From the NCBI GenBank assembly GCA_021734505.1, contig JAIPIT010000001.1, positions 1,693 to 65,692 of the forward strand: DNA of 64,000 nucleotides, read 5' to 3'. Source of the stretch: Fidelibacterota bacterium (GTDB taxonomy: Bacteria; Fidelibacterota; Fidelibacteria; Fidelibacterales; Fidelibacteraceae). Below are positions 1 to 64,000 of the stretch, piece by piece. The notes below the pieces were generated by a model, which worked only from the letters and a program-made list of their open reading frames with translations, did no database searches and was not told where the DNA came from. Numbering within the stretch: the first letter of the stretch is position 1; the number at the start of each line of letters is the position of its first letter. Both the position numbers and the translations under genes were made by a program.

Positions 1-85
1 TTATACTATCGGGAACGCACCAAGTTGTAGCGAAAGCATTAACGCCTATAAAAAGAAACAATAAAACATTACGAAAGATAGTCAT
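1..85 (-). CDS. 5' end of a CDS that runs off the left edge; signal-peptide-like N-terminus MTIFRNVLLFLFIGVNAFATTWCVPDSI
   Basis: ATG at 85 on the minus strand with an open frame to position 1 and a hydrophobic N-terminus. Truncated, so not in the ORF track. Confidence 0.3.
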   Translation of the reverse strand, partial: MTIFRNVLLFLFIGVNAFATTWCVPDSI

Positions 86-111
86 GTAAAACTTTAATTT
101 ATGTTAATTTG

Positions 112-831
112 TCAGCTGAGTAAATCAACCCGGCCAAAAACAGCATTCATTTCGATCGCTACGGTTTTGGAAAAACCGATTTCGGGGACATTTGTTCGCC
201 TATCGTCTACCTTGCCAAAAATCGGACCACCATGCTTAACTATTTTCCAGTCGGCAGGCACCATCAAGCTTACATTCCCGAAGACCGCTGTTACCTCAAT
301 GTAAACGTTATCTTTTGGATTTGCCTGACGAAGATCCAGATCAAGATTACCAAACACTGCAGTTCCATGACCGCCGACAAGCGCTTCATCACGGATGGTC
401 TCACGCCGGGAATTAAAAATCGTGTTGATATTAAAAACATGATCGGAATTAGTTGATTGATAAGTTTCGGAAGAATCCGGTTCACCGGTTTTTTTATCAT
501 AATGAGCAGATCGTTTTCTTGGCCAGACCATAACCCCCACCATTACGAGCATTGCCGGCCAGATAAGCTCGGAAATATCGTAAACACCATGGGCGTGTAA
601 AAGAAAGATAGCGCCAAGAAAAATAAGGAAAATACCACCACCCCAGGATCCGCCGGGCGCAAAGATCGTGATTAATCCGATCAGGACCAGAATCAGGGGC
701 CACCACTCAACAAAAAGATCGTCAATTTGCCACCAACCAAGATTATTGCCCAATGCAATAAGCCCAAAAGCTACAAATACCAATGCGAGGACAATACGAA
801 AAATGTTATGCCGACTCGGGCGCTTCTCCAT
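112..831 (-). CDS. Membrane protein with a LiaF-like (DUF2154) C-terminal domain
   Basis: N-terminal TM helices, then repeated FGNxxL/FGKV beta-strand motifs (AVFGNLDLDL, AVFGNVSLMVPADW, PIFGKVDD, AVFGRVDL) typical of LiaF-type C-termini. Confidence 0.5.
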   Translation of the reverse strand: MEKRPSRHNIFRIVLALVFVAFGLIALGNNLGWWQIDDLFVEWWPLILVLIGLITIFAPGGSWGGGIFLIFLGAIFLLHAHGVYDISELIWPAMLVMVGVMVWPRKRSAHYDKKTGEPDSSETYQSTNSDHVFNINTIFNSRRETIRDEALVGGHGTAVFGNLDLDLRQANPKDNVYIEVTAVFGNVSLMVPADWKIVKHGGPIFGKVDDRRTNVPEIGFSKTVAIEMNAVFGRVDLLS

Positions 832-832
832 T

Positions 833-1411
833 TTATACCTCCATTATCTTTTGAATAAAATACTTATGAATGCGAGGATCTGGTGTTAGCTCCGGATGAA
901 AGCTCGCGCCGAGGTAAAGATCGGATTCGACCAAAACCGGCATGTCTTCACACCGCGCCAACACTCTGATATCTTTTCCAATATTTTCAATCCTTGGCGC
1001 TCTGATAAACACGGCATGAAAGGGATTGCCGGGATCAAATTCAAGATTGAGATTATCAACAAAAGAATCTTTTTGCGATCCGTAGGCATTACGGGTAACA
1101 CTAACATCCATTAATTCAAATTGGTGAACACGATTATCCTCAATCCCCTTTCCAAGAAGGATCAAACCTGCGCAAGTACCAAAAACAGGCCTTTTCTTTG
1201 CAAAAGCCAATATATCTTCATAGCCGATACGGAACCCCATCATTTTGGTCATGGTCGTTGATTCGCCCCCGGGGAGAATCAAACCATCAATATGAGTAAG
1301 CTGTTCCCGGTATTTGATGATTTCTGCTTTTGCGCCTGCAAGTGAAACAGAAAGTGCATGTTTCTCATATGCGCCCTGGATTCCAAGGACACCAATATTC
1401 AAATCAGACAT
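833..1411 (-). CDS. pdxT: Pyridoxal 5'-phosphate synthase glutaminase subunit PdxT
   Basis: IGVLGIQGA, LILPGGESTT, GTCAGLILL and SFHPELT motifs. Start moved to MSDLNIG, which has a GGAGAG RBS. Lies directly downstream of pdxS. Confidence 0.9.
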   Translation of the reverse strand: MSDLNIGVLGIQGAYEKHALSVSLAGAKAEIIKYREQLTHIDGLILPGGESTTMTKMMGFRIGYEDILAFAKKRPVFGTCAGLILLGKGIEDNRVHQFELMDVSVTRNAYGSQKDSFVDNLNLEFDPGNPFHAVFIRAPRIENIGKDIRVLARCEDMPVLVESDLYLGASFHPELTPDPRIHKYFIQKIMEV

Positions 1412-1425
1412 TTGCTCTCCGGCTT

Positions 1426-2307
1426 TTACCAACCGCGTTTTGCCATTTTTTCATTTTCGTCTAAGGCGACAGCAGAAATGCCCACCATAGCGTCTTTCAA
1501 ACCCTTTGAGACTTCTGCCAAAACAGCAGGATCCAGGTAATGGGTAATAGCCTTTACAATTGCCTCGGCGCGAGGCCTCGGATCATCTGATTTAAAAATA
1601 CCAGAACCAACAAAGACGGCCTCGGCACCCAGTTGCATCATAAGAGATGCATCGGCGGGCGTAGCAATACCTCCGGCTGCAAAGTTGGGAACAGGCAATT
1701 TGCCATTTTGTGCAACCCATTCCACTATAGCGAAAGGAGCACCAAGAATTTTAGCGGCTGCCATAAGTTCTGTTTTATCTAAAGTAGTTAATCGTCTTAT
1801 TTCAGCGGTAACGCTACGCATATGCCGGACAGCTTCAACAATATCACCGGTACCGGGCTCACCTTTTGTGCGGATCATTGCGGCACCTTCGCCAATGCGG
1901 CGAAGGGCTTCTCCAAGATTCCGGCAACCACAAACAAAGGGAACATTGAAATCTTGTTTCCAAATATGATTTTCTTCATCAGCGGGTGTTAAAACTTCAG
2001 ATTCATCTATAAAATCAACTCCGATCTCCTGAAGGATCTGGGCTTCGGCGAAGTGGCCGATACGACATTTTGCCATCACGGGTATAGAGACGGCTTCTTT
2101 GATCTTGAGGATCATTTCAGGATTACTCATTCGGGAAATACCGCCATGAGCACGAATATCCGCGGGAATACGTTCAAGGGCCATGACCGACGATGCACCG
2201 GCATCTTCAGCGATCTTTGCCTGGTCTACATTCGTTACATCCATAATAACGCCGCCCTTTAGCATTTCAGCAAGACCGACCTTTACCTCAAAAGTACCTT
2301 TTTTCAT
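1426..2307 (-). CDS. pdxS: Pyridoxal 5'-phosphate synthase lyase subunit PdxS
   Basis: [24 protein letters not shown] and [12 protein letters not shown] signatures; 293 aa; paired with pdxT. Confidence 0.95.
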
Positions 2308-3149
2308 TTCTTTTTATCTCCGTTTAATAATTTTATATAAGTGACTATTTCTTCTATCAGTTTTACGGGTGTACTGGCGCCGGCGGTAATGCCCAGCGAA
2401 GCACAACCCTTAAGCCAGGCAGGGTTGATCTCTTCCTTGCCGGCCACCATATACGTGTGATCGTTCAAAGAGCGAGAAACTTCGAATAGGCGTTTGGAGT
2501 TTGCTGAAGCGGGGTCGCCTATTACAATAACACAATCGTTGTTTTTTGCAAGTGAAAGTATTTCAGTTTGATTTCTGCGGGTAGGTTCACATATCGTATT
2601 AATGATACGGCAATCGCGGGACCTTGTCAATAAAAGCGGTAAGATATGTTGAACATTTTCGATCCGCTGAGTACTTTGAATCACAACACCGGTTCTTTGC
2701 TTTAATTTACACAGATCTATATCCTCAGGTGATTCAATAATACAGGGGTCGTGCAGACGAGAAACAATACCAATTACTTCATCATGTTCACGGTCGCCGA
2801 TTACAACAACCTGACGCCCTTCGTCTTCCAGCTCGCGAGCATATTTATGTATTTCGCGAACCAGCGGACAAGTGCCATCAATAATATTCAAGCCCATTTC
2901 TTTTGCTTTATGCATTAGCTTAACATCTGTTCCGTGAGCACGAAGGAGCAAGGGCATATTTCCAACCTTATCAAGAGAGTCGACAAAAACAAGGCCTTCG
3001 GCTTCCAATTCGTCCATGACAACTTTATTATGAACAAGATCACCCAGAACGGCAACCCCCCTCTCTTTTTTCAGGGTATCATAAGCAAGCTGAACGGCAT
3101 TTTTTACACCGGTACAGAACCCGCAATTTTGAGCGATCTCAATTTTCAT
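2304..3149 (-). CDS. ispH: 4-hydroxy-3-methylbut-2-enyl diphosphate reductase IspH/LytB
   Basis: [11 protein letters not shown]-terminal Cys motif, further conserved Cys (GTCPLV, NTICEPT), 281 aa. Confidence 0.9.
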
Positions 3150-4164
3150 TAAAGGTCTCTTTAACTTGTTTTTTCATAGCTTCAATAACCTCCGGGCATA
3201 TATCATCCATCGGTCGTTCACTAACAATGCCACTGGCGTGTTTGTGTCCGCCGCCCCCAAAACTACGGGCAATGGCATTAGTTGCAACCGTGCCCTTGGA
3301 ACGGAAATTTATACGCGTTGAACCGTCTAAACGTTCCTTGAACATAATGGCAACCTCAACTCCGTTTATCATGCGCATAAAATCGGTTATTCCTTCCGTA
3401 TCCATATCGCCGGCGTCATTATCAACCAGCATCTTTCTTGTTATAAGGAACCAAACGATCTTCCCGTCATCCGAAAACTGAAGATTATTCATGATTGACG
3501 AGAAGAGACGAACACCCGAACGGGAAATATTGCCAAAAAGATCAATATAAGTACGATAGACATTGATATCATATTGCATCAGCTCAGAAACCACCCGGTG
3601 TGAGTGTTTTGTGGTATTGCCGAAACGAAAATTCCCCGTATCGCCCGCAATGGCGGTATATAAGGCAGTTGCGATTAGTTGATCCATGTGCTGCGGATAG
3701 CAGTATTGAATAAATTCATACATTAATTTGCCGACCGAACAATCTTTGTCGTTCACTATTTCCTGTAAATATAAGGGATTGTTTTCTTTGGGATGATGAT
3801 CTATAGAAATAATAGGACGTTTTGTATCAACGGCATCATGCCCAAGCTGACCTATCCGCAAAAATGAGCCCGCGTCCAACACAAAAAGCATATCCACTCT
3901 TGATAAAATGGTTTGATGAAGAGATGGAACATAGCGCTGACAAAGCTGTTTCGGATCCATGAATTTCAGGCTTTCGGGGGTAGGGGAAATATTAAAAATA
4001 AAAACTTCCTTGCCCAGTTTTTTCAGAATATGATAAAGAGCGAGCTCAGAACCCAAACCATCGGCGTCGGGGTTTTGGTGGGTGGTAATAACAAAGGAAG
4101 ACGCGAATTGTATGCGTTGTTCCAGTTCTTTCCATTGTCGGTTCATATTTCCATCACTTGCCAT
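3139..4164 (-). CDS. nrnA: DHH/DHHA1 phosphoesterase, NrnA-like oligoribonuclease/pAp phosphatase
   Basis: HQNPDADGLGS, DHH and C-terminal GGGGHKHASG motifs. Confidence 0.8.
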   Translation of the reverse strand: MASDGNMNRQWKELEQRIQFASSFVITTHQNPDADGLGSELALYHILKKLGKEVFIFNISPTPESLKFMDPKQLCQRYVPSLHQTILSRVDMLFVLDAGSFLRIGQLGHDAVDTKRPIISIDHHPKENNPLYLQEIVNDKDCSVGKLMYEFIQYCYPQHMDQLIATALYTAIAGDTGNFRFGNTTKHSHRVVSELMQYDINVYRTYIDLFGNISRSGVRLFSSIMNNLQFSDDGKIVWFLITRKMLVDNDAGDMDTEGITDFMRMINGVEVAIMFKERLDGSTRINFRSKGTVATNAIARSFGGGGHKHASGIVSERPMDDICPEVIEAMKKQVKETFNEN

Positions 4165-4484
4165 TTTCTATAGACTCCTAAATAGCAGGTATTTTACACA
4201 AAAAAAAGTATAAAGGCAAACCTGTTCTATGAAGCTTTATACGTTTGAGAAAGGTAAAAGAGAAAGGAAACACAAAAAAGAGGCAATATATAATATTCAA
4301 ATAACTAATTGGGAAAAATAAACATGACATATCAATCCCCGTTCTGTTCTATTTCACATAGCGGGTTATTAATAGCTTTTCCATCAAAAAGGTTGGGCCA
4401 TCCCGGATATGAAATTTTGTGAGGCAAATCACACAATAAAAATCACACTTCACAGAACACAAAAAACAGCTTAAATTCCCAACC

Positions 4485-5723
4485 ATGGGGACGATATATC
4501 GCACATCATTTACACCCTATTTAGAATTGTTTGAGCCCCGATCGGTCTACATTTCTGAATTAAGACTTCAACATGCCTGGAAAAACTCACTTTGGAAGCA
4601 AACTCGCTATGATACAAAAGGAAGAAAGCTCCGCATTTTAAGCCCGGGTCGCCATAATCATAGCGATGGTCCGGACTTTTTGGACGCTCGGATCATGTTG
4701 GATGAAAAATTATTAAGCGGAGATATTGAGCTTCATCATCGGCCGTCTGATTGGTATGCCCACGACCACCACATTGATCACGCTTACGATCATTGCATAT
4801 TACATATCGTTTTTCATGAACCGCGAAGTTCTGCTGATGCACGGTGCGCGGCGAGAAATGTTTTGCCAACCTGCTATATTTCGCTTGAAGAAGTACTGGA
4901 CATGAAGCCGCCCGGCTCATGCCGTATTTTTTCACCAAACAAAGAAAATTATTTTGATCTATTATATAAACAAGGGTGGACACGGGTAAATAAAAAAGTA
5001 CGTTATTTCTACGATAATCGACTGCGTTTTCCGAGCGATGTCATGTTATATTGGGGTCTATTCAAAGCCTGCGGATACCGCTATAATGAAGAAAATATGA
5101 TCAAATTATTTGTCCGATTTCCGTGGGCGGCATATTGTGACGGGCTTTTGGACAGACAGGACATTATTCCCATACTTAACGAGCTTGGGGGATTTTCCGC
5201 AAAAAAATCCAACGAAATCCGATGGACACGCTCCCGAACGCGACCGGTGCACTTTCCCGAAAACCGGGTTGACTGGCTTGGAAGATTAATGACGCTATAC
5301 TATCGCGCATCTCTATCCGGCATCCTTTATGAAACCTGTCGGCAAAAAGGCAATATTAATGAAATAAAATTTATCCTCTATAATTCTACAACGATTTCAC
5401 CACCCGGAACGTTCTTGCAAAAAGAAATACTTCTTAATACGATTTTACCTCTTATGGAGGCGATGAGAAAAGAAAATGGCGACAAAGAGCCCCTTTATTC
5501 ATTAATAAGAGATAAGATAGAAAACAGCCAAACACCGATTGTTTATGGGGTGGTCAAACGTTTTCATGATCAACACGATATAGAGGAAAAAGATAAACGA
5601 CAACGGAATTGGCTGATCTCCCAAGGTGTTTTAAACATTCACGATCAATATTGCTCGCAGGGAATGCAAATAAATTGTCCAATATGTCTTATGGACGAGG
5701 CGAAGAAGGTTGCGTCGAAATAA
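4485..5723 (+). CDS. DUF2851 family protein
   Basis: GPDFLDARI...GDIELHHRPSDWYAHDHH block resembles the DUF2851 core found in Bacteroidota-type genomes. Confidence 0.55.
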   Translation: MGTIYRTSFTPYLELFEPRSVYISELRLQHAWKNSLWKQTRYDTKGRKLRILSPGRHNHSDGPDFLDARIMLDEKLLSGDIELHHRPSDWYAHDHHIDHAYDHCILHIVFHEPRSSADARCAARNVLPTCYISLEEVLDMKPPGSCRIFSPNKENYFDLLYKQGWTRVNKKVRYFYDNRLRFPSDVMLYWGLFKACGYRYNEENMIKLFVRFPWAAYCDGLLDRQDIIPILNELGGFSAKKSNEIRWTRSRTRPVHFPENRVDWLGRLMTLYYRASLSGILYETCRQKGNINEIKFILYNSTTISPPGTFLQKEILLNTILPLMEAMRKENGDKEPLYSLIRDKIENSQTPIVYGVVKRFHDQHDIEEKDKRQRNWLISQGVLNIHDQYCSQGMQINCPICLMDEAKKVASK

Positions 5724-5767
5724 ATTTTTCATAGTTTCATTTATCAAATCATTGTACATTTAACGAT

Positions 5768-6265
5768 ATGAAAGATATATATACTACCAAAGAGTGGGCA
5801 GCACTGAAAGAACGCGTTAGGGAGCGGAAACAAGAAGGACAAAAATTGGTTTTCACCAACGGATGTTTTGATGTTATACACCCCGGCCATGAAGCGCTTC
5901 TTGCATTTGCGCGCAAACAGGGCGGTATATGTGTACTGGGCATGAATAGCGACTCAAGCGTAAAAAAACTAAAAGGAGCGGACCGCCCGGTGAATTCAGA
6001 AGAAAAACGCGCACAGGATCTTTTAAAGACAGGATATGTGGACGCGATTGTGATCTTTGATGAAGATACGCCACAGGAGCTCGTTGATTTTTTAGAGCCG
6101 GAAATTCTGATCAAGGGTGATGATTATCGCTTTGAAACCATTGTTGGGGCACCGGAAGTTTTAGCGCGGGGCGGAAAAGTATTGGTTTTCAAAAAGGTCC
6201 CGGGTTATTCAACCACAGAGATATTACACAAAGAGAAAATAAATATTGAAACAAATAGAGGATAA
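5768..6265 (+). CDS. D-glycero-beta-D-manno-heptose 1-phosphate adenylyltransferase (RfaE domain II-like cytidylyltransferase)
   Basis: FTNGCFDVIHPGH nucleotidyltransferase motif; 165 aa. Confidence 0.75.
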   Translation: MKDIYTTKEWAALKERVRERKQEGQKLVFTNGCFDVIHPGHEALLAFARKQGGICVLGMNSDSSVKKLKGADRPVNSEEKRAQDLLKTGYVDAIVIFDEDTPQELVDFLEPEILIKGDDYRFETIVGAPEVLARGGKVLVFKKVPGYSTTEILHKEKINIETNRG

Positions 6266-6278
6266 AGGTGTTTGGTCT

Positions 6279-7112
6279 ATGATGAAACAATATATAAAAC
6301 CCTACATTCTTGTTGGCATGCTTTTTCTGATCGGAAACACCACATTGCTTTCGGCCGAGAATATTCTAAAGATATTAGAAGGCTATGGAAGAGATTCAAT
6401 AGCCACGTTTTCCACCCAGAGCGCTCAGGCAGAAGCAGCTAAAGTATTTAATTTAATTCTTGAGCCGGATGGCAAAGTAACCGTTGAAAAAGCCGAACAA
6501 TATTTGGTAAACATGAAATCTTCTGCTATGAAAGCGTATCTTTCCGTGATGCTGGCGGACTATGCTTTTGTCAACAATGCCTATGACAGCGGCTTACGTT
6601 ATCTCAAGCGCGCCGTGGAAGAACACGACCCGATCCGGAATGACAGCTATTATCGAATGGTTTTAGATAGGGCGCAGAAAAGCATTGCCGAATCTTCCGG
6701 TAAAAACGACGAAAATAAAGCCAGTATTCTTTCGGGAAGCAATCCAACGGCGATAAAAAAAGAACCGTTAATTGAAAATGTAAAACTCGACACAAACCCT
6801 GAGCCACAAGTTGTAATAGTTGCCCCGGAACCTTCAAAAGAAGAGTTAATTCCGGTGCCCGAAAAAGCCATCAATTTCAGGATCCAAGTCGGTGCTTTTT
6901 CTATTCAAGAAAATGCAAATAAGAAAAAAAAATATTTTGAAGAGGGCGGTTATCCCGTTGAAATAAATACCAGAGAGATCACAGCGGGATATTTATATAT
7001 CGTTCGCGTTGGCGCTTATGAATCTTACGATGAAGCCAAAAAAGCCCTGGTAGAACTAAAATCAAAATATCCATCAGAAGACGGGATCGTTATAAAGGTA
7101 GCTGAAAAATGA
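6279..7112 (+). CDS. SPOR domain-containing protein
   Basis: N-terminal signal/TM segment. The C-terminus FRIQVGAFSIQENA...YIVRVGAYESYDEAKKAL matches SPOR repeats. Start moved to MMKQY after the upstream stop. Confidence 0.7.
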   Translation: MMKQYIKPYILVGMLFLIGNTTLLSAENILKILEGYGRDSIATFSTQSAQAEAAKVFNLILEPDGKVTVEKAEQYLVNMKSSAMKAYLSVMLADYAFVNNAYDSGLRYLKRAVEEHDPIRNDSYYRMVLDRAQKSIAESSGKNDENKASILSGSNPTAIKKEPLIENVKLDTNPEPQVVIVAPEPSKEELIPVPEKAINFRIQVGAFSIQENANKKKKYFEEGGYPVEINTREITAGYLYIVRVGAYESYDEAKKALVELKSKYPSEDGIVIKVAEK

Positions 7113-9460
7113 GAAGATTTCGCTCATTTCTTATGCTTATCTTTCTCTTTGCGGGAATGCTTTATGCCGTAGTGGGAGACTGGGTTTCTTATGGTTCGCA
7201 ATTAACACTCAAAGACATACATATTTCCGGTAGCACTCTCCGCGCTGCATCACATGGCGGGATAGTGGTCTTTGATACTCAAAATGAAAGTTTTAACACA
7301 GAAAGCAACAACGACTATCTTAAACATATCGACATACTTCGGTATTTTGTGAATGAAGATGAAAGCGAATGGTATTCCTATACTTCCAGTATAAATGGAA
7401 TAAGTTATCGTTCGGCGAACGGAAATGGCGACTACTTTGATTTTGAATTTACTAACGCAATTGCATTTACCGGAAACGAAGAAAATGTGCTTGTTATCTA
7501 CATGAATGATTTTACTCCCGAAGTCGCCCATTTTGTAAAAAACAATAATAGGTATATATTTCAGGATACTTACAATCAATTTCCCGAGAACCCTCAAGCT
7601 ATTTACGATATTGAGCTTGTTGAAGACAGTATTTTTTTAGCGACAGATAAAGGGTTGATCAAAGCATGGCTGAACCATGCTAATCTAAAGCCCGAAAGCG
7701 CATGGACCTCGGTGATGCTGGACAGTAGTTCAATTATACAATGTTTGGGCATCATGGGGGATAGTCTATTCTTTGTAAACGAAAAGGAAGATCTATACAG
7801 CTATTATGAAGGTGGGGAATACAAGATATTTGATTGCAGCGGGCCAAGTCTTTCATTTTATCGGCATAACAATGATCTTTATTATGCCACAGAAAACATC
7901 ATATACAATGCGCTCAGTGGTGAAATTATTTATACTTCCGATAAAAAATTAAGCGGTTTCACATTAAACAATGATACACTATGGATATCGGAAGAGAACA
8001 ATGGATTAACACGTATTTTACTCAGTGACGCCAGATCCAAACAATTCAGACCCAATACCCCACTATACTTAAGAGCCAATTCTCTCGCAATTACGGCAGA
8101 TCAAAAAGTGGCGGTATGTGGCTTAAGCGGAATTTCCATTCTTGATAAGAACAGTTGGCATAGTTTAGTATTTTCTCCCTATGAAGAGGTTTTGCACAGT
8201 GAGCGCCAGGCGGATAGATTTTCAGCCGACACATTAAACATATCCTACAGGATTGGCGGACAAACGACTGTTTATGACGCCATGATTTCCTCAAACGGAG
8301 AACTTTTCTGTTCGATCACTGACATTACCGCCCTTCCCATTAGCGGACAAAATCCGGCAACAGAAGGCCCCGGTGCCTTACAGCGCATTGACTTGAATGA
8401 TGTTTCCCAATATACCGTATATGATACAGTTGATGGAACTATTAAGGGAACAGAAGAACTCGGCGGAGACCCATATTATTTAAAAATGCACGGTCTTGCC
8501 GAAGATATTTACAATAATATTTGGGCACTGAATGTTCATACTATCGACGCGCACCCCTTGCTTAAAATAAGACCAAACGGAGAGATACAAAAAATTTCCG
8601 TTGAGGAGTCCGGCAATACCCTGCAAATTCTTGCGAGAGAAATGGTTTTTGACGACCATGGCAGATTATGGATCGCCAATGAGGCGCGTCAATCCGATAT
8701 TCCCAGAACAACGGGCGGGATAACGGTTTATGACCAGAATACCGGAGTGTGGGCGTTGATCACAACTTCTGACGGCTTGATAAGTAATGATGTATATTCC
8801 ATTGATCTTGACCCTCTCACGGGAAATATATGGGTTGCTACGGCTTCGGGCGTACAAATGATCCGAACCCCGACATCTTTTACAAATGATACGGAATTTA
8901 GTTTAAATCCGGCCATTGATGGTCTAAGCGGAATAGTTCCGGTGAAAATTAGAATTGACCCCAAGGGCAATAAATGGATATTAACCCAAAGTCAAGGGGT
9001 TCAGATCTATCTTACAAGCAATCGCTGGTTTGATGACGGAAACGGTTTGACAACAGAAAACTCAGCACTGCTTGATGATGTGGTCTACGATCTTGTTTTT
9101 GATGCCAAGAACGGTTACGCATATTTGCTTACTGCTTCGGGATTAAGCCGGTATGAGATCGCCTGGACCGAAGAACGAACATCCATGGATGAAGTAATTA
9201 TATTTCCCCAGCCCTTTCATCCGGGTCTTGATCCCTATCTTGCAATTGACGGTATAGCGGAACAAAGCCAAGTTAGAATAACAACATTGAGCGGTAGGGT
9301 TGTTCGGCAATTTACCGCAGATGCCGAAGAAAATATGGGCAAACAGATCGTTTGGGATGGGATCTTGCCCAACGGCGAATTTATCCCGCGGGGAGTTTAC
9401 CTTGTCTTTATTACAAATATCGACGGACTAAAAGCCACCACCAAGTTTGCTGTTGAATGA
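7109..9460 (+). CDS. Secreted beta-propeller-like protein with a T9SS/FlgD-Ig-like C-terminal sorting domain
   Basis: Signal peptide, two-component-regulator-propeller-like repeats (IWVAT, LWIANE), and a C-terminus FPQPFHPG...RITTLSGRVVRQF...GVYLVFI. ATGA overlap with the upstream gene. Confidence 0.6.
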   Translation: MRRFRSFLMLIFLFAGMLYAVVGDWVSYGSQLTLKDIHISGSTLRAASHGGIVVFDTQNESFNTESNNDYLKHIDILRYFVNEDESEWYSYTSSINGISYRSANGNGDYFDFEFTNAIAFTGNEENVLVIYMNDFTPEVAHFVKNNNRYIFQDTYNQFPENPQAIYDIELVEDSIFLATDKGLIKAWLNHANLKPESAWTSVMLDSSSIIQCLGIMGDSLFFVNEKEDLYSYYEGGEYKIFDCSGPSLSFYRHNNDLYYATENIIYNALSGEIIYTSDKKLSGFTLNNDTLWISEENNGLTRILLSDARSKQFRPNTPLYLRANSLAITADQKVAVCGLSGISILDKNSWHSLVFSPYEEVLHSERQADRFSADTLNISYRIGGQTTVYDAMISSNGELFCSITDITALPISGQNPATEGPGALQRIDLNDVSQYTVYDTVDGTIKGTEELGGDPYYLKMHGLAEDIYNNIWALNVHTIDAHPLLKIRPNGEIQKISVEESGNTLQILAREMVFDDHGRLWIANEARQSDIPRTTGGITVYDQNTGVWALITTSDGLISNDVYSIDLDPLTGNIWVATASGVQMIRTPTSFTNDTEFSLNPAIDGLSGIVPVKIRIDPKGNKWILTQSQGVQIYLTSNRWFDDGNGLTTENSALLDDVVYDLVFDAKNGYAYLLTASGLSRYEIAWTEERTSMDEVIIFPQPFHPGLDPYLAIDGIAEQSQVRITTLSGRVVRQFTADAEENMGKQIVWDGILPNGEFIPRGVYLVFITNIDGLKATTKFAVE

Positions 9461-9616
9461 TCCCCAGAACGCAATTTATTTAATAAATTTACAAAAAAGC
9501 GCTGTTTTCAGTTTTTATTCTTATGACATACTTTTGCCTTTATATTTTTGCCTTTATACTTTTCTTTACCTAAATTTATTTGTTGTACATGTTTTGAAAC
9601 GCAAACAAGGAAGATC

Positions 9617-12235
9617 ATGGACTCTAAAACGATAAGAAAACAATTTATTGAATATTTCGAAAAGACCCTGGGGCATACGGTAGTTCCCTCTGCCTCGGTT
9701 ATCCCCCAGAACGATCCGACACTTTTGTTCACAAATGCCGGAATGAACCAGTTTAAAGCATATTTTCTTGGCGAAACAAAGGCACCTTTCAAACGTGCGG
9801 TAAATTCGCAAAAATGTATTCGTGTTAGCGGAAAACACAACGACCTGGAGGCGGTAGGCCGCGATCACTACCATCACACTTTTTTTGAAATGCTGGGCAG
9901 TTGGAGCTTTGGCGATTATTACAAAAAAGAAGCCATAATCTGGGCCTGGACGCTGTTTACTGAAATATGGGAACTGGATCCCAAAAGATTATATGCAACC
10001 GTATATACGGAAGATGACGAAGCATATCAGATATGGAAAAACATCCCCAATCTGGATGTGTCACATTTATTGAGATCAGGAGAAAAAGATAATTTTTGGT
10101 CCATGGGAGAAACCGGCCCCTGTGGCCCCTGTTCCGAGATACATTATTATAGTGGTGAAAATATTGATGATCAGGACCCCTTAAAAATCAATGCGGACGA
10201 TCCCGAGTACATGGAATTGTGGAATTTAGTTTTTATACAATATAATCGCGATGAAAACGGTGATTTGCATTCCCTTGGGCAAAAGTACATTGATACGGGA
10301 GCAGGTTTTGAAAGAATTGTAGCGGTCATGAATGAAAAAACCAGCAATTACGATACGGACTTATTTAAGCCGATCATTGAACAGATCGAAACGATCTCTG
10401 ATATTGCTTATGATCAGGGCGAAGCCGGGATGCCGCATCGAGTGATCGCGGACCATATTCGAATGCTGTCTGCCGCCATTGCCGATGGCGCAATCCCCGG
10501 AAACGAGGGACGCGCTTATGTTTTGCGTAGAATTTTACGACGCGCCGCCCGATTTGGTCGTGAATTGAATTTAAAAGAACCATTTTTATATCGTTTGGTA
10601 CCGGCGGTGGCCCATGTTCTTGGCGAGGTTTATCCAGAGATCAAGAATCAGCGTGAACATATACAGCGCATTATCCGGGCCGAAGAAGAATCTTTTGGCA
10701 ATACCCTAGACAAAGGACTGGATCTTTTTGACCAGATCGCAAGACAGGCTAAAAAGGCCACAGAGAAAACACTGAACAGTGAAGATGTTTTTAAGCTTTA
10801 CGACACCTTTGGCTTTCCCGTAGACCTGACGCGACTTCTTGCCGAAGAGAAAGACCTGTTTGTCAATGAAGAAGAAGTGAATTTACTTATGGAGGCACAG
10901 CGTGAACGCGCCAGGGCCGCCGGTAAATTCTCCATAAAGAGTTCAGAAAATCTAAAATGGATCGTTTTGGAAAAAGATAAAATCTCCACATTTGCCGGTT
11001 ACGATACTTATACAACGGAATCGCTGTTGCTGAAATATGCCGTAGACGATTCACATACTTATTTTGTCTTTGATACAACGCCTTTTTACGCCGAATCCGG
11101 CGGACAGGTTGGCGACAAGGGGCACCTTATTCTGCATAAACACAGCATTAAAACCGATGCCAGAACGAACATAATAGACACCAAAAAGATCGGTGACGAT
11201 ATAGTTCATATTGTTGAAGGTTCTGTTCTGGAAGGAAACGTCAAACCCATCACGGCAACCCTGGAAGTACAACAAAGTATCCGGCGCGATACCGCCCGCA
11301 ACCACACGGCAACCCATTTGCTTCATGCCGAATTGCGCGCTGTGTTGGGTGATCATGTTCATCAAGCCGGGTCTTATGTCGGCCCCGACCGCTTGAGATT
11401 CGATTTTACTCACTTTGAAAAAGTATCGACAGAACAGCAAATAGATATTCAACAACGCATTAATACACGCATCATGCAAAACCTCTCCGTTGATACGGAA
11501 GTCAAACCCTATGCCGAAGCACTGCGTGACGGTGCGCAAGCACTGTTCGGTGAAAAATACGGTGACGAAGTCCGCGTGGTAACGGTAAAAGGTGCATCTC
11601 AGGAGCTTTGCGGCGGAACCCATGTGAGCCGAAGCGGTGATATCGGGCTATTTATTATTATCAGTGAAAGTTCGGTTGCCTCGGGCGTAAGGCGAATTGA
11701 AGCCATTACCGGGGTCGCTGCATTGGATGTTCTAAAAGTCCAGCAAACCGTTCTTGCCGGTTTACGCGAGGCACTTAAATACCCGGAAAATGAGATCCTT
11801 GAAAAGGTGACCAGCATGAATGTTCATGTCCGAAATCTTGAAAAAGAGAACAGCGAGTTAAAAAGCAAATTACTGATATTGGATATTGATTCATATTTCC
11901 AAAATGAACGCAAACTTGGAGAAATACCGCTCTATGTTAATCGAATTGATGTTGATGATATGGATCAATTAAAAGAACTGGGCGATAAAGTCCGCGAAAA
12001 AATGAAAAGCGGAATTGCCGTTTTTGGTACGGTGATCAAAGACACCCCCCAAGTACTTTGTGTTGTGACTGACGATCTTGTTAAAGAAGGTATCAAAGCC
12101 GGAAATATTGTCAAGACACTTGGCAAGGCATTGGGCGGCGGCGGCGGCGGAAAGCCACACATGGCAACCGCGGGCGGGAAAGACATTCAAGGACTTGATA
12201 AAGTACTTGAAGACATTGAAACACTTTTACCATAG
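9617..12235 (+). CDS. alaS: Alanine--tRNA ligase
   Basis: FTNAGMNQFK, HHTFFEMLGSWSFGDYYK, the editing-domain HTATHLLH...CGGTH motif and a C-terminal GGGGGGKPHMA. Start set at MDSKTIRKQFIEYF. Confidence 0.95.
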   Translation: MDSKTIRKQFIEYFEKTLGHTVVPSASVIPQNDPTLLFTNAGMNQFKAYFLGETKAPFKRAVNSQKCIRVSGKHNDLEAVGRDHYHHTFFEMLGSWSFGDYYKKEAIIWAWTLFTEIWELDPKRLYATVYTEDDEAYQIWKNIPNLDVSHLLRSGEKDNFWSMGETGPCGPCSEIHYYSGENIDDQDPLKINADDPEYMELWNLVFIQYNRDENGDLHSLGQKYIDTGAGFERIVAVMNEKTSNYDTDLFKPIIEQIETISDIAYDQGEAGMPHRVIADHIRMLSAAIADGAIPGNEGRAYVLRRILRRAARFGRELNLKEPFLYRLVPAVAHVLGEVYPEIKNQREHIQRIIRAEEESFGNTLDKGLDLFDQIARQAKKATEKTLNSEDVFKLYDTFGFPVDLTRLLAEEKDLFVNEEEVNLLMEAQRERARAAGKFSIKSSENLKWIVLEKDKISTFAGYDTYTTESLLLKYAVDDSHTYFVFDTTPFYAESGGQVGDKGHLILHKHSIKTDARTNIIDTKKIGDDIVHIVEGSVLEGNVKPITATLEVQQSIRRDTARNHTATHLLHAELRAVLGDHVHQAGSYVGPDRLRFDFTHFEKVSTEQQIDIQQRINTRIMQNLSVDTEVKPYAEALRDGAQALFGEKYGDEVRVVTVKGASQELCGGTHVSRSGDIGLFIIISESSVASGVRRIEAITGVAALDVLKVQQTVLAGLREALKYPENEILEKVTSMNVHVRNLEKENSELKSKLLILDIDSYFQNERKLGEIPLYVNRIDVDDMDQLKELGDKVREKMKSGIAVFGTVIKDTPQVLCVVTDDLVKEGIKAGNIVKTLGKALGGGGGGKPHMATAGGKDIQGLDKVLEDIETLLP

Positions 12236-12260
12236 AGTATTAATTATATAACCGAAAGAG

Positions 12261-12695
12261 ATGTCGATGAAAAAAATCGCTATGACACTATTTGTCCTAT
12301 TTATTGCTATTGCTTTTACCGCATGTGAAAAAACACAAAACAAAGAAAAAGCAGAAGTAAAAAACACAAATACGATATCAGAAAACGTTGAGATTTATTA
12401 TTTTCACGGAACACGAAGATGTGTTACCTGTGTGGCTGTAGGTGATGTAGCTGCAAATTTAGTCGCGGATAAATACGGTAAAAATCCAAATGTTAAATTT
12501 ATTGAAATCAACATCGACGAAAGTGCTCCCGGAATTGAGGAACTGGCTGAAAAATTTAAGGTCACCGGTTCCGGCTTGTACGTTTATAATGGTGAAAATA
12601 TAGAAAACATTACCGCCCTGGCGTTTCAAAAAGCTATTTCAGCCCCGGATCAACTTGAAAAGAAACTGATCGAATTAATTGATAAGAATCTCTAA
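12261..12695 (+). CDS. Thioredoxin-fold CxxC lipoprotein (ArsF-family-like)
   Basis: Lipobox AFTAC; YYFHGTRRCVTCVAVG CxxC motif; adjacent to a DsbD/CcdA-like membrane protein. Confidence 0.45.
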   Translation: MSMKKIAMTLFVLFIAIAFTACEKTQNKEKAEVKNTNTISENVEIYYFHGTRRCVTCVAVGDVAANLVADKYGKNPNVKFIEINIDESAPGIEELAEKFKVTGSGLYVYNGENIENITALAFQKAISAPDQLEKKLIELIDKNL

Positions 12696-12699
12696 GCCC

Positions 12700-13398
12700 A
12701 TGGAAGTACTTCAAGCCTGGTTGGATAGCACGAACCTTCCACTTTTATCTGCTTTTATATTGGGACTGATGACAGCGATCAGCCCATGTCCTCTTGCAAC
12801 AAATATTACCGCTATTGCCTTTATTGGGAAAGATATCGAGAACAGACCCAGGGTGTTTTTTAATGGACTAATTTATACGCTGGGCCGGGCCACAACCTAT
12901 ACGGGACTCGGTTTGATATTTTATTTTACGGCGAGCCAATTTCATATTTCCCGCTTTATCCAGCAATGGGGGGAAAGATTGCTCGGTCCGCTTCTTATTA
13001 TTATCGGGATTTTTATGCTCGATATTATAAAGATCAAATTCCCGGGGCTGGGAAAACTAAGTCAAAAATTGCAAGAAAAAAGCAAATCCGGATATTGGGG
13101 TGTTTTTCTGCTTGGCATGGTTTTTGCCTTGGCCTTTTGTCCCTATAGTGGAGTCCTATATTTTGGTATGTTGATCCCCATGACCATTTCAAGCCCCGGC
13201 GGATTATATTTGCCCCTTCTATTTGCCATTGGAACGGGTTTACCCGTCATAATTTTTGCATGGATCATTGCATTTACAATAGGCGGAATTGGTCGAATTT
13301 ACGACAAGATCAAGACCTTTGAAAAAATATTTCGCAAGATCGTAGCAGTCTTGTTCTTGCTTGCCGGGATCTATTTTGTCTTGGTTTATTATTTATAG
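12700..13398 (+). CDS. DsbD/CcdA-family (DsbD_2) membrane protein, ArsG-family-like
   Basis: Six or more TM helices; the SPCPL motif in the first helix is typical of the cytochrome c biogenesis/DsbD transmembrane family. Confidence 0.55.
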   Translation: MEVLQAWLDSTNLPLLSAFILGLMTAISPCPLATNITAIAFIGKDIENRPRVFFNGLIYTLGRATTYTGLGLIFYFTASQFHISRFIQQWGERLLGPLLIIIGIFMLDIIKIKFPGLGKLSQKLQEKSKSGYWGVFLLGMVFALAFCPYSGVLYFGMLIPMTISSPGGLYLPLLFAIGTGLPVIIFAWIIAFTIGGIGRIYDKIKTFEKIFRKIVAVLFLLAGIYFVLVYYL

Positions 13399-13563
13399 TA
13401 GCACGCCCAATTGGGAACGCATATTATCTTGACATTATCCGCGGCCGCATTTACATTGTATTTAAGTTAATTAATAAATCAAATTGTTTCAAAAAAACGA
13501 AAATTGCAAAATGATTTTCGGGAGTGTATTTGTTATTTCAATTGGCATCGCGCAGGAGAAGCA

Positions 13564-13839
13564 ATGAATTTACTACTAATATTGATCGGAGCAACGGGTG
13601 TCGCGATGTACCTCATCTTCACCATTTTGATCCATGAATTTCTCAAAAAAAAGAATGACAAGACCCCCGGTTATTTATTTGTCAACCTGTTTATTTTCCG
13701 CTATGTAGGCAAATATAAAAAGATGACAAAAAATGCCACCCGCCGAACGGGGCCATTGTTTTATATGTTTATCATTTCCATCAGTATTACGCTTCTTGCC
13801 GCATTGCTGTTATTTGTCATCAATTTCATTATCATGTAG
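13564..13839 (+). CDS. Small membrane protein, unknown function
   Basis: AGGAGA RBS before the ATG at 13564; two hydrophobic helices. Confidence 0.4.
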   Translation: MNLLLILIGATGVAMYLIFTILIHEFLKKKNDKTPGYLFVNLFIFRYVGKYKKMTKNATRRTGPLFYMFIISISITLLAALLLFVINFIIM

Positions 13840-13852
13840 AGTAAGGCGCGCC

Positions 13853-14026
13853 ATGAATAAAAAGTTTAAGATCAGCCACAAAGTCTTTGTCGGCATGGGC
13901 ATAGGTTTTATGCTTGCCGGCGTATTTTTCATGCTTGCCGTTAATACCGTCCTGGGCATTGCGCTTATAGCCGTTGGGCTTGGGAATTTTGCGATCGGCC
14001 TGGTACAGGGAAAGAAACAAGAGTAG
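13853..14026 (+). CDS. Small membrane protein, unknown function
   Basis: 57 aa with two predicted TM helices; ATG at 13853 directly after the preceding gene. Confidence 0.35.
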   Translation: MNKKFKISHKVFVGMGIGFMLAGVFFMLAVNTVLGIALIAVGLGNFAIGLVQGKKQE

Positions 14027-14067
14027 CGTAAACATTTTCACTTACCAAATAAACGCGGGAATCGGAC

Positions 14068-14670
14068 ATGCATATATATATCATATATTTTCTATGTTTA
14101 CTCTGCGGATATCTCATCGGCTCCATTTTGTTTGCGGAAATCGTGGTAAAGATCGCAAAAGGCCGTGATATTCGGAAGATGGGCAATACCAATCCCGGCG
14201 CGCAAAACATCTACTTACACATCAGCAAGGTCATGGGCGCCCTAACCGGGTTATTGGACGCCTTTAAATCCCTGATCCCCATGATCATTGCCGACACATA
14301 TTTCGATCTGCCCGATTTTGCATTGGGCCTGATCGGTATCGGCGCGCTTTACGGACACATCTATCCCTTATATTTTAGATTTAACGGCGGAAAAGGCGCC
14401 GCCGTCATTATGGGCATTTTTCTTTTCTTTGCAAGATGGGAGTTGCTGGCCGCATTTATTGCTGCCCCGGTCTTTGTATATATCGCCTTCAAAAAAGATC
14501 AGAGCGTCTGGTTGCCTTTTGCCGTTCTAATGACCACGGCCACCATCGCCATGTGCACGCCGCATTCTCCCGAGATCAAGACCATTATCCTCGCCACCGT
14601 TATTTTAGGCTGGGGATACAATATTCGCGCATTGCCAACAAAGGTGAAGATGCTGCTTCACAGGGAGTGA
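14068..14670 (+). CDS. plsY: Glycerol-3-phosphate acyltransferase PlsY
   Basis: GSILFAEIV...GNTNPGAQNI motif, HIYPLYFRFNGGKG, 200 aa, polytopic. Confidence 0.85.
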   Translation: MHIYIIYFLCLLCGYLIGSILFAEIVVKIAKGRDIRKMGNTNPGAQNIYLHISKVMGALTGLLDAFKSLIPMIIADTYFDLPDFALGLIGIGALYGHIYPLYFRFNGGKGAAVIMGIFLFFARWELLAAFIAAPVFVYIAFKKDQSVWLPFAVLMTTATIAMCTPHSPEIKTIILATVILGWGYNIRALPTKVKMLLHRE

Positions 14671-14723
14671 AGCAAAAGAAAAGAAACAATAAGCAAGAAA
14701 CAAGATTCAATAATCAAACAAAG
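14668..14723 (+). repeat. A-rich heptamer array (TGAAGCA AAAGAAA AGAAACA ATAAGCA AGAAACA AGATTCA ATAATCA AACAAAG) starting at the plsY stop codon
   Basis: Period-7 pattern read directly. The same words (AGAAACA, AGAGACA, AGATTCA) recur at 17834-17875, 26033-26060 and, reverse-complemented, at 55747-55767. Confidence 0.6.
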
Positions 14724-14770
14724 TGTATTTGCAAGTGTTTTGACATTATCAACCCAACCATACGTTTTTA

Positions 14771-15646
14771 TTAAATGATAATATCATAGATAACTCCCCG
14801 TCCTTCACCTTTAGCATCAACCATCATATTCTCCCTCAAAAACAAAAGATCTTTTTTGATCGTATTCCGGCTTTGGTCCGGGAAAAAGGTCATGATATCG
14901 GATATTTTTAAGGGAGCGTTTTTCTCAATGCATTTTAGTAGGGATTGGCGGCGGGAATTTAAATAGGTTCGGGAGTGTGAGGACTGGGGTGTGTGCTCTG
15001 GGGTCGGGAGTGCGCGCGAGCGGGTAGTTAGTAACTCTAATAATATGGCGGGGAGAGTCACGGGGGAATCTTGTATGAAGGCGCTATCAGGGTTGTTTAG
15101 GGACGCAATGAGGGGAAGTTGGGAGACACGAGGATAAGTATTTGATATGAGCAAAGCATAGGCAATAAAATTTGCGCATTGGGCATTACCGGTAATGAAG
15201 GGCATAAGCTTGATGAAGGAGATCCTGAATAATGAGATGATCAAAAGCGGATGACGGCCCGGGTCGCGCAGGTATTTTTTTGTTTCTTCAAAAAGTGTTT
15301 TCATGTCTTCGTCAAGATCGGTTCGGTAATTCCCGCGAGAGCCCTCGTCTCGCTCGCTGTATTTAAAAAGTTTCCGGTGCAGGGCTTTGACGGAGGTGTT
15401 GGAGAGTGAAAAAATTTCGTTTTTATGCAGTTCTTTCAGCCACTCGAAAGCGCCGGTGGCGATCATGGCATTGCGACTCCCGGGAACCGGTGCGGGAATC
15501 AGTCCGGCATTTTCTTTCATCACGTTCAAATCCGCAATGACCTTATCTTTCGAATAAAAACCCAAACGATCGATCTGCCCGCAAGCGGCCATGCAGGCGT
15601 GCAGGTCTTCGCTGTCATATTTTGATAGATCGAAATACATATCCAT
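14771..15646 (-). CDS. Fic-fold protein with a degenerate active-site motif and a C-terminal winged-helix domain
   Basis: MPFITGNAQCAN occupies the position of the canonical HPFx(D/E)GNGRxxR. The C-terminal HTH-like segment is PLKISDIMTFFPDQSRNTIKKDLLFL. Confidence 0.5.
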   Translation of the reverse strand: MDMYFDLSKYDSEDLHACMAACGQIDRLGFYSKDKVIADLNVMKENAGLIPAPVPGSRNAMIATGAFEWLKELHKNEIFSLSNTSVKALHRKLFKYSERDEGSRGNYRTDLDEDMKTLFEETKKYLRDPGRHPLLIISLFRISFIKLMPFITGNAQCANFIAYALLISNTYPRVSQLPLIASLNNPDSAFIQDSPVTLPAILLELLTTRSRALPTPEHTPQSSHSRTYLNSRRQSLLKCIEKNAPLKISDIMTFFPDQSRNTIKKDLLFLRENMMVDAKGEGRGVIYDIII

Positions 15647-15747
15647 AATATATCCAATAATAATTTACACGGTAAATATCTTTCAAGCAATACAAATATG
15701 AATTTAAGTTATGCATGATTTATTTGGGTTTTTGGATATTCCATCAA

Positions 15748-16979
15748 TTACCATGGTATGCGAAATAAAATACCACCGCGAATGACCGGCCCGCTAGCCA
15801 CGGGCATCCCGAGAAGATAGCCCCTGCTTTTCCAGCCGGTCGTCAGCGAAGCTCCGAATTTTTCCGTAAACATCGCATCCATGCTCAGCGAAGCTCCGGC
15901 GCCGTGACCGAAAGGTTCCTGATACCAGTAATCCGCATTCGCGCCGAATGCCATGCGACCGGAACGATACAATTGCGGCAGATGGATCGATACGCCCATA
16001 TTGTCGAACGGACGTCCGTAATGAAAGGAAACGCAAGCATAGTTCCCTTTCAATCTGATATGATTAAGAAAGTGCAACTCATATCCCAGCGGCGATATGT
16101 TGAACAGTGTACCGTACATCCATGAAAAATTATCGTTTCCTATCATTTTGGGTGAAATGATACCGAAATTATCATGCATTTTTGTTCTAAAACCCATGAG
16201 GCTTTCATAAAATGCAGGATCCAGAGCGGTCCACAGAAGGCTCATAAAGGAAAGTTCCCGGTAATAATTTATCAGGCGTTCATCGACGTTTTCACCTTCA
16301 GGGGGGATGGGCATGTCATAATAATTCCGGTATGTCAGCAATGCGGATTCGACCGGATCTCCCATTGTCTGGATCCAGGTCATCGGATCTTCGGGGTCGA
16401 TCCAGGAACCGCTGACGAGCGGAGCGACAACGAACACATAGGCCGGAAATAAATTTCCTGAATAAAAGCGTGAACCATCAGGTTGGCATAAGAATGATCG
16501 TGCGAATAAAAGTCCGAAATGATCTGACGGCGCATTAAATTATTGATCTCAAAACCACCGACCGACGTCATGGTTTCAGAAATCAGGCTTACATCCTCCG
16601 GGAGATCCATTCTGGCTTTGGGCCACGGGAAGGTCAGTTTTTCGAAAACGAATTCGCCGCCGATCTCTCGGGCTCGTGTCCAATGTCCGAATTCATGCGG
16701 CCATATGGTCATGCCGAAACTGGCGATCGTTTGCATTACAACACCGGTAAAAGGCTCAAGCTTTGGGGGAATGTCAGGAGACAATCCAAGATAATACGCG
16801 TCAGTCATAAGGGCGTAAAGATTGACACCAATCCGGGCCACCGAATTGAGATCCTGAAGGCCGCCAAAAACGAAACGGTATTCACGTTCGGGGATAAACC
16901 GTATCTCATCATCACCCCTGACAAATGCAGCGGCCGCCATTGTAAGCAAGACCGCCATGAAGGTAAATGATCTTTTCAT
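15748..16979 (-). pseudogene. HExxH metalloprotease-like secreted protein split into two overlapping frames (16380-16979 and 15748-16437)
   Basis: The N-terminal ORF has a signal peptide and WPHEFGHW. It overlaps a second ORF by 58 nt in a different frame, and that ORF has only a GTG start and no RBS. The second ORF's frame is open upstream back to about 16530. Confidence 0.45.
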
Positions 16980-17086
16980 TCAATACCCTCCATACTTTAC
17001 CGGCAAAAAAACGACCGGGAAAAGATCAATCATTATTTAAACCGGAAAGTACCTTTTATTGTTTAAAAAAATGTTGTTTTCGGGGC

Positions 17087-17821
17087 TTACATTTCACCCG
17101 AGTTAAGGATCTTTTCTTTTCCCTTCTCCAGACATTTCAATCGGGCGTCGTCCGTAAATGAAAGGGGAATGATCTTTCTGGCAATACCGGCGGATTTGAT
17201 TTCTACTTCCTGGCCTTTGGCATAAAGCAGTCGATTTAATTCTTGAAGATGTTGAGAAAATTGGCCATTTAAATGATCTGAATACAGTTGATCGAGCTCA
17301 TCGACGATATGATCCAAAAGAACAGCTAGATCAACATCTTCACCGCGGCATTCTTTAAGCGAGACGGCGGGGTGGCGAAGATCCTTTAAGTGCGACACTT
17401 TATTATTGACGTTTATGCCAATACCGATAACAACAGTGGAGCTATTACCTTGAGTGATAGATTCCGCAAGAATGCCACAAACCTTTCGATGGTTGATATA
17501 AATATCATTTGGCCATTTAATGGCTACCCCTAAAGAGGCACAAGACTGTATGCTACGGACAACGGCAAGAGCCGAGAGCAAAATAAAAGGATAGGAAGAT
17601 GTAATATTATATTGATCTTTTAGCAGAATTGAAAAATAAAGACCGCCATCCTGAGAATGCCAATCCCTATTATTTCGGCCTCGTCCCGATGTTTGTTTTC
17701 GAGCACAAAAAATCGTCCCATGTTCATAACGATCGGCATGATCAAGCAATTCCGTATTGGTAGACCCGATCGCATCCACAATATATAAATTAGTTCCGAT
17801 GGTTTGTCTGTGATAGTGCAT
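17087..17821 (-). CDS. birA: Biotin--[acetyl-CoA-carboxylase] ligase, class I (no N-terminal HTH)
   Basis: KQTSGRGRNNRDWHS (GRGRxGRxW) motif, KWPNDIY, 244 aa. Confidence 0.85.
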   Translation of the reverse strand: MHYHRQTIGTNLYIVDAIGSTNTELLDHADRYEHGTIFCARKQTSGRGRNNRDWHSQDGGLYFSILLKDQYNITSSYPFILLSALAVVRSIQSCASLGVAIKWPNDIYINHRKVCGILAESITQGNSSTVVIGIGINVNNKVSHLKDLRHPAVSLKECRGEDVDLAVLLDHIVDELDQLYSDHLNGQFSQHLQELNRLLYAKGQEVEIKSAGIARKIIPLSFTDDARLKCLEKGKEKILNSGEM

Positions 17822-17833
17822 GTAGAAATTTAA

Positions 17834-17875
17834 TTAGACAAAAGACAGAATCCAAGAGACAATAAGAAAGAGACA
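17834..17875 (+). repeat. A-rich heptamer array (TTAGACA AAAGACA GAATCCA AGAGACA ATAAGAA AGAGACA)
   Basis: Period-7 pattern read directly. It abuts the conserved-loop hairpin at 17882-17907, and AGACA heptamers continue after that hairpin. Confidence 0.55.
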
Positions 17876-17881
17876 AGCCAG

Positions 17882-17907
17882 CCCTGCGTAGCTCTGGCGA
17901 AGCAGGG
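17882..17907 (+). repeat. Conserved-loop hairpin repeat: CCCTGC-GTAGCTCTGGCGAA-GCAGGG
   Basis: Perfect 6-bp stem and a 14-nt loop matching four other copies in the window. Confidence 0.65.
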
Positions 17908-18183
17908 AGACAAATTCCAGGAGACAAGTAATGGCTTTTTTATAAAAGGATGCTTTTGACGGGATAACATGATCATAAGTGTTTCTTTTCTGACAAGATA
18001 ACAGGAAAAATCGGATATTTACAAAATCCCTATCTAGTAAATCCTGTAATCCCGTCAAACCACTATCTTGACAATCCTGTTATCCCGTCTAAAAACCCCG
18101 TCAAATACAGAGATCCCGCCATGGATATGCTCCGGCGGGAAACGGGATCTCTTTGATATATGTTATAACATGAAGAAGTTTAT

Positions 18184-19002
18184 TTAAACATCCTTTGCGC
18201 GATATTTATAAATTAGTGTGCCGCCAACAAAACAGCCTGCAGCAAAGAGCAGACCAAAAAGGATCCTATAATCACCCATTACCATGCTCATGTTTACCGT
18301 GTCGATATCATCAAGCCCCATATTACCGACCATTTTTCCAAGTGTAACAAATACATCCGGTAAGGTGATCGTATGTCTGAAGATGACCTCAATAATTGCA
18401 AATAAACCCTCAAGGATACCAAGTACAGCGGCACCCTTAAGTAAGGCGTTGTTCTTGAAGACCGCAGAAAGAAAATAGCACAACGAACCGAAGACCAAGA
18501 CAAGCTTAAGGTAGTTTAACCAGCCAAGAAAAGCTCCATACAGAGCCTGGCCAAGATAAAAGCCATCAACATAAAAAGCACTAACAATGGATAATAAGAG
18601 AGCAAAGATCAAACCGACACCAAGAAGCAAAATTGAGCTCGCATATACATGCATGAAATATTTCACGCCGGTCACTTTCCACACACTTGCCGGTTGGCAG
18701 CGAAAGAAAAGATCTGATCCGAGTTGCTTTTCCCTGTTCAAGCTTGTTTGGGCGCCCAAACCCATGAAAGCAAGGAAGATGATTGCAAATGAGAACATTA
18801 CACCGTACATCCCGATACGAAGCCCCATTGCACCTTCATCAATTCCACCATATACCACAATATTTGGGCTGTCAATGATGACCGCGACAAGCACAGCAAT
18901 TAATGATAGTCCGATCAAACCGGCTATGATCCAAACCGGCCACCAGTAGGATGACTTGCGTTTTTGATATTCTGTTAATAATAATGTTTTTATCTGATTC
19001 AT
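18184..19002 (-). CDS. ABC-2 type transporter permease
   Basis: Six hydrophobic segments; directly downstream of the ABC ATPase (14-nt gap). Confidence 0.6.
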   Translation of the reverse strand: MNQIKTLLLTEYQKRKSSYWWPVWIIAGLIGLSLIAVLVAVIIDSPNIVVYGGIDEGAMGLRIGMYGVMFSFAIIFLAFMGLGAQTSLNREKQLGSDLFFRCQPASVWKVTGVKYFMHVYASSILLLGVGLIFALLLSIVSAFYVDGFYLGQALYGAFLGWLNYLKLVLVFGSLCYFLSAVFKNNALLKGAAVLGILEGLFAIIEVIFRHTITLPDVFVTLGKMVGNMGLDDIDTVNMSMVMGDYRILFGLLFAAGCFVGGTLIYKYRAKDV

Positions 19003-19016
19003 TTTTTCATCCTTCC

Positions 19017-19856
19017 TTATTGATTGACCACAGCGACAAAGATATCGGATACACTTGGAACGGCGATGATTGCATCTGATAATTTAATATCACCTTCAAT
19101 CAGTCCGCGGACCTTCCCAAGAGAACGGCTTGTCGCTTTAGGGTTAAACGCCATCAAGTCTTGCTCACGGTCTGCGGAAACTTCAACAATGGACCAGTCC
19201 TTTTTTAATTTATCCACTGTTTCATGTAACTTAACTCGTCCGTGATCAATGAAGATAACATCATGGAGAATGTTTTCCACTTCGTCGACCTGATGAGTTG
19301 AAATGATCACAGTTTTAGTCTCGTCAAAGAACTCGCCAAGAAGCAGATCGTAGAATTCCTTGCGGAAAACGATATCCAAACCAAGAGTTGGTTCATCCAG
19401 AAGAAGAATATCAACATCTTTTGCCAGGGTTAACATAAGATAAAGTTTTGTTTTCATTCCCTTGGAAAGCGTTTTGACTTTTTGCTTGCGGGGAAGTTCG
19501 CTTTTCGCAAAAAGGCGCTCGGCTTTTTCCGCATTCCATGTTGGATTCATGCCTGCGGCATAATCCATGGTTTGTTGTACTGTTAAGCGTGGATCCAAAC
19601 CACTTACGTCCGGAATATAAGCGACCCGCGTATGAAGATCATATTTCCACTCTTTGACCGATTTCCCAAAGAACGCTATATCACCCTCATAGCGCAAAAA
19701 ATCAAGGAGGCATTTCAGAAATGTTGATTTTCCCGCCCCGTTTTTGCCCAATAGGCCAACTATTCGACCACGGGGAACCCGAAGATCAACATTTTCGAGC
19801 GCGCGTACCTGCTTATAGTCTTTTGTTAGCCCTTGAACGCTAATAACATGTTCCAT
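19017..19856 (-). CDS. ABC transporter ATP-binding protein
   Basis: Walker A GKNGAGKST, signature LSKGMKTK, Walker B LLLDEPTLGLD; AAGGAAA RBS. Confidence 0.9.
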   Translation of the reverse strand: MEHVISVQGLTKDYKQVRALENVDLRVPRGRIVGLLGKNGAGKSTFLKCLLDFLRYEGDIAFFGKSVKEWKYDLHTRVAYIPDVSGLDPRLTVQQTMDYAAGMNPTWNAEKAERLFAKSELPRKQKVKTLSKGMKTKLYLMLTLAKDVDILLLDEPTLGLDIVFRKEFYDLLLGEFFDETKTVIISTHQVDEVENILHDVIFIDHGRVKLHETVDKLKKDWSIVEVSADREQDLMAFNPKATSRSLGKVRGLIEGDIKLSDAIIAVPSVSDIFVAVVNQ

Positions 19857-19929
19857 AAAAATTTCCTTATTTTTGATTTAATCACTTTTCAATTTATATC
19901 TTTAATAACCTAAGTCTTGATTCTTTTTC

Positions 19930-20022
19930 TTAATATTTGTTGTCCACCCCTGGAAACATTTTCCGGATCAGTCTACTGTCGCGTTCGCGATTAAAAATAA
20001 TCGTTTTTGTTTTTGATAACAT
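19930..20022 (-). CDS. Micro-ORF P4, 30 aa: MLSKTKTIIFNRERDSRLIRKMFPGVDNKY; possible divergent member of the P1-P3 family
   Basis: ATG at 20022 and TAA at 19932-19930. Same size, basic character and position as P1-P3, with only weak similarity (LIRK versus SIRIIK). Confidence 0.35.
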   Translation of the reverse strand: MLSKTKTIIFNRERDSRLIRKMFPGVDNKY

Positions 20023-20031
20023 CTGATGATC

Positions 20032-20124
20032 CTACTTCACCGTTTTGATGATGCGGATCGACATTGCATTAACATAAGACATCGTTCTGCAATGTTGTTT
20101 CATCATTCCGCATTTACTAAACAT
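20032..20124 (-). CDS. Micro-ORF P3, 30 aa: MFSKCGMMKQHCRTMSYVNAMSIRIIKTVK
   Basis: AAGGATGG RBS; ATG at 20124; TAG at 20034-20032. Shares MFS... and the SYVxAMSIRI(I/V)K core with P1 and P2, differing mostly at third codon positions. Confidence 0.6.
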   Translation of the reverse strand: MFSKCGMMKQHCRTMSYVNAMSIRIIKTVK

Positions 20125-20160
20125 GGTTTCCATCCTTTTCTTTATGGATCGCTTGATCGC

Positions 20161-20250
20161 TTAGCTGACCGACTTAACGATCCGGATTGACATGGCCCGT
20201 ACATAGGACATGGAGTTGCTATGGCGTCTAATTAGATTGTTGCTAAACAT
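20161..20250 (-). CDS. Micro-ORF P2, 29 aa: MFSNNLIRRHSNSMSYVRAMSIRIVKSVS
   Basis: Purine-rich RBS (AAAGGGAAG); ATG at 20250; TAA at 20163-20161; paralogous to P1 and P3. Confidence 0.6.
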   Translation of the reverse strand: MFSNNLIRRHSNSMSYVRAMSIRIVKSVS

Positions 20251-20276
20251 TGTTCTTCCCTTTCAGTTATTGCCTG

Positions 20277-20302
20277 CCCTCCGAAGCTTTAGCGAAGGAG
20301 GG
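20277..20302 (+). repeat. Conserved-loop hairpin repeat: CCCTCC-GAAGCTTTAGCGAA-GGAGGG
   Basis: Perfect 6-bp stem and the family loop; sits in the spacer between micro-ORFs P1 and P2. Confidence 0.65.
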
Positions 20303-20344
20303 TCTCTTAAATCTTCTCTGTTTACCTTTCAGGCCATCCTGCCC

Positions 20345-20434
20345 TTATCGGGCAGCTTTGATGACACCGATTGACATTGCACGCACGTAGAGTAATGTGC
20401 TGTTGCGACGAGTTCTCAGTGTGTTCATAAACAT
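20345..20434 (-). CDS. Micro-ORF P1, 29 aa: MFMNTLRTRRNSTLLYVRAMSIGVIKAAR
   Basis: AGGAGA RBS 6 nt upstream of the ATG at 20434, only 24 nt after the gntR stop. The stop TAA (20347-20345) lies in the loop of hairpin CTGCCC/GGGCAG (20339-20355). Confidence 0.6.
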   Translation of the reverse strand: MFMNTLRTRRNSTLLYVRAMSIGVIKAAR

Positions 20435-20458
20435 GGTATTTCTCCTAAAATTTATTTC

Positions 20459-20827
20459 TTATTTGTTAAAATTCTTTTCGATCATTTTGCAAAGTTCATC
20501 TTGGCTAAAATTCAACATCTTGGCCTGCCTGATCATGTCCGGAACGGTGACGTCTTCAAATTGAATAACACCGGATTCTTTTAAAACATCCTGAGCGGGA
20601 TCGGTTACATAATAACCTTGTCCACGCCGTTTTTCAAGAAGTCCCTCGTTGACAAGAAGCTGTGTGGCGTTTAATACTGTTTGAGGGTTCAGGCGGTACT
20701 CGGCAGACATCTGACGAACGGAGGGGATAGCTTCTCCGCCCTTCATGGCGCCGGACATGATCGACTCTCTTACGAGATCGGCCAGTTGGAGGTATATAGC
20801 TTTTGAACTGTCGAAGTTGGTACTCAT
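20459..20827 (-). CDS. GntR-family transcriptional regulator, YtrA-like short subfamily
   Basis: The wHTH AIPSVRQMSAEYRLNPQTVLNATQLLVNEGLLEKRRGQGYYV followed by a short C-terminal domain. Start set at MSTNFDSS. Confidence 0.85.
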   Translation of the reverse strand: MSTNFDSSKAIYLQLADLVRESIMSGAMKGGEAIPSVRQMSAEYRLNPQTVLNATQLLVNEGLLEKRRGQGYYVTDPAQDVLKESGVIQFEDVTVPDMIRQAKMLNFSQDELCKMIEKNFNK

Positions 20828-20867
20828 TGTCGTTCTCTTTTTGTTTCGTTTCTCACACCAGTATTCC

Positions 20868-20890
20868 AGTGTTCTACATAAGTATAACAC
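20868..20890. promoter_or_regulatory. Candidate GntR/YtrA operator: AGTGTTCTACATAAGTATAACAC (GTGTT-N-AACAC inverted repeat)
   Basis: Imperfect palindrome 41 nt upstream of the gntR start. A near-identical second copy lies at 21024-21045. Confidence 0.4.
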
Positions 20891-21023
20891 CATTACAGCA
20901 AACATGCAAGAAAAAAATGCAAATTTTTTTAAATATTTTAAGAAATTAACCCAATATCCTTTATTTATGCAGAATAAAAGGTGCGTAAATATATTATAAA
21001 AAACGTGCTTTTAGTAAAAAACA

Positions 21024-21045
21024 AGTGTTCTATATGGTGTAACAC
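21024..21045. promoter_or_regulatory. Second copy of the candidate operator: AGTGTTCTATATGGTGTAACAC
   Basis: Same GTGTT...AACAC half-sites as 20868-20890. Confidence 0.35.
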
Positions 21046-21446
21046 GCCGGTATATGGGCCGATAAACGGCAAATTATTTATAGAAAATCGGAAATAATAT
21101 TTTCCGTACAGACTCATAATCTTTACACTTCTCATTCTTATTTTCTTCAGAGCCCAGCCCCCTAAACCCCTAAACCATATTTCCTCGTAAACAGATCTCT
21201 TCGCTCCGCCATCTGCGGTGACCTTGGTCGGGATGGCAGACTATTTTATTTCTAAAACCGGATACCATAAACACTAACTTTACAACAACATATAGTATCT
21301 CTACAAAGGTGAGAATACCATAAAATGTATATCCATTCATTAACAGGCATTTATACCCAATTATGCACAAAAAAACATTGCTTTTCAGCAATTTATGCCA
21401 CATATTTCAGGGCTTTGTCTGAATATATGTGTTAAAGGAGAACAAG

Positions 21447-21590
21447 TTGAAAGAAACATATAATCCAAGTAATAGAAAACGGAAGAACAAACACGGTTTT
21501 CGTAAACGTATGGAATCTGCGGCTGGGCGCGCAATTCTGGCACGTAGAAGAAAAAAAGGACGGAAACGGTTGACTGTTTCTGATGAATGA
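21447..21590 (+). CDS. rpmH: 50S ribosomal protein L34
   Basis: TTG start after an AAAGGAG RBS. Translation (M)[46 protein letters not shown] matches the L34 consensus. Absent from the ORF track because it is under 60 aa. Confidence 0.9.
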
Positions 21591-21916
21591 GATCATTACT
21601 GAAGAAATCTGAGATCTTGAGAGAAAAAAGCGAGATCTCAAGCTTATTTGACAACGGGGAATGGAACAAGGGACGCTTTGTGAACATAGTATCCCAACCG
21701 GCAGAAAACCGTCGTGTTCTGTTTGCCATTGCGCGCCATTTAAAAGGCGCGGTTGTACGAAACAGAGGGAAACGTTACCTAAGGGAATGCTATCGCAACA
21801 ATAAGGAATGGTTTTCCTCTTTGTGTATATATGGATTAATTTTAAAAAATATGCCCCGCCACCATCCGGTGGATGCGATAAGGGCTGATCTGCAAGCACT
21901 GCTAAAAAATGATTAA
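21587..21916 (+). CDS. rnpA: Ribonuclease P protein component
   Basis: 109 aa basic protein ([12 protein letters not shown]), overlapping the rpmH stop, in the conserved rpmH-rnpA-yidD-yidC order. Confidence 0.8.
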
Positions 21917-22139
21917 GAAAATATTTCTCGCACTTGTCCGCTTTTATCAACGAGCTATATCGCCGTATACTGCACGCTCTTGCCGGTTTTATCCCACTTG
22001 TTCACAGTATACGTATGAAGCGATCCAGGAATTCGGAGCTTTAAAGGGCTTCTGGCTCGGACTAAAGCGACTTTCGAAGTGCCATCCCTTTCATCCGGGC
22101 GGCTACGACCCCGTTCATCATAAACATGACCACCAATAA
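21909..22139 (+). CDS. yidD: Membrane protein insertion efficiency factor YidD
   Basis: FYQRAISPY...[15 protein letters not shown]...[19 protein letters not shown]. Confidence 0.9.
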
Positions 22140-22150
22140 AGGAGATCATT

Positions 22151-23914
22151 TTGGATAGAAAAACTATAATAGCTTTTGTTGTGATCGGTATCATAATTAT
22201 TCTGATGCCATACTATCAAAAGATCTTTAACCCTGTGGACGAAACAGCAGTTGTTCAACAAGAAACAACCACGGCAATTCAACAAGAAGTCCCCACTCAA
22301 ACACCACCGCCCGACTATGTTCGCCCGCAAGTCAGTATTGAAACACGAGACCTAAATGTTAATGCCAAAGATGTGGTTATTGTCAATGATAAATTTGCAA
22401 TGCGTTTGTCGAATCTTGGCGGTGGTACTATTCGTGAATATGAATTGTTTGCTTATTCAGACAAAGATGGGAATCGTGTCCGACTGCTTCTGCCGGAAGC
22501 CGATGCAAACCTGAATATTGAATATACCAACTTATATCAGGATGTTTCCAACCTTGAGTACATTGCTTTCGATTGTCCACGCCTAGAGCGTTTAACAGAT
22601 GGAGACACCCTCTTGATCGAAGGTGAGACCACACTTTCGTATTCGGCATTGCCCCCGGATGGTATAAAAATTGAAAAAACGTTCACTTTTTATCCGGATC
22701 GCTATGATTTCCGGCTTGATGTCGCACTGGCGGATTACATGCAAAAAATGGCTGGACTTCGATACTCTTTGAATTGGAAAGATGGCTTTGCGTTAACGGA
22801 AGAAAATGTTGTTGACGATATCATGTATACAGGTGTTTTTGCCATGATGGGAGAAGAGTTGGTAAAACTTGAATCCCGCAAGGCGAAAAGCGGTGAGGGC
22901 ACGACACTGAATACCGACGGTCAGACAAATTGGCTGGCATTTAAATCAAAATATTTTACAGGGTTTATCGCCCCCATAGAAAGCAAGGGCATTCGTTCCG
23001 AGCTGATGCTTACAAAGGATAAAGATACACGCGATTTCTCCGCAGCAATAGATATGGGTTTAACAAAATCCAACTATCAACAGGATTCTTATATGATCGG
23101 TCTTGTACCGGCTGAAAAGAAACTCCTAAAATCTTATGGTATGGATCTGGATAAGACCATGAACTGGGGCGGACCGATCATTAAGCCTTTTTCAATCGGC
23201 CTGCATTGGTTGATGGCTTTTCTCTATGGATTGATCCCGAATTACGGTGTGGTTATTTTATTGATGTCCCTTATCGTCAAACTCATAACCTATCCCCTTA
23301 CCCATAAATCATATTCTTCAATGAAGCGCATGCAATTGGTACAGCCCAAGATCAAAGAATTGCAGGAAAAATATAAAAACAACAAAGAAGTTCTTCAGCA
23401 AAAAACAATGGCACTTTATAAAGAAGAAAAGGTCAACCCCATGGGTGGCTGTCTGCCGATGTTATTACAGCTTCCTGTTTTGTACGGACTGTTCATTATT
23501 TTCCGTACGGCTATAGAATTGCGCGGTGCACCTTTTATGCTTTGGATGAAAGATCTTTCAGCTCCCGATGCACTTTTTAGTTTTGGCGCAAACATTCCTC
23601 TTCTGGGAACAGATTTTAATATTCTTCCTATCCTGATGACCGTTTTGATGGTTGTCCAGCAGAAACTATCAGGTACGGGTGCCGGTGGAACCGACCAGCA
23701 GGCACAGCAGCAAAAAATGATGCAGTGGCTCATGCCGGCAATGATGTTCTTCCTCTTCTACAAATTCCCGTCAGGCTTGGTTCTTTACTATCTGACATTT
23801 AATGCACTGACTATCTTACAACAGAAGTACGTCATCAACAAAAAAGTTGAAAAGGATTTTACTGCGACCCATCCGAAAGTCGGCGTTACCGTAAAGTCAA
23901 AGAAGAAAAAATAA
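22151..23914 (+). CDS. yidC: Membrane protein insertase YidC
   Basis: Large periplasmic domain plus the 60 kDa IMP core (GVVILLMSLIVKLITYPLT, NPMGGCLPMLLQLPVLYGLF, PSGLVLYY). Confidence 0.9.
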   Translation: MDRKTIIAFVVIGIIIILMPYYQKIFNPVDETAVVQQETTTAIQQEVPTQTPPPDYVRPQVSIETRDLNVNAKDVVIVNDKFAMRLSNLGGGTIREYELFAYSDKDGNRVRLLLPEADANLNIEYTNLYQDVSNLEYIAFDCPRLERLTDGDTLLIEGETTLSYSALPPDGIKIEKTFTFYPDRYDFRLDVALADYMQKMAGLRYSLNWKDGFALTEENVVDDIMYTGVFAMMGEELVKLESRKAKSGEGTTLNTDGQTNWLAFKSKYFTGFIAPIESKGIRSELMLTKDKDTRDFSAAIDMGLTKSNYQQDSYMIGLVPAEKKLLKSYGMDLDKTMNWGGPIIKPFSIGLHWLMAFLYGLIPNYGVVILLMSLIVKLITYPLTHKSYSSMKRMQLVQPKIKELQEKYKNNKEVLQQKTMALYKEEKVNPMGGCLPMLLQLPVLYGLFIIFRTAIELRGAPFMLWMKDLSAPDALFSFGANIPLLGTDFNILPILMTVLMVVQQKLSGTGAGGTDQQAQQQKMMQWLMPAMMFFLFYKFPSGLVLYYLTFNALTILQQKYVINKKVEKDFTATHPKVGVTVKSKKKK

Positions 23915-23935
23915 AAACACAGATCACATAAAAAA

Positions 23936-23962
23936 ACAGCGGTCATTGACCGCTGTTTTTGC
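23936..23962 (+). terminator. Intrinsic terminator after yidC
   Basis: ACAGCGGTC-ATT-GACCGCTGT stem-loop followed by TTTTT. Confidence 0.8.
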
Positions 23963-24012
23963 TATATGAAAAAAAATGTAAGGAACAGGCATGCTTATTC
24001 CCTACATATGGT

Positions 24013-25170
24013 TCATATACACATCTCATACAACGTAACAATTTCCCTTTTCCCCATCGCCTTTGGCGCCCCGATCTGTCCGTGCTTGTTTCCCGCCGTT
24101 CTGAGAACGGAATCTGCGAGCTCGCTCAATTTATCGGCGGGGAGACCCATGTCGGAAAACATTAGGTCACGATCAATACTTTTCAGCCATGTTCGAAAAG
24201 CCATGATCGCATCATCGGCATTTTCTACAGACCAATCAAAAACTTTTCCAAAGGCGATGATCTTTTCAGAAAGCATATCCTTGAACATTTCCAGATATTT
24301 CGGGAAAAGCAATGCAAGTCCACGACCGTGCGAAATGTCATACATTCCGCTCAAAGCATGTTCTATGGAATGAATGGGGAAGGGACCTTCGCGCCCTGCA
24401 TCATTAATACCAACCAGCGCAACGGTAGAAGCCCAGGTAAATGTTGATCGGGCATCTTTATCTTTGGGGTCTTTTCTAAGTCGGTCTAGAGAATCAACGA
24501 CACTTTTGACAAGCGCCAGAGTTATCCCGTCATTTAAAACCGCATTTTCTCCCGAAGAAAAATAGGCTTCGGTGGAATGGGTGATAATGTCAACCGCGCC
24601 ATCATAAAAATATTCAACCGGAACGGAAGTTGTTAATTCGGGATCAATAATTGATACAACGGGGCGGGCTCCATAGCAAACGAATGCGCTTTTATCCATT
24701 GTTTCATCATTTGAAACAACACCGTAGGCATTGCCTTCGGAACCGGTAGCGCTAAGAGTCGGGATGCAGATAACCGGAAGTGAATCATGAACCGTTTTGT
24801 GTCCGGCTGTATAATCCCAAATTGATCCATCGTTCTTTGCAACCACGGCTATGCCTTTCGCGGCGTCCATAGCAGAGCCGCCGCCCAGTCCGACAATTAG
24901 ATCAACATTCAAGTTCCTGGCCAGACGACCTCCCGCATTGATCATGGATACTCTAGGATTGGGCATAACTTTATCATACACATCGGCGCGTACGCCCGAT
25001 TCTTCAAGCTGGCTTAACAGATCGTCAAGATATCCATTCCGTACAACTGATCCGGATGAGCAAACGATCAGCACCTTGAGAGCATGTCGCCTGATCTCTT
25101 TGCCAGCGCGACGAAAAGTGCCGTACCCAAAAACGAACTTCGTTGGCATATGTAAAGTAAATTCATGCAT
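24013..25170 (-). CDS. Iron-containing alcohol dehydrogenase (group III; butanol dehydrogenase/YqhD-like)
   Basis: GLGGGSAMDAAKG motif, conserved His residues (HSIEHALSG), 385 aa. Confidence 0.8.
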   Translation of the reverse strand: MHEFTLHMPTKFVFGYGTFRRAGKEIRRHALKVLIVCSSGSVVRNGYLDDLLSQLEESGVRADVYDKVMPNPRVSMINAGGRLARNLNVDLIVGLGGGSAMDAAKGIAVVAKNDGSIWDYTAGHKTVHDSLPVICIPTLSATGSEGNAYGVVSNDETMDKSAFVCYGARPVVSIIDPELTTSVPVEYFYDGAVDIITHSTEAYFSSGENAVLNDGITLALVKSVVDSLDRLRKDPKDKDARSTFTWASTVALVGINDAGREGPFPIHSIEHALSGMYDISHGRGLALLFPKYLEMFKDMLSEKIIAFGKVFDWSVENADDAIMAFRTWLKSIDRDLMFSDMGLPADKLSELADSVLRTAGNKHGQIGAPKAMGKREIVTLYEMCI

Positions 25171-25345
25171 ATTGACTCCTGGTTTTTCTGGAATTTATAG
25201 AAATGATAAAACATTGAAAAGGTTTTATTGAATTCAATTATTGCAAAGACGCGACGCATCGCATCTCTACAATTTTACCTTTTGAATTTTGTCTTTGAGT
25301 TTAGATGTTGTAGATTACCGCGCATTAACAATATAAAGGAACGAC

Positions 25346-26032
25346 ATGTTCACACTCATTCCGGCATTTAAATACGGTTGGCAGGAAATGCAAAAAAAGC
25401 TTTGGGTATTTCTCTTATTGACGCTTTTAATATCAAGTGTCGATATAGGTGGAAATATCATTCTGAAAGACATGAACATCAGCGAGATCCTTACGATGGA
25501 AAACGCCATGAACATGCTTCCACCCAATTTTATGCTTTTAATGGGTCTCTTGATGCTTGTTATGGTGTGTATCAATTTCTTTGTAGTTACTTTCGTTCTT
25601 GCCGGTTTGCGCGGAATTCAACCTATGACCTATTTGCGCATGAAGATCAAACGCTTCCCCCTATATTTTGTCGCCATGCTTCTTAAATATTTGGCCATTG
25701 GAGCCGGATTGGCATTATTTATCATTCCGGGTCTCTTCCTTTTACTTGCTTTATATTTTGTCGAGTATCTTATTATTGACCGCGATATGTCCATTATTGA
25801 AGCTTTTAAAACAAGCTGGAATATGACCAAAGGATTTCGAACCGGAATATTCTTTTTTGAAGTAAATCTTTTCATTATTGGCTATATATTATCATTTCCT
25901 CAAAGTCTCTGGCCCGACACCACCCTTACTTATGCTATTCTTGTCCTGATCAACGTGGCATGGCTGCCGGTCTCCTGGAATGCGCAGGGGTGGATCTATC
26001 AATTTGTCTCTGAGGGCCAAATTGACAGATAA
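25346..26032 (+). CDS. Polytopic membrane protein, unknown function
   Basis: 228 aa with five or six hydrophobic helices; no motif recognised. Confidence 0.5.
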   Translation: MFTLIPAFKYGWQEMQKKLWVFLLLTLLISSVDIGGNIILKDMNISEILTMENAMNMLPPNFMLLMGLLMLVMVCINFFVVTFVLAGLRGIQPMTYLRMKIKRFPLYFVAMLLKYLAIGAGLALFIIPGLFLLLALYFVEYLIIDRDMSIIEAFKTSWNMTKGFRTGIFFFEVNLFIIGYILSFPQSLWPDTTLTYAILVLINVAWLPVSWNAQGWIYQFVSEGQIDR

Positions 26033-26060
26033 AGATTCAAGAGACAATATTCAATAACCA
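26033..26060 (+). repeat. A-rich heptamer array (AGATTCA AGAGACA ATATTCA ATAACCA) starting right after the stop codon
   Basis: Period-7 pattern read directly; it shares words with the arrays at 14668 and 17834. Confidence 0.5.
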
Positions 26061-26182
26061 ATTATTTCCGATCCAAAATTTCTGGCTTACGGCTTTTGTC
26101 CGGTTATTTTATATTGCTTTTTAAGAGCAATTGTGTAATTTTACTTATCAAGCAAATAAATATGATAACAAAGGGGTTTGTT

Positions 26183-27433
26183 ATGTTTTATTTCAGAAGA
26201 TCATTATTTACGTCTTTCTGTGTTTTGATTATCGTTATGTTCCTTTTTAGTTGTAGCAATAAAAGTCGAACATGGATCCAAACTCAAGAGTTATGGGCAA
26301 TTGATGCCCAAGAATACAAACGATTTGGAGGTGAATTGAGCATCAGCGGTGATTATCTTGTAACAGGTGCGCCAAATGATAATTTTAAAGGCACACTTGC
26401 CGGAGCGGCATATGTCTATACTCGCACAAAAAAGGGATGGGAGCATCAATCAAAGTTAACCGCTTCTGACGGAAGCGGCTATGATAACTTTGGCTCATCT
26501 GTTTCAATATCTGGTGATTTTATTGCCATTGGATCTCCCTGGAGCAGTAGTAAGACTGAATCGGGAGGCGCAGTCTATATTTACCACTATGATGATAATA
26601 GATGGCGGGAACAATCTATTCTTTCTCCGGAAGGAAACATTACAAACGACCATTTTGGCACAGGGGTGTCTTTAGATAGAGATCGATTGCTTATTAGCGC
26701 CCCTGGAGTAGATATGAACTTTGGCAATGAGGGTGCTGCGTATATCTATTTATTAAAGGAAGATGAATGGGTGTTGGAAGCCACTCTTAGCCCTGAAGAT
26801 TTAAGTTTTAACGATGAGTTTGGAAACTCGGTACATCTCTTCGGGGATCTTGCTATTATTGGAGTGAGCTCTCATGATGAAAATGAAAGAAATAGCGGGG
26901 CTGCATATATATTTCAACATAATGAAACAGGGTGGATCCAAACAGAGAAATTAACTGCCAGCGATCCGAAAATAATGGATTATTTTGGGGAAGAAGTCGC
27001 GATATCCCCAAAATATGCCGTGGTTGGCGTTCCCTATAAAGACTCAAGCAAGGAGCAAACCGGTGCAGCTTATATCTTCAAACATGAAGAAGAAGGATGG
27101 CGAGAAATCCAGAAATTAACTCTCGCCGATGCTAATGAAGAAGATTATTTCGGTAATTCGCTTGCATTAGAAGACAACTATCTGTTCATAAGCTGTCCGG
27201 GCGCCGATACAGATGAAATGGAAGACGTTGGAGCCGTCTATGTGTTTTCCAATATTGAGAATGAATGGGTGCAAACTCAAAAGATCATGTTAAACAATGC
27301 CGAAGAGGGAGATGTCTTTGGTGGCAGGCTTAGCATTACAAACCATACCGCGGTTATCAGTTCTTTTTGGAAAGACAATAAAGAATATTCGATTATCAAC
27401 GCGGGGGCGCTTTATATTTTTGAACTGAAATAA
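26183..27433 (+). CDS. FG-GAP-repeat (integrin-alpha-like beta-propeller) lipoprotein
   Basis: Lipobox LFSCS. Seven repeats of FGxSVxISGDxxxIGxP...GAAYIY. Start set at MFYFRR after an AAAGGGG RBS. Confidence 0.7.
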   Translation: MFYFRRSLFTSFCVLIIVMFLFSCSNKSRTWIQTQELWAIDAQEYKRFGGELSISGDYLVTGAPNDNFKGTLAGAAYVYTRTKKGWEHQSKLTASDGSGYDNFGSSVSISGDFIAIGSPWSSSKTESGGAVYIYHYDDNRWREQSILSPEGNITNDHFGTGVSLDRDRLLISAPGVDMNFGNEGAAYIYLLKEDEWVLEATLSPEDLSFNDEFGNSVHLFGDLAIIGVSSHDENERNSGAAYIFQHNETGWIQTEKLTASDPKIMDYFGEEVAISPKYAVVGVPYKDSSKEQTGAAYIFKHEEEGWREIQKLTLADANEEDYFGNSLALEDNYLFISCPGADTDEMEDVGAVYVFSNIENEWVQTQKIMLNNAEEGDVFGGRLSITNHTAVISSFWKDNKEYSIINAGALYIFELK

Positions 27434-27590
27434 AACGGCATATCACTAGAAATCAATTACCCGTTCAATATTTTCTATTTGGGAGGCTTGAATTCTATCT
27501 TCTCCTTTTATTTTCGAATTTTTTAAATTATAATACAAGGCACAGGGATTGACCCCAACCGACATTAATTACGGATAACAAGGAGCAACC

Positions 27591-29078
27591 ATGGAAACAT
27601 ATGGCTGGCTTTCGCTTTTACCCCCGCTACTGGCTATCGGACTGGCAATTAAAACACGCCAGGTTTTTCTTTCCCTTGGGGCGGGAATATGGCTGGGCTG
27701 GACCGTCTTAAGTCACTGGAATCCTATTCAGGGCGCTGCCGGCATGCTTCAATCTATCGTAATGGTCTTTCAAGATCCGGGAAACACCCGGGTGATCATT
27801 TTTTCTGCTCTGGTTGGATCACTGATCGCCATTACACAACGATCCGGCGGGATCGACGGCTTTGTCGAATATATTCTCAATAAAAAATGGATCAAATCAC
27901 GCAAAGGCGCAAATATGCTGGCATGGACGTTGGGCGTGGTGATCTTTATTGAATCGAGTATTAAAATTTTGGTTGTGGGCTCGGTTTGTCGTCCACTATA
28001 CGACAAAATGGGTATTTCCCGCGAAAAATTATCTTATATCGCCGACTCGACATCGGCACCGATATGTATGTTGATCCCCTTGAATGCCTGGGGTGCTTTT
28101 ACCATTGGCCTATTAACGACCCAGGGTGTGCAAAATGCCACCCAAGTTTTGATCAAATCCATTCCCCTGAATTTTTATTCAATTATAGCGGTTCTGACCG
28201 TTTTATTCTTTATTTTGACCCCTTTTGATTTTGGCAAAATGCGAAAAGCGGAAAAACGCGTTCGTGAAGAAGGCAAGATCTTACCCGACGGCGCAACCCC
28301 CATGATGGATGAGAATCTGACCGGACTTAAAGCCAAAGAAGGTGTTCGAAAAATGGCAAGAAATATGATCATCCCCGTGGTGGTGATGAGTCTTTTTATG
28401 CCGATAGCTTTGGTGATCACCGGGCTTCAATCAATGTCCATGGCAGCCGGCGCAAAGGTCGCTTTCGGTGAAGCACTTCGTCAAGTCGGAATGCTCGGCG
28501 TTCTTGCCGAGGGATCAGGTTCAACGGCCGTTTTCTGGTCGGTCATGTTATCCATCACCGTTGCCGGATTAATGACACGCTTTCAAAAAACCCTTACGGG
28601 TAAAGAGATCATGGAGCTTATTCTCAAGGGCGCGGGCGGAATGATATCCCTTGCACTTCTGATGATGCTGGCCTTCTCTTTGGGTGCAACATGTAAAGCT
28701 TTAGGGACGGGCGCTTTTGTTGCACAGGGAATTTCGGGATCTCTTCCCGCCGGACTTGTGCCCCTGATGGTGTTTCTTGTCGCTGCCTTTATTGCTTTTT
28801 CAACCGGGACCAGCTTTGGAACTTTTGCCCTTATGATCCCGCTTGCGGTTCCGCTGGCAACAAATCTGGGCGTTCCTATGCCGCTTGTTGTTTCGGCTGT
28901 TCTTGGTGGAGGTGTTTTTGGAGATCACTGTTCTCCCATTTCCGATACGACTATTGTGGCATCCATGGCCTCGGCCTGTGATCACATTGATCATGTTAAC
29001 ACGCAATTGCCTTATGCGCTCATCAGCGCCGCGTTTGCCGCTATCATTTATTTAGTTGTGGGACTTATTGCAGTATGA
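27591..29078 (+). CDS. NhaC-family Na+/H+ antiporter-like transporter
   Basis: Polytopic; C-terminal GGGVFGDHCSPISDTTIVASM motif typical of the NhaC family. A paralog lies at 36084-37775. Confidence 0.7.
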   Translation: METYGWLSLLPPLLAIGLAIKTRQVFLSLGAGIWLGWTVLSHWNPIQGAAGMLQSIVMVFQDPGNTRVIIFSALVGSLIAITQRSGGIDGFVEYILNKKWIKSRKGANMLAWTLGVVIFIESSIKILVVGSVCRPLYDKMGISREKLSYIADSTSAPICMLIPLNAWGAFTIGLLTTQGVQNATQVLIKSIPLNFYSIIAVLTVLFFILTPFDFGKMRKAEKRVREEGKILPDGATPMMDENLTGLKAKEGVRKMARNMIIPVVVMSLFMPIALVITGLQSMSMAAGAKVAFGEALRQVGMLGVLAEGSGSTAVFWSVMLSITVAGLMTRFQKTLTGKEIMELILKGAGGMISLALLMMLAFSLGATCKALGTGAFVAQGISGSLPAGLVPLMVFLVAAFIAFSTGTSFGTFALMIPLAVPLATNLGVPMPLVVSAVLGGGVFGDHCSPISDTTIVASMASACDHIDHVNTQLPYALISAAFAAIIYLVVGLIAV

Positions 29079-29917
29079 AATTAAATTTTAAACAGTATTT
29101 TAAACTTTCCCGGCCTGCAAATCTTATACTTGTGGCAACCGTAGTATTGATCGCATCTACGCTTTTTAACCCTTTCCCGTCTATTTGGCGTGTTTTGCTG
29201 GCGATCATTTGTACAACCTTTATTACTGCCGCGGGTAACGCATTAAACGATATGTGCGATATTGAGATAGACCGCATCAATAAACCTAATCGTCCCTTGC
29301 CATCCGGAGACTTGAGTATTGAGAGTGCCAGGGGATTTATGATCGTTATGTTCATACTTGGGAATATTGCCGGTTTAATACTTGGTTTTTCACTATTGTT
29401 CATTTCATTGTTCATTGCAACCCCACTCTTGTTCTGGTATGCTTATCGCCTGCGTCATGTTGCACTTGTCGGCAATATCGTGGTTGCTTTCTTATCTGCC
29501 CTGACCTTTATTTTTGCCGCTCAGGCATTTGGTGATATCAACCTGGGCTACGTGCCGTTTGTTTTTACTTTTATTCTTTCTGTGGTGCGAGAGATCGTAA
29601 AAGATCTTGAAGACCTCGATGGCGATGAAGCTCATAACAGCAAAACTTTACCGGTCATGATAGGAGAAACGCCTACACGGATCATTGCAGGAATTATCAC
29701 AGCTCTTTTTATTCCTCTTATACCAATTCCATATGTTGCGGAAATGTTCGGGAAATGGTTCTTCTTTTTCGGTCTAGTCGGTGTTGTATTCCCCATGGCT
29801 GTCGTTATGATCCAGCTTTTCCAGATAAAACGAGCAATAAATTATCACCAAATAGCTATAGCTCTTAAGGTTATCATGTTCCTGGGCTTAGCTGCTGTAT
29901 TTGTCGGTCGCTTTTAA
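29075..29917 (+). CDS. UbiA-family prenyltransferase, DGGGPS-like (geranylgeranylglycerol-phosphate geranylgeranyltransferase-like)
   Basis: First Asp-rich motif NALNDMCDIEIDRINKPNRPLPSG and second motif KDLEDLDGDEAHNSKTLPV; 280 aa with about eight TM helices. ATGA overlap with the upstream nhaC-like gene. Confidence 0.6.
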   Translation: MKLNFKQYFKLSRPANLILVATVVLIASTLFNPFPSIWRVLLAIICTTFITAAGNALNDMCDIEIDRINKPNRPLPSGDLSIESARGFMIVMFILGNIAGLILGFSLLFISLFIATPLLFWYAYRLRHVALVGNIVVAFLSALTFIFAAQAFGDINLGYVPFVFTFILSVVREIVKDLEDLDGDEAHNSKTLPVMIGETPTRIIAGIITALFIPLIPIPYVAEMFGKWFFFFGLVGVVFPMAVVMIQLFQIKRAINYHQIAIALKVIMFLGLAAVFVGRF

Positions 29918-30040
29918 ATTCGACTTATAAAGCTTTACCGGAACAAAAAATTCCATTTGTTATTTATTTTTAGACAGTGTTTGCCTATATTCAAACCGAT
30001 ATGATAAAATTGTGATCAATCAAACGAAAGGACGAAAAAA

Positions 30041-31588
30041 ATGGTTAAAGCGAGTGTAATTCTTCATTACTACAAAGCAAAAGAATTCAGCGAAGAACAT
30101 CTAAAGGCCCAGATCGATGGCCTGGTCGGTCAGACCTGTAAAGATATTGAAACCATTATCATTACTTGCGATAAAGATGAAGCCGGCGTAAAATTTGCGG
30201 AATTGAATCCCAAAATTGTCGCTTGTAAAAATGATATTGCCATCAACATGAACAAAGCCCTTGCTTTGGCGACAGGTGACTGGGTCCTTCTGATCGATAA
30301 CCGCGATAATCCGGTTATGATGAAAAAAGCGGCCCTTGATGGATTTTTACTGGGTGCCGAGCGCCAGGCCGATGCCGGTCTGTTTTACACCAGCTATGAA
30401 CTTGAAGATGCCGGTGAAGTCAAAGAAATGCATCTTTTGGACCATCATCTTGGTCGTGTTCGTGATAACATGGATTACGGTAAGGTTTATTTCGTTAAGA
30501 AAAAAGCCCTCGAAGCGATCGGTGGATTTGATGAATCTGTCAAGTACAACAATTTTTACGATATGCGCCTAAAGATCTCTGAAAAATACAAATTAATACG
30601 CATAGCCAATCGTTACAGTGGTTCTTATTATCGCGTTGTATCTGCAGGCAAGAAAGTGGATGTTTTTGATTACCTGAAAGCAGGTAAAGATATTCAGCTT
30701 GAAGCCGAACGCGTTGTGACCGAGCATCTGAAACGCATTGGCGCTTATATGGCACCGGGTGTTTTTATGCCCAAGAATGAAAAACACAAAGATGTTTCTA
30801 CCTTAAAAGCATCGGTTATAATTCCCGTCGGCAACCGTCCTGAATTTATTGGATCGGCGATCGACAGCGTTCAACGCCAGACCGTTAAAGACATCGAAGT
30901 ACTTGTCATGGTCAATGGCGGCGATAAAGATGCAACCTCAGATGTCGTTCGCGAATATATGGAAGGCGGCTCTAAATACGATGCCGATAAACCTGAAGTT
31001 CGCCTCGTTGTTCTTGATATCAACAGTATTGGTATGTGCCTGAATCTTGGTGCTAAAATGGCCCGCGGTAAATATTATGTCCAGCTGGATTCCGATGATC
31101 AGCTAATTGAAGACGCCGTCGAAAAATTAATGGCCGTATATGAAAGCGATCCTGAGATAGGTATGGTGATCGGGTCTTATGAAGTCTGGGAAAAACATGC
31201 GGATGGTAAGATCACACGAGTGAACGATATTCCCGTTGTGACCCATGACGAATGGACCGATGATAACGGCCGTAACAATCTACTCCGGATCAACGGAGCC
31301 GGCGCCCCGCGTTCGGCAAAGATCGAAGTGATCAAGAATGCCGGATATTTCAGCATTAATGATGATCCTTATGCCCGTAATTACGGTGAAGATTATGAAT
31401 TGGTCGGCAAGATCGCCGATATGTATAAGATCGGCCGCGTTTGGGATCCAATCTATAAAGTTGTCCGTCATGCCGGCGGTACAGATCACAGCATTGATCT
31501 GCATACCATCGATCGCAATGATAACGCCAAAGACTGGGTCCGCATGGAAGCGATTTTGAGACGCCAGAAATTCAATGCAAAGAAGTAA
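30041..31588 (+). CDS. Two-domain family 2 glycosyltransferase
   Basis: ASVIIPVGNRPEFIGSAIDSVQRQT...YYVQLDSDD in the second half; GT2-like ASVILHYYKAKEF...IIITCDKDE in the first half. Confidence 0.65.
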   Translation: MVKASVILHYYKAKEFSEEHLKAQIDGLVGQTCKDIETIIITCDKDEAGVKFAELNPKIVACKNDIAINMNKALALATGDWVLLIDNRDNPVMMKKAALDGFLLGAERQADAGLFYTSYELEDAGEVKEMHLLDHHLGRVRDNMDYGKVYFVKKKALEAIGGFDESVKYNNFYDMRLKISEKYKLIRIANRYSGSYYRVVSAGKKVDVFDYLKAGKDIQLEAERVVTEHLKRIGAYMAPGVFMPKNEKHKDVSTLKASVIIPVGNRPEFIGSAIDSVQRQTVKDIEVLVMVNGGDKDATSDVVREYMEGGSKYDADKPEVRLVVLDINSIGMCLNLGAKMARGKYYVQLDSDDQLIEDAVEKLMAVYESDPEIGMVIGSYEVWEKHADGKITRVNDIPVVTHDEWTDDNGRNNLLRINGAGAPRSAKIEVIKNAGYFSINDDPYARNYGEDYELVGKIADMYKIGRVWDPIYKVVRHAGGTDHSIDLHTIDRNDNAKDWVRMEAILRRQKFNAKK

Positions 31589-31648
31589 CTGGTAAACTGT
31601 AAACGGTGATCAGTAACCGGTAACCCGTGACCAATAATCGGTGATCGG
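31586..31648 (+). repeat. Nine consecutive heptamers, each starting with a stop codon: TAACTGG TAAACTG TAAACGG TGATCAG TAACCGG TAACCCG TGACCAA TAATCGG TGATCGG
   Basis: Read directly. The first unit contains the stop codon of the glycosyltransferase gene. Period 7 places stops in frames 0, 1 and 2 in rotation. Confidence 0.85.
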
Positions 31649-31665
31649 CTTAATGATAAATTGCA

Positions 31666-31695
31666 GGGGCGGACCTAAGTGTCCGCCTTTTTTTG
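31666..31695 (+). terminator. Intrinsic terminator
   Basis: GGCGGAC-CTAAGT-GTCCGCC followed by TTTTTTT, preceded by the conserved TTGCAGGGG. Confidence 0.8.
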
Positions 31696-31842
31696 TGTTC
31701 TAATAAAATTCCATATAAGACGCGTTATGGTACGTCTTGATGGCGTTCAATGCCTAACAGTCCAATAGAACCTCATAATAATAATTTATTTATATATATC
31801 ATAGTATATTATTATGCTTGTATGTTTAATAAAGGACGCTTC

Positions 31843-32436
31843 ATGGAAAAGAAGATTGTATTGTTAATGCTTTTAACCAGTATTTCGCTTGTATTTGCAA
31901 ATCCTATTTCCTTTGGGATATCAATTTCGGGAGGACTTCAGGAAACTTTGACAGATAACGGGATGTTTACGGGTACTACATTAACAACTGATGATAGTTT
32001 TGTAAATGCCACGATTAAATCAGGGCTAAGATGTTTATATAAAAACACCGGTTTGTATGTAAGTGGTGAAAAACTGATTGGCGATTATCGGCTTAAAAGA
32101 TATTTCATCTTTTCCGGCGGTCTGATTCAAAGAATTCCCTTATCAGAAAAAACAGTATTAGACCTACATTTAGGCACAACCTGGCATTCTGTGGATGCAG
32201 CGATTCATTCATTTGTGTCGTTTTTTGTATATACTCATTATAGATCTCTTCCCGGATTGGATGCGGGTATCCGTTATGATCATGCCATATCAGAAAATGT
32301 TTCACTATTTACAGAAGTAAATTATAATTATGATAAACATTATGATGATTGTCTGCATGCTGGGCTGAATATCACATATAGATACAAATTTCAAACGATC
32401 TCATTAAATGTCGGAGTGCTGTTTTCGCTACTTTAA
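31843..32436 (+). CDS. Outer-membrane beta-barrel-like protein
   Basis: Signal peptide MEKKIVLLMLLTSISLVFA, alternating hydrophobic beta-strand pattern, aromatic-rich C-terminal strand. Confidence 0.45.
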   Translation: MEKKIVLLMLLTSISLVFANPISFGISISGGLQETLTDNGMFTGTTLTTDDSFVNATIKSGLRCLYKNTGLYVSGEKLIGDYRLKRYFIFSGGLIQRIPLSEKTVLDLHLGTTWHSVDAAIHSFVSFFVYTHYRSLPGLDAGIRYDHAISENVSLFTEVNYNYDKHYDDCLHAGLNITYRYKFQTISLNVGVLFSLL

Positions 32437-32911
32437 TCATAGCGTTCATTTTGAAGCTATTCAACTTTCACATGTGTGCAAATTACCCACATCTTTTCGA
32501 TTGACCCCGACGGGGTCAAACAAGAGTATATCAATTTTCCACTTACCCCACAACCCCGTAAGGGGTTGAACAATGACTTTGATTGTTCGCCTGCCCTTCG
32601 AAGCGCCCCCCCCGGAGCGTAGTATGGAATGCTCACATGCTCTATTGTTCATTATTCAAAAAAGCGACAATCTCATTTATTATGCATAAAAAACTATCCT
32701 CACAGAGATCCCGGATAAACAATCCACCGGATTATTTTCCGGGATGACTATGGGTGGGGGCTTTTCTACTATTATTTGAAAAATCTACGTAATCTGTGAA
32801 TAGCATATTTGTTTGTTTTACTTGATTATCAATTGACAAATTGCATTTCCACCGAAAAGATTGTATTTTCTCTCCGATATATTGGCATTAATTATAAATG
32901 ATGGAGTAAAC

Positions 32912-34105
32912 ATGTCGAAAACATTATTGATCGGTATTGACGGAGGAGCAACAAAGGTTAGCGGATGGACAACCGTGATCAATGAAGATATGACCTTTCA
33001 GCTGGGCGATATCAACATTGTTAAAGAATACCGTGAGTACGAAGAAAATATGCCATCATTTATACCCGTAAATATTTTAGTCCAATTGGGCGAAATGAAC
33101 GAAAACGATATTGATTTAACAGTTGAAGAAAAACTACATGGAAAATCTTATATGTACGCTACAGCTGATGTGATCATTGAACTGGCCCAAAGAGTTGGTG
33201 CAGATCGTGTTATGGTCGGTATTGGTATGCCGGGCTTAAAATCAGCAGACAAACGTGGTATTGTTGCTCTAGCAAACGGTCCGCGTATGCCCGAATATTG
33301 CAAAACCATAGAAGCACGCGTAGAAGCCGCCGGCATTAAAATGGAAAAACCAATTCACCATCTTGGATCCGATGCCGATTATTGTGGTATTGGCGAAGAA
33401 TACAGTATGGATGGTTTGTTTAGCCAGGTGGAAAACTCTTATTATCTTGGCGGCGGTACCGGCGTAGCGGATGCCTTGAAATTAAAAGGTGAACTTTTAC
33501 CCTTTGATCAAGCAAAAACCTGGATAGCAAAAGCGTGGGAAATGAAGAACAGCGAAGGAAAGTCCATGGAACGTTTTGCATCTTCCAGCGGTATACAGGC
33601 CATCTACAGTGAATTTTCAGGTATTCCAATTGCCGAGTTAAATAAAACCGACATTTATCCACCGCAGATCATGGATCTTTTCGATGAAGATCTATCCGCA
33701 AAAAGAACATTTAATGACGTAAGCTATAATATTGCAAAATTGCTTTTTGAACGAATTGTTACCATCTACAGTGGTTGGCACCATTTCTTTGAATTTGTAA
33801 ATTCCAATCGCGCCGATTTGGGCGAGCACCACCCATATCGCAGCACATTATTGGACAGCATTATTATTGGTCAACGTCTCGGCGATCTTCTTGAAGGATC
33901 CAAAGGCAAAAATGTGTTTTATGAACCATTCCTGGAATTCTTAACAAAATTTATTGTGGAATCGCCTTACCTTGATGCTAAATTTAAAAAACATTATCTT
34001 AAAGATGAAAAATTTAATGAGGACTTGATCAAAACATCCAAATTACGCGAAGCTCCGGCTATCGGGGCGGGTGTCGATGCTTACTTAACTTATCATGGAG
34101 AATAA
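32912..34105 (+). CDS. BadF/BadG/BcrA/BcrD-type ATPase (N-acetylglucosamine kinase-like, ASKHA fold)
   Basis: LLIGIDGGATKVSG phosphate-1 motif and GGGTGVAD. Start set at MSKTLLIG. Confidence 0.5.
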   Translation: MSKTLLIGIDGGATKVSGWTTVINEDMTFQLGDINIVKEYREYEENMPSFIPVNILVQLGEMNENDIDLTVEEKLHGKSYMYATADVIIELAQRVGADRVMVGIGMPGLKSADKRGIVALANGPRMPEYCKTIEARVEAAGIKMEKPIHHLGSDADYCGIGEEYSMDGLFSQVENSYYLGGGTGVADALKLKGELLPFDQAKTWIAKAWEMKNSEGKSMERFASSSGIQAIYSEFSGIPIAELNKTDIYPPQIMDLFDEDLSAKRTFNDVSYNIAKLLFERIVTIYSGWHHFFEFVNSNRADLGEHHPYRSTLLDSIIIGQRLGDLLEGSKGKNVFYEPFLEFLTKFIVESPYLDAKFKKHYLKDEKFNEDLIKTSKLREAPAIGAGVDAYLTYHGE

Positions 34106-34111
34106 ACGCCA

Positions 34112-35011
34112 TTGAGCGAACAACTTATAAAATTAGCCTTTAAGGGAAATCGCAGGGAATATTACAAGAACCCGATGCATTTCCCCATAAAAACCGATGA
34201 CTATCTGATCGTTGATACCGATAAGGGTACTGACCTTGGAAAGGTTTCAGCGGTAACAGAGAATTATGAACCGAAAATCTCAATATCGGAATTTGAGATC
34301 ATTCGTAAGGCCGATAGTAAAGATATTGAGATCCTGAAAAAAAACCGTCAGGACGAAGTTGATATTCTTTCTCAAAGCAAAGAGAAGATCAAAGAAATTG
34401 GACTGGTCATGAAATTGATGGATGTGGAATTTCAGTTAGACCGCAAAAAACTATCATTTTATTATACGGCAGAAGAGCGGGTGGATTTCAGGGAATTGGT
34501 CCGAGTGTTGGCCGGTATGTTCCGGACGCGTATTGAAATGCGTCAGATCGGCGTTCGCGATGAAACCAAGCGCCTTTGCGGTGTTGGTTCTTGCGGTCTG
34601 CCCTTGTGTTGTGGTGCTTTCCTTGAGAGCTTTGATCCTGTCAGCACGCAAGTAGCAAAAGATCAGAGCCTGCCAATGAATCCTTTAAAGCTAAGCGGAC
34701 AGTGCGGGAAGTTAAAATGCTGCCTGCTATATGAACACGGATTTTATCTTGAAGAGCTAAAAAAATATCCACCTTTAGGCGAACCCCTGTTAAAAGAAAC
34801 GCGAAAAGGCTATATCCAGAAAATAGACATTTTCACAAAAACCGTAACCTGTGATTTTGAAGACGATACCCGTGAATTTATTCCGCTGGATGAGATCATG
34901 GATTATCTCAGCGCAGCACAGAAAAAAGGCCTGAAAAAATTGACTAATGTTCTTCAAGATATCATGCAAGAAGATGCACATGACCTTAAAAAGATCGAAG
35001 ACAAGGAATAG
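34112..35011 (+). CDS. PSP1 domain protein (RicT/YaaT-like)
   Basis: PSP1 C-terminal core with a Cys cluster (LCGVGSCGLPLCCGAFL...GQCGKLKCCLLYE); non-ATG (TTG) start. Confidence 0.75.
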   Translation: MSEQLIKLAFKGNRREYYKNPMHFPIKTDDYLIVDTDKGTDLGKVSAVTENYEPKISISEFEIIRKADSKDIEILKKNRQDEVDILSQSKEKIKEIGLVMKLMDVEFQLDRKKLSFYYTAEERVDFRELVRVLAGMFRTRIEMRQIGVRDETKRLCGVGSCGLPLCCGAFLESFDPVSTQVAKDQSLPMNPLKLSGQCGKLKCCLLYEHGFYLEELKKYPPLGEPLLKETRKGYIQKIDIFTKTVTCDFEDDTREFIPLDEIMDYLSAAQKKGLKKLTNVLQDIMQEDAHDLKKIEDKE

Positions 35012-35043
35012 TAACCAGTGACTGGAAACCGGTAACAGGAAAA
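35009..35043 (+). repeat. Degenerate heptamer array beginning at the stop codon: TAGTAAC CAGTGAC TGGAAAC CGGTAAC AGGAAAA
   Basis: Period-7 G(T/A)(A/G)AC pattern read directly; followed by a terminator. Confidence 0.55.
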
Positions 35044-35050
35044 TATTGCA

Positions 35051-35076
35051 GGGGTTCGACATGTCGACCCCTTTTC
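35051..35076 (+). terminator. Intrinsic terminator
   Basis: GGGGTTCGA-CATG-TCGACCCC followed by TTTT, preceded by TTGCAGGGG as at 31661. Confidence 0.75.
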
Positions 35077-35116
35077 TTATATGCAATAATTATTAGAATT
35101 TGTATTCTCCAGTTAT

Positions 35117-35140
35117 CCTTCTCCGCCAAGGCTTCGAAGG
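35117..35140 (-). repeat. Conserved-loop hairpin repeat in inverted orientation: CCTTC-TCCGCCAAGGCTTC-GAAGG
   Basis: The loop reverse complement GAAGCCTTGGCGGA matches the family loop. Flanked by CCAGTTA heptamers at 35109 and 35146. Confidence 0.6.
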
Positions 35141-35158
35141 ACATGCCAGTTACCCGTG

Positions 35159-35184
35159 TCCACCGTAGCTTCAGCGCAGGTGGA
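35159..35184 (+). repeat. Conserved-loop hairpin repeat: TCCACC-GTAGCTTCAGCGCA-GGTGGA
   Basis: Perfect 6-bp stem and the family loop; followed immediately by the AGTTACC array. Confidence 0.65.
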
Positions 35185-35219
35185 AGTTACCAGTTACCAG
35201 TTACCAGTTACCAGTTATT
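35185..35219. repeat. Heptamer tandem repeat: (AGTTACC) x4 plus a degenerate fifth unit
   Basis: Read directly; same unit as the array at 36020-36075. Confidence 0.85.
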
Positions 35220-35286
35220 CTTTAAACTTTAATCTTTTATCTTTAACCAAGCCTTTGTATTTTTCTTATGATAAAGAGGTAATTAT

Positions 35287-35880
35287 ATGTTAAGCATAGG
35301 TGTAACCGGCGGCTTGGGTTCCGGTAAGTCAGCCGCCATGAAGATCTTCTATGAATTGGGCGCCAATATTCTGAGCGCCGACGATATAGCCAAACATATA
35401 TTAAAGGTAGATCGTAATATTATCGAAGAAATTAAAAACACATTTGGTGCCGATTGTTATATTGACGGTGAATTACAAGCGGATGTTTTAGCATCCAGGG
35501 CTTTCCAAAATCCGGAAAATTTGAAAAAACTTAATGACATCAGTCATCCCGCGCTAAAACTACACCTTGAAAAATATATTGCCGCGATGCAGGCGATACC
35601 TGGCATTCTCATGATAGAAGCGGCCATTTTGCTGGAAGCCGGGTATCAAGATGCTTTTGATAAAATTCTTTTAATTACAGCAGATAAAAACATTCGCATG
35701 GAAAGGGCGGTTGCCAGGCAGGAGATATCGGAGGATAGTATAAAAGAACGAATAGCCCTTCAAATGCCCGAAGAAGAAAAACGAAAATATGCTGATTTTA
35801 TTATTGAAAACAATGGGAATGAGAACGAATTAAAAGAAGCATGTAAAAGATTTTGGGAAGAAATAACAGTTTGTAACTAA
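35287..35880 (+). CDS. coaE: Dephospho-CoA kinase
   Basis: IGVTGGLGSGKS P-loop, 197 aa. Confidence 0.85.
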   Translation: MLSIGVTGGLGSGKSAAMKIFYELGANILSADDIAKHILKVDRNIIEEIKNTFGADCYIDGELQADVLASRAFQNPENLKKLNDISHPALKLHLEKYIAAMQAIPGILMIEAAILLEAGYQDAFDKILLITADKNIRMERAVARQEISEDSIKERIALQMPEEEKRKYADFIIENNGNENELKEACKRFWEEITVCN

Positions 35881-35962
35881 GGTAGGGAACAGGCGCTTGT
35901 CGGGCGTATCCGCAAGTTGGCGGAGTAGACTGATGCTCATCTCAGGGCAAAAGTACAAAGTA

Positions 35963-35988
35963 GGGGCACAGAATTCTGTGCCCTTTTA
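35963..35988 (+). terminator. Intrinsic terminator after coaE
   Basis: GGGCACAG-AATT-CTGTGCCC followed by TTTT. Confidence 0.75.
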
Positions 35989-36019
35989 TATATGTCCCGA
36001 TTAAAAAAAATTGTATTAT

Positions 36020-36075
36020 CCAGTTACCAGTTACCAGTTACCAGTTACCAGTTACCAGTTACCAGTTACCAGTTA
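36020..36075. repeat. Perfect heptamer microsatellite (CCAGTTA) x8, which is (TAACTGG) x8 on the minus strand
   Basis: Read directly. Begins 8 nt after the stop codon of the minus-strand nhaC-like gene; in that gene's sense it reads TAACTGG. Confidence 0.95.
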
Positions 36076-36083
36076 CCAAATTG

Positions 36084-37775
36084 TTATTTTTCAATTGATT
36101 TTTCCGGATTTTTCCCAAAGATAAATATCAACCCGGCAACAGCCGCTAAACCAACCAGCAGGCTGAAATAAACAGGTAAGCCCAAAGCTGTCGGAATAAA
36201 ACAGGCAAATATGCTGATTCCCGCAACCGGGAGTGCATACATCAACTGTGTGTTCACGTGGGCAATATGGTCACACCCCGCGCCCATGGATGACAAAATA
36301 GTCGTATCGGAAATGGGAGAACAGTGATCTCCGAAAATAGCACCCGACAAAACGGCACCAATGCTCATATAAAGGAAACTTGGTTCCGGCGATACAGCAT
36401 AAGCCAGGGGAATTGCGAGCGGCATTAGAATACCCATCGTTCCGTAGGACGTTCCCGTTGCAAATGAAATAAAAGCACCGAGAATAAAAATAATAGCCGC
36501 CAGCAGGAAGGGCGGCATATTTCCACTGATGACCCCAACAAGAAAATCAGCCGTGCCCAATTTTCCAATGATACCGCTTAATGACCAGGCAAGGATCAGG
36601 ATCGTCACGGTAATGACCATAGCACCCGCACCCTTGATCCATGTATTGACCGCATCTTTAAGAGAAAATATTTTTTGTCGCCAACCCATAAAGATCGCAA
36701 GAAGACTTGCAAAGACGGCCGCTTGGGTCAGGGCAATACTGGCATTGGATTCCGCGAAACATTCCCGTAAAAAGACAAAAGAAAAATTACCGCTTACCGT
36801 CGCGATCAATTCCGAATTGCCCGAGGCAAGAATATTTTGATATCCATTATAAAACAATGCCGCAAAAGCACCAACAATCAAGGTCAAAACGGGTACAAGG
36901 GCATTAGATATTTTAAGTTTCGTGTTTTTCGAAACAGCAAGTTTTTCTGTATCTACAGCGGACATTAGATTTGCACCATCAGCAAAAACCTTACCCTCAA
37001 GCCTGGCCCGGCGTTCCGCTTTTAGCATGGGACCGAAATCCCGGCGCCACTTTGCGCTAATAAAAATGAAAGCCAGAATGAGTAATGAATAAAAACGATA
37101 GGGAATGGTATGAATGAAAACACTGTAGGCATTGGCTTCAATTCCCAACATAGCATAACCGTGTTTGATCAGACCAAGCTCATAACCGATCCAAGTTGAG
37201 ATCAGAGCAATATCGGCAATGGGGGCTGCCGTAGAATCAATAATGAATGCCAGCTTTTCGCGAGAGACTTTCATCTTGTCCGTAACCGGTCGCATAATAG
37301 GACCTACCGTCAATAGGTTTGCGTAATCATCAAAGAAAATAAAAATACCCATGAGCCAGGTATAAATTTGTGCGGCAGCAGCAGAACGAGCTTTTTTAGA
37401 TAATTTCTCGGCAATGGCACGGGTTCCACCCATAACGGCCACAAGTGCAATTAATCCACCTATCGTGAAAGTTTGAATAACAATTCCTGCATTCCAGGAA
37501 TCCGAAAGAGCTAAAACAAATTCTTGGGTCATTAAAACAAAACCACGAATGATCGCCGTCAATTTTGGTCCCGTTTGCAGAACGATCATATAAGCTCCGG
37601 AAAAGATTCCGATGAACAAAGAGACAACAACATTCTTGGTCACAAAAGCCAAGGTTATGGCGACCAGGGGAGGAAGGATACTCCAGAATTTCCAGCCAGC
37701 GGCATAGTGGGGAGCAAGGATAGGCATAAGGATGAGGATGAGCAATATAAAAATCAGCGTTAATATTCTTTTCAT
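36084..37775 (-). CDS. NhaC-family Na+/H+ antiporter-like transporter (second paralog)
   Basis: Polytopic; GAIFGDHCSPISDTTILSSM motif; 563 aa. Confidence 0.7.
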   Translation of the reverse strand: MKRILTLIFILLILILMPILAPHYAAGWKFWSILPPLVAITLAFVTKNVVVSLFIGIFSGAYMIVLQTGPKLTAIIRGFVLMTQEFVLALSDSWNAGIVIQTFTIGGLIALVAVMGGTRAIAEKLSKKARSAAAAQIYTWLMGIFIFFDDYANLLTVGPIMRPVTDKMKVSREKLAFIIDSTAAPIADIALISTWIGYELGLIKHGYAMLGIEANAYSVFIHTIPYRFYSLLILAFIFISAKWRRDFGPMLKAERRARLEGKVFADGANLMSAVDTEKLAVSKNTKLKISNALVPVLTLIVGAFAALFYNGYQNILASGNSELIATVSGNFSFVFLRECFAESNASIALTQAAVFASLLAIFMGWRQKIFSLKDAVNTWIKGAGAMVITVTILILAWSLSGIIGKLGTADFLVGVISGNMPPFLLAAIIFILGAFISFATGTSYGTMGILMPLAIPLAYAVSPEPSFLYMSIGAVLSGAIFGDHCSPISDTTILSSMGAGCDHIAHVNTQLMYALPVAGISIFACFIPTALGLPVYFSLLVGLAAVAGLIFIFGKNPEKSIEK

Positions 37776-37776
37776 A

Positions 37777-39615
37777 TTATTTTACCAAGACCATTTTTTG
37801 AGTTGCTTGAAGTTTGTTATTGATTTTTAATGTACATATATATATCCCGGATGGATGAGAAGAGGCATCCCATAAAAGTTCATGATACCCCGCTTCATAT
37901 ATTCCTTTTGAAAGCGTATTGATCTTTTTTCCATTTAGATCATAAATAGATAGATCTATATCGCTGACAGCAGCAAGCTGAACGCCGATAGCGGTTCTTG
38001 GATTAAAGGGATTGGGATAAGTCTTTAATAATTCATGTGTTTCGGGGACAATATCTTTTGTCCCAATAATAACTTTCGGGCGACTGATCGTGATGTCATC
38101 AAGTGTGATATATCCGGCGGACTGGTCGAATTTTACCCCAAGATAAACATCAGTATTTTTATATGGACGTAAGGCGTAAGCATACTCTGTCCAGTTGTTT
38201 GTAGTGGGGGCAATTGTTCCTAATTCTGTTGTAAAACTGGTTCTTATTGTATCGGTGTTTGACAGGTACACCGTACATCGTCGTCCAGTATATACCATAT
38301 GGGCCCAAATTGACAAAGCGGCATTATCGTGATCAGGTATATGGATCTTTGGTGAAATCAACCATTGGTCAACATCATCAAAGCCATACGCCAAATCGCC
38401 GCTGCGAACCATATCATATGCTCCGTTCTCTCCCCAAAACCCACCACCGCCATAAACCCAACCTGCCTCGAAACCCTCAAAGCTTGTGTAGGCATATCGG
38501 GTAATGTCATCGGTATTCGGGTGGATATTAAATACGGCAGCCTGTTGGTCAGTATAGTCATGACTCTCTGCTGGGTTTAGGGCCGATAACAAAAACCAAC
38601 CATCGTAGTATCCACCCCAACCCCAGTTAAAATGAAAATAAGTACTTGTTGTGGATTGATAGCCATCCAGTAAAAAGGCATGACCACCGCCATCGCCCTG
38701 ACCGCGATAAGGCAGCGGCCTGCCGGCATCAAGTTCTTGTATGATCATTGTTTTCCATTCAGTATCAGTATAATCTTCTTTTTCTCGCTGTATCATTTCA
38801 ATTCCATAATCGTAATGACTCACCAAAGCATACATCATATCTTCGTAAGCCGCAGAAGATCCACCAGGTTGAAAATCCATTTCAACGGAGACAGCACACT
38901 GATAAAGGAAGAGTGAAACATCTTCCACCTGATCGGGATATGCGGTCAATCCACCGGAGCGTGTACAGAGTGAATCCGGCATATTCTCATAATCGTAATA
39001 GGTCGTATCATGCCAGGCCGATAAAAGACTATCGGTCGTTTCGCTGTAGTACCAGCGCTTACCGAATCCCCGTTGAGGATGTTCGTAATAGTTCATTAAT
39101 TGCCCCATGACAACAGCCACACAACCGACATAGGCTTTTTGTGTTGAATATCCGGGCAGAATAAAGTATGGAAATTTATCATTGTAATATCGTGTTTGAT
39201 TCCATGTTGACGATATCAGTGGTTGTACAGCAGACGTGGCGGTCGCCTTGTTTAATGTTCCGGCTTCTGCGTAATTCCAATCCGAGTGTGTAATACGCTC
39301 ATCAGATTTTAAAGCTTGAATTTCTTTATCATATTGTTTGCACATATCGTCAAATGCCGGGTTTTGCTGATTTACCGGCGCATTTTCAGAGTAAGCAAGA
39401 ATCGCCGGGAACCCATCATCAGCCGAGCTAAGAACAAAACCGCCGTTCTTAAAAGTACTTAGATAAAGATGATCTGAAAGTTGTACACAGTCGGTTAGTG
39501 TTTTTTGCGGGAACGTGTTTATGGCAACAGTTCGAGCTTCTTCAATACTCACCGGCTTAGCGAAAATAAAAGATATAATGCCAAAGAGGCAAATGATGCA
39601 CTTAAAGGTCTTCAT
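37777..39615 (-). CDS. Peptidase C10 (streptopain-family cysteine protease) with a T9SS C-terminal sorting domain
   Basis: Signal peptide; WNQTRYYNDKFPY...VGCVAVVMGQLMNYY (catalytic Cys), GGGHAFLLDGY (His), HFNWGWGGYYDGWF; C-terminus YPNPFNPRTAI...GIYICTLKI. Confidence 0.8.
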   Translation of the reverse strand: MKTFKCIICLFGIISFIFAKPVSIEEARTVAINTFPQKTLTDCVQLSDHLYLSTFKNGGFVLSSADDGFPAILAYSENAPVNQQNPAFDDMCKQYDKEIQALKSDERITHSDWNYAEAGTLNKATATSAVQPLISSTWNQTRYYNDKFPYFILPGYSTQKAYVGCVAVVMGQLMNYYEHPQRGFGKRWYYSETTDSLLSAWHDTTYYDYENMPDSLCTRSGGLTAYPDQVEDVSLFLYQCAVSVEMDFQPGGSSAAYEDMMYALVSHYDYGIEMIQREKEDYTDTEWKTMIIQELDAGRPLPYRGQGDGGGHAFLLDGYQSTTSTYFHFNWGWGGYYDGWFLLSALNPAESHDYTDQQAAVFNIHPNTDDITRYAYTSFEGFEAGWVYGGGGFWGENGAYDMVRSGDLAYGFDDVDQWLISPKIHIPDHDNAALSIWAHMVYTGRRCTVYLSNTDTIRTSFTTELGTIAPTTNNWTEYAYALRPYKNTDVYLGVKFDQSAGYITLDDITISRPKVIIGTKDIVPETHELLKTYPNPFNPRTAIGVQLAAVSDIDLSIYDLNGKKINTLSKGIYEAGYHELLWDASSHPSGIYICTLKINNKLQATQKMVLVK

Positions 39616-39798
39616 AATTATAACCCCGTTTTACTATAAATAAGTTAAGCCTAAAAATGCAAAACGCAAAACGCAAATTAATCCTCCAAAGCTTTAACGA
39701 TAGTGAATAACAAAAACAAAAAACAAGAGCATATTTTTGCTTACCCACCACCCCATTCCATCCTTTATTATTGACGTCAAAAACATTATATTTCTAAC

Positions 39799-40668
39799 AT
39801 GTACAAAAGCATTACTTGTAAAACGGCACTGAATCATCTAAACAGTAATTATTTACCGTATGAATGGGATTTGAATATTTATCGGGGATGTCTGCATCAT
39901 TGCCAATATTGCTATGCTTTGTATTCGCATAATTACTTGAACTCAGGAGACTTTTTCGGATCTATTTATGTCAAAGAGAACATTGTTGAAGTGCTGGAAA
40001 CCCAGTTGAAAAAACAAAGCTGGAAACACGAGACAATTAATCTTGGAGGTGTGACCGACAGTTATCAGGCAATTGAAACCGTGAAGAAATTCATGCCCGA
40101 GATCCTTCGTCTATTAATTAAATACCGGACCCCCATTTCTATTTCAACCAAATCAAAGCTTCTTCTCCGGGACAAAGAATTGTTTGAAGAGCTGGCAGAG
40201 GTCGCGGGAGCCCATGTGGCGATCAGCGTAACAACATTTGATGAAGAACTTCGAAAAAAGATCGAACCGGCATCATCGACAACAACAGAAAGATTCAAAA
40301 TCCTAGAGGCTTTTAAGGGTACAAAAGTCATGGCGGGTGTGCTGATGATGCCGATCTTGCCGTATTTAACAGATAGTGAAGAAAATCTCAGAACGCTGTT
40401 TAAGTCCGCCCGGGAAGCGCAAGCGGACTATGTGGTACCGGGACTTTTAAACCTTAGACAACCAACAAAGGGACACTTTCTGAATTTTATAAAAACGACG
40501 TTTCCCGAATTGTATACCGCTTATGTAGACTATTATTCCGGAAAAGCAGATAAAAAGGCCTATCGTCAAACGGTATATGGCAGGATTTCTAAATTAAAAA
40601 AAGAATATCCGCTAACGCCAAAGCAGCGGCCTTTTCCACGGGGACCGGAGCAATTAACCCTGTTTTAG
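39799..40668 (+). CDS. Radical SAM protein, SPL/DNA-repair-photolyase-like (COG1533-type)
   Basis: YRGCLHHCQYCYA CxxxCxxC motif; 289 aa. A paralog lies at 47178-48047. Confidence 0.7.
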   Translation: MYKSITCKTALNHLNSNYLPYEWDLNIYRGCLHHCQYCYALYSHNYLNSGDFFGSIYVKENIVEVLETQLKKQSWKHETINLGGVTDSYQAIETVKKFMPEILRLLIKYRTPISISTKSKLLLRDKELFEELAEVAGAHVAISVTTFDEELRKKIEPASSTTTERFKILEAFKGTKVMAGVLMMPILPYLTDSEENLRTLFKSAREAQADYVVPGLLNLRQPTKGHFLNFIKTTFPELYTAYVDYYSGKADKKAYRQTVYGRISKLKKEYPLTPKQRPFPRGPEQLTLF

Positions 40669-40695
40669 GGCCGGGGTAAATATGATTGATCGTCA

Positions 40696-41295
40696 ATGAA
40701 ACGGAGACATATGAAAAAAAGGTGTGACTGGTGCGAAAATGATCTTTTATACATGGCATATCATGATGAAGAATGGGGCGTCCCGCTTCATGATGATCGA
40801 GCGTTGTTCGAATTTTTAGTTTTGGAGGGCGCTCAGGCCGGCTTAAGTTGGTTAACGATATTGAAAAAACGAGAAAACTACAGAAAGGCTTTTCATAATT
40901 TCGATTGTAAAAAAGTTGCCGCTTATACGGAAGAAGATGTATGTCGCTTATTGGCTGATCCCGGTATTGTACGAAATCGATTAAAGATCAATTCGGCTAT
41001 CCAAAATGCACGGACAGCTATAAAAATAAAAGAAGAATTTGGCTCTTTTGATGCATATTTATGGCATTATGTTGATGGCACCCCTAAGCAAAATGCGTGG
41101 AAATCTATGGCAGAACTTCCAGCCTCGACAGAACTATCCGGATTGATCAGTAAAGATCTAAAAAAGCGCGGATTTAATTTTGTCGGACCAACAATTATTT
41201 ACGCATTAATGCAGGCGGTTGGTATGGTGAACGACCATACGGTCGATTGTTTTCGTTATGAAGAAATAAAAGAAACCTCAAGGGCCGCTTTTTAA
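40696..41295 (+). CDS. tag: DNA-3-methyladenine glycosylase I
   Basis: CDWCENDLLYMAYHDEEWGVPLHDDRALFEFLVLEGAQAGLSWLTILKKRENY. The start could instead be the internal Met at 40711. Confidence 0.9.
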   Translation: MKRRHMKKRCDWCENDLLYMAYHDEEWGVPLHDDRALFEFLVLEGAQAGLSWLTILKKRENYRKAFHNFDCKKVAAYTEEDVCRLLADPGIVRNRLKINSAIQNARTAIKIKEEFGSFDAYLWHYVDGTPKQNAWKSMAELPASTELSGLISKDLKKRGFNFVGPTIIYALMQAVGMVNDHTVDCFRYEEIKETSRAAF

Positions 41296-41296
41296 C

Positions 41297-42496
41297 ATGA
41301 CAGACTCACTTTCTATTCATCAAGCCAGGAAACTGATATTATTATCACAGCATTTGCCAACCACGCGGCAAGAAGGATCTGCCGTTTCGGCCACGCTGTC
41401 CACCATTGAACATCTTGGTTATATACAGATCGATACAATTTCAGCAATACAAAGAGCGCATCATCACACGCTATGGAATCGAAACCCTCGTTATAAGATC
41501 TCTCATCTTGAGAACTTGCTTGAAGACAAACGGATCTTTGAATATTGGTCACATGCCGCGGCTTATTTACCCATGCGCGATTATCGATACAGTCTGATCC
41601 GTAAAAAAGCATTTGCACAGGGAGATCAGGACCATTGGTATGAACGAGACCCCGGATTAATGAGATCGGTTATGAAGCGAATTGCCGATGAAGGCCCCTT
41701 GATGTCCAAAGATTTCGAAGAGAAGAAGAAATTCCGAGGAGAATGGTCGTATAAACCTGCGAAGCGCGCATTAGAATATTTGTTTATGCAGGGTGAACTA
41801 ATGATCCCCCGGCGGGAAAATTTTCAAAAAGTGTATGACCTGACTGAGCGGGTTTTACCCGAAAATATTGATACCAGCACGCCTGACACAAAGGAGTATG
41901 GACGCTTTTTGATCACGAGATTTTTAAAGGCGAACGGATTAGGGAAAACCTCAGAGATAAGCTATTTACAAAGAAATACAAAAACACTTGTAGAAAACAC
42001 TCTATTCGAAATGTTGAGTGCAAACGAATTGATACGGGTCGACATAAAAGGCGATAGTTATTTTGCCTTGCCGGATTCACTCGAGGTGTTAAATATGCCA
42101 TTAGTCCGAAATAAAGTAAAAATACTTTCACCTTTCGATAATTTGCTTATTCAGCGCAAGCGCATACAAAATTTCTTTGACTTTGATTATATGCTTGAAT
42201 GTTATACACCGGCTGAAAAACGACAATACGGTTATTTTTCACTGCCGGTATTGTGGGACGGAAAGCTTGTAGCGCGCGTGGATTGTAAGGCTGAAAGAAA
42301 AAGCGGTATGTTAAATATTCAACATCTTGTGCTTGAACCGGGGCTCAAAAAGACCGAGGCATTTGCCTCTGCTTTATCTAAAGAAATCGAGAACTTCATG
42401 CGCTTCAATAACTGCATTGATCTTAAGCTGCACAAAACAACCCCCGCCGCGTTTAAAGAAGTTTTGGAAAACTCATATATGAGCACAAAAAAATAG
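41297..42496 (+). CDS. YcaQ/AlkZ-family winged-helix protein (interstrand-crosslink DNA glycosylase family)
   Basis: LGYIQIDTISAIQRAHHHTLWNR block and a size of about 400 aa, typical of DUF1006/YcaQ. Confidence 0.6.
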   Translation: MTDSLSIHQARKLILLSQHLPTTRQEGSAVSATLSTIEHLGYIQIDTISAIQRAHHHTLWNRNPRYKISHLENLLEDKRIFEYWSHAAAYLPMRDYRYSLIRKKAFAQGDQDHWYERDPGLMRSVMKRIADEGPLMSKDFEEKKKFRGEWSYKPAKRALEYLFMQGELMIPRRENFQKVYDLTERVLPENIDTSTPDTKEYGRFLITRFLKANGLGKTSEISYLQRNTKTLVENTLFEMLSANELIRVDIKGDSYFALPDSLEVLNMPLVRNKVKILSPFDNLLIQRKRIQNFFDFDYMLECYTPAEKRQYGYFSLPVLWDGKLVARVDCKAERKSGMLNIQHLVLEPGLKKTEAFASALSKEIENFMRFNNCIDLKLHKTTPAAFKEVLENSYMSTKK

Positions 42497-42655
42497 AAGT
42501 TTAATTTTCCCCAATTTCACACTCTAAGCACTTTTCGCATTAATGGCTGTCCCAAACGGCCATAATTATAATTTTTCCTTTATACTTTATGCGTTTGCCT
42601 TTAAGGTAGTTTTGATTATATTCCGTCTAGTAATGTTTAAATAATGGAGGGAAAC

Positions 42656-43948
42656 ATGAAGAACGCATTACGGATTTTACTTGTATTGACAATCTTACTT
42701 ACCGCCTTTGCACAGGCAGATGATTTTGTTAAAACCGGAATTAATGTCGGCCCGTTGCCGTCAGTGGCGTTTAACTCAGATACCGGATTTCAGTATGGTT
42801 TATTGGCAAACATCTTCTTTTATGGGGATGGGGCTATTTATCCCGATTACTATCATAACCTTTATGTTGAATGGAATAATACAACTAAAGGTGCCGGACT
42901 TGCACAGGTTACCTATGATTCAAAATACTTGATCCCCGGTATCCGCGTAACAGCCGATTTGAGTAACGTTATCAAACAAGCGTGGGGTTTCTATGGTTTC
43001 AATGGAGCCGAATCAAAATACAATGCAGCTTGGGTTGATAAAGAAAACATTAGCTATAAAAACTCTCTTTATTATGCCATGAAACGCAATCAACTGCGCT
43101 TTACGGTGAATTTTCAGGGTAACATTACCGACGAATCATTTCGCTGGTTGGGCGGTTTGGGAATTATGAACTTCAATGTAGGTTCAGTTTCCGATACGCG
43201 TGCCTGGGACTCCAGTTTTGTTGACCAATCAACGCTTTACGATGATATGGTCGATTGGGGTGCTATTAGCGCACAGGAAGCCGACGGCGGACTTGTGACT
43301 TATTTTAAAGCCGGTGTAGTATATGACTCACGCGATAACGAAGCTTGTCCTATGAGTGGTCTTTGGGAAGAATTGGTTATGACCTACGCCCCCGGTTTTC
43401 TTGGAGAAGGCGGCGGTTGGCTACAGATGACAGCTATTCATCGTCAATATTTTACACTTGTGAAAGACAAACTGTCTTTAACCTATCGATTGGGCTATCA
43501 AGGTATATTGGCCGGAAATCAACCATTTTACATGCAGGGCAATTTAGCGAACTCCAAAAGCAATGTTGACGGCCTTGGCGGAAGCAAAACCGTTCGTGGT
43601 ATTATGGGCTCAAGACTTGTTGGTGATGGTTATGCATATGCCAACCTTGAGGCGCGCTGGAAGATCGTAAGATTCAACTGGATCGGTCAAAGTTGGTATT
43701 TTGGAATTAATCCTTTTGTTGACGCCGGTATGGTGGTTCAGCCTTATGCTTATGACAAAACAGGTATTCCCGCCGGTGTATATGATGATTATATCTCAGG
43801 GAACAATGAAACATTGCACCTCGGTTATGGTCTCGGTATTAAACTTGCCATGAATGAAAACATGATCCTGGCAGTTGATTATGGTTTTGCCGGTTCAAGC
43901 AATGATGGCAGCACGGGACTTTACATCGGACTTGGCTATCTCTATTAA
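42656..43948 (+). CDS. Omp85/BamA-like outer-membrane beta-barrel protein (barrel only)
   Basis: GGAGGG RBS; signal peptide ending AFAQA; GGSKTVRG motif; C-terminal strand GLYIGLGYLY. Confidence 0.5.
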   Translation: MKNALRILLVLTILLTAFAQADDFVKTGINVGPLPSVAFNSDTGFQYGLLANIFFYGDGAIYPDYYHNLYVEWNNTTKGAGLAQVTYDSKYLIPGIRVTADLSNVIKQAWGFYGFNGAESKYNAAWVDKENISYKNSLYYAMKRNQLRFTVNFQGNITDESFRWLGGLGIMNFNVGSVSDTRAWDSSFVDQSTLYDDMVDWGAISAQEADGGLVTYFKAGVVYDSRDNEACPMSGLWEELVMTYAPGFLGEGGGWLQMTAIHRQYFTLVKDKLSLTYRLGYQGILAGNQPFYMQGNLANSKSNVDGLGGSKTVRGIMGSRLVGDGYAYANLEARWKIVRFNWIGQSWYFGINPFVDAGMVVQPYAYDKTGIPAGVYDDYISGNNETLHLGYGLGIKLAMNENMILAVDYGFAGSSNDGSTGLYIGLGYLY

Positions 43949-43954
43949 ACGACA

Positions 43955-44320
43955 ATGAAATATTTATTTATCGCGTTGGGCGGCGCCCTTGGTGCCGTCC
44001 TTCGTTTTTCTATCTCATCTTTACTCTATGCCGCATCAAACGGCAACTTCCCATGGGGAACCCTGGCTGTCAACGTACTGGGCTCTTTTTTATTGGCCCT
44101 TTTTATTGGTTTGACCGGCGGGGAGCACACGGCTTGGTACTTCTTTCTTGCGATTGGTCTCCTGGGAGCGTTTACCACATTTTCCACCTTCAGTATGGAA
44201 ACTTTTTTATTATTCAAAGTCGCTGCGGTCTGGCCGGCTATCGTAAATATGGCGGCCAATATGGGACTTGGTTTAGGTGTCGCGATCGGGGGCTTTTTTC
44301 TTGGTGAATATCTAAGATAA
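43955..44320 (+). CDS. crcB: Fluoride channel CrcB/FluC
   Basis: GGALGAVLRF, GTLAVNVLGSF and LGAFTTFSTFS motifs; 121 aa. Confidence 0.9.
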   Translation: MKYLFIALGGALGAVLRFSISSLLYAASNGNFPWGTLAVNVLGSFLLALFIGLTGGEHTAWYFFLAIGLLGAFTTFSTFSMETFLLFKVAAVWPAIVNMAANMGLGLGVAIGGFFLGEYLR

Positions 44321-44570
44321 TTTTGATTTAGTTGTACTCGGATCCAAAGTAAGTCTGGTGTTTAAACAAACCACGACCTTAGCCCCAACCTTATCTTGAC
44401 CCCAACCTTAACCTTGTACATCAAAATATTTTTCACTACTATTGCTTTCGGAAGAAAATTATCATAATTTCAATTGATTATTTATAATTGGTTTAGGTAA
44501 TTACGGGAGCCACTGCCGCATTTTCGGAGTGGCGCGTTTTACATTAACGGGAAATTTAAGGAGTGAAACA

Positions 44571-45689
44571 ATGGCCAAATACCGCATTGGATGGTTGCCC
44601 GGCGACGGTGTCGGCAACGAGGTGATGGAAGCTGCAAAGATCGTTCTTGACAAAATGGAATTTGACGCCGAATATATCCATGGTGATATCGGCTGGGAAT
44701 TCTGGAAAACAGAAGGGGATGCGTTTCCTCAGCGAACCATTGACATGTTAAATACGGTAGATTGTGCCCTGTTTGGCGCAATTACATCCAAACCCAAAGA
44801 AGAAGCAGAAAAAGAATTGATCCCCGAACTACAGGGAAACGGGAAAGTGTATTTTAGTCCTATCGTTCGCATGCGCCAACTTTTTAATCTTCATACGAAT
44901 ATGCGCCCATGTAAAGCCTATGCAGGAAACCCCTTAAATTATAAAGATGATATTGATATTACGATCTTCCGTGAAAACACAGAAGGTATGTATGGCGGTA
45001 TTGAATTTTTCCCGCTTCCTCAAGATGTATATGATGCCCTGGACAGAAATCACCCCAAGATGAAAAAATTCAAAGCTGCCGGTCTTGAGAATATTGCCCT
45101 TTCAACGCGTATTATGACCAAGCAAGGCTGTAAGAATATTGTTACAAATGCTTTTGAATATGCAAAAGCATACGGTAAAAAAGCAGTTACCGTTTGTGAT
45201 AAACCCAATGTGCTTCGTGAGACCGGAGGACTGATGATCAGAACCGCACGCGAAGTGGCCAAAAACTATCCGGGCATTGAACTTTGGGAAACCAATATCG
45301 ATGCACAATGTATGTGGTTAGTAAAAGACCCCGGCAACTATGAAGTTATCGTAGCCGAAAATATGTTTGGAGATATTTTATCTGATCTTTCAGCACAGCT
45401 TGTCGGTGGGCTTGGATTTGCTTGCTCGGCAAATATCGGTGATAAATTAGCCGTGTTTGAACCGACTCACGGATCTGCCCCAAAATACTACGGACTATAT
45501 AAAGTTAACCCCATTGCCATGATCCTGACAGCAAAAATGATGCTTGACTGGCTGGGTGAAAGTGAAATGGCCGAAAAACTTGAAAAAGCGGTTGCCGAAG
45601 TTATTGCCGAAGGAAAAGTGAGGACCTATGATATGGGCGGAAGCAATACTTCATTGGAAGTTGCGGAAGCAATTTCAGCTAAATTGTAA
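44571..45689 (+). CDS. Isocitrate/isopropylmalate dehydrogenase family protein
   Basis: LPGDGVGNEV and NMFGDILSDLSAQLVGGLGFACSANIG motifs; AAGGAG RBS before MAKYRIG. Substrate not assignable by eye. Confidence 0.8.
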   Translation: MAKYRIGWLPGDGVGNEVMEAAKIVLDKMEFDAEYIHGDIGWEFWKTEGDAFPQRTIDMLNTVDCALFGAITSKPKEEAEKELIPELQGNGKVYFSPIVRMRQLFNLHTNMRPCKAYAGNPLNYKDDIDITIFRENTEGMYGGIEFFPLPQDVYDALDRNHPKMKKFKAAGLENIALSTRIMTKQGCKNIVTNAFEYAKAYGKKAVTVCDKPNVLRETGGLMIRTAREVAKNYPGIELWETNIDAQCMWLVKDPGNYEVIVAENMFGDILSDLSAQLVGGLGFACSANIGDKLAVFEPTHGSAPKYYGLYKVNPIAMILTAKMMLDWLGESEMAEKLEKAVAEVIAEGKVRTYDMGGSNTSLEVAEAISAKL

Positions 45690-45714
45690 CTAGAAACCAG
45701 TAACCAGAAACTGG
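45687..45714 (+). repeat. Heptamer array beginning at the stop codon: TAACTAG AAACCAG TAACCAG AAACTGG
   Basis: Read directly. Stops at 45687, 45691 and 45701 close all three frames within 17 nt. Followed by a terminator. Confidence 0.6.
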
Positions 45715-45725
45715 AAATATATGAG

Positions 45726-45751
45726 ACCCGGCTTTATGCCGGGTTTTTTTA
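45726..45751 (+). terminator. Intrinsic terminator
   Basis: ACCCGGC-TTTAT-GCCGGGT followed by TTTTTTT. Confidence 0.85.
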
Positions 45752-45881
45752 TTTAAGTTTTTAACAACAATGCATAATAATTAAGAATATTAACCAATGT
45801 CTTGCATAATATTAAAATATTTAATAAAAACACTTGACAATATTAATTTAGTTAATTATTATATTGCCGAAAGGAGATATT

Positions 45882-46265
45882 ATGATACACGAATGGCAAG
45901 CTTTAATAAAAATGACGGGCGGAAAACCGGTGAAAGTAACTAAAGTGGAAATACCCGAAACCGGCATATCGATAGAAGGGGAATTTAAACTTCCGGCCTT
46001 GGCGCAACTTTCGGCGGAAGATCAATTATTCGCGGCGGTGTTCCTGAAGACCCATGGCTCGATCAAACAAATGGAAAAATTCTTTGGGATCAGCTATCCT
46101 ACCGTTAAGAATCGCTTGAACAAGATCGGCGGTCATCTTGACATGGTGAATATTGATGTTGTGATCGAAGAACCCGAAAAGGATAAAGAAGAACGAATGG
46201 ATATTTTGGATCGGCTGGGGAATGGTGAAATATCTCTGGATGAAGCCTTAAAAGGGCTGGAGTAA
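45882..46265 (+). CDS. DUF2089-family DNA-binding protein
   Basis: LFAAVFLKTHGSIKQMEKFFGISYPTVKNRLNKI HTH block and a SHOCT-like tail ISLDEALKGL; AAAGGAG RBS. Confidence 0.6.
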   Translation: MIHEWQALIKMTGGKPVKVTKVEIPETGISIEGEFKLPALAQLSAEDQLFAAVFLKTHGSIKQMEKFFGISYPTVKNRLNKIGGHLDMVNIDVVIEEPEKDKEERMDILDRLGNGEISLDEALKGLE

Positions 46266-46268
46266 AAA

Positions 46269-46550
46269 ATGAGCATTAGAATTATCACCAAAAATAAAGA
46301 AAAACCTTTCAGATTATATTTACCCGGGATCTTATTCTACTTTTTCCTTTTACTTTTTATAATTCTGCTTATTGTCCCGATCATAATAATTATGATCGGG
46401 CTATTGGTCTGGAATCTGATACCGGGTCAGGACAAAAGGGCAAGAGCATATACGCGGATATTCTTTAGTGTACCCAAAATATTCTTGTCAATAAGAGGGT
46501 TGACTGTTGATGTGGAATCAAAAGATACAATTGTAAAGATCAAATTTTAG
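46269..46550 (+). CDS. Small membrane protein
   Basis: 93 aa with two TM helices; sits between the DUF2089 and SHOCT-like genes. Confidence 0.45.
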   Translation: MSIRIITKNKEKPFRLYLPGILFYFFLLLFIILLIVPIIIIMIGLLVWNLIPGQDKRARAYTRIFFSVPKIFLSIRGLTVDVESKDTIVKIKF

Positions 46551-46561
46551 GAGATAAAATC

Positions 46562-46996
46562 ATGAACGAAGAAAGATTAAAAGTGTTAAACATGATCGCT
46601 GAAGGAAAGATCAGCGCAGAGGAAGGAAGTAAATTGCTTGAGGCCCTGGATAAAAAAGACAAACTGGCTTCGGAGCAAGCAGAACCTGTCATAAGAACAA
46701 AAGAAAAGGGTAACATTAATTACTTATACGTAGATGTCACACCCAAAAAGGAAGAGAACAAAGAAAAAGTACATGTTAAAGTTCCCTTGGCTCTCGTGAG
46801 GGCGGGTGTTAATATTGCATCTATGCTGCCTGCCGATGTGCAGGATAAAGTCAATGACGCCATGGGTGAAAAGGGCATGAAGTTCGATCTTTCATCCATC
46901 AAGCCGGAGAATATCGAAGAACTTATTCAGGCACTTGAAGAAATGGAAGTCAATATTGATTCAGATGAACACACAGTTCGAGTTTACTGCGCATAA
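46562..46996 (+). CDS. SHOCT-like / YvlB-LiaX N-terminal domain protein
   Basis: RLKVLNMIAEGKISAEEGSKLLEAL motif; GGAG RBS. Confidence 0.5.
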   Translation: MNEERLKVLNMIAEGKISAEEGSKLLEALDKKDKLASEQAEPVIRTKEKGNINYLYVDVTPKKEENKEKVHVKVPLALVRAGVNIASMLPADVQDKVNDAMGEKGMKFDLSSIKPENIEELIQALEEMEVNIDSDEHTVRVYCA

Positions 46997-47021
46997 AGAA
47001 CACTACAACATCTCAATATGC

Positions 47022-47050
47022 AAAAACCCGACTCTCCGTCGGGTTTTTGC
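47022..47050. terminator. Bidirectional intrinsic terminator between convergent genes
   Basis: AAAAA-CCCGAC-TCTCC-GTCGGG-TTTTT. Confidence 0.8.
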
Positions 47051-47177
47051 AATAAGTTAATTAAGCAAAATGTGTAACATTTTGCGATGATATTAAAAAG
47101 TTATTGTAAAGACACGCCATGGCGTGTTGCTACCGGTTGTTTTTATGTCTATCGCAAAAGCTTCGCTTTTGCTCAAA

Positions 47178-48047
47178 TTAAAACAAATTCATTTGCGGAT
47201 CCACAGGCTTATAAAAATTCATTTGAGTGGCGAAACGCAGTTTACTGCAAATTTGATAATAAGCTTTGTTGATCGCTTCGGCGTTCGGACTGTCACATTC
47301 GTAGGTATTCCCGAACATGTCAATATACTTTTCCTTTATTCCCGGGAAATATTTATCCAATTTATCATAGAACCATTCCCGCTGTCCATGGCGCTGGGTC
47401 AGTCCGGGCCACGCAAGGGCATATTTTGCACCGACCTGATGAGCATGATGTAACAGTTCAGTGATATTTTCAACAGAATCCGTGATCCAGGGCAGTACGG
47501 GAGAAATAATGATCCCGGTATATATTCCCGCGGCGGATAATACCTTCATAGCCTCAAAACGTTCTGAAGATACCGGAGCGCCGGGTTCAAGTTTGCGTGA
47601 AAGTTCATCATCGTTTGTTGTAATGGTAAACGATACCGCCGCATAGATCTTTGAAATGTTTCTTAAAAGATCAATATCCCTGACGACCATATTGCTTTTA
47701 GTAATAATATGAACCGGAAATTGATAGCGATAGATCAATTCGAGTGCTTGTCTTGTTAAACCCAGCTCTTCTTCAATAGGCATATAAGGATCATTCATGC
47801 TTCCCGTGCCGATGGTCTGTTTTTTCCTTTTCGCCGAAAGCTCTTGTTTCAGGAGATCAATGGCATTCTCTTTGATCAAAATATCGGCAAAATTCTCAAT
47901 TTGATAGCAAGCGGATCGTGAATCGCAATAAATGCACTGATGCTGACACCCGCGATAAATATTCATATTATAAGCAATGCCGAAAGGATCAAAACCCTTG
48001 TTCGTTAGTGGAGATAAGATCGATTTAGCGTGAATACGTTTGATCAT
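47178..48047 (-). CDS. Radical SAM protein, SPL/DNA-repair-photolyase-like (second paralog)
   Basis: YRGCQHQCIYCDS CxxxCxxC motif; 289 aa; same architecture as 39799-40668. Confidence 0.7.
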   Translation of the reverse strand: MIKRIHAKSILSPLTNKGFDPFGIAYNMNIYRGCQHQCIYCDSRSACYQIENFADILIKENAIDLLKQELSAKRKKQTIGTGSMNDPYMPIEEELGLTRQALELIYRYQFPVHIITKSNMVVRDIDLLRNISKIYAAVSFTITTNDDELSRKLEPGAPVSSERFEAMKVLSAAGIYTGIIISPVLPWITDSVENITELLHHAHQVGAKYALAWPGLTQRHGQREWFYDKLDKYFPGIKEKYIDMFGNTYECDSPNAEAINKAYYQICSKLRFATQMNFYKPVDPQMNLF

Positions 48048-48155
48048 GGATCTATTCGATTAATGTGTAAAAAACTATTCCGGATAATCCTGTTCCCCGT
48101 CAGGGAAGCAATCAGGTATATCCGGTTATTGCGTCTGAAGTATTATCGGGTCAAA

Positions 48156-49184
48156 TCACCACTTGCCCTCTTTAAGGACCGTCTCGATCATGGCAAGATA
48201 GTTTTCCGGTTTAACATATTCGGGAATAGAATTGGAAGAACCCGCACACCAACCGCCCTTCCCTTTGGCAATATTAATAAAATCACGTGTCAATTTTCGG
48301 ATCTCATCAGGTGTCGCACGACAGAGCTGATCAAGATCAATACCACCACAGAGGCAAATCTTATCGCCGACGCGGTCTTTCAATTCCGCCATATCCATGG
48401 AAATCGGTTCCACGGGATGGAGGCTACTGATCCCAATATCCTCAATAAGCTCCGGCATTACATCGTATAGCACACCGTCTGAATGATAAATAAAAGGAAT
48501 ATTGCGTTTTTTGGCAAGTTTGCCAATACGCTTTAAATAAGGGAAAAGATGTTCACGGAGAAAATCGGGACTCACCATTAATCCCGATGAGTATGCAATA
48601 TCATCACTATACCAAAGTATTTTCACAAAATCCATTGAAGCCATGGTTTCGAACATACTCATGACCAGACCGCCGATCCTATCAAACATCGCAGATATCA
48701 GCTCGGGATCTTCATACATTTTCATTGAAAAATTTTCAAAGCCCATCATTTCCCAGACCGTCGTATAAATATCGCCATATTGACCAATAATTCCCATGTC
48801 ATCCGGGATAAGTTTTCCGGCTTCCTCTAGTCGGGAATATTCCAGATCGCTGATCTTTGCCCATTCATATTTCTCAAAAGATTCCCAATCCTGAACCACG
48901 CCGCCGTGTTCTGAGGACCAGGATCTGTCTGCCGCGACATTCGCATTTTTAGCAATAGACCGGTTGGTTTCAATATGGATACCCGGCTGGACTTTAATAA
49001 AATCATATCCAAGACCTCGCATAAAAGCGATCTCGTCCTTTACGGTATCTGCGGGCTTGCCAAGAATAGCTTTTCTCATATCACCGTGGATGCCCAGCTC
49101 GATCAGGGGAATATAGTCATTGGTTTTATTGAACAGTGTTTGTTGAAAATGTTCAAAATTTGGTTTGCGTAAATGTGAGAACAT
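48156..49184 (-). CDS. Uroporphyrinogen decarboxylase (URO-D) family protein, MtaA/MtbA-like methylcobamide methyltransferase
   Basis: 342 aa with URO-D-like C-terminal blocks (IPFIYHSDG, SLHPVEP); immediately downstream of a corrinoid protein gene. Confidence 0.55.
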   Translation of the reverse strand: MFSHLRKPNFEHFQQTLFNKTNDYIPLIELGIHGDMRKAILGKPADTVKDEIAFMRGLGYDFIKVQPGIHIETNRSIAKNANVAADRSWSSEHGGVVQDWESFEKYEWAKISDLEYSRLEEAGKLIPDDMGIIGQYGDIYTTVWEMMGFENFSMKMYEDPELISAMFDRIGGLVMSMFETMASMDFVKILWYSDDIAYSSGLMVSPDFLREHLFPYLKRIGKLAKKRNIPFIYHSDGVLYDVMPELIEDIGISSLHPVEPISMDMAELKDRVGDKICLCGGIDLDQLCRATPDEIRKLTRDFINIAKGKGGWCAGSSNSIPEYVKPENYLAMIETVLKEGKW

Positions 49185-49202
49185 ATGATCACCCCTTTAA
49201 GC

Positions 49203-49871
49203 TTAGATATTAAGAAGACGTTTTGCTTCTTGCACTGCCTGGTTCGCATTCTTGGCATAACCTTCCGCGCCAATTTCTTTGGCAAACGCCGGGGTTACCG
49301 GTGCACCGCCTATAAATACTTTATTATTAAGATCGTTGGCACGCAGGAGTTCGATCACACCTTTCATGTTTTTCATGGTGACCGTTAATAATGCCGACAT
49401 ACCAATAATGGCTTCAGGGTTGTTTTTAGCGGCCTCCAGGAATTTTGGGGCTGGAATATTGATCCCAAGATCTTCTATTTCGAATCCGGCACCTTCAAGC
49501 ATCATACAAACGAGGTTTTTTCCAATATCATGCAAGTCACCCTGAACGGTTCCAATAATTACTTTCCCCAGAATAAGATCAGATCCGTCGAGCAAAAGAG
49601 GCTTTATCAGTTCAAGCCCGGATTTCATGGCCTTGGCTGAAAAAAGCATTTCAGGGACAAAGATCTCGTTTTTTTCATAACGCTGGCCAACAATGGTCAT
49701 CGCCGGAATGAGTCCTTGCATTAAAATATCTTCAACATCGACCCCTTCGGCAATTGCCTGTTCGGTCAGTTCGCGAACGCCGGCTTCGCCTTCCATAGCT
49801 TTTGGGAATTTTGATGTAGCATCAATGTGCCCCTGTACAACACAGTGCTTGATAGATTCAAGTATTGACAT
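49203..49871 (-). CDS. Corrinoid (B12-binding) protein of methyltransferase systems
   Basis: DxHxxG motif (GDLHDIGKNLV), SALLTVTM and GGAPV Rossmann blocks, N-terminal helical cap; 222 aa. Confidence 0.8.
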   Translation of the reverse strand: MSILESIKHCVVQGHIDATSKFPKAMEGEAGVRELTEQAIAEGVDVEDILMQGLIPAMTIVGQRYEKNEIFVPEMLFSAKAMKSGLELIKPLLLDGSDLILGKVIIGTVQGDLHDIGKNLVCMMLEGAGFEIEDLGINIPAPKFLEAAKNNPEAIIGMSALLTVTMKNMKGVIELLRANDLNNKVFIGGAPVTPAFAKEIGAEGYAKNANQAVQEAKRLLNI

Positions 49872-50084
49872 AATTACTCCTTAGTCATTTAAGCCCAAGA
49901 ATATATTGCAAGTATTAGAAAGTATCAACGAAAAACGGGAAACCATCATCTCAAGAAAGAGAATTGAGCAAAAATTAATTATTCAAAATATAATACCGAT
50001 TTATAGTGCCAATAATTAAAGGTGTTTTTTTACCATAAAATTTTATAACTTTTATACAAATCTAAATCTCTAAAAGGAGAAAAT

Positions 50085-51584
50085 ATGAAAAAACTCAAGA
50101 ACATTTTACTCGATATTAAAAAATTGGAATCTGCGGCTTCGGTTTTACATTGGGATCAGGAAACATATATGCCGGAAGGCGGCGGTGCTTTCCGCGCCGA
50201 AGTTCTTGCCTACCTGAGCTTAATGCAACATCAAATGGCAACAGGTCAAAAACTTAAAGACGAATTATCACTGCATATAGATTATAACACAGGCGAACTT
50301 GTAAACATTACATTAAGCGAGAAAGAAAAACAATTGGTCCGACTTGTATGGAAAGACCTTAAAAAACAGGTGGTTTTACCCGATGATTTTGTCGAGGAAA
50401 TGTCAAAACACACTTCAGCGACCCAACAGGCCTGGATCAAAGCAAAAAAAGCAAAAGATTTTTCTATCTATGCGCCCTATCTTGAAAAAATGATCAAGCT
50501 CAAAAAACAGGAAACTGAATTCCTGGGCTATAAAGATAAACCCTATGATGCACTTCTTGACGGCTTCGAACCGGGCATGACAACCGAAAATGTTGCAAAG
50601 CTTTTTGGCGGACTTAAAGAGCGGCTTGTAAAATTAGTTGAAAAAATTAATACCGTTCAGCAAATTGATGATTCGATCTTACAGCAATCCTTCGATACAA
50701 ATGAGCAATGGAAGTTTGGCATGAAAATCGCCGAAGCGATCGGATTGAGCATGAACAATGCACGTCAAGATATATCTGCCCACCCCTTTACCATTGGTTT
50801 TCATCCCGATGATGTACGGATCACGACCCGACTAAATGACAAAATGTTACTTTCGGGTTTATTTTCAACCATTCACGAAACCGGCCATGCCATCTATGAA
50901 CAGGGATTGAATAAAGAATATTTTGGAACACCCCTGGGTGAAGCCGCCTCGTTCGGTATTCACGAAAGTCAATCGCGACTGTGGGAAAACACGGTCGGGC
51001 GTAGCAAAGAATTTTGGACCTATGCGTTGCCAATTTTAAAAGAGCATTACCCGCAATTAAAAGAGGTAAGCCTGGATGATTGGTACCGTTTGATCAATGT
51101 GGTAAAACCTTCAATGATCCGCGTGGAATCGGATGAAGTATATTATTCACTTCACATCATGTTGCGCTTTGACGTTGAAAGCATGATCATTAACGGAGAT
51201 GTTAATGTGAATGATATCCCGAAATTATGGAATGATAAAATGAAAGAATATTTCGGCATCACTCCAAAAGATGATTCCGAAGGCGTTATGCAGGATGTCC
51301 ATTGGTCATTCGGCGGATTTGGCTATTTCCCCTCATACGCCATGGGTAATCTATACGGCGCCCAGATCATGGAACAGGCCGAAAAAGAGATCCCAGACTT
51401 ATGGAAAAAAGTTTCAAAGGGTAAGTTTTTACCACTTAAAAAATGGTTAAATGAAAAAGTCCATGTTCATGGCCGTTTCTACGATCCTGAAAAACTCATT
51501 GAAGTTATTTCCGGGGCACCGCTTTCGGCGGATCCATTCATGAATTATCTTGAGAAAAAGTATAAAGAAATATATAAGCTATAA
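50085..51584 (+). CDS. Carboxypeptidase M32 (Taq-type metallocarboxypeptidase)
   Basis: HETGHAIYEQG zinc motif, HESQSRLWEN, DVHW; 499 aa. Confidence 0.9.
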   Translation: MKKLKNILLDIKKLESAASVLHWDQETYMPEGGGAFRAEVLAYLSLMQHQMATGQKLKDELSLHIDYNTGELVNITLSEKEKQLVRLVWKDLKKQVVLPDDFVEEMSKHTSATQQAWIKAKKAKDFSIYAPYLEKMIKLKKQETEFLGYKDKPYDALLDGFEPGMTTENVAKLFGGLKERLVKLVEKINTVQQIDDSILQQSFDTNEQWKFGMKIAEAIGLSMNNARQDISAHPFTIGFHPDDVRITTRLNDKMLLSGLFSTIHETGHAIYEQGLNKEYFGTPLGEAASFGIHESQSRLWENTVGRSKEFWTYALPILKEHYPQLKEVSLDDWYRLINVVKPSMIRVESDEVYYSLHIMLRFDVESMIINGDVNVNDIPKLWNDKMKEYFGITPKDDSEGVMQDVHWSFGGFGYFPSYAMGNLYGAQIMEQAEKEIPDLWKKVSKGKFLPLKKWLNEKVHVHGRFYDPEKLIEVISGAPLSADPFMNYLEKKYKEIYKL

Positions 51585-51650
51585 ATCCAGAGGGTGCGAA
51601 TAGAAGCGGAGAAGGGGTGACGTGGAGACGCGGAGTCCCTTTTTTATTTG

Positions 51651-51690
51651 GTTGAATCGTGGAAACGTTGAATCGTGGAAACGTTGAAAA
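51651..51690. repeat. 16-nt direct repeat GTTGAATCGTGGAAAC x2 plus a partial third unit
   Basis: Read directly. Followed by the near-perfect palindrome ATCCTGTCCGCCAGCTGGCGGATCAGGAT at 51701-51729. Confidence 0.85.
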
Positions 51691-51757
51691 TACACCCGTC
51701 ATCCTGTCCGCCAGCTGGCGGATCAGGATCTCGCTGAGGTTGCGATACGGAATTATT

Positions 51758-52501
51758 ATGAAATCGCATGTTCAAATTCCAAAATCAATTCTAAAGAACT
51801 TCGCATATAAATCTGGCAAAGACGGATTAGTAGTCGATTATCTTGATCTTTCATGTAATGAAATTAAAACCGAGAAAATTAATAAGCTAGATACTATTGA
51901 AGGTTATTATTCAGAGGAATTTGATAAAAGAATGGGAGAAAAGTACGAAACCCCATTTGGAGATATTTCAAAGAGAATTAGAGATTTTAATAAAAATAAA
52001 TTAGATAAACTCTCTTTAAGTGAGAGGGAAACAAAAACTATTCTAGATTTCTACAATAATATATTTTTTCGGGGTAAATTTGCTTTAGAAAAAGCCAATA
52101 AATACAGCCTGACATCAGTAGTGCGGCCAATTGAGCAGGAAGAATTAATAATATTAACAAGAGAAAACCTTTTTACCGGCAATTGGGTAAATATTATCAG
52201 AAATAAAACTAATATAGATTTTGTTATCCCGAGAAATTGTTTTTATGTCAAAAAATCCAAATCAGCAAAAAAACCGCATTATATATTACCAATAACTCCA
52301 AAATCAGCCATAATATTAATACCCAAAGAAGAAATTGAAGAATTTGAAACCACAAAAGGTACAAGAGACCACTATTCTGTTGATGATGAAAACACTATAA
52401 AAACTTTAAATGAATTCGCTTTAGAAATTGAAAAAGGAACTAACAATATGTTTGTTGTTGGTAATAAATTAGAACTTAGCCGATTAAAAAAATTATTATA
52501 A
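51758..52501 (+). CDS. Hypothetical protein, possibly DUF4238-like
   Basis: AT-rich gene. The N-terminus HVQIPKSILKNF resembles the HYVPxxyLxxF start of DUF4238. Start set at MKSHV because the longer ORF begins inside the repeats. Confidence 0.35.
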   Translation: MKSHVQIPKSILKNFAYKSGKDGLVVDYLDLSCNEIKTEKINKLDTIEGYYSEEFDKRMGEKYETPFGDISKRIRDFNKNKLDKLSLSERETKTILDFYNNIFFRGKFALEKANKYSLTSVVRPIEQEELIILTRENLFTGNWVNIIRNKTNIDFVIPRNCFYVKKSKSAKKPHYILPITPKSAIILIPKEEIEEFETTKGTRDHYSVDDENTIKTLNEFALEIEKGTNNMFVVGNKLELSRLKKLL

Positions 52502-52742
52502 TATATCTGCGTGAATCCGTGCAATCTGTGGATGTGTTGTTTTAATAATCCTGTGACATGAATAGATCTTTCGACTGTGTCCCGATTTATATCGAGACTC
52601 CGCTCAAGATGACACAAATATTTTATGTTTCAAGATTCATATTTATGCTTCACCGGCCGTCAACCTTGCGCTACACCGGGCAGGCGCAGATTACACGGAT
52701 AAAGAAAAGATAGAGATCTATATACTTTAATTTTGTGAAGAT

Positions 52743-52772
52743 AAAAAAAGGATCCCGAAGCGTCAGGATCCC
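52743..52772 (-). terminator. Intrinsic terminator of the lipoprotein gene
   Basis: On the minus strand: GGATCC-TGACGCTTCG-GGATCC followed by TTTTTTT. Confidence 0.7.
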
Positions 52773-52813
52773 TTACATGTCATAGACAATATATTTTAAG
52801 TGGGCTTTATTTT

Positions 52814-53320
52814 CTAGAAGTAAGGCTCAAAGAATTTAGCCCGGCCATCACTTGCTCTTGTCATAATAATGACTGGTTTATTATTATTATTATTATATAT
52901 TACGTCAAACCCATTCCAATTTTTTGACCAAGTATATTCTCCCACTCGGCTACTTATACCTGCACTGCTCATTTTATAAAATATAACTTCCCCGGTGGCT
53001 TCTTTGTAAGTGAACAAATAGGTTATATTGTTCAATTTAAAGAATAACATGCTGCTCCATCCCTTATGTGTCGTTTTATCATAAAGGGGTGAGCCGCCCT
53101 TGTCAAGATTCCAGATTTGAGTTTTGCCCGTGGTCGAATTGTAGCAGATCAAAAAATTACTTTTATCGACAGTAAAGGTTTGTGTTGTGGTATAACCGCT
53201 GCCCAACACAATATCTGCTGTCCATTTAACTTGAATCTTATCTGTCGATAAGTTCTGTGAAGTTGCACAACTTGCAAACATCACTAAAAAAACAATACAA
53301 AGACTTTTGAACATTTTCAT
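52814..53320 (-). CDS. Hypothetical lipoprotein with three internal beta-repeat-like units
   Basis: Lipobox MFASCA. Repeats FLICYNSTTGKTQIW / YLFTYKEATGEVIFY / VIIMTRASDGRAKFF. The poly-Asn run is encoded by an (AAT)n microsatellite. Confidence 0.5.
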   Translation of the reverse strand: MKMFKSLCIVFLVMFASCATSQNLSTDKIQVKWTADIVLGSGYTTTQTFTVDKSNFLICYNSTTGKTQIWNLDKGGSPLYDKTTHKGWSSMLFFKLNNITYLFTYKEATGEVIFYKMSSAGISSRVGEYTWSKNWNGFDVIYNNNNNKPVIIMTRASDGRAKFFEPYF

Positions 53321-53443
53321 ATTTGTTCCTTATAATTTTCCTACTCGTATGGTTTTTCGGCTCTACCCCGTTTATTAAAGTGGGTTCTGGACTCCACATC
53401 TTCATTTTTATATTTTGGGGATAACAAGACAGGAATCCCTAAA

Positions 53444-54115
53444 TTATGGATTGTTTTTTTCGTTTTTCATTTTCTGCAATAATTCTTTCGCATGCCCCAC
53501 GCCCTGATCTGCACTGAGTTTTACCCAGTGACGAGCGGCATCAAGTTCTTTTGGTGTGTCGGCGCTTTCATAAAGCAATTTACCTAAGAGAAATTGCGGG
53601 TAAGGATGTCCGCCTGACACGCTTTTTTTCAACCACCTTATGGCTTTTGCGGTATCGGGTTCAACACCGCGGCCCGCGCTATATATTTTCCCTAACATAT
53701 ATTGGGCTTCAGAATAATTTTGTTTCGCACAGAGGGAAAACCACTTTAAAGCTTGATCATAATCTTTGTCAGCTCCGCTTCCCGTATAATAGATCATTCC
53801 CATTTTATTTTGAGCTTGGGGGAATCCTGACATCGCGGACTTTTTATACCAATGCAATGATGTTACAGCGTTTTTTCCCACACCGATTCCATGCTGGTAG
53901 TAGTACCCCAAATAATACTGGGCTTCCGGGTTTTCTCCTTCTGCTGCCGATTGAAAATGAGCAATTGCCAGTGCCGTATCCGGAGCCATCAAGCTATCGC
54001 CTGCCATCATTTGTTTTCCCAGCTCAAGCTGTGCCTGAGACTGACCACCCTTATTGAGTGCGCACCCTAGAACAAGGATGGGGGTGAAGAGTATTACGAT
54101 TGCTTTTTTTATCAT
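53444..54115 (-). CDS. Sel1-repeat (SLR/TPR-like) lipoprotein
   Basis: Lipobox VLGCA; repeated AQYxLGxxYxxGxGVxxD units. Confidence 0.8.
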   Translation of the reverse strand: MIKKAIVILFTPILVLGCALNKGGQSQAQLELGKQMMAGDSLMAPDTALAIAHFQSAAEGENPEAQYYLGYYYQHGIGVGKNAVTSLHWYKKSAMSGFPQAQNKMGMIYYTGSGADKDYDQALKWFSLCAKQNYSEAQYMLGKIYSAGRGVEPDTAKAIRWLKKSVSGGHPYPQFLLGKLLYESADTPKELDAARHWVKLSADQGVGHAKELLQKMKNEKNNP

Positions 54116-54144
54116 AATGTGCTCCGGGATTTATATTTTAAAAG

Positions 54145-55653
54145 TTAATTTTGCTTTATCTTATCGCTATCAATTGCTCGCGCTTGAGCAATCGCTTTCA
54201 GCCATCCGCCATAAAGTCGTTTACGTTCTTTTTCTTCCATCTTTGGCTCAAAGCAAGCGGAATCTTTTTTGCTTCGGATGAAATCTTTCATCGTCCAAAA
54301 GCCACAAGCAAGCCCTGCAAGCATCGCAGCCCCCAAAGCGGTCGATTCCAATTGAAGTGCACGACAAACAGAACAAGGTAGAATATCTGCCTGAAATTGC
54401 ATGAGCAGATCATTTGCGCTTGCCCCGCCATCTACATTCAGGGCGGCGAGCGTAACGCCGGAATCCCTTTCCATCGCGGTCAGGACATCTTTACTTTGGT
54501 AGGCAATAGATTCCAATGCGGCACGAATGATATGATTGGCTGTAGCGCCTTGTGTCAGGCCGCTTAGCGCACCCCTCACATTCATATCCCAATAAGGGGC
54601 GCCCAAACCGCTAAATGCCGGAACAAAATAAACACCATCATTGCTGTTTAATTTCGCAGCGGCAAGTTCAGAATCTGCAGCTGTCTTTAGGATCTTTAAA
54701 TTATCGCGCAACCACTGAATGGCAGCTCCGGCAATAAATACAGAGCCTTCCAATGCATAAGTGATCTTATCGTTTAATCCCCAGGCTATCGTTGTCAATA
54801 ATCCATTATCGGATTTTACCGCTTCTTGGCCGGTATTCATCAGCATGAAACAACCGGTGCCATAAGTATTCTTGGCCATACCGGGTTCAAAACATCCCTG
54901 ACCGAATAAAGCCGCTTGCTGGTCTCCGGCGATACCGGCGATCGGGATAGAAATATTATCAAATAGATCGAGATCAGTTTTGCCATAGATCTCTGAAGAG
55001 TTTTTAACCTCCGGCAACATGCATTCGGGGATATTAAAGATCGAAAGTAATTCCTTATCCCATGACAGATCATGAATATTGTAGAGCATGGTTCTAGAGG
55101 CATTTGAAACATCGGTAATATGTAATTTCCCACTCGTTAATTTCCAAATGATCCAGGTGTCGACGGTTCCAAATAAAAGATCACCTCTTTCGGCCCATTC
55201 CCGTGCACCAACAACATTTTCCAGGATCCAATGAAGCTTGGTCGCAGAAAAATAAGCATCAATGATCAAACCGGTTTTATGTTGAAAAGTATCCGCCAGA
55301 CCATCTTGTTTTAATTTTTCACAAAGTGCGGATGTACGTTTATCCTGCCAAACAATGGCGGGGTAAACGGGTAGCCCCGTAAAGCGATCCCAAACGATAG
55401 TTGTTTCTCTTTGGTTTGTAATACCAATAGCGGCAATGTCTTTTGGAGAGAGTTTAAGTTTTTTGAATAATTTGTGTGTTAGTTCAAGCTGGGTATTCCA
55501 GATATCCATTGGATCCTGTTCCACCCGATCTGGATTGGGGTAGTGCTGGGGGAATTCTGCCTGTTCCATGCCAAGGATATGAAAATCCTTATCAAACACA
55601 ACGGCACGTTCACTGGATGTTCCCAGGTCGAAGGTGAGGATATACTTTGACAT
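54145..55653 (-). CDS. glpK: Glycerol kinase
   Basis: [31 protein letters not shown] and [10 protein letters not shown] motifs. Start set at MSKYIL. Confidence 0.95.
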
Positions 55654-55694
55654 GATATTTACCTGATTAGTCAATTATATTTTGAGATGCGATA

Positions 55695-55720
55695 TCTTCT
55701 TTCGCAAAAGCTACGGAGGA
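55695..55720 (-). repeat. Conserved-loop hairpin repeat in inverted orientation: TCTTCT-TTCGCAAAAGCTAC-GGAGGA
   Basis: The loop reverse complement GTAGCTTTTGCGAA matches the family. The stem pairs with two G-U pairs on the plus strand. It is nested in a 9-bp outer inverted repeat AGATGCGAT/ATCGCATCT. Confidence 0.55.
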
Positions 55721-55746
55721 CAAAAATCGCATCTTTACATGTATTT

Positions 55747-55767
55747 TAATTCTTGTCTCTTGTTTCT
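55747..55767 (-). repeat. A-rich heptamers on the minus strand (AGAAACA AGAGACA AGAATTA) directly after the hydrolase stop codon
   Basis: Read directly; same words as the arrays at 14668, 17834 and 26033. Confidence 0.5.
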
Positions 55768-55769
55768 TT

Positions 55770-56687
55770 TTAAATATGGTAGGTGATCCATTCCAGGAGA
55801 TCATCATAAACCACCTGCCGGTTCGTTTCATTTAATATTTCATGACGGGCATTTTCGACAATATTAACCGTTACTTCTTCAAGTTGATGTTTTCTATACA
55901 TCTGTCCAATCTTTTTTGGCCCTTTGCCATGATCGCCCAGAGGATCTTCAGAACCTGAAATAATATAAACCGGTAAGGTAAAACGGATCCATTGATTATG
56001 TTCTTTTCTGGAGATATAATTCAGTCCGAAAAACAGATCGGCATACATGCTTAAAGAACAAACAAAACCGCAATAAGGATCTTGAATATATCGCTTTACA
56101 ACCTTTTTATCTCTAGACAACCAGGCCGATTCACCATCTTCGAAAAGTTTATCAAAGGAATCAAATGCCATTTTGTGTAAAAAATGCGATGGACCTTTTT
56201 CGTTATGGGAAAGTTTTTGAATAAAGGCCATAGCTCTACTTGCGGCGACCAATGTTTTTGGATAAGCGGCAGTGCCGGAGAGGATCACACCGTTAATATC
56301 ATCATATAACGTAATATAAGTTCTTGCAAGAAACGACCCCATGCTGTGTCCCAAAAGGATCACGGGAAGTTTAGGGTAATCCTTTCGGATTATTCCGGTC
56401 AGCATCCTCATATCCGTCACGACTTTTATCCAACCGTTTTTGGGAGCAAAATATCCTAGATTTTCAACCGAACCGGCTGTTTTACCGTGACCCCGATGAT
56501 CATTAGCGTATACGGCGATCCGGTTTTTATTTAAAAATTCCGCAAAATCTTCATAGCGTTCCGCGTATTCCATCATTCCATGAGAGATCTGAAGTACCGC
56601 TATCGGTTCTTCTTCGGGCAACCAAGAGAAAAAGGCGATCTTTGCCTCGTCATCAGTTAGAAAATAATCCGTTTTTTTCATGAGCAT
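55770..56687 (-). CDS. Alpha/beta hydrolase, lysophospholipase/monoacylglycerol lipase-like
   Basis: HGMMEYAERY and GHSMGS nucleophile elbow; 305 aa. Confidence 0.75.
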   Translation of the reverse strand: MLMKKTDYFLTDDEAKIAFFSWLPEEEPIAVLQISHGMMEYAERYEDFAEFLNKNRIAVYANDHRGHGKTAGSVENLGYFAPKNGWIKVVTDMRMLTGIIRKDYPKLPVILLGHSMGSFLARTYITLYDDINGVILSGTAAYPKTLVAASRAMAFIQKLSHNEKGPSHFLHKMAFDSFDKLFEDGESAWLSRDKKVVKRYIQDPYCGFVCSLSMYADLFFGLNYISRKEHNQWIRFTLPVYIISGSEDPLGDHGKGPKKIGQMYRKHQLEEVTVNIVENARHEILNETNRQVVYDDLLEWITYHI

Positions 56688-56815
56688 TCCAATTTTTTAC
56701 TGTCGGTAAGCTATCATATAATTTTGGTTTTATCAATAGAAAAGAAAGGTAGAAATATAAAGTAACACCTTAATACCATGGAATATGACCACGAATCATT
56801 AGAGAGCCAGGGTTT

Positions 56816-57946
56816 CTATAAATATTTTTTTAATACTTCAACTTTATTTGTTTTTTCCCAGCTAAAGTCATTCCTGCCAAAATGTCCGTATGCGGCAGTT
56901 GGTAAATATATAGGTTTCTTAAGATCAAGATGCTTAATAATACCAAAGGGTGTCAGCGGAAATTCTTTTCGGATGATCTTGGAGAGCCTGGTGTTTGAAA
57001 TTTTTCCCGTTCCAAAAGTATCGACGAAAAGAGAGACCGGCTCAGCTTCTCCAATAGCATAAGCCAATTGAACTTCGCAACGACGGCACAATCCGGCCGC
57101 CACCAGATTTTTTGCAATATACCGCGCCATGTAAGCCGCAGAGCGATCGACCTTGGTCGCATCTTTACCTGAAAAAGCGCCGCCGCCATGACGACCGAAA
57201 CCACCGTAAGTATCAACAATGATCTTCCGACCCGTCAATCCGGCATCCGCAACGGGGCCACCTTCGGTAAACGCACCGGTAGGGTTAATGTGGATCTTTG
57301 TTCTTTCGTCCATTAGTGTTCCACACACCGGCTTGATCACATGTTCTTTTATATCTTTATGCAGTTGTGTTTGTGATATGTTTTTTCTGTGGTGGCTTGA
57401 AACAACAATGGCTTCAATGCGGACAGGCTTATTGTCGTCATACTCAACCGTAACCTGAGATTTTCCGTCGGGAAATATATAATCGATCGTGCCGTTTTTT
57501 CGCACTTCAGAAAGACGATAGGCTAACTTATGAGCAAGAGAAATCGGAAGAGGCATCAGCTCTTCTGTTTCATCGCAGGCGTAACCGAACATCATGCCCT
57601 GATCGCCGGCACCATGATGATTAACACCGACACTGATATCATGAGATTGTTCGGAGATCGATTCCAAGACTCCACAATTATGACCATTAAAGCCAACATC
57701 ACCATTATCGTAACCGATGTTAATAAGTGTATCTCGCGCGATTTTTTGAACATTAATATATTCCGCTTTTGTGGTCAGTTCACCGCCAATGACAACGAAG
57801 CCGGTTTTTATAAATGTTTCGATCGCAACGCGTGAATTTGGGTCTGCTTTTAATGCCGCATCAAGCACGGCATCAGAGATCTGATCACACACTTTATCGG
57901 GATGTCCTTCTGTAACGGATTCTGAGGTAAAAAAGATTTTTTCCAT
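56816..57946 (-). CDS. metK: S-adenosylmethionine synthase
   Basis: [45 protein letters not shown]. Confidence 0.95.
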
Positions 57947-58019
57947 ATAAATTCCTTTTCTAATGACAACGCTTTATGGTCTCTTGCAAACATCAAATAT
58001 TTTTATATGGGCGGGAGAA

Positions 58020-58115
58020 GTTTATAACGTTTTGACCTCACCGGCCCACATCATTTTGCCACCGTAGCGTCACTCGGTTGGCGTTCCATTGAAGGAACTC
58101 TTGATGCGGGATGAA
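58020..58115 (-). promoter_or_regulatory. Candidate SAM-responsive riboswitch (SAM-I/IV-like three-way junction) in the metK leader
   Basis: On the minus strand: P1 CCCGCAUC/GAUGUGGG, J1/2 AAGAG, P2 GUUCC-UUCAAU-GGAAC, P3 GCCAACC...GGUGGC, then AAAAU. AUCAAGAG and GCCAACC..GGUGGCAAAAU resemble the SAM-I core AUCAAGAG and GCAACC..GGUGCCAAUUCC. Confidence 0.4.
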
Positions 58116-58234
58116 GATATAATGATTTTTTGCAAGGCGCAATAAAATTTTATGTAAAAAAGCGCGGCCAACTAAATTGACGGAAAGAAAACACGCAGCA
58201 TTATATTGATTTATTTTTCGATTAATTTTTATTA

Positions 58235-59299
58235 TCAGAGCCACTTTTTGCGTTTAAAGAAACGCAACATAAATCCGGCAACCACCAGTAAAACTGTCCA
58301 GAATATTGGATAACTGTACTTAAAACCCAATTCGGGCATGAATTCAAAATTCGTCCCATAGATACCCGCAATAAAAGTTAAAGGGATAAAGATGGCCGAG
58401 AAAATGGTCAAAATCTTCATGATCTCATTCAATCTATTGTTGATGCTGCTGTTGTAAATATCCAGATGATCGGAAAGCATGAGCCGATAGGTGTCGATTG
58501 ATTCAACGGCTTGTGTAGCAATATCCAGCAGGTCTTTAATAAAGGGGATCGTATCATTATTCAGGAGGTTGGAATCCAAATGACTCAATTGCAGCATAAA
58601 TTCTTTTACCGGACGTATCGTTTTTCGAAGATAGTTCATTTCTCGCTTATAATCATTGATCTTGCCAAGAATGCTTTTGTCAAGGTTTGAAAGAATTTCA
58701 TCTTCAATTTCCTCAATTTGCTCTCCAATACGTTCAATAATGATCATGTAATTGTCGATCACAGAATCAAGAAGTGCATGTGCCAGATAATCAATACCAT
58801 GATTCCGTATGCGCCCAAGTTTATTACGAATACGATTTCGCGCCGATTCAAAAACATCACCGGGTCGTTCCTGGAAAGTGATCAAGAAATTTTGCCCCAT
58901 GACCATACTTAATTGTTCACTTTCAATTTTATTATTGTCGCGATCATAGCGCATCATTTTAAGAGTAAAGAACAAATGATCATCATATTCTTCCATCCTG
59001 GGCCGTTGCCCCGTGTTAACAATATCTTCAACCACCAGGGGGTGTAATTTAAAATTCTTTGCTATGGCTTTTATCGCATCCGTATCGTGCAGGCCGTTGA
59101 CATTCACCCAAGAAACGGACGACGATTCTTTTAAGCGGGTCAAATCACCAATAGTACCCGGGTCAAATTCTTCAAGCAATTCTTCGTTATAATCAATAAC
59201 ATGCATATTGATCTTATCCATTTTTCTTTTGCCGATAAAGACCGGCTCTCCGGGGATATTTCCGATCAACGCCTCTTTTTGCTTTAGAAATCGTGCCAT
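58235..59299 (-). CDS. corA: CorA-family magnesium/cobalt transporter
   Basis: C-terminal two TM helices with a YGTNF (GMN-like) motif; AAGGAGAGG RBS before MARFLKQ. Confidence 0.85.
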   Translation of the reverse strand: MARFLKQKEALIGNIPGEPVFIGKRKMDKINMHVIDYNEELLEEFDPGTIGDLTRLKESSSVSWVNVNGLHDTDAIKAIAKNFKLHPLVVEDIVNTGQRPRMEEYDDHLFFTLKMMRYDRDNNKIESEQLSMVMGQNFLITFQERPGDVFESARNRIRNKLGRIRNHGIDYLAHALLDSVIDNYMIIIERIGEQIEEIEDEILSNLDKSILGKINDYKREMNYLRKTIRPVKEFMLQLSHLDSNLLNNDTIPFIKDLLDIATQAVESIDTYRLMLSDHLDIYNSSINNRLNEIMKILTIFSAIFIPLTFIAGIYGTNFEFMPELGFKYSYPIFWTVLLVVAGFMLRFFKRKKWL

Positions 59300-59495
59300 G
59301 ATCCTCTCCTTGAAAATGTAATAGACCATTTTACACATTCTGAAGGGTTATTTCAATGAAATAAATTTCCATAGATCTTTCGACATAAGCGAATAATTTA
59401 ATAAATGTAGTCAGGACAATTTCTTTGTATATTTTTGCCATAAAATGTATTATTGTGAAGAGAAGTAATTTTGTTTATATCATAACGAGGTGATC

Positions 59496-60407
59496 ATGAA
59501 AGCTTTTTTTGAATCCCTGAGCGTGCCTCCCGAAGTACTTGAAAAGTTAATTATTTCGATAATCTTTTTTATTGTACTTACCCTGATCAAGTTCTTAAGT
59601 AATCTTATTGTTCGCAAGCGCGTCAAAGATGACAAAAAGGCATATAGCTGGAACCGGGCCATCGTTTATATTTATACGGTACTTTTGATCATTTTGATCG
59701 GATCGGTCTGGGTAAAAGGAATGAAATCCCTGACAACATTTTTGGGCCTTGCCAGTGCGGGTCTGGCAATTGCCATGCATGATACGATCGCCAATCTGGC
59801 GGGATGGTTCTATATTATGTCTGTCAAGCCGTTCAAGGTGGGGGATAGAATTGAGGTTGACCATATCATAGGAGATGTCATAGATCTTCGAATACTACAA
59901 TTCAGTATGGTTGAATGTGGGAATTGGGTTGATGCGGACCAAAGTACAGGAAGAATTATTCATATACCGAACAGCAAAGCGATTACGGGAGCGATCGCCA
60001 ACTATGAAATCGGTTTTAAATATATATGGAACGAGGTCCCCGTACTGATAACATTTGAAAGTGATTGGAAAAAAGCAAAAGAACTTATTAATAAAGTATC
60101 GGATGAAAATGTTCTTCATCTTTCCCAGGGGGCGCAGCAACAAATACGCAAGGCCGCTAAAAAGTATCTTATCTTTTATGATAAATTAACGCCCATTGTT
60201 TATACAACCGTCAAAGAAAGTGGCGTTTTGCTGACTCTCCGTTATTTGGTCAGTCCCCGATTGAGACGGAACAGTGAACATCAAATATGGGAAGCACTTC
60301 TTGATGCGCTTGATAAGGAAGATAATATTCAACTGGCATATCCTACCAAGCGGACATATATGAGCGAAGCATATCAACTGCCGGGCGTTAAAAACAATAA
60401 ACAGTAA
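59496..60407 (+). CDS. Mechanosensitive ion channel family protein (MscS-like)
   Basis: Three TM helices followed by PFKVGDRIEVDHIIGDVIDLRILQFSMVE (MscS beta-domain). Confidence 0.8.
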   Translation: MKAFFESLSVPPEVLEKLIISIIFFIVLTLIKFLSNLIVRKRVKDDKKAYSWNRAIVYIYTVLLIILIGSVWVKGMKSLTTFLGLASAGLAIAMHDTIANLAGWFYIMSVKPFKVGDRIEVDHIIGDVIDLRILQFSMVECGNWVDADQSTGRIIHIPNSKAITGAIANYEIGFKYIWNEVPVLITFESDWKKAKELINKVSDENVLHLSQGAQQQIRKAAKKYLIFYDKLTPIVYTTVKESGVLLTLRYLVSPRLRRNSEHQIWEALLDALDKEDNIQLAYPTKRTYMSEAYQLPGVKNNKQ

Positions 60408-60631
60408 ATTGTGTTGGACGAAAAAACACAAAGTACAATATTAGAAAAGCAAGAGTTTGCCACTCTTTGTTTTAAACTATAAGCTTCTCTTAAAAAATAC
60501 TTTGCATTTATTCTCCCTCTCAACTAAATTTACCAAGGATAAAATTTGAGGAAGTTTATAAGACTATCGTTTTGTTAAAGGCTATTGAAAATCGTGTTAA
60601 CGCAGGACAGGAGCCTTTGGCGAACGTTTTT

Positions 60632-60663
60632 ACCGAACGCTAAAAGCCCGTTCGGTTTTTTTT
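60632..60663 (+). terminator. Intrinsic terminator ending a short leader or sRNA upstream of uppP
   Basis: ACCGAACG-CTAAAAGCC-CGTTCGGT followed by TTTTTTTT, 12 nt before the uppP GTG start. Confidence 0.7.
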
Positions 60664-60675
60664 AAAGGATAAAAA

Positions 60676-61479
60676 GTGGATTATTTAAAGATTATCATTC
60701 TCGCCGTTATCCAGGGATTAACCGAATTTTTACCGGTTAGTTCCTCGGGACATCTTGCTTTGGCAGAGTACCTGCTGGGCATAGAGTCTCCGGGTGTAAC
60801 GCTGGAAGTATTCTTGCATTTTGGTACTTTTTTATCTGTGCTGGTGATCTTTTGGAAGGATATAGCCAAGATCATTATTGCGGTTTTCGGTAATTTCTGG
60901 AAGGTATGGAAATATCCAACGGTTATGAAAGAGAATGAAGACTTTGCGATGGGTGTTTATATTGTACTTTCAATGATCCCCGCGGGCATTATCGGTCTGG
61001 TCTTTGAAAATCAAATAGATGCTCTTTTTAGCAATATTCTCTTAGTAGGTATTGCATTGGTTATAACGGGTATCATGTTATTTTTTACACAGTGGGCGCA
61101 AAACGAGCGACGACCCCTGAAAGGATGGCGGGCTATCCTAATGGGAATTGCACAGGCGATCGCCATTATTCCGGGAATCTCCCGTTCAGGATCTACCGTT
61201 TCAATGGGTATGTTCCTCGGCATGCCCCGCGAAAAAGTAGCAAAATTTTCTTTTTTGATGGCGCTTCCACTTATTTTTGGCGCAACCATCTTACAAGCAA
61301 AAGATGCTTTTGCAGCAGAAGGTTTTGTTTGGTCCGGGATCATTATTGGAACCGTAACGGCATTCTTGTTTGGGTATTTTGCCGTTAAGTGGCTGTTAAG
61401 AGCAATCATTAAAGGAAGGCTTTATTTGTTTGGTTTTTACTGTCTTGCCCTGGGTTTTTTAGCAATTATTTTTGGATAG
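60676..61479 (+). CDS. uppP: Undecaprenyl-diphosphate phosphatase
   Basis: QGLTEFLPVSSSGHL and PGISRSGSTV motifs; GTG start; 267 aa. Confidence 0.95.
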   Translation: MDYLKIIILAVIQGLTEFLPVSSSGHLALAEYLLGIESPGVTLEVFLHFGTFLSVLVIFWKDIAKIIIAVFGNFWKVWKYPTVMKENEDFAMGVYIVLSMIPAGIIGLVFENQIDALFSNILLVGIALVITGIMLFFTQWAQNERRPLKGWRAILMGIAQAIAIIPGISRSGSTVSMGMFLGMPREKVAKFSFLMALPLIFGATILQAKDAFAAEGFVWSGIIIGTVTAFLFGYFAVKWLLRAIIKGRLYLFGFYCLALGFLAIIFG

Positions 61480-61482
61480 ATT

Positions 61483-62478
61483 ATGAGTTGGCTTAGCGAC
61501 TATGAACATGAACTGGCAATGATCCGAAGCGGAAAGCTTAAACCCGTTTATTTTGTATATGGGAACGATTATTATTTGCGCGATACCGCGGTACAAAGCA
61601 TACGAAAAAGCATGAGCGAACAAGGGATCAGCTATGATTACGCATACCACAATGCCGCCGAATTGGATGCTTCCGAACTTCAAAATGTTTTGTTCGGGAC
61701 GTCGCTTTTTCAATCGAACCATTGTTCGGTTATTAATAATGTAAAAGGACTTCTGCCATCTGCGCGTAAGATCATGAATAACTATCTACAGCAACCCGAA
61801 GCTTCCAATGTGTTGATCTTGACGGCCGATGAAGTCGATGGTCGTAACGCATTTTATAAACGCATTCAAATGAGCGCCGGTACCCTGATGGCCAACTCAC
61901 CTTTTGAAAACGAGATTCCCGGCTGGGTGAGGCAATATACCGCAAAGATCAACCGGACGATCGACGTGAATGCGATCAATGAACTTATTCGTTATGTTGG
62001 TTCTGATCTGGGGAAATTGAGCAATGAAATAGATAAAGTACACATTTATTTGCCCGAAGAACAAGCGATCACACGGGATGATATACGAAAGATCAGCGGC
62101 TATTCAAAAACCTACAGTATTGACCAGCTTCTTGATGCCATAGGCCAAAGGAATAAAAGCGCGGCCGTTGCAATATGCAAAAACCTTATTGAAAATGGCG
62201 TCAGCGATGTATACCTTATCATCGCTATGTATCAATATATCTGGAAATTGATCCTTTTAAAAGATAAGCGACTTATCGCATCACCGGATCTTTCAAAACA
62301 TGTTAGGGTCTATCGCCCCAAACAACTTGAACAGCTAAAAATGGTAGCAACCCGTTTTTCAATGCCTCAATTGAAAAAAGCGATTTCTAAATTAGTGCAG
62401 GCGGACCGCCGGGTAAAAACAAGTTCATGTGACCCCGTAAGCAATTTTATGATCACCTTAGAGGGAATATTGGCCTGA
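61483..62478 (+). CDS. holA: DNA polymerase III subunit delta
   Basis: 331 aa; N-terminal YFVYGNDYYL block and the typical delta-subunit length and layout. Confidence 0.7.
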   Translation: MSWLSDYEHELAMIRSGKLKPVYFVYGNDYYLRDTAVQSIRKSMSEQGISYDYAYHNAAELDASELQNVLFGTSLFQSNHCSVINNVKGLLPSARKIMNNYLQQPEASNVLILTADEVDGRNAFYKRIQMSAGTLMANSPFENEIPGWVRQYTAKINRTIDVNAINELIRYVGSDLGKLSNEIDKVHIYLPEEQAITRDDIRKISGYSKTYSIDQLLDAIGQRNKSAAVAICKNLIENGVSDVYLIIAMYQYIWKLILLKDKRLIASPDLSKHVRVYRPKQLEQLKMVATRFSMPQLKKAISKLVQADRRVKTSSCDPVSNFMITLEGILA

Positions 62479-62479
62479 T

Positions 62480-63061
62480 ATGGATAGAGAAAAAATAAAA
62501 TATACCGACGAAGAACTGGTAAAACGTTTTCAAGAAGGCGATGAACGCGCCTATATTGAACTGGTCAAACGATATAAAGACCGTCTTTTAAATTTTGTGT
62601 ATCGTTATCTTAATTCATTTGAACAATCTGAAGATGTTGTCCAGGACACACTGATGAAACTTTATACCAGCGCACACATGTATCGCGAGATCGCGAAATT
62701 CAGTACATGGATATTTACCATTGCCGCAAATTTGGCAAAATCCGAATTGCGCAGGCTGAAACGCCGTCGCGTTATTTCTATCCACAGTATGGGATTTGAC
62801 GATAAAGAATATGAAATCCCTTCCGAAGATTATGATCCGGCAAAAGAAACCACCTCTAATTATGGTGAAAAACAAATCCAACAAGCCATTGATACGCTAC
62901 CGGACCAATTTAAAACCGTGATCATTTTACGGGAAGTACAACAACTGTCCTATGAAGAAATCAGCCAGATACTTGGTATTTCAATTGGAACGGTCAAGAG
63001 CCGGATCAATCGCGGACGCTTGCGGCTGCAAAAATTACTGAAAGAATTAAAGGAACAATAA
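62480..63061 (+). CDS. ECF-type RNA polymerase sigma-70 factor
   Basis: Region 2 (EDVVQDTLMKLY...FSTWIFTIAAN) and region 4 (LREVQQLSYEEISQILGISIGTVKSRINRGR). Confidence 0.9.
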   Translation: MDREKIKYTDEELVKRFQEGDERAYIELVKRYKDRLLNFVYRYLNSFEQSEDVVQDTLMKLYTSAHMYREIAKFSTWIFTIAANLAKSELRRLKRRRVISIHSMGFDDKEYEIPSEDYDPAKETTSNYGEKQIQQAIDTLPDQFKTVIILREVQQLSYEEISQILGISIGTVKSRINRGRLRLQKLLKELKEQ

Positions 63062-63135
63062 AAATATTGGAACATTTCAGAGACTGATGATTTTTAAAGT
63101 GGTATTTAAAAAATTGTAGGAGGTATTGCGTATAG

Positions 63136-63672
63136 ATGGATTGTTACAGTTTTGATAGAATCATATCTGATTATATCGATGCAAACCTGAACGTTAAATT
63201 ACGACAAGAAGCAAACGAACATATTGAAGCGTGCCCAAGATGCCGGGAAAAACTCGCAGATTTGAAAAGCATTTTAAGCAAACTCAGTTCTATGCCGACC
63301 TGTAAAACGCGTTCTGATTTTGAGTCCAGGCTTATGGACCGCATCAATCAAACAAAAGAACAGAAAGAAAGCCGTTTTATCCGGATGTTTCAGGATTATT
63401 CCCGGCCGATTTCTGTAGTAGCGGCAGTGATGCTTCTTGTTGCGACATCGATATTCGTTTACACATCGGTGGTTATACCCAATTCTCCGGATTCAATTCC
63501 CTCAGCCGAGATCCGCAGTATGGAGCCGAATAAATCCATAACCCCACCCGCAACGGCAATCGCAAATGTAAAACCGACACTGGTTAATGCGAACAATGTA
63601 GGCAGTCTTCCGGACACAAATAAGGTGGAAACACAGAATTACAACAACCAGATCATGATGGTAAACGAATAA
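63136..63672 (+). CDS. Anti-sigma factor (zf-HC2 type), single-pass membrane protein
   Basis: HIEACPRCREKLADL zinc-finger motif; central TM helix; directly downstream of the ECF sigma gene. Confidence 0.7.
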   Translation: MDCYSFDRIISDYIDANLNVKLRQEANEHIEACPRCREKLADLKSILSKLSSMPTCKTRSDFESRLMDRINQTKEQKESRFIRMFQDYSRPISVVAAVMLLVATSIFVYTSVVIPNSPDSIPSAEIRSMEPNKSITPPATAIANVKPTLVNANNVGSLPDTNKVETQNYNNQIMMVNE

Positions 63673-63736
63673 ATAATTTGGAATTGTTCAATTATTCCTT
63701 ATATTTGCCCGCAATTAAAAGTGCAGAGGAGCAAAA

Positions 63737-63928
63737 ATGGCTAGACCACAAACATTTGGAGCAAAGATCGCCAACCGCGAAAAAGCAGGAAAAACCTGTT
63801 CTGTTTGCGGACAACAGATCTCTTATGTAAAACATTATGCAAACGTCAAAAATACAGACGGCAATGTAAAATATAAACAAAAAGTCGTTGGTATTTGCGG
63901 ATGTAATAAAAAGGATTATCTCGATTAA
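63737..63928 (+). CDS. Small basic Cys-rich protein (CxxC...CxC), unknown function
   Basis: 63 aa; GGAG RBS; CSVCGQQ and GICGCN motifs suggest a zinc ribbon; followed by a terminator. Confidence 0.45.
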   Translation: MARPQTFGAKIANREKAGKTCSVCGQQISYVKHYANVKNTDGNVKYKQKVVGICGCNKKDYLD

Positions 63929-63953
63929 GAGACAAAACTTTCTCAAGTTTTAA

Positions 63954-63982
63954 ACACCTCGATCTATCGGGGTGTTTTTATT
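63954..63982 (+). terminator. Intrinsic terminator
   Basis: ACACCTCGA-TCTA-TCGGGGTGT followed by TTTTTATTTT. Confidence 0.75.
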
Positions 63983-64000
63983 TTGACAGATATTTTTGAC

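Follow-up and report, generated by a model that had tools for sequence, protein, structure and literature searches.

The window, a stretch of 64,000 nt from a Fidelibacterota contig (JAIPIT010000001.1), carries on its minus strand a regulator gene, a series of micro-ORFs and the two genes of an ABC transporter, in the order gntR, peptide genes, ATPase and permease. The operon is flanked by rpmH, rnpA, yidD and yidC at one end and by birA at the other, and this arrangement (rpmH-rnpA-yidC / operon / birA) belongs to the syntenic core genome. The first micro-ORF is separated from the stop codon of gntR by 24 nt, and the gap between gntR and the ATPase gene measures 602 nt in total. The location, the gene order and the 24-nt gap reported in a preliminary description of this DNA all agree with our coordinates, sequences and context. 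Inspection of the neighbouring genes (rpmH, rnpA, yidD, yidC and birA) revealed no RiPP-type modification enzyme or protease and no leader/core layout, in keeping with the statement in that description that no modification enzyme is adjacent.

The gntR gene (20459-20827, minus strand) codes for a protein of 122 residues composed of a winged helix and a short C-terminal tail. It matches the Pfam GntR family (PF00392, E = 1.8e-12, residues 12 to 74), its top PDB matches are short GntR-family proteins of 113 to 129 aa (3tqn, 2du9/2ek5, 3neu and 3ic7), and its homologues have 120 to 125 aa, one of them being named YhcF in one source. The best full-length NCBIfam match is PmtR (NF047563), at 52.8 bits, below the cut-off of 200. 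The protein has the winged-helix domain and the very short C-terminal domain (about 50 aa), with no ligand-binding domain, that characterize the YtrA subfamily. As in that subfamily, gntR is encoded with an ABC transporter, and a conserved palindrome, a putative site of autoregulation, overlaps the -10 box. The promoter and operator occupy positions 20861-20909 (minus strand), with TTGCAT (20904-20909) and TATACT (20881-20886) separated by 17 nt. The palindrome GTGTTATAC-N4-GTAGAACAC (20869-20890) overlaps the -10 box and forms a 22-bp candidate operator, GTGTTATACTTATGTAGAACAC. This promoter/operator region is nearly invariant in alignments of 18 loci and of 6 loci. The 16 loci that match the operator pattern contain one copy each, as does the window, and the gntR-ATPase gap contains none. 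GntR presumably binds the palindrome at 20869-20890.

The ATPase (19017-19856, minus strand, 279 aa) belongs to the ABC-2 / type V exporter class (Pfam ABC_tran, E = 3.7e-27). Its best NCBIfam match is PmtA (NF047565; 160.9 bits, below the cut-off of 350), followed by DrrA, GldA and a lantibiotic-protection ATPase, and its PDB matches include ABCA1, Rv1218c and NosF. The permease (18184-19002, minus strand, 272 aa) is a lineage-specific, ABC-2-like membrane protein with 28 homologues, and those that have an organism name come from Marinimicrobia/Fidelibacterota. Some of its members weakly match ABC2_membrane_4 and _5. Its AlphaFold2 model is all helical but of low confidence (pLDDT 59), and the top Foldseek matches, NosY, PmtCD, ABCG and TarG, none of them significant, point weakly to ABC-2 / type V folds. 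A terminator-like hairpin followed by a T-run (18096-18112, minus strand), picked up by consensus scan only, starts 72 nt past the permease stop codon and possibly marks the end of the operon. Within the gntR-ATPase gap, the consensus scan found no terminator or promoter of note, and Rfam yielded no match in the region at gathering thresholds. Since the sole conserved promoter/operator is upstream of gntR and no internal terminator is conserved, it is plausible, as proposed previously, that gntR, the peptide genes and the ATPase and permease genes form one transcript.

Three of the micro-ORFs in the gap share a motif. P1 (20345-20434, minus strand) encodes the 29-residue peptide MFMNTLRTRRNSTLLYVRAMSIGVIKAAR and has the Shine-Dalgarno motif taggag. 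P2 (20161-20250, minus strand), which also encodes 29 residues, MFSNNLIRRHSNSMSYVRAMSIRIVKSVS, is preceded by the ribosome-binding cassette TAACTGAAAGGGA, which recurs ahead of many members. P3 (20032-20124, minus strand) encodes the 30-residue peptide MFSKCGMMKQHCRTMSYVNAMSIRIIKTVK; its start, initially placed at 20133, was corrected to the ATG at 20124, as the orthologues fix initiation at the MF codons. Orthologues of P1 were identified at five loci (L003, L005, L007, L018 and L025), P3 is present at 10 loci, and P2 is the commonest type, with 14 loci, paralogous type-B operons included. The common motif first noted in P1 to P3, MF...YV.AMSI..[IV]K, was recovered, and the codon triplets quoted for it proved exact. 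The core of the family reads Y-x3-[LM]-S-I-R-x-[IV]-[KR], and the invariant Arg of its SIR sequence sits 5, 6 or 7 codons from the stop codon depending on the member. The N-terminal half is conserved separately within each paralogue, where it is under strong selection. The long forms have 26 to 31 residues, and we found in addition a short type of 18 to 19 residues. This short type is new, as are the near invariance of the promoter and palindrome and the existence of peptide-free sister operons, which are described below.

The pN/pS ratio is 0.18 for P1 in its own frame, compared with 1.1 and 2.7 in the shifted frames, 0.22 for P2 and 0.14 for P3; taken together, the micro-ORFs give values of 0.14-0.29 in frame and 0.97-2.7 out of frame. 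By comparison, those of the flanking genes are 0.17 for gntR and 0.13 for the ATPase. Variable columns number 16, 25, 19 and 17 at codon position 3 and between 5 and 14 at positions 1 and 2. Nucleotide identity reaches 82-86% in the micro-ORFs, which stand out as islands of conservation from spacers with 47-54%. The P1 to P3 frames are intact in every orthologous gap examined and across about 30 loci. A Shine-Dalgarno-like motif is found at the scanned start in 48 of 52 members; the remaining four are calls from an upstream ATG, and their MF start has such a motif. This conservation goes far beyond chance. It strongly supports the earlier suggestion that the target of selection is a peptide and not a DNA or RNA repeat, as the substitutions concentrate at third codon positions when more homologues are compared and neither frameshifts nor stop codons interrupt P1 to P3 in orthologous loci. 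On these comparative grounds, P1, P2 and P3 are protein-coding genes of one lineage-restricted family. The contrary proposal, that they are non-coding repeats with a mere resemblance to ORFs, serving as operator sites in the DNA or as an RNA element, could invoke the nucleotide similarity between the copies, which extends to the ribosome-binding cassette, and the fold of the whole gntR-ATPase gap, which is somewhat better than that of shuffled sequences (z = -2.4, 20 shuffles). It is effectively refuted by the third-position bias, by a pN/pS that is low in the annotated frame only, and by the lack of both an Rfam match and a GntR operator motif in the gap. In two genomes (L038 and L040), the gene caller put a spurious 196-aa gene across the region; this call was rejected for the micro-ORF zone, as pN/pS is 0.23 in the micro-ORF frame versus 1.83 in that of the overlapping call.

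Other elements of the gap fared less well. P4 (19930-20022, minus strand, 30 aa) is intact solely in the nearest relatives (L001, which is the window's own contig, L006, L007, L018 and L020), and its nucleotide identity of 52-69% lies between the ORF and spacer levels. Because a 1-nt indel breaks its frame from the ATG in three relatives (L003, L004 and L019), its coding status is doubtful, and we no longer regard it as a fourth member of the family, as it had been presented. It might be a decaying copy, or else the remnant of a second small-ORF family. The hairpin CCCTCC...GGAGGG in the P1-P2 spacer (20277-20302, minus strand), previously described as a dispersed repeat, does exist, but it is not dispersed: exact, gapped and blastn-short searches detected no second copy in the window, and it is absent from orthologous spacers. 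It is probably incidental. A 16-nt partial match near 32589 turned out to be different from it. The stem-loop CTGCCC/GGGCAG (20339-20355, minus strand), which includes the P1 stop codon, is present in the predicted fold as had been reported; in relatives, the alignment shows by eye just a 4-bp version. The spacer fold is no better than that of shuffled sequence (z = -0.1).

The charge of the peptides is +5 to +8; acidic residues are nearly absent, and approximately 45% of the residues are hydrophobic. No transmembrane segment was detected, the GRAVY index of the long forms ranging from -0.63 to +0.45 with no long hydrophobic run visible. The initial view of them as strongly basic and devoid of a signal peptide or transmembrane segment was correct. 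AlphaFold2 models P3 as a helix over residues 7 to 29 (mean pLDDT 71). The products are thus predicted to be leaderless, unmodified, helix-prone peptides. Their hydrophobic content and predicted helix are reminiscent of antimicrobial peptides. A role of the C-x6-C sequence of P3 in metal binding was considered and rejected, as the cysteines are not conserved in L010-L012. Public gene calls include only a few of the members, labelled as hypothetical proteins without a name, and the family has no Pfam, NCBIfam or PADLOC entry. We found no peptide matches in PDB sequences, PADLOC, NCBIfam, plasmids or phages, and when 1.84 billion proteins were searched with a profile, nothing but members of the family itself and two repeat artefacts came up. 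The lack of a match to a described family, stated initially without database searches, still holds.

Of the loci retrieved through the permease alone, 12 include the gntR-ATPase gap, and each of them has one to four micro-ORF members. A metagenome scan for the peptide core that ignored genomic context gave 11 matches, all between gntR and an ATPase gene, showing that the micro-ORFs co-occur with GntR-ABC pairs. There are no other copies in the window. Operons at 61-64% identity, with a permease of 275-277 aa without a Pfam match, contain two or three members. In contrast, sister operons whose GntR is approximately 50% identical have the same promoter/operator but lack both the gap and the micro-ORFs, and their permease is a different one (319-332 aa). 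The presence of the peptides tracks the permease family, not the regulator. The peptides are most likely handled or sensed by the pump-repressor pair.

[quoted passage not shown] In both systems, a short YtrA-type GntR comes first in an operon with an ABC-2 exporter, and the peptides are 20-30 aa long, unmodified and without signal peptides, with tandem genes that each have their own ribosome-binding site. PmtR is the only near-full-length named match to our regulator, and PmtA is the top named match to the ATPase. The differences are also substantial. Both matches score below the equivalog cut-offs (52.8 versus 200 and 160.9 versus 350), the operon described here has one ATPase and one permease whereas pmtABCD has two of each in Staphylococcus aureus, and the peptide genes are inside the operon rather than elsewhere on the chromosome as in S. 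aureus. The peptides are more charged (+5 to +8, versus +1 to +2 for PSMs), less hydrophobic (mean Eisenberg H of about -0.1, versus +0.12 to +0.54) and only moderately amphipathic (hydrophobic moment 0.13-0.48, versus 0.40-0.60), and no sequence similarity to PSMs was seen. Finally, the host belongs to the Marinimicrobia, which are diderm, and not to Gram-positive bacteria.

Among the three roles initially proposed, namely pump cargo or immunity, regulatory partner and toxin-like module, we tentatively favour one as cargo or inducer, given the co-occurrence of the peptides with a single permease family and given that the best named matches, although below cut-off, are PmtR and PmtA. In this reading, leaderless peptides would be co-expressed with the pump-repressor pair and exported or sensed by it, by analogy with PSM-Pmt-PmtR. 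The YtrA-type GntR would bind the palindrome and repress the whole operon, so that peptides and pump would always be made together. The ABC-2 pump would then remove the peptides from the cytoplasm or the inner membrane, which would provide both export and protection of the producer. The peptide load would feed back on the repressor, either because a peptide binds it directly, as PSMs bind PmtR, or because pump flux sequesters it on the ATPase, as in MbrR-MbrA. Outside the cell, the candidate roles are antimicrobial, envelope-active or signalling.

The copy number, which varies from one to four per operon, and the N-terminal half conserved in each paralogue are suggestive of product-like behaviour. 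Several observations speak against a pump cargo: PSMs are much more hydrophobic than these peptides, the scores of the PmtR and PmtA matches fall far short of the curated cut-offs, the host phylum is diderm while no outer-membrane component is encoded near the operon, and one P2-type peptide serves two operons whose permeases are only about 44% identical. Moreover, a core syntenic locus and very conserved peptides would be unusual for secreted toxins.

The second feedback route is modelled on the MbrR-MbrAB and YtrA-YtrBCDEF modules, which have the same layout of YtrA repressor, ABC ATPase and permease and are autoregulated through a palindromic operator. These modules respond to cationic peptides, the YtrA repressor being sequestered by its ABC ATPase (bioRxiv 10.64898/2026.02.18.706565). 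However, these systems sense foreign bacteriocins or antibiotics, and no peptide is encoded in the operon. The Bacillus subtilis YtrG protein is a small transmembrane protein (PMC12772383), whereas the products described here are basic soluble peptides.

Comparisons between paralogous operons link the peptides to the regulator. In genome OY781066.1, a block comprising the promoter, gntR and a short-peptide gene is 98.9% identical over 547 nt between two paralogous operons and ends 12 nt past the peptide stop codon, while the ATPases of these operons are 70% identical, which points to a closer link of the peptide with the regulator than with the pump. P2 is 83% identical when type A operons are compared with type B operons, much like GntR (82-87%), and the permeases only about 44%. 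Similarly, synonymous divergence is 0.4-0.6 for gntR and the peptides, below the 0.7-0.77 of the ATPase. All three observations would fit intracellular regulatory micro-proteins, i.e., anti-repressors or co-factors of the YtrA-type GntR, or modulators of the ATPase, rather than cargo. The repressor and peptides would then form a portable module placed before different pumps. The peptides also appear too polar and basic for membrane insertion, peptides do release PmtR from DNA, and no small-molecule ligand has been assigned to YtrA repressors (bioRxiv 10.64898/2026.02.18.706565). We nevertheless regard this possibility as rather unlikely. In the sister operons, the GntR clade and its operator work without any peptide, the peptides follow the permease family and not the regulator, and co-conversion with gntR can be explained by simple adjacency. 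In addition, if an anti-repressor is transcribed along with its repressor, it is not obvious what its input signal would be, except where the pump removes it. Another reading, which we deem unlikely, is that the peptides are hard-wired ligands of a YtrA repressor devoid of a ligand domain, with the pump setting their cytoplasmic level to give a feedback or quorum-type switch.

The position of the micro-ORFs upstream of transporter genes also raises the possibility that they act in cis as leader or arrest peptides, the shared C-terminal core stalling its own ribosome and the variable N-terminal half acting as a sensor, so as to set ABC expression. The metabolite-sensing arrest peptides SpeFL and TnaC are similar in that they have 24-34 codons with a Shine-Dalgarno motif, are basic with a C-terminal part that is conserved near the stop codon, and precede metabolic or transport genes; the basic and polar composition in particular is like that of SpeFL (bioRxiv 10.1101/604074). 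The conserved core close to the stop codon, the variable N-terminal half and the strong Shine-Dalgarno motif on every ORF would all suit such a mechanism, and the promoter-gntR-peptide block would then act as a portable 5' regulatory module. However, SpeFL and TnaC are single-copy and involve Rho-dependent termination, whereas one to four diverged copies in series, as found here, are atypical of leader peptides. The spacers between micro-ORF and ATPase gene vary from 28 to 192 nt, are A-rich and not conserved, and have C/G ratios from 0.37 to 1.7. No downstream terminator, hairpin or C-rich/G-poor tract is conserved in them, no hairpin recurs after the stop codons, and rut-like composition is absent. 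Type B operons have, between the peptide gene and the ATPase gene, an 82-aa ORF that is subject to purifying selection. Lastly, the invariant Arg does not keep a fixed spacing to the stop codon (5 to 7 codons), and the N-terminal halves are themselves strongly selected within each paralogue. We thus consider regulation by ribosome arrest quite improbable.

The layout of the peptide genes is also reminiscent of the leaderless multipeptide bacteriocins aureocin A70, garvicin KS and the cereucins, which consist of three or four homologous, cationic tandem peptides of about 30 aa, and whose clusters hold a regulator and an ABC transporter as well (bioRxiv 10.64898/2026.09.04.749385; PMC6131525). 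Those clusters, however, have a Cro/C1-type regulator, a fused MDL-type ABC transporter, a separate immunity gene and several transcription units; their characterized members come from Gram-positive bacteria, and one example is plasmid-borne. In contrast, the present locus is a syntenic core locus with a single operon, whose regulator is a YtrA-type GntR and whose pump is a two-component one of the ABC-2 class, and the searches revealed no homology in sequence. This likeness would favour a self-toxic module, of the toxin-antitoxin or bacteriocin-plus-immunity type, in which the pump serves for immunity alone and the peptides have no regulatory role. Such a module would agree with peptides that are cationic, helix-prone and about 45% hydrophobic, which are generic criteria for antimicrobial peptides, with their tandem leaderless arrangement (bioRxiv 10.64898/2026.09.04.749385), and with an ATPase class that includes lantibiotic-protection pumps. 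It is nonetheless very unlikely: the peptides have no transmembrane segment and the searches linked them by homology to no known bacteriocin or toxin, a separate immunity gene is absent, and the genes are highly conserved over deep divergence at a core syntenic location and not in an accessory island.

The lack of a Pfam, NCBIfam or PADLOC entry for this family constitutes a gap in annotation. YtrA-type repressors are widespread and usually found beside ABC pumps, and the sole direct case of a peptide ligand is that of PSMs and PmtR in staphylococci. Candidate peptide partners built into the operon itself make the question of YtrA ligands testable, in a natural system that combines an invariant 22-bp candidate operator with peptide-free control operons in sister lineages. 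If the peptides do serve as ligands of the repressor, graded or distinct inputs would come from P1 to P3 and the short form. No earlier circuit of this kind would have its peptide genes within the operon; it would be a self-contained peptide-pump-repressor switch in a phylum of the Gram-negative type, and it would offer an answer to the question of what YtrA regulators sense. The finding also bears on the possible production of leaderless cationic peptides by a phylum that is uncultured and abundant in the environment.

On the minus strand of the window, the gene for the YtrA-type repressor, gntR (20459-20827, 122 aa), is followed by the micro-ORFs P1 (20345-20434), P2 (20161-20250) and P3 (20032-20124), the small ORF P4 (19930-20022), the ABC ATPase gene (19017-19856), the permease gene (18184-19002, 272 aa) and birA. 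The preliminary description had given the peptide sequences correctly, as well as the 24-nt spacing after gntR and the extent of the whole gntR-ATPase gap, 602 nt. The regulator is of the short type, with a GntR winged-helix domain, and its best PDB matches are short GntR-family proteins of 113-129 aa. Read from its most distal possible start, at 20905, gntR would encode 148 aa, and the added part (20828-20905, minus strand) would overlap the conserved promoter/operator; we rejected this start because homologues fix it at 20827. By eye, ORF translations revealed a divergent rpmH-rnpA-yidD-yidC cluster adjoining the operon (21429-23914, plus strand). As the compared loci L031, L034 and L035 show the same neighborhood, the operon occupies a conserved core-genome location. 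Elsewhere in the window, a DUF805 RNA motif (53334-53402, minus strand, 76 bits) and a SAM-I/IV riboswitch (58018-58112, minus strand, 53 bits) scored above the Rfam gathering score.

Sixteen genome loci were fetched through the permease alone. Those permease homologues that bear a name come from Candidatus Marinimicrobia, Neomarinimicrobiota or Fidelibacterota MAGs, and the gntR-gap-ATPase-permease(-birA) synteny is kept. All 12 loci that include the gntR-ATPase gap contain one to four ATG-initiated ORFs of a single family; in L017, loss of the stop codon extends the member to 38 aa. To test this independently, the core was back-translated to a degenerate DNA pattern, with which 241 million metagenome records were scanned irrespective of context. 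Each of the 11 matches lies between orthologues of gntR and of the ATPase gene; their conserved core follows from the search pattern, which placed no constraint on context. The co-occurrence of micro-ORFs and GntR-ABC pairs, which the preliminary description had put forward for checking, thus held in both sets. Six further loci, reached via GntR homologues at 61-64% identity, contain two or three diverged members each. In operons of this group, DUF2807 genes follow the permease in place of birA; L030 and L034 have two, and L038 and L040 have at least one.

The family alignment distinguishes a long type of 26-31 aa, with the consensus MF..-L..RH....YV.AMSIRI[IV]K[SP].[KR], that splits into P1-, P2- and P3-like paralogues, and a short type of 18-19 aa (MKYLKTYRYHLSIRNVRG and variants) with an HLSIR core in common. 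The latter is absent from the window and present in L002, L003, L006, L008, L016, L019, L020 and L025 (e.g., L008:2982-3038); it can substitute for or accompany long types and is the sole member in L008. The initiation cassette TAACTGAAAGGGACAAAA-ATG precedes many short-type and P2-type members (L002, L006, L019, L025; window 20251-20270, minus strand), and therefore the duplicated unit includes the ribosome-binding site.

When the gap was aligned across four loci, nucleotide identity among three close loci was 82-86% in P1-P3; that of the spacers was 47-54%. Variable columns number 16, 25, 19 and 17 at third codon positions and 5-14 at positions 1 and 2. Pooled Nei-Gojobori pN/pS ratios are 0.18 (P1), 0.22 (P2), 0.14 (P3) and 0.29 (short type) in frame, 0.97-2.7 in the two shifted frames of the same sequences, and 0.17 and 0.13 for the flanking gntR and ATPase genes, with pS at 0.4-0.7, near saturation, and pairwise counts that are phylogenetically non-independent. 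A Shine-Dalgarno-like motif is found at the scanned start in 48 of 52 members; in the other four, where the scan had settled on an ATG further upstream, the motif is found at the MF start. The third-position bias, which persisted with more homologues, and the low pN/pS in the proper frame alone bear out the earlier proposal, whose quoted codon triplets were exact, that P1-P3 are selected as peptides and not as a DNA or RNA repeat. These comparisons effectively exclude a non-coding reading, and we consider it extremely improbable that the repeats merely resemble ORFs. A public 196-aa gene call spans the whole gap in L038 (3374-3964) and L040 (2874-3464). In the micro-ORF zone of these loci, pN/pS is 0.23 in the micro-ORF frame versus 1.83 in the 196-aa frame; we thus rejected the call as spurious across this zone, where it masks three micro-ORFs.

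A 49-nt stretch upstream of gntR is nearly invariant in 18 aligned loci and six more. The promoter element upstream of gntR consists of TTGCAT, 17 nt and TATACT, and a palindrome, GTGTTATAC-N4-GTAGAACAC, overlaps its -10 box. The operator pattern has a single occurrence in the window and in each of 16 pattern-matching loci, never inside the gntR-ATPase gap, and no conserved terminator, hairpin or C-rich tract was found between the peptides and the ATPase gene. Because the sole conserved promoter/operator precedes gntR and no conserved signal of these kinds precedes the ATPase gene, we infer that repressor, peptides and pump are encoded by one autorepressed transcript. Cis-acting arrest peptides would be consistent with the variable N-terminal and conserved C-terminal layout of the family, but the lack of an attenuator signature and of a fixed register makes such a role unlikely.

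Two features of the preliminary description did not hold up. The hairpin at 20277-20302, reported as dispersed, is present in a single copy in the window and missing from orthologous spacers, and the spacer folds no better than shuffled sequence. P4 is kept as an intact ORF in the closest relatives only, and a 1-nt indel shifts the ATG frame in L003, L004 and L019. In type B, one of two paralogous operon types, a 78-94-aa ORF separates the P2-type peptide from the ATPase gene (L022:10074-10322; also L016, L021, L023, L024 and L026-L028). Neither Pfam nor NCBIfam gave a significant match to this ORF, which is 82 aa long in four loci (...CCPFLTRARFYKTQSLKD...MMYYL; in-frame pN/pS 0.31). Remnants of it may survive as P4 and as the last small ORFs of L010 and L011 (QTIFYPD).

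The operator is also retained where GntR is ~50% identical; several of these homologues come from Marinimicrobia-labelled MAGs. Peptide-free sister operons (L029, L032, L033, L036, L037 and L039; operator GTGTTATA(C/G)T...GTAGAACAC) have a gntR stop that overlaps the ATPase start, no micro-ORFs and a different permease of 319-332 aa. The peptides thus co-occur with the 272-277-aa permease family, which includes type B, whose permease is ~44% identical to that of the window. In L032 and L033, Yip1 and an OEP outer-membrane gene also lie downstream. Two paralogous operons of OY781066.1 (L008:2505-3050 and L016:2072-2618) share a promoter-gntR-short-peptide block at 98.9% identity, and their ATPases are 70% identical, which indicates that the 5' module, including the peptide, recently underwent gene conversion. 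Co-conversion of promoter, gntR and peptide would suit an intracellular anti-repressor or modulator, a possible though somewhat doubtful role.

The peptides match nothing in Pfam, NCBIfam, PADLOC, PDB, plasmids or phages. When 1.84 billion representative proteins were searched exhaustively with HMMER, five true members (29-35 aa) and two repeat artefacts came up; the few members in public gene calls are all unnamed hypothetical proteins, and P1-P3 of the window are not in the collection. The earlier placement of the peptides outside recognized families is thus upheld, and they indeed have no signal peptide, transmembrane segment or nearby modification enzyme. Their net charge is +5 to +8 (+4 for L030_b, a member in L030; +3 to +5 for the short type), with 0.5% D+E, ~45% hydrophobic residues, a mean hydrophobicity of about -0.1 and a low to moderate helical moment. 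AlphaFold2, run with a three-sequence alignment, predicted that residues 7-29 of P3 form a helix (pLDDT 71).

One of the closest named systems is that of the Staphylococcus aureus phenol-soluble modulins (PSMs). Their repressor, PmtR, is the sole near-full-length named match to the regulator, and the exporter ATPase PmtA is the best named match to the ATPase, both far below the curated cut-off; the permease is weakly ABC-2-like. Compared with PSMs and delta-toxin, the peptides are clearly less hydrophobic. The YtrA-type PmtR is bound by PSMs, which derepress their own pump (PMC5080381). Peptide flux through a pump leads to sequestration of the YtrA repressor MbrR by its ABC ATPase, and no ligand is assigned to YtrA regulators (bioRxiv 10.64898/2026.02.18.706565). 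Leaderless multipeptide bacteriocins comprise three to four tandem peptides of ~30 aa, in clusters that also encode a regulator and an ABC transporter (bioRxiv 10.64898/2026.09.04.749385). We tentatively propose that the peptides are synthesized without a leader along with the pump, which would export or expel them, and that the repressor-pump pair would sense them. A pure toxin-immunity module appears very unlikely. As judged from sequence, the micro-proteins are a real, conserved family, undescribed in family libraries and encoded within a YtrA-ABC operon from an uncultured phylum. The theme of peptide, ABC pump and YtrA repressor is already known, and the operon of the window would be a variation on it, with a putative function.
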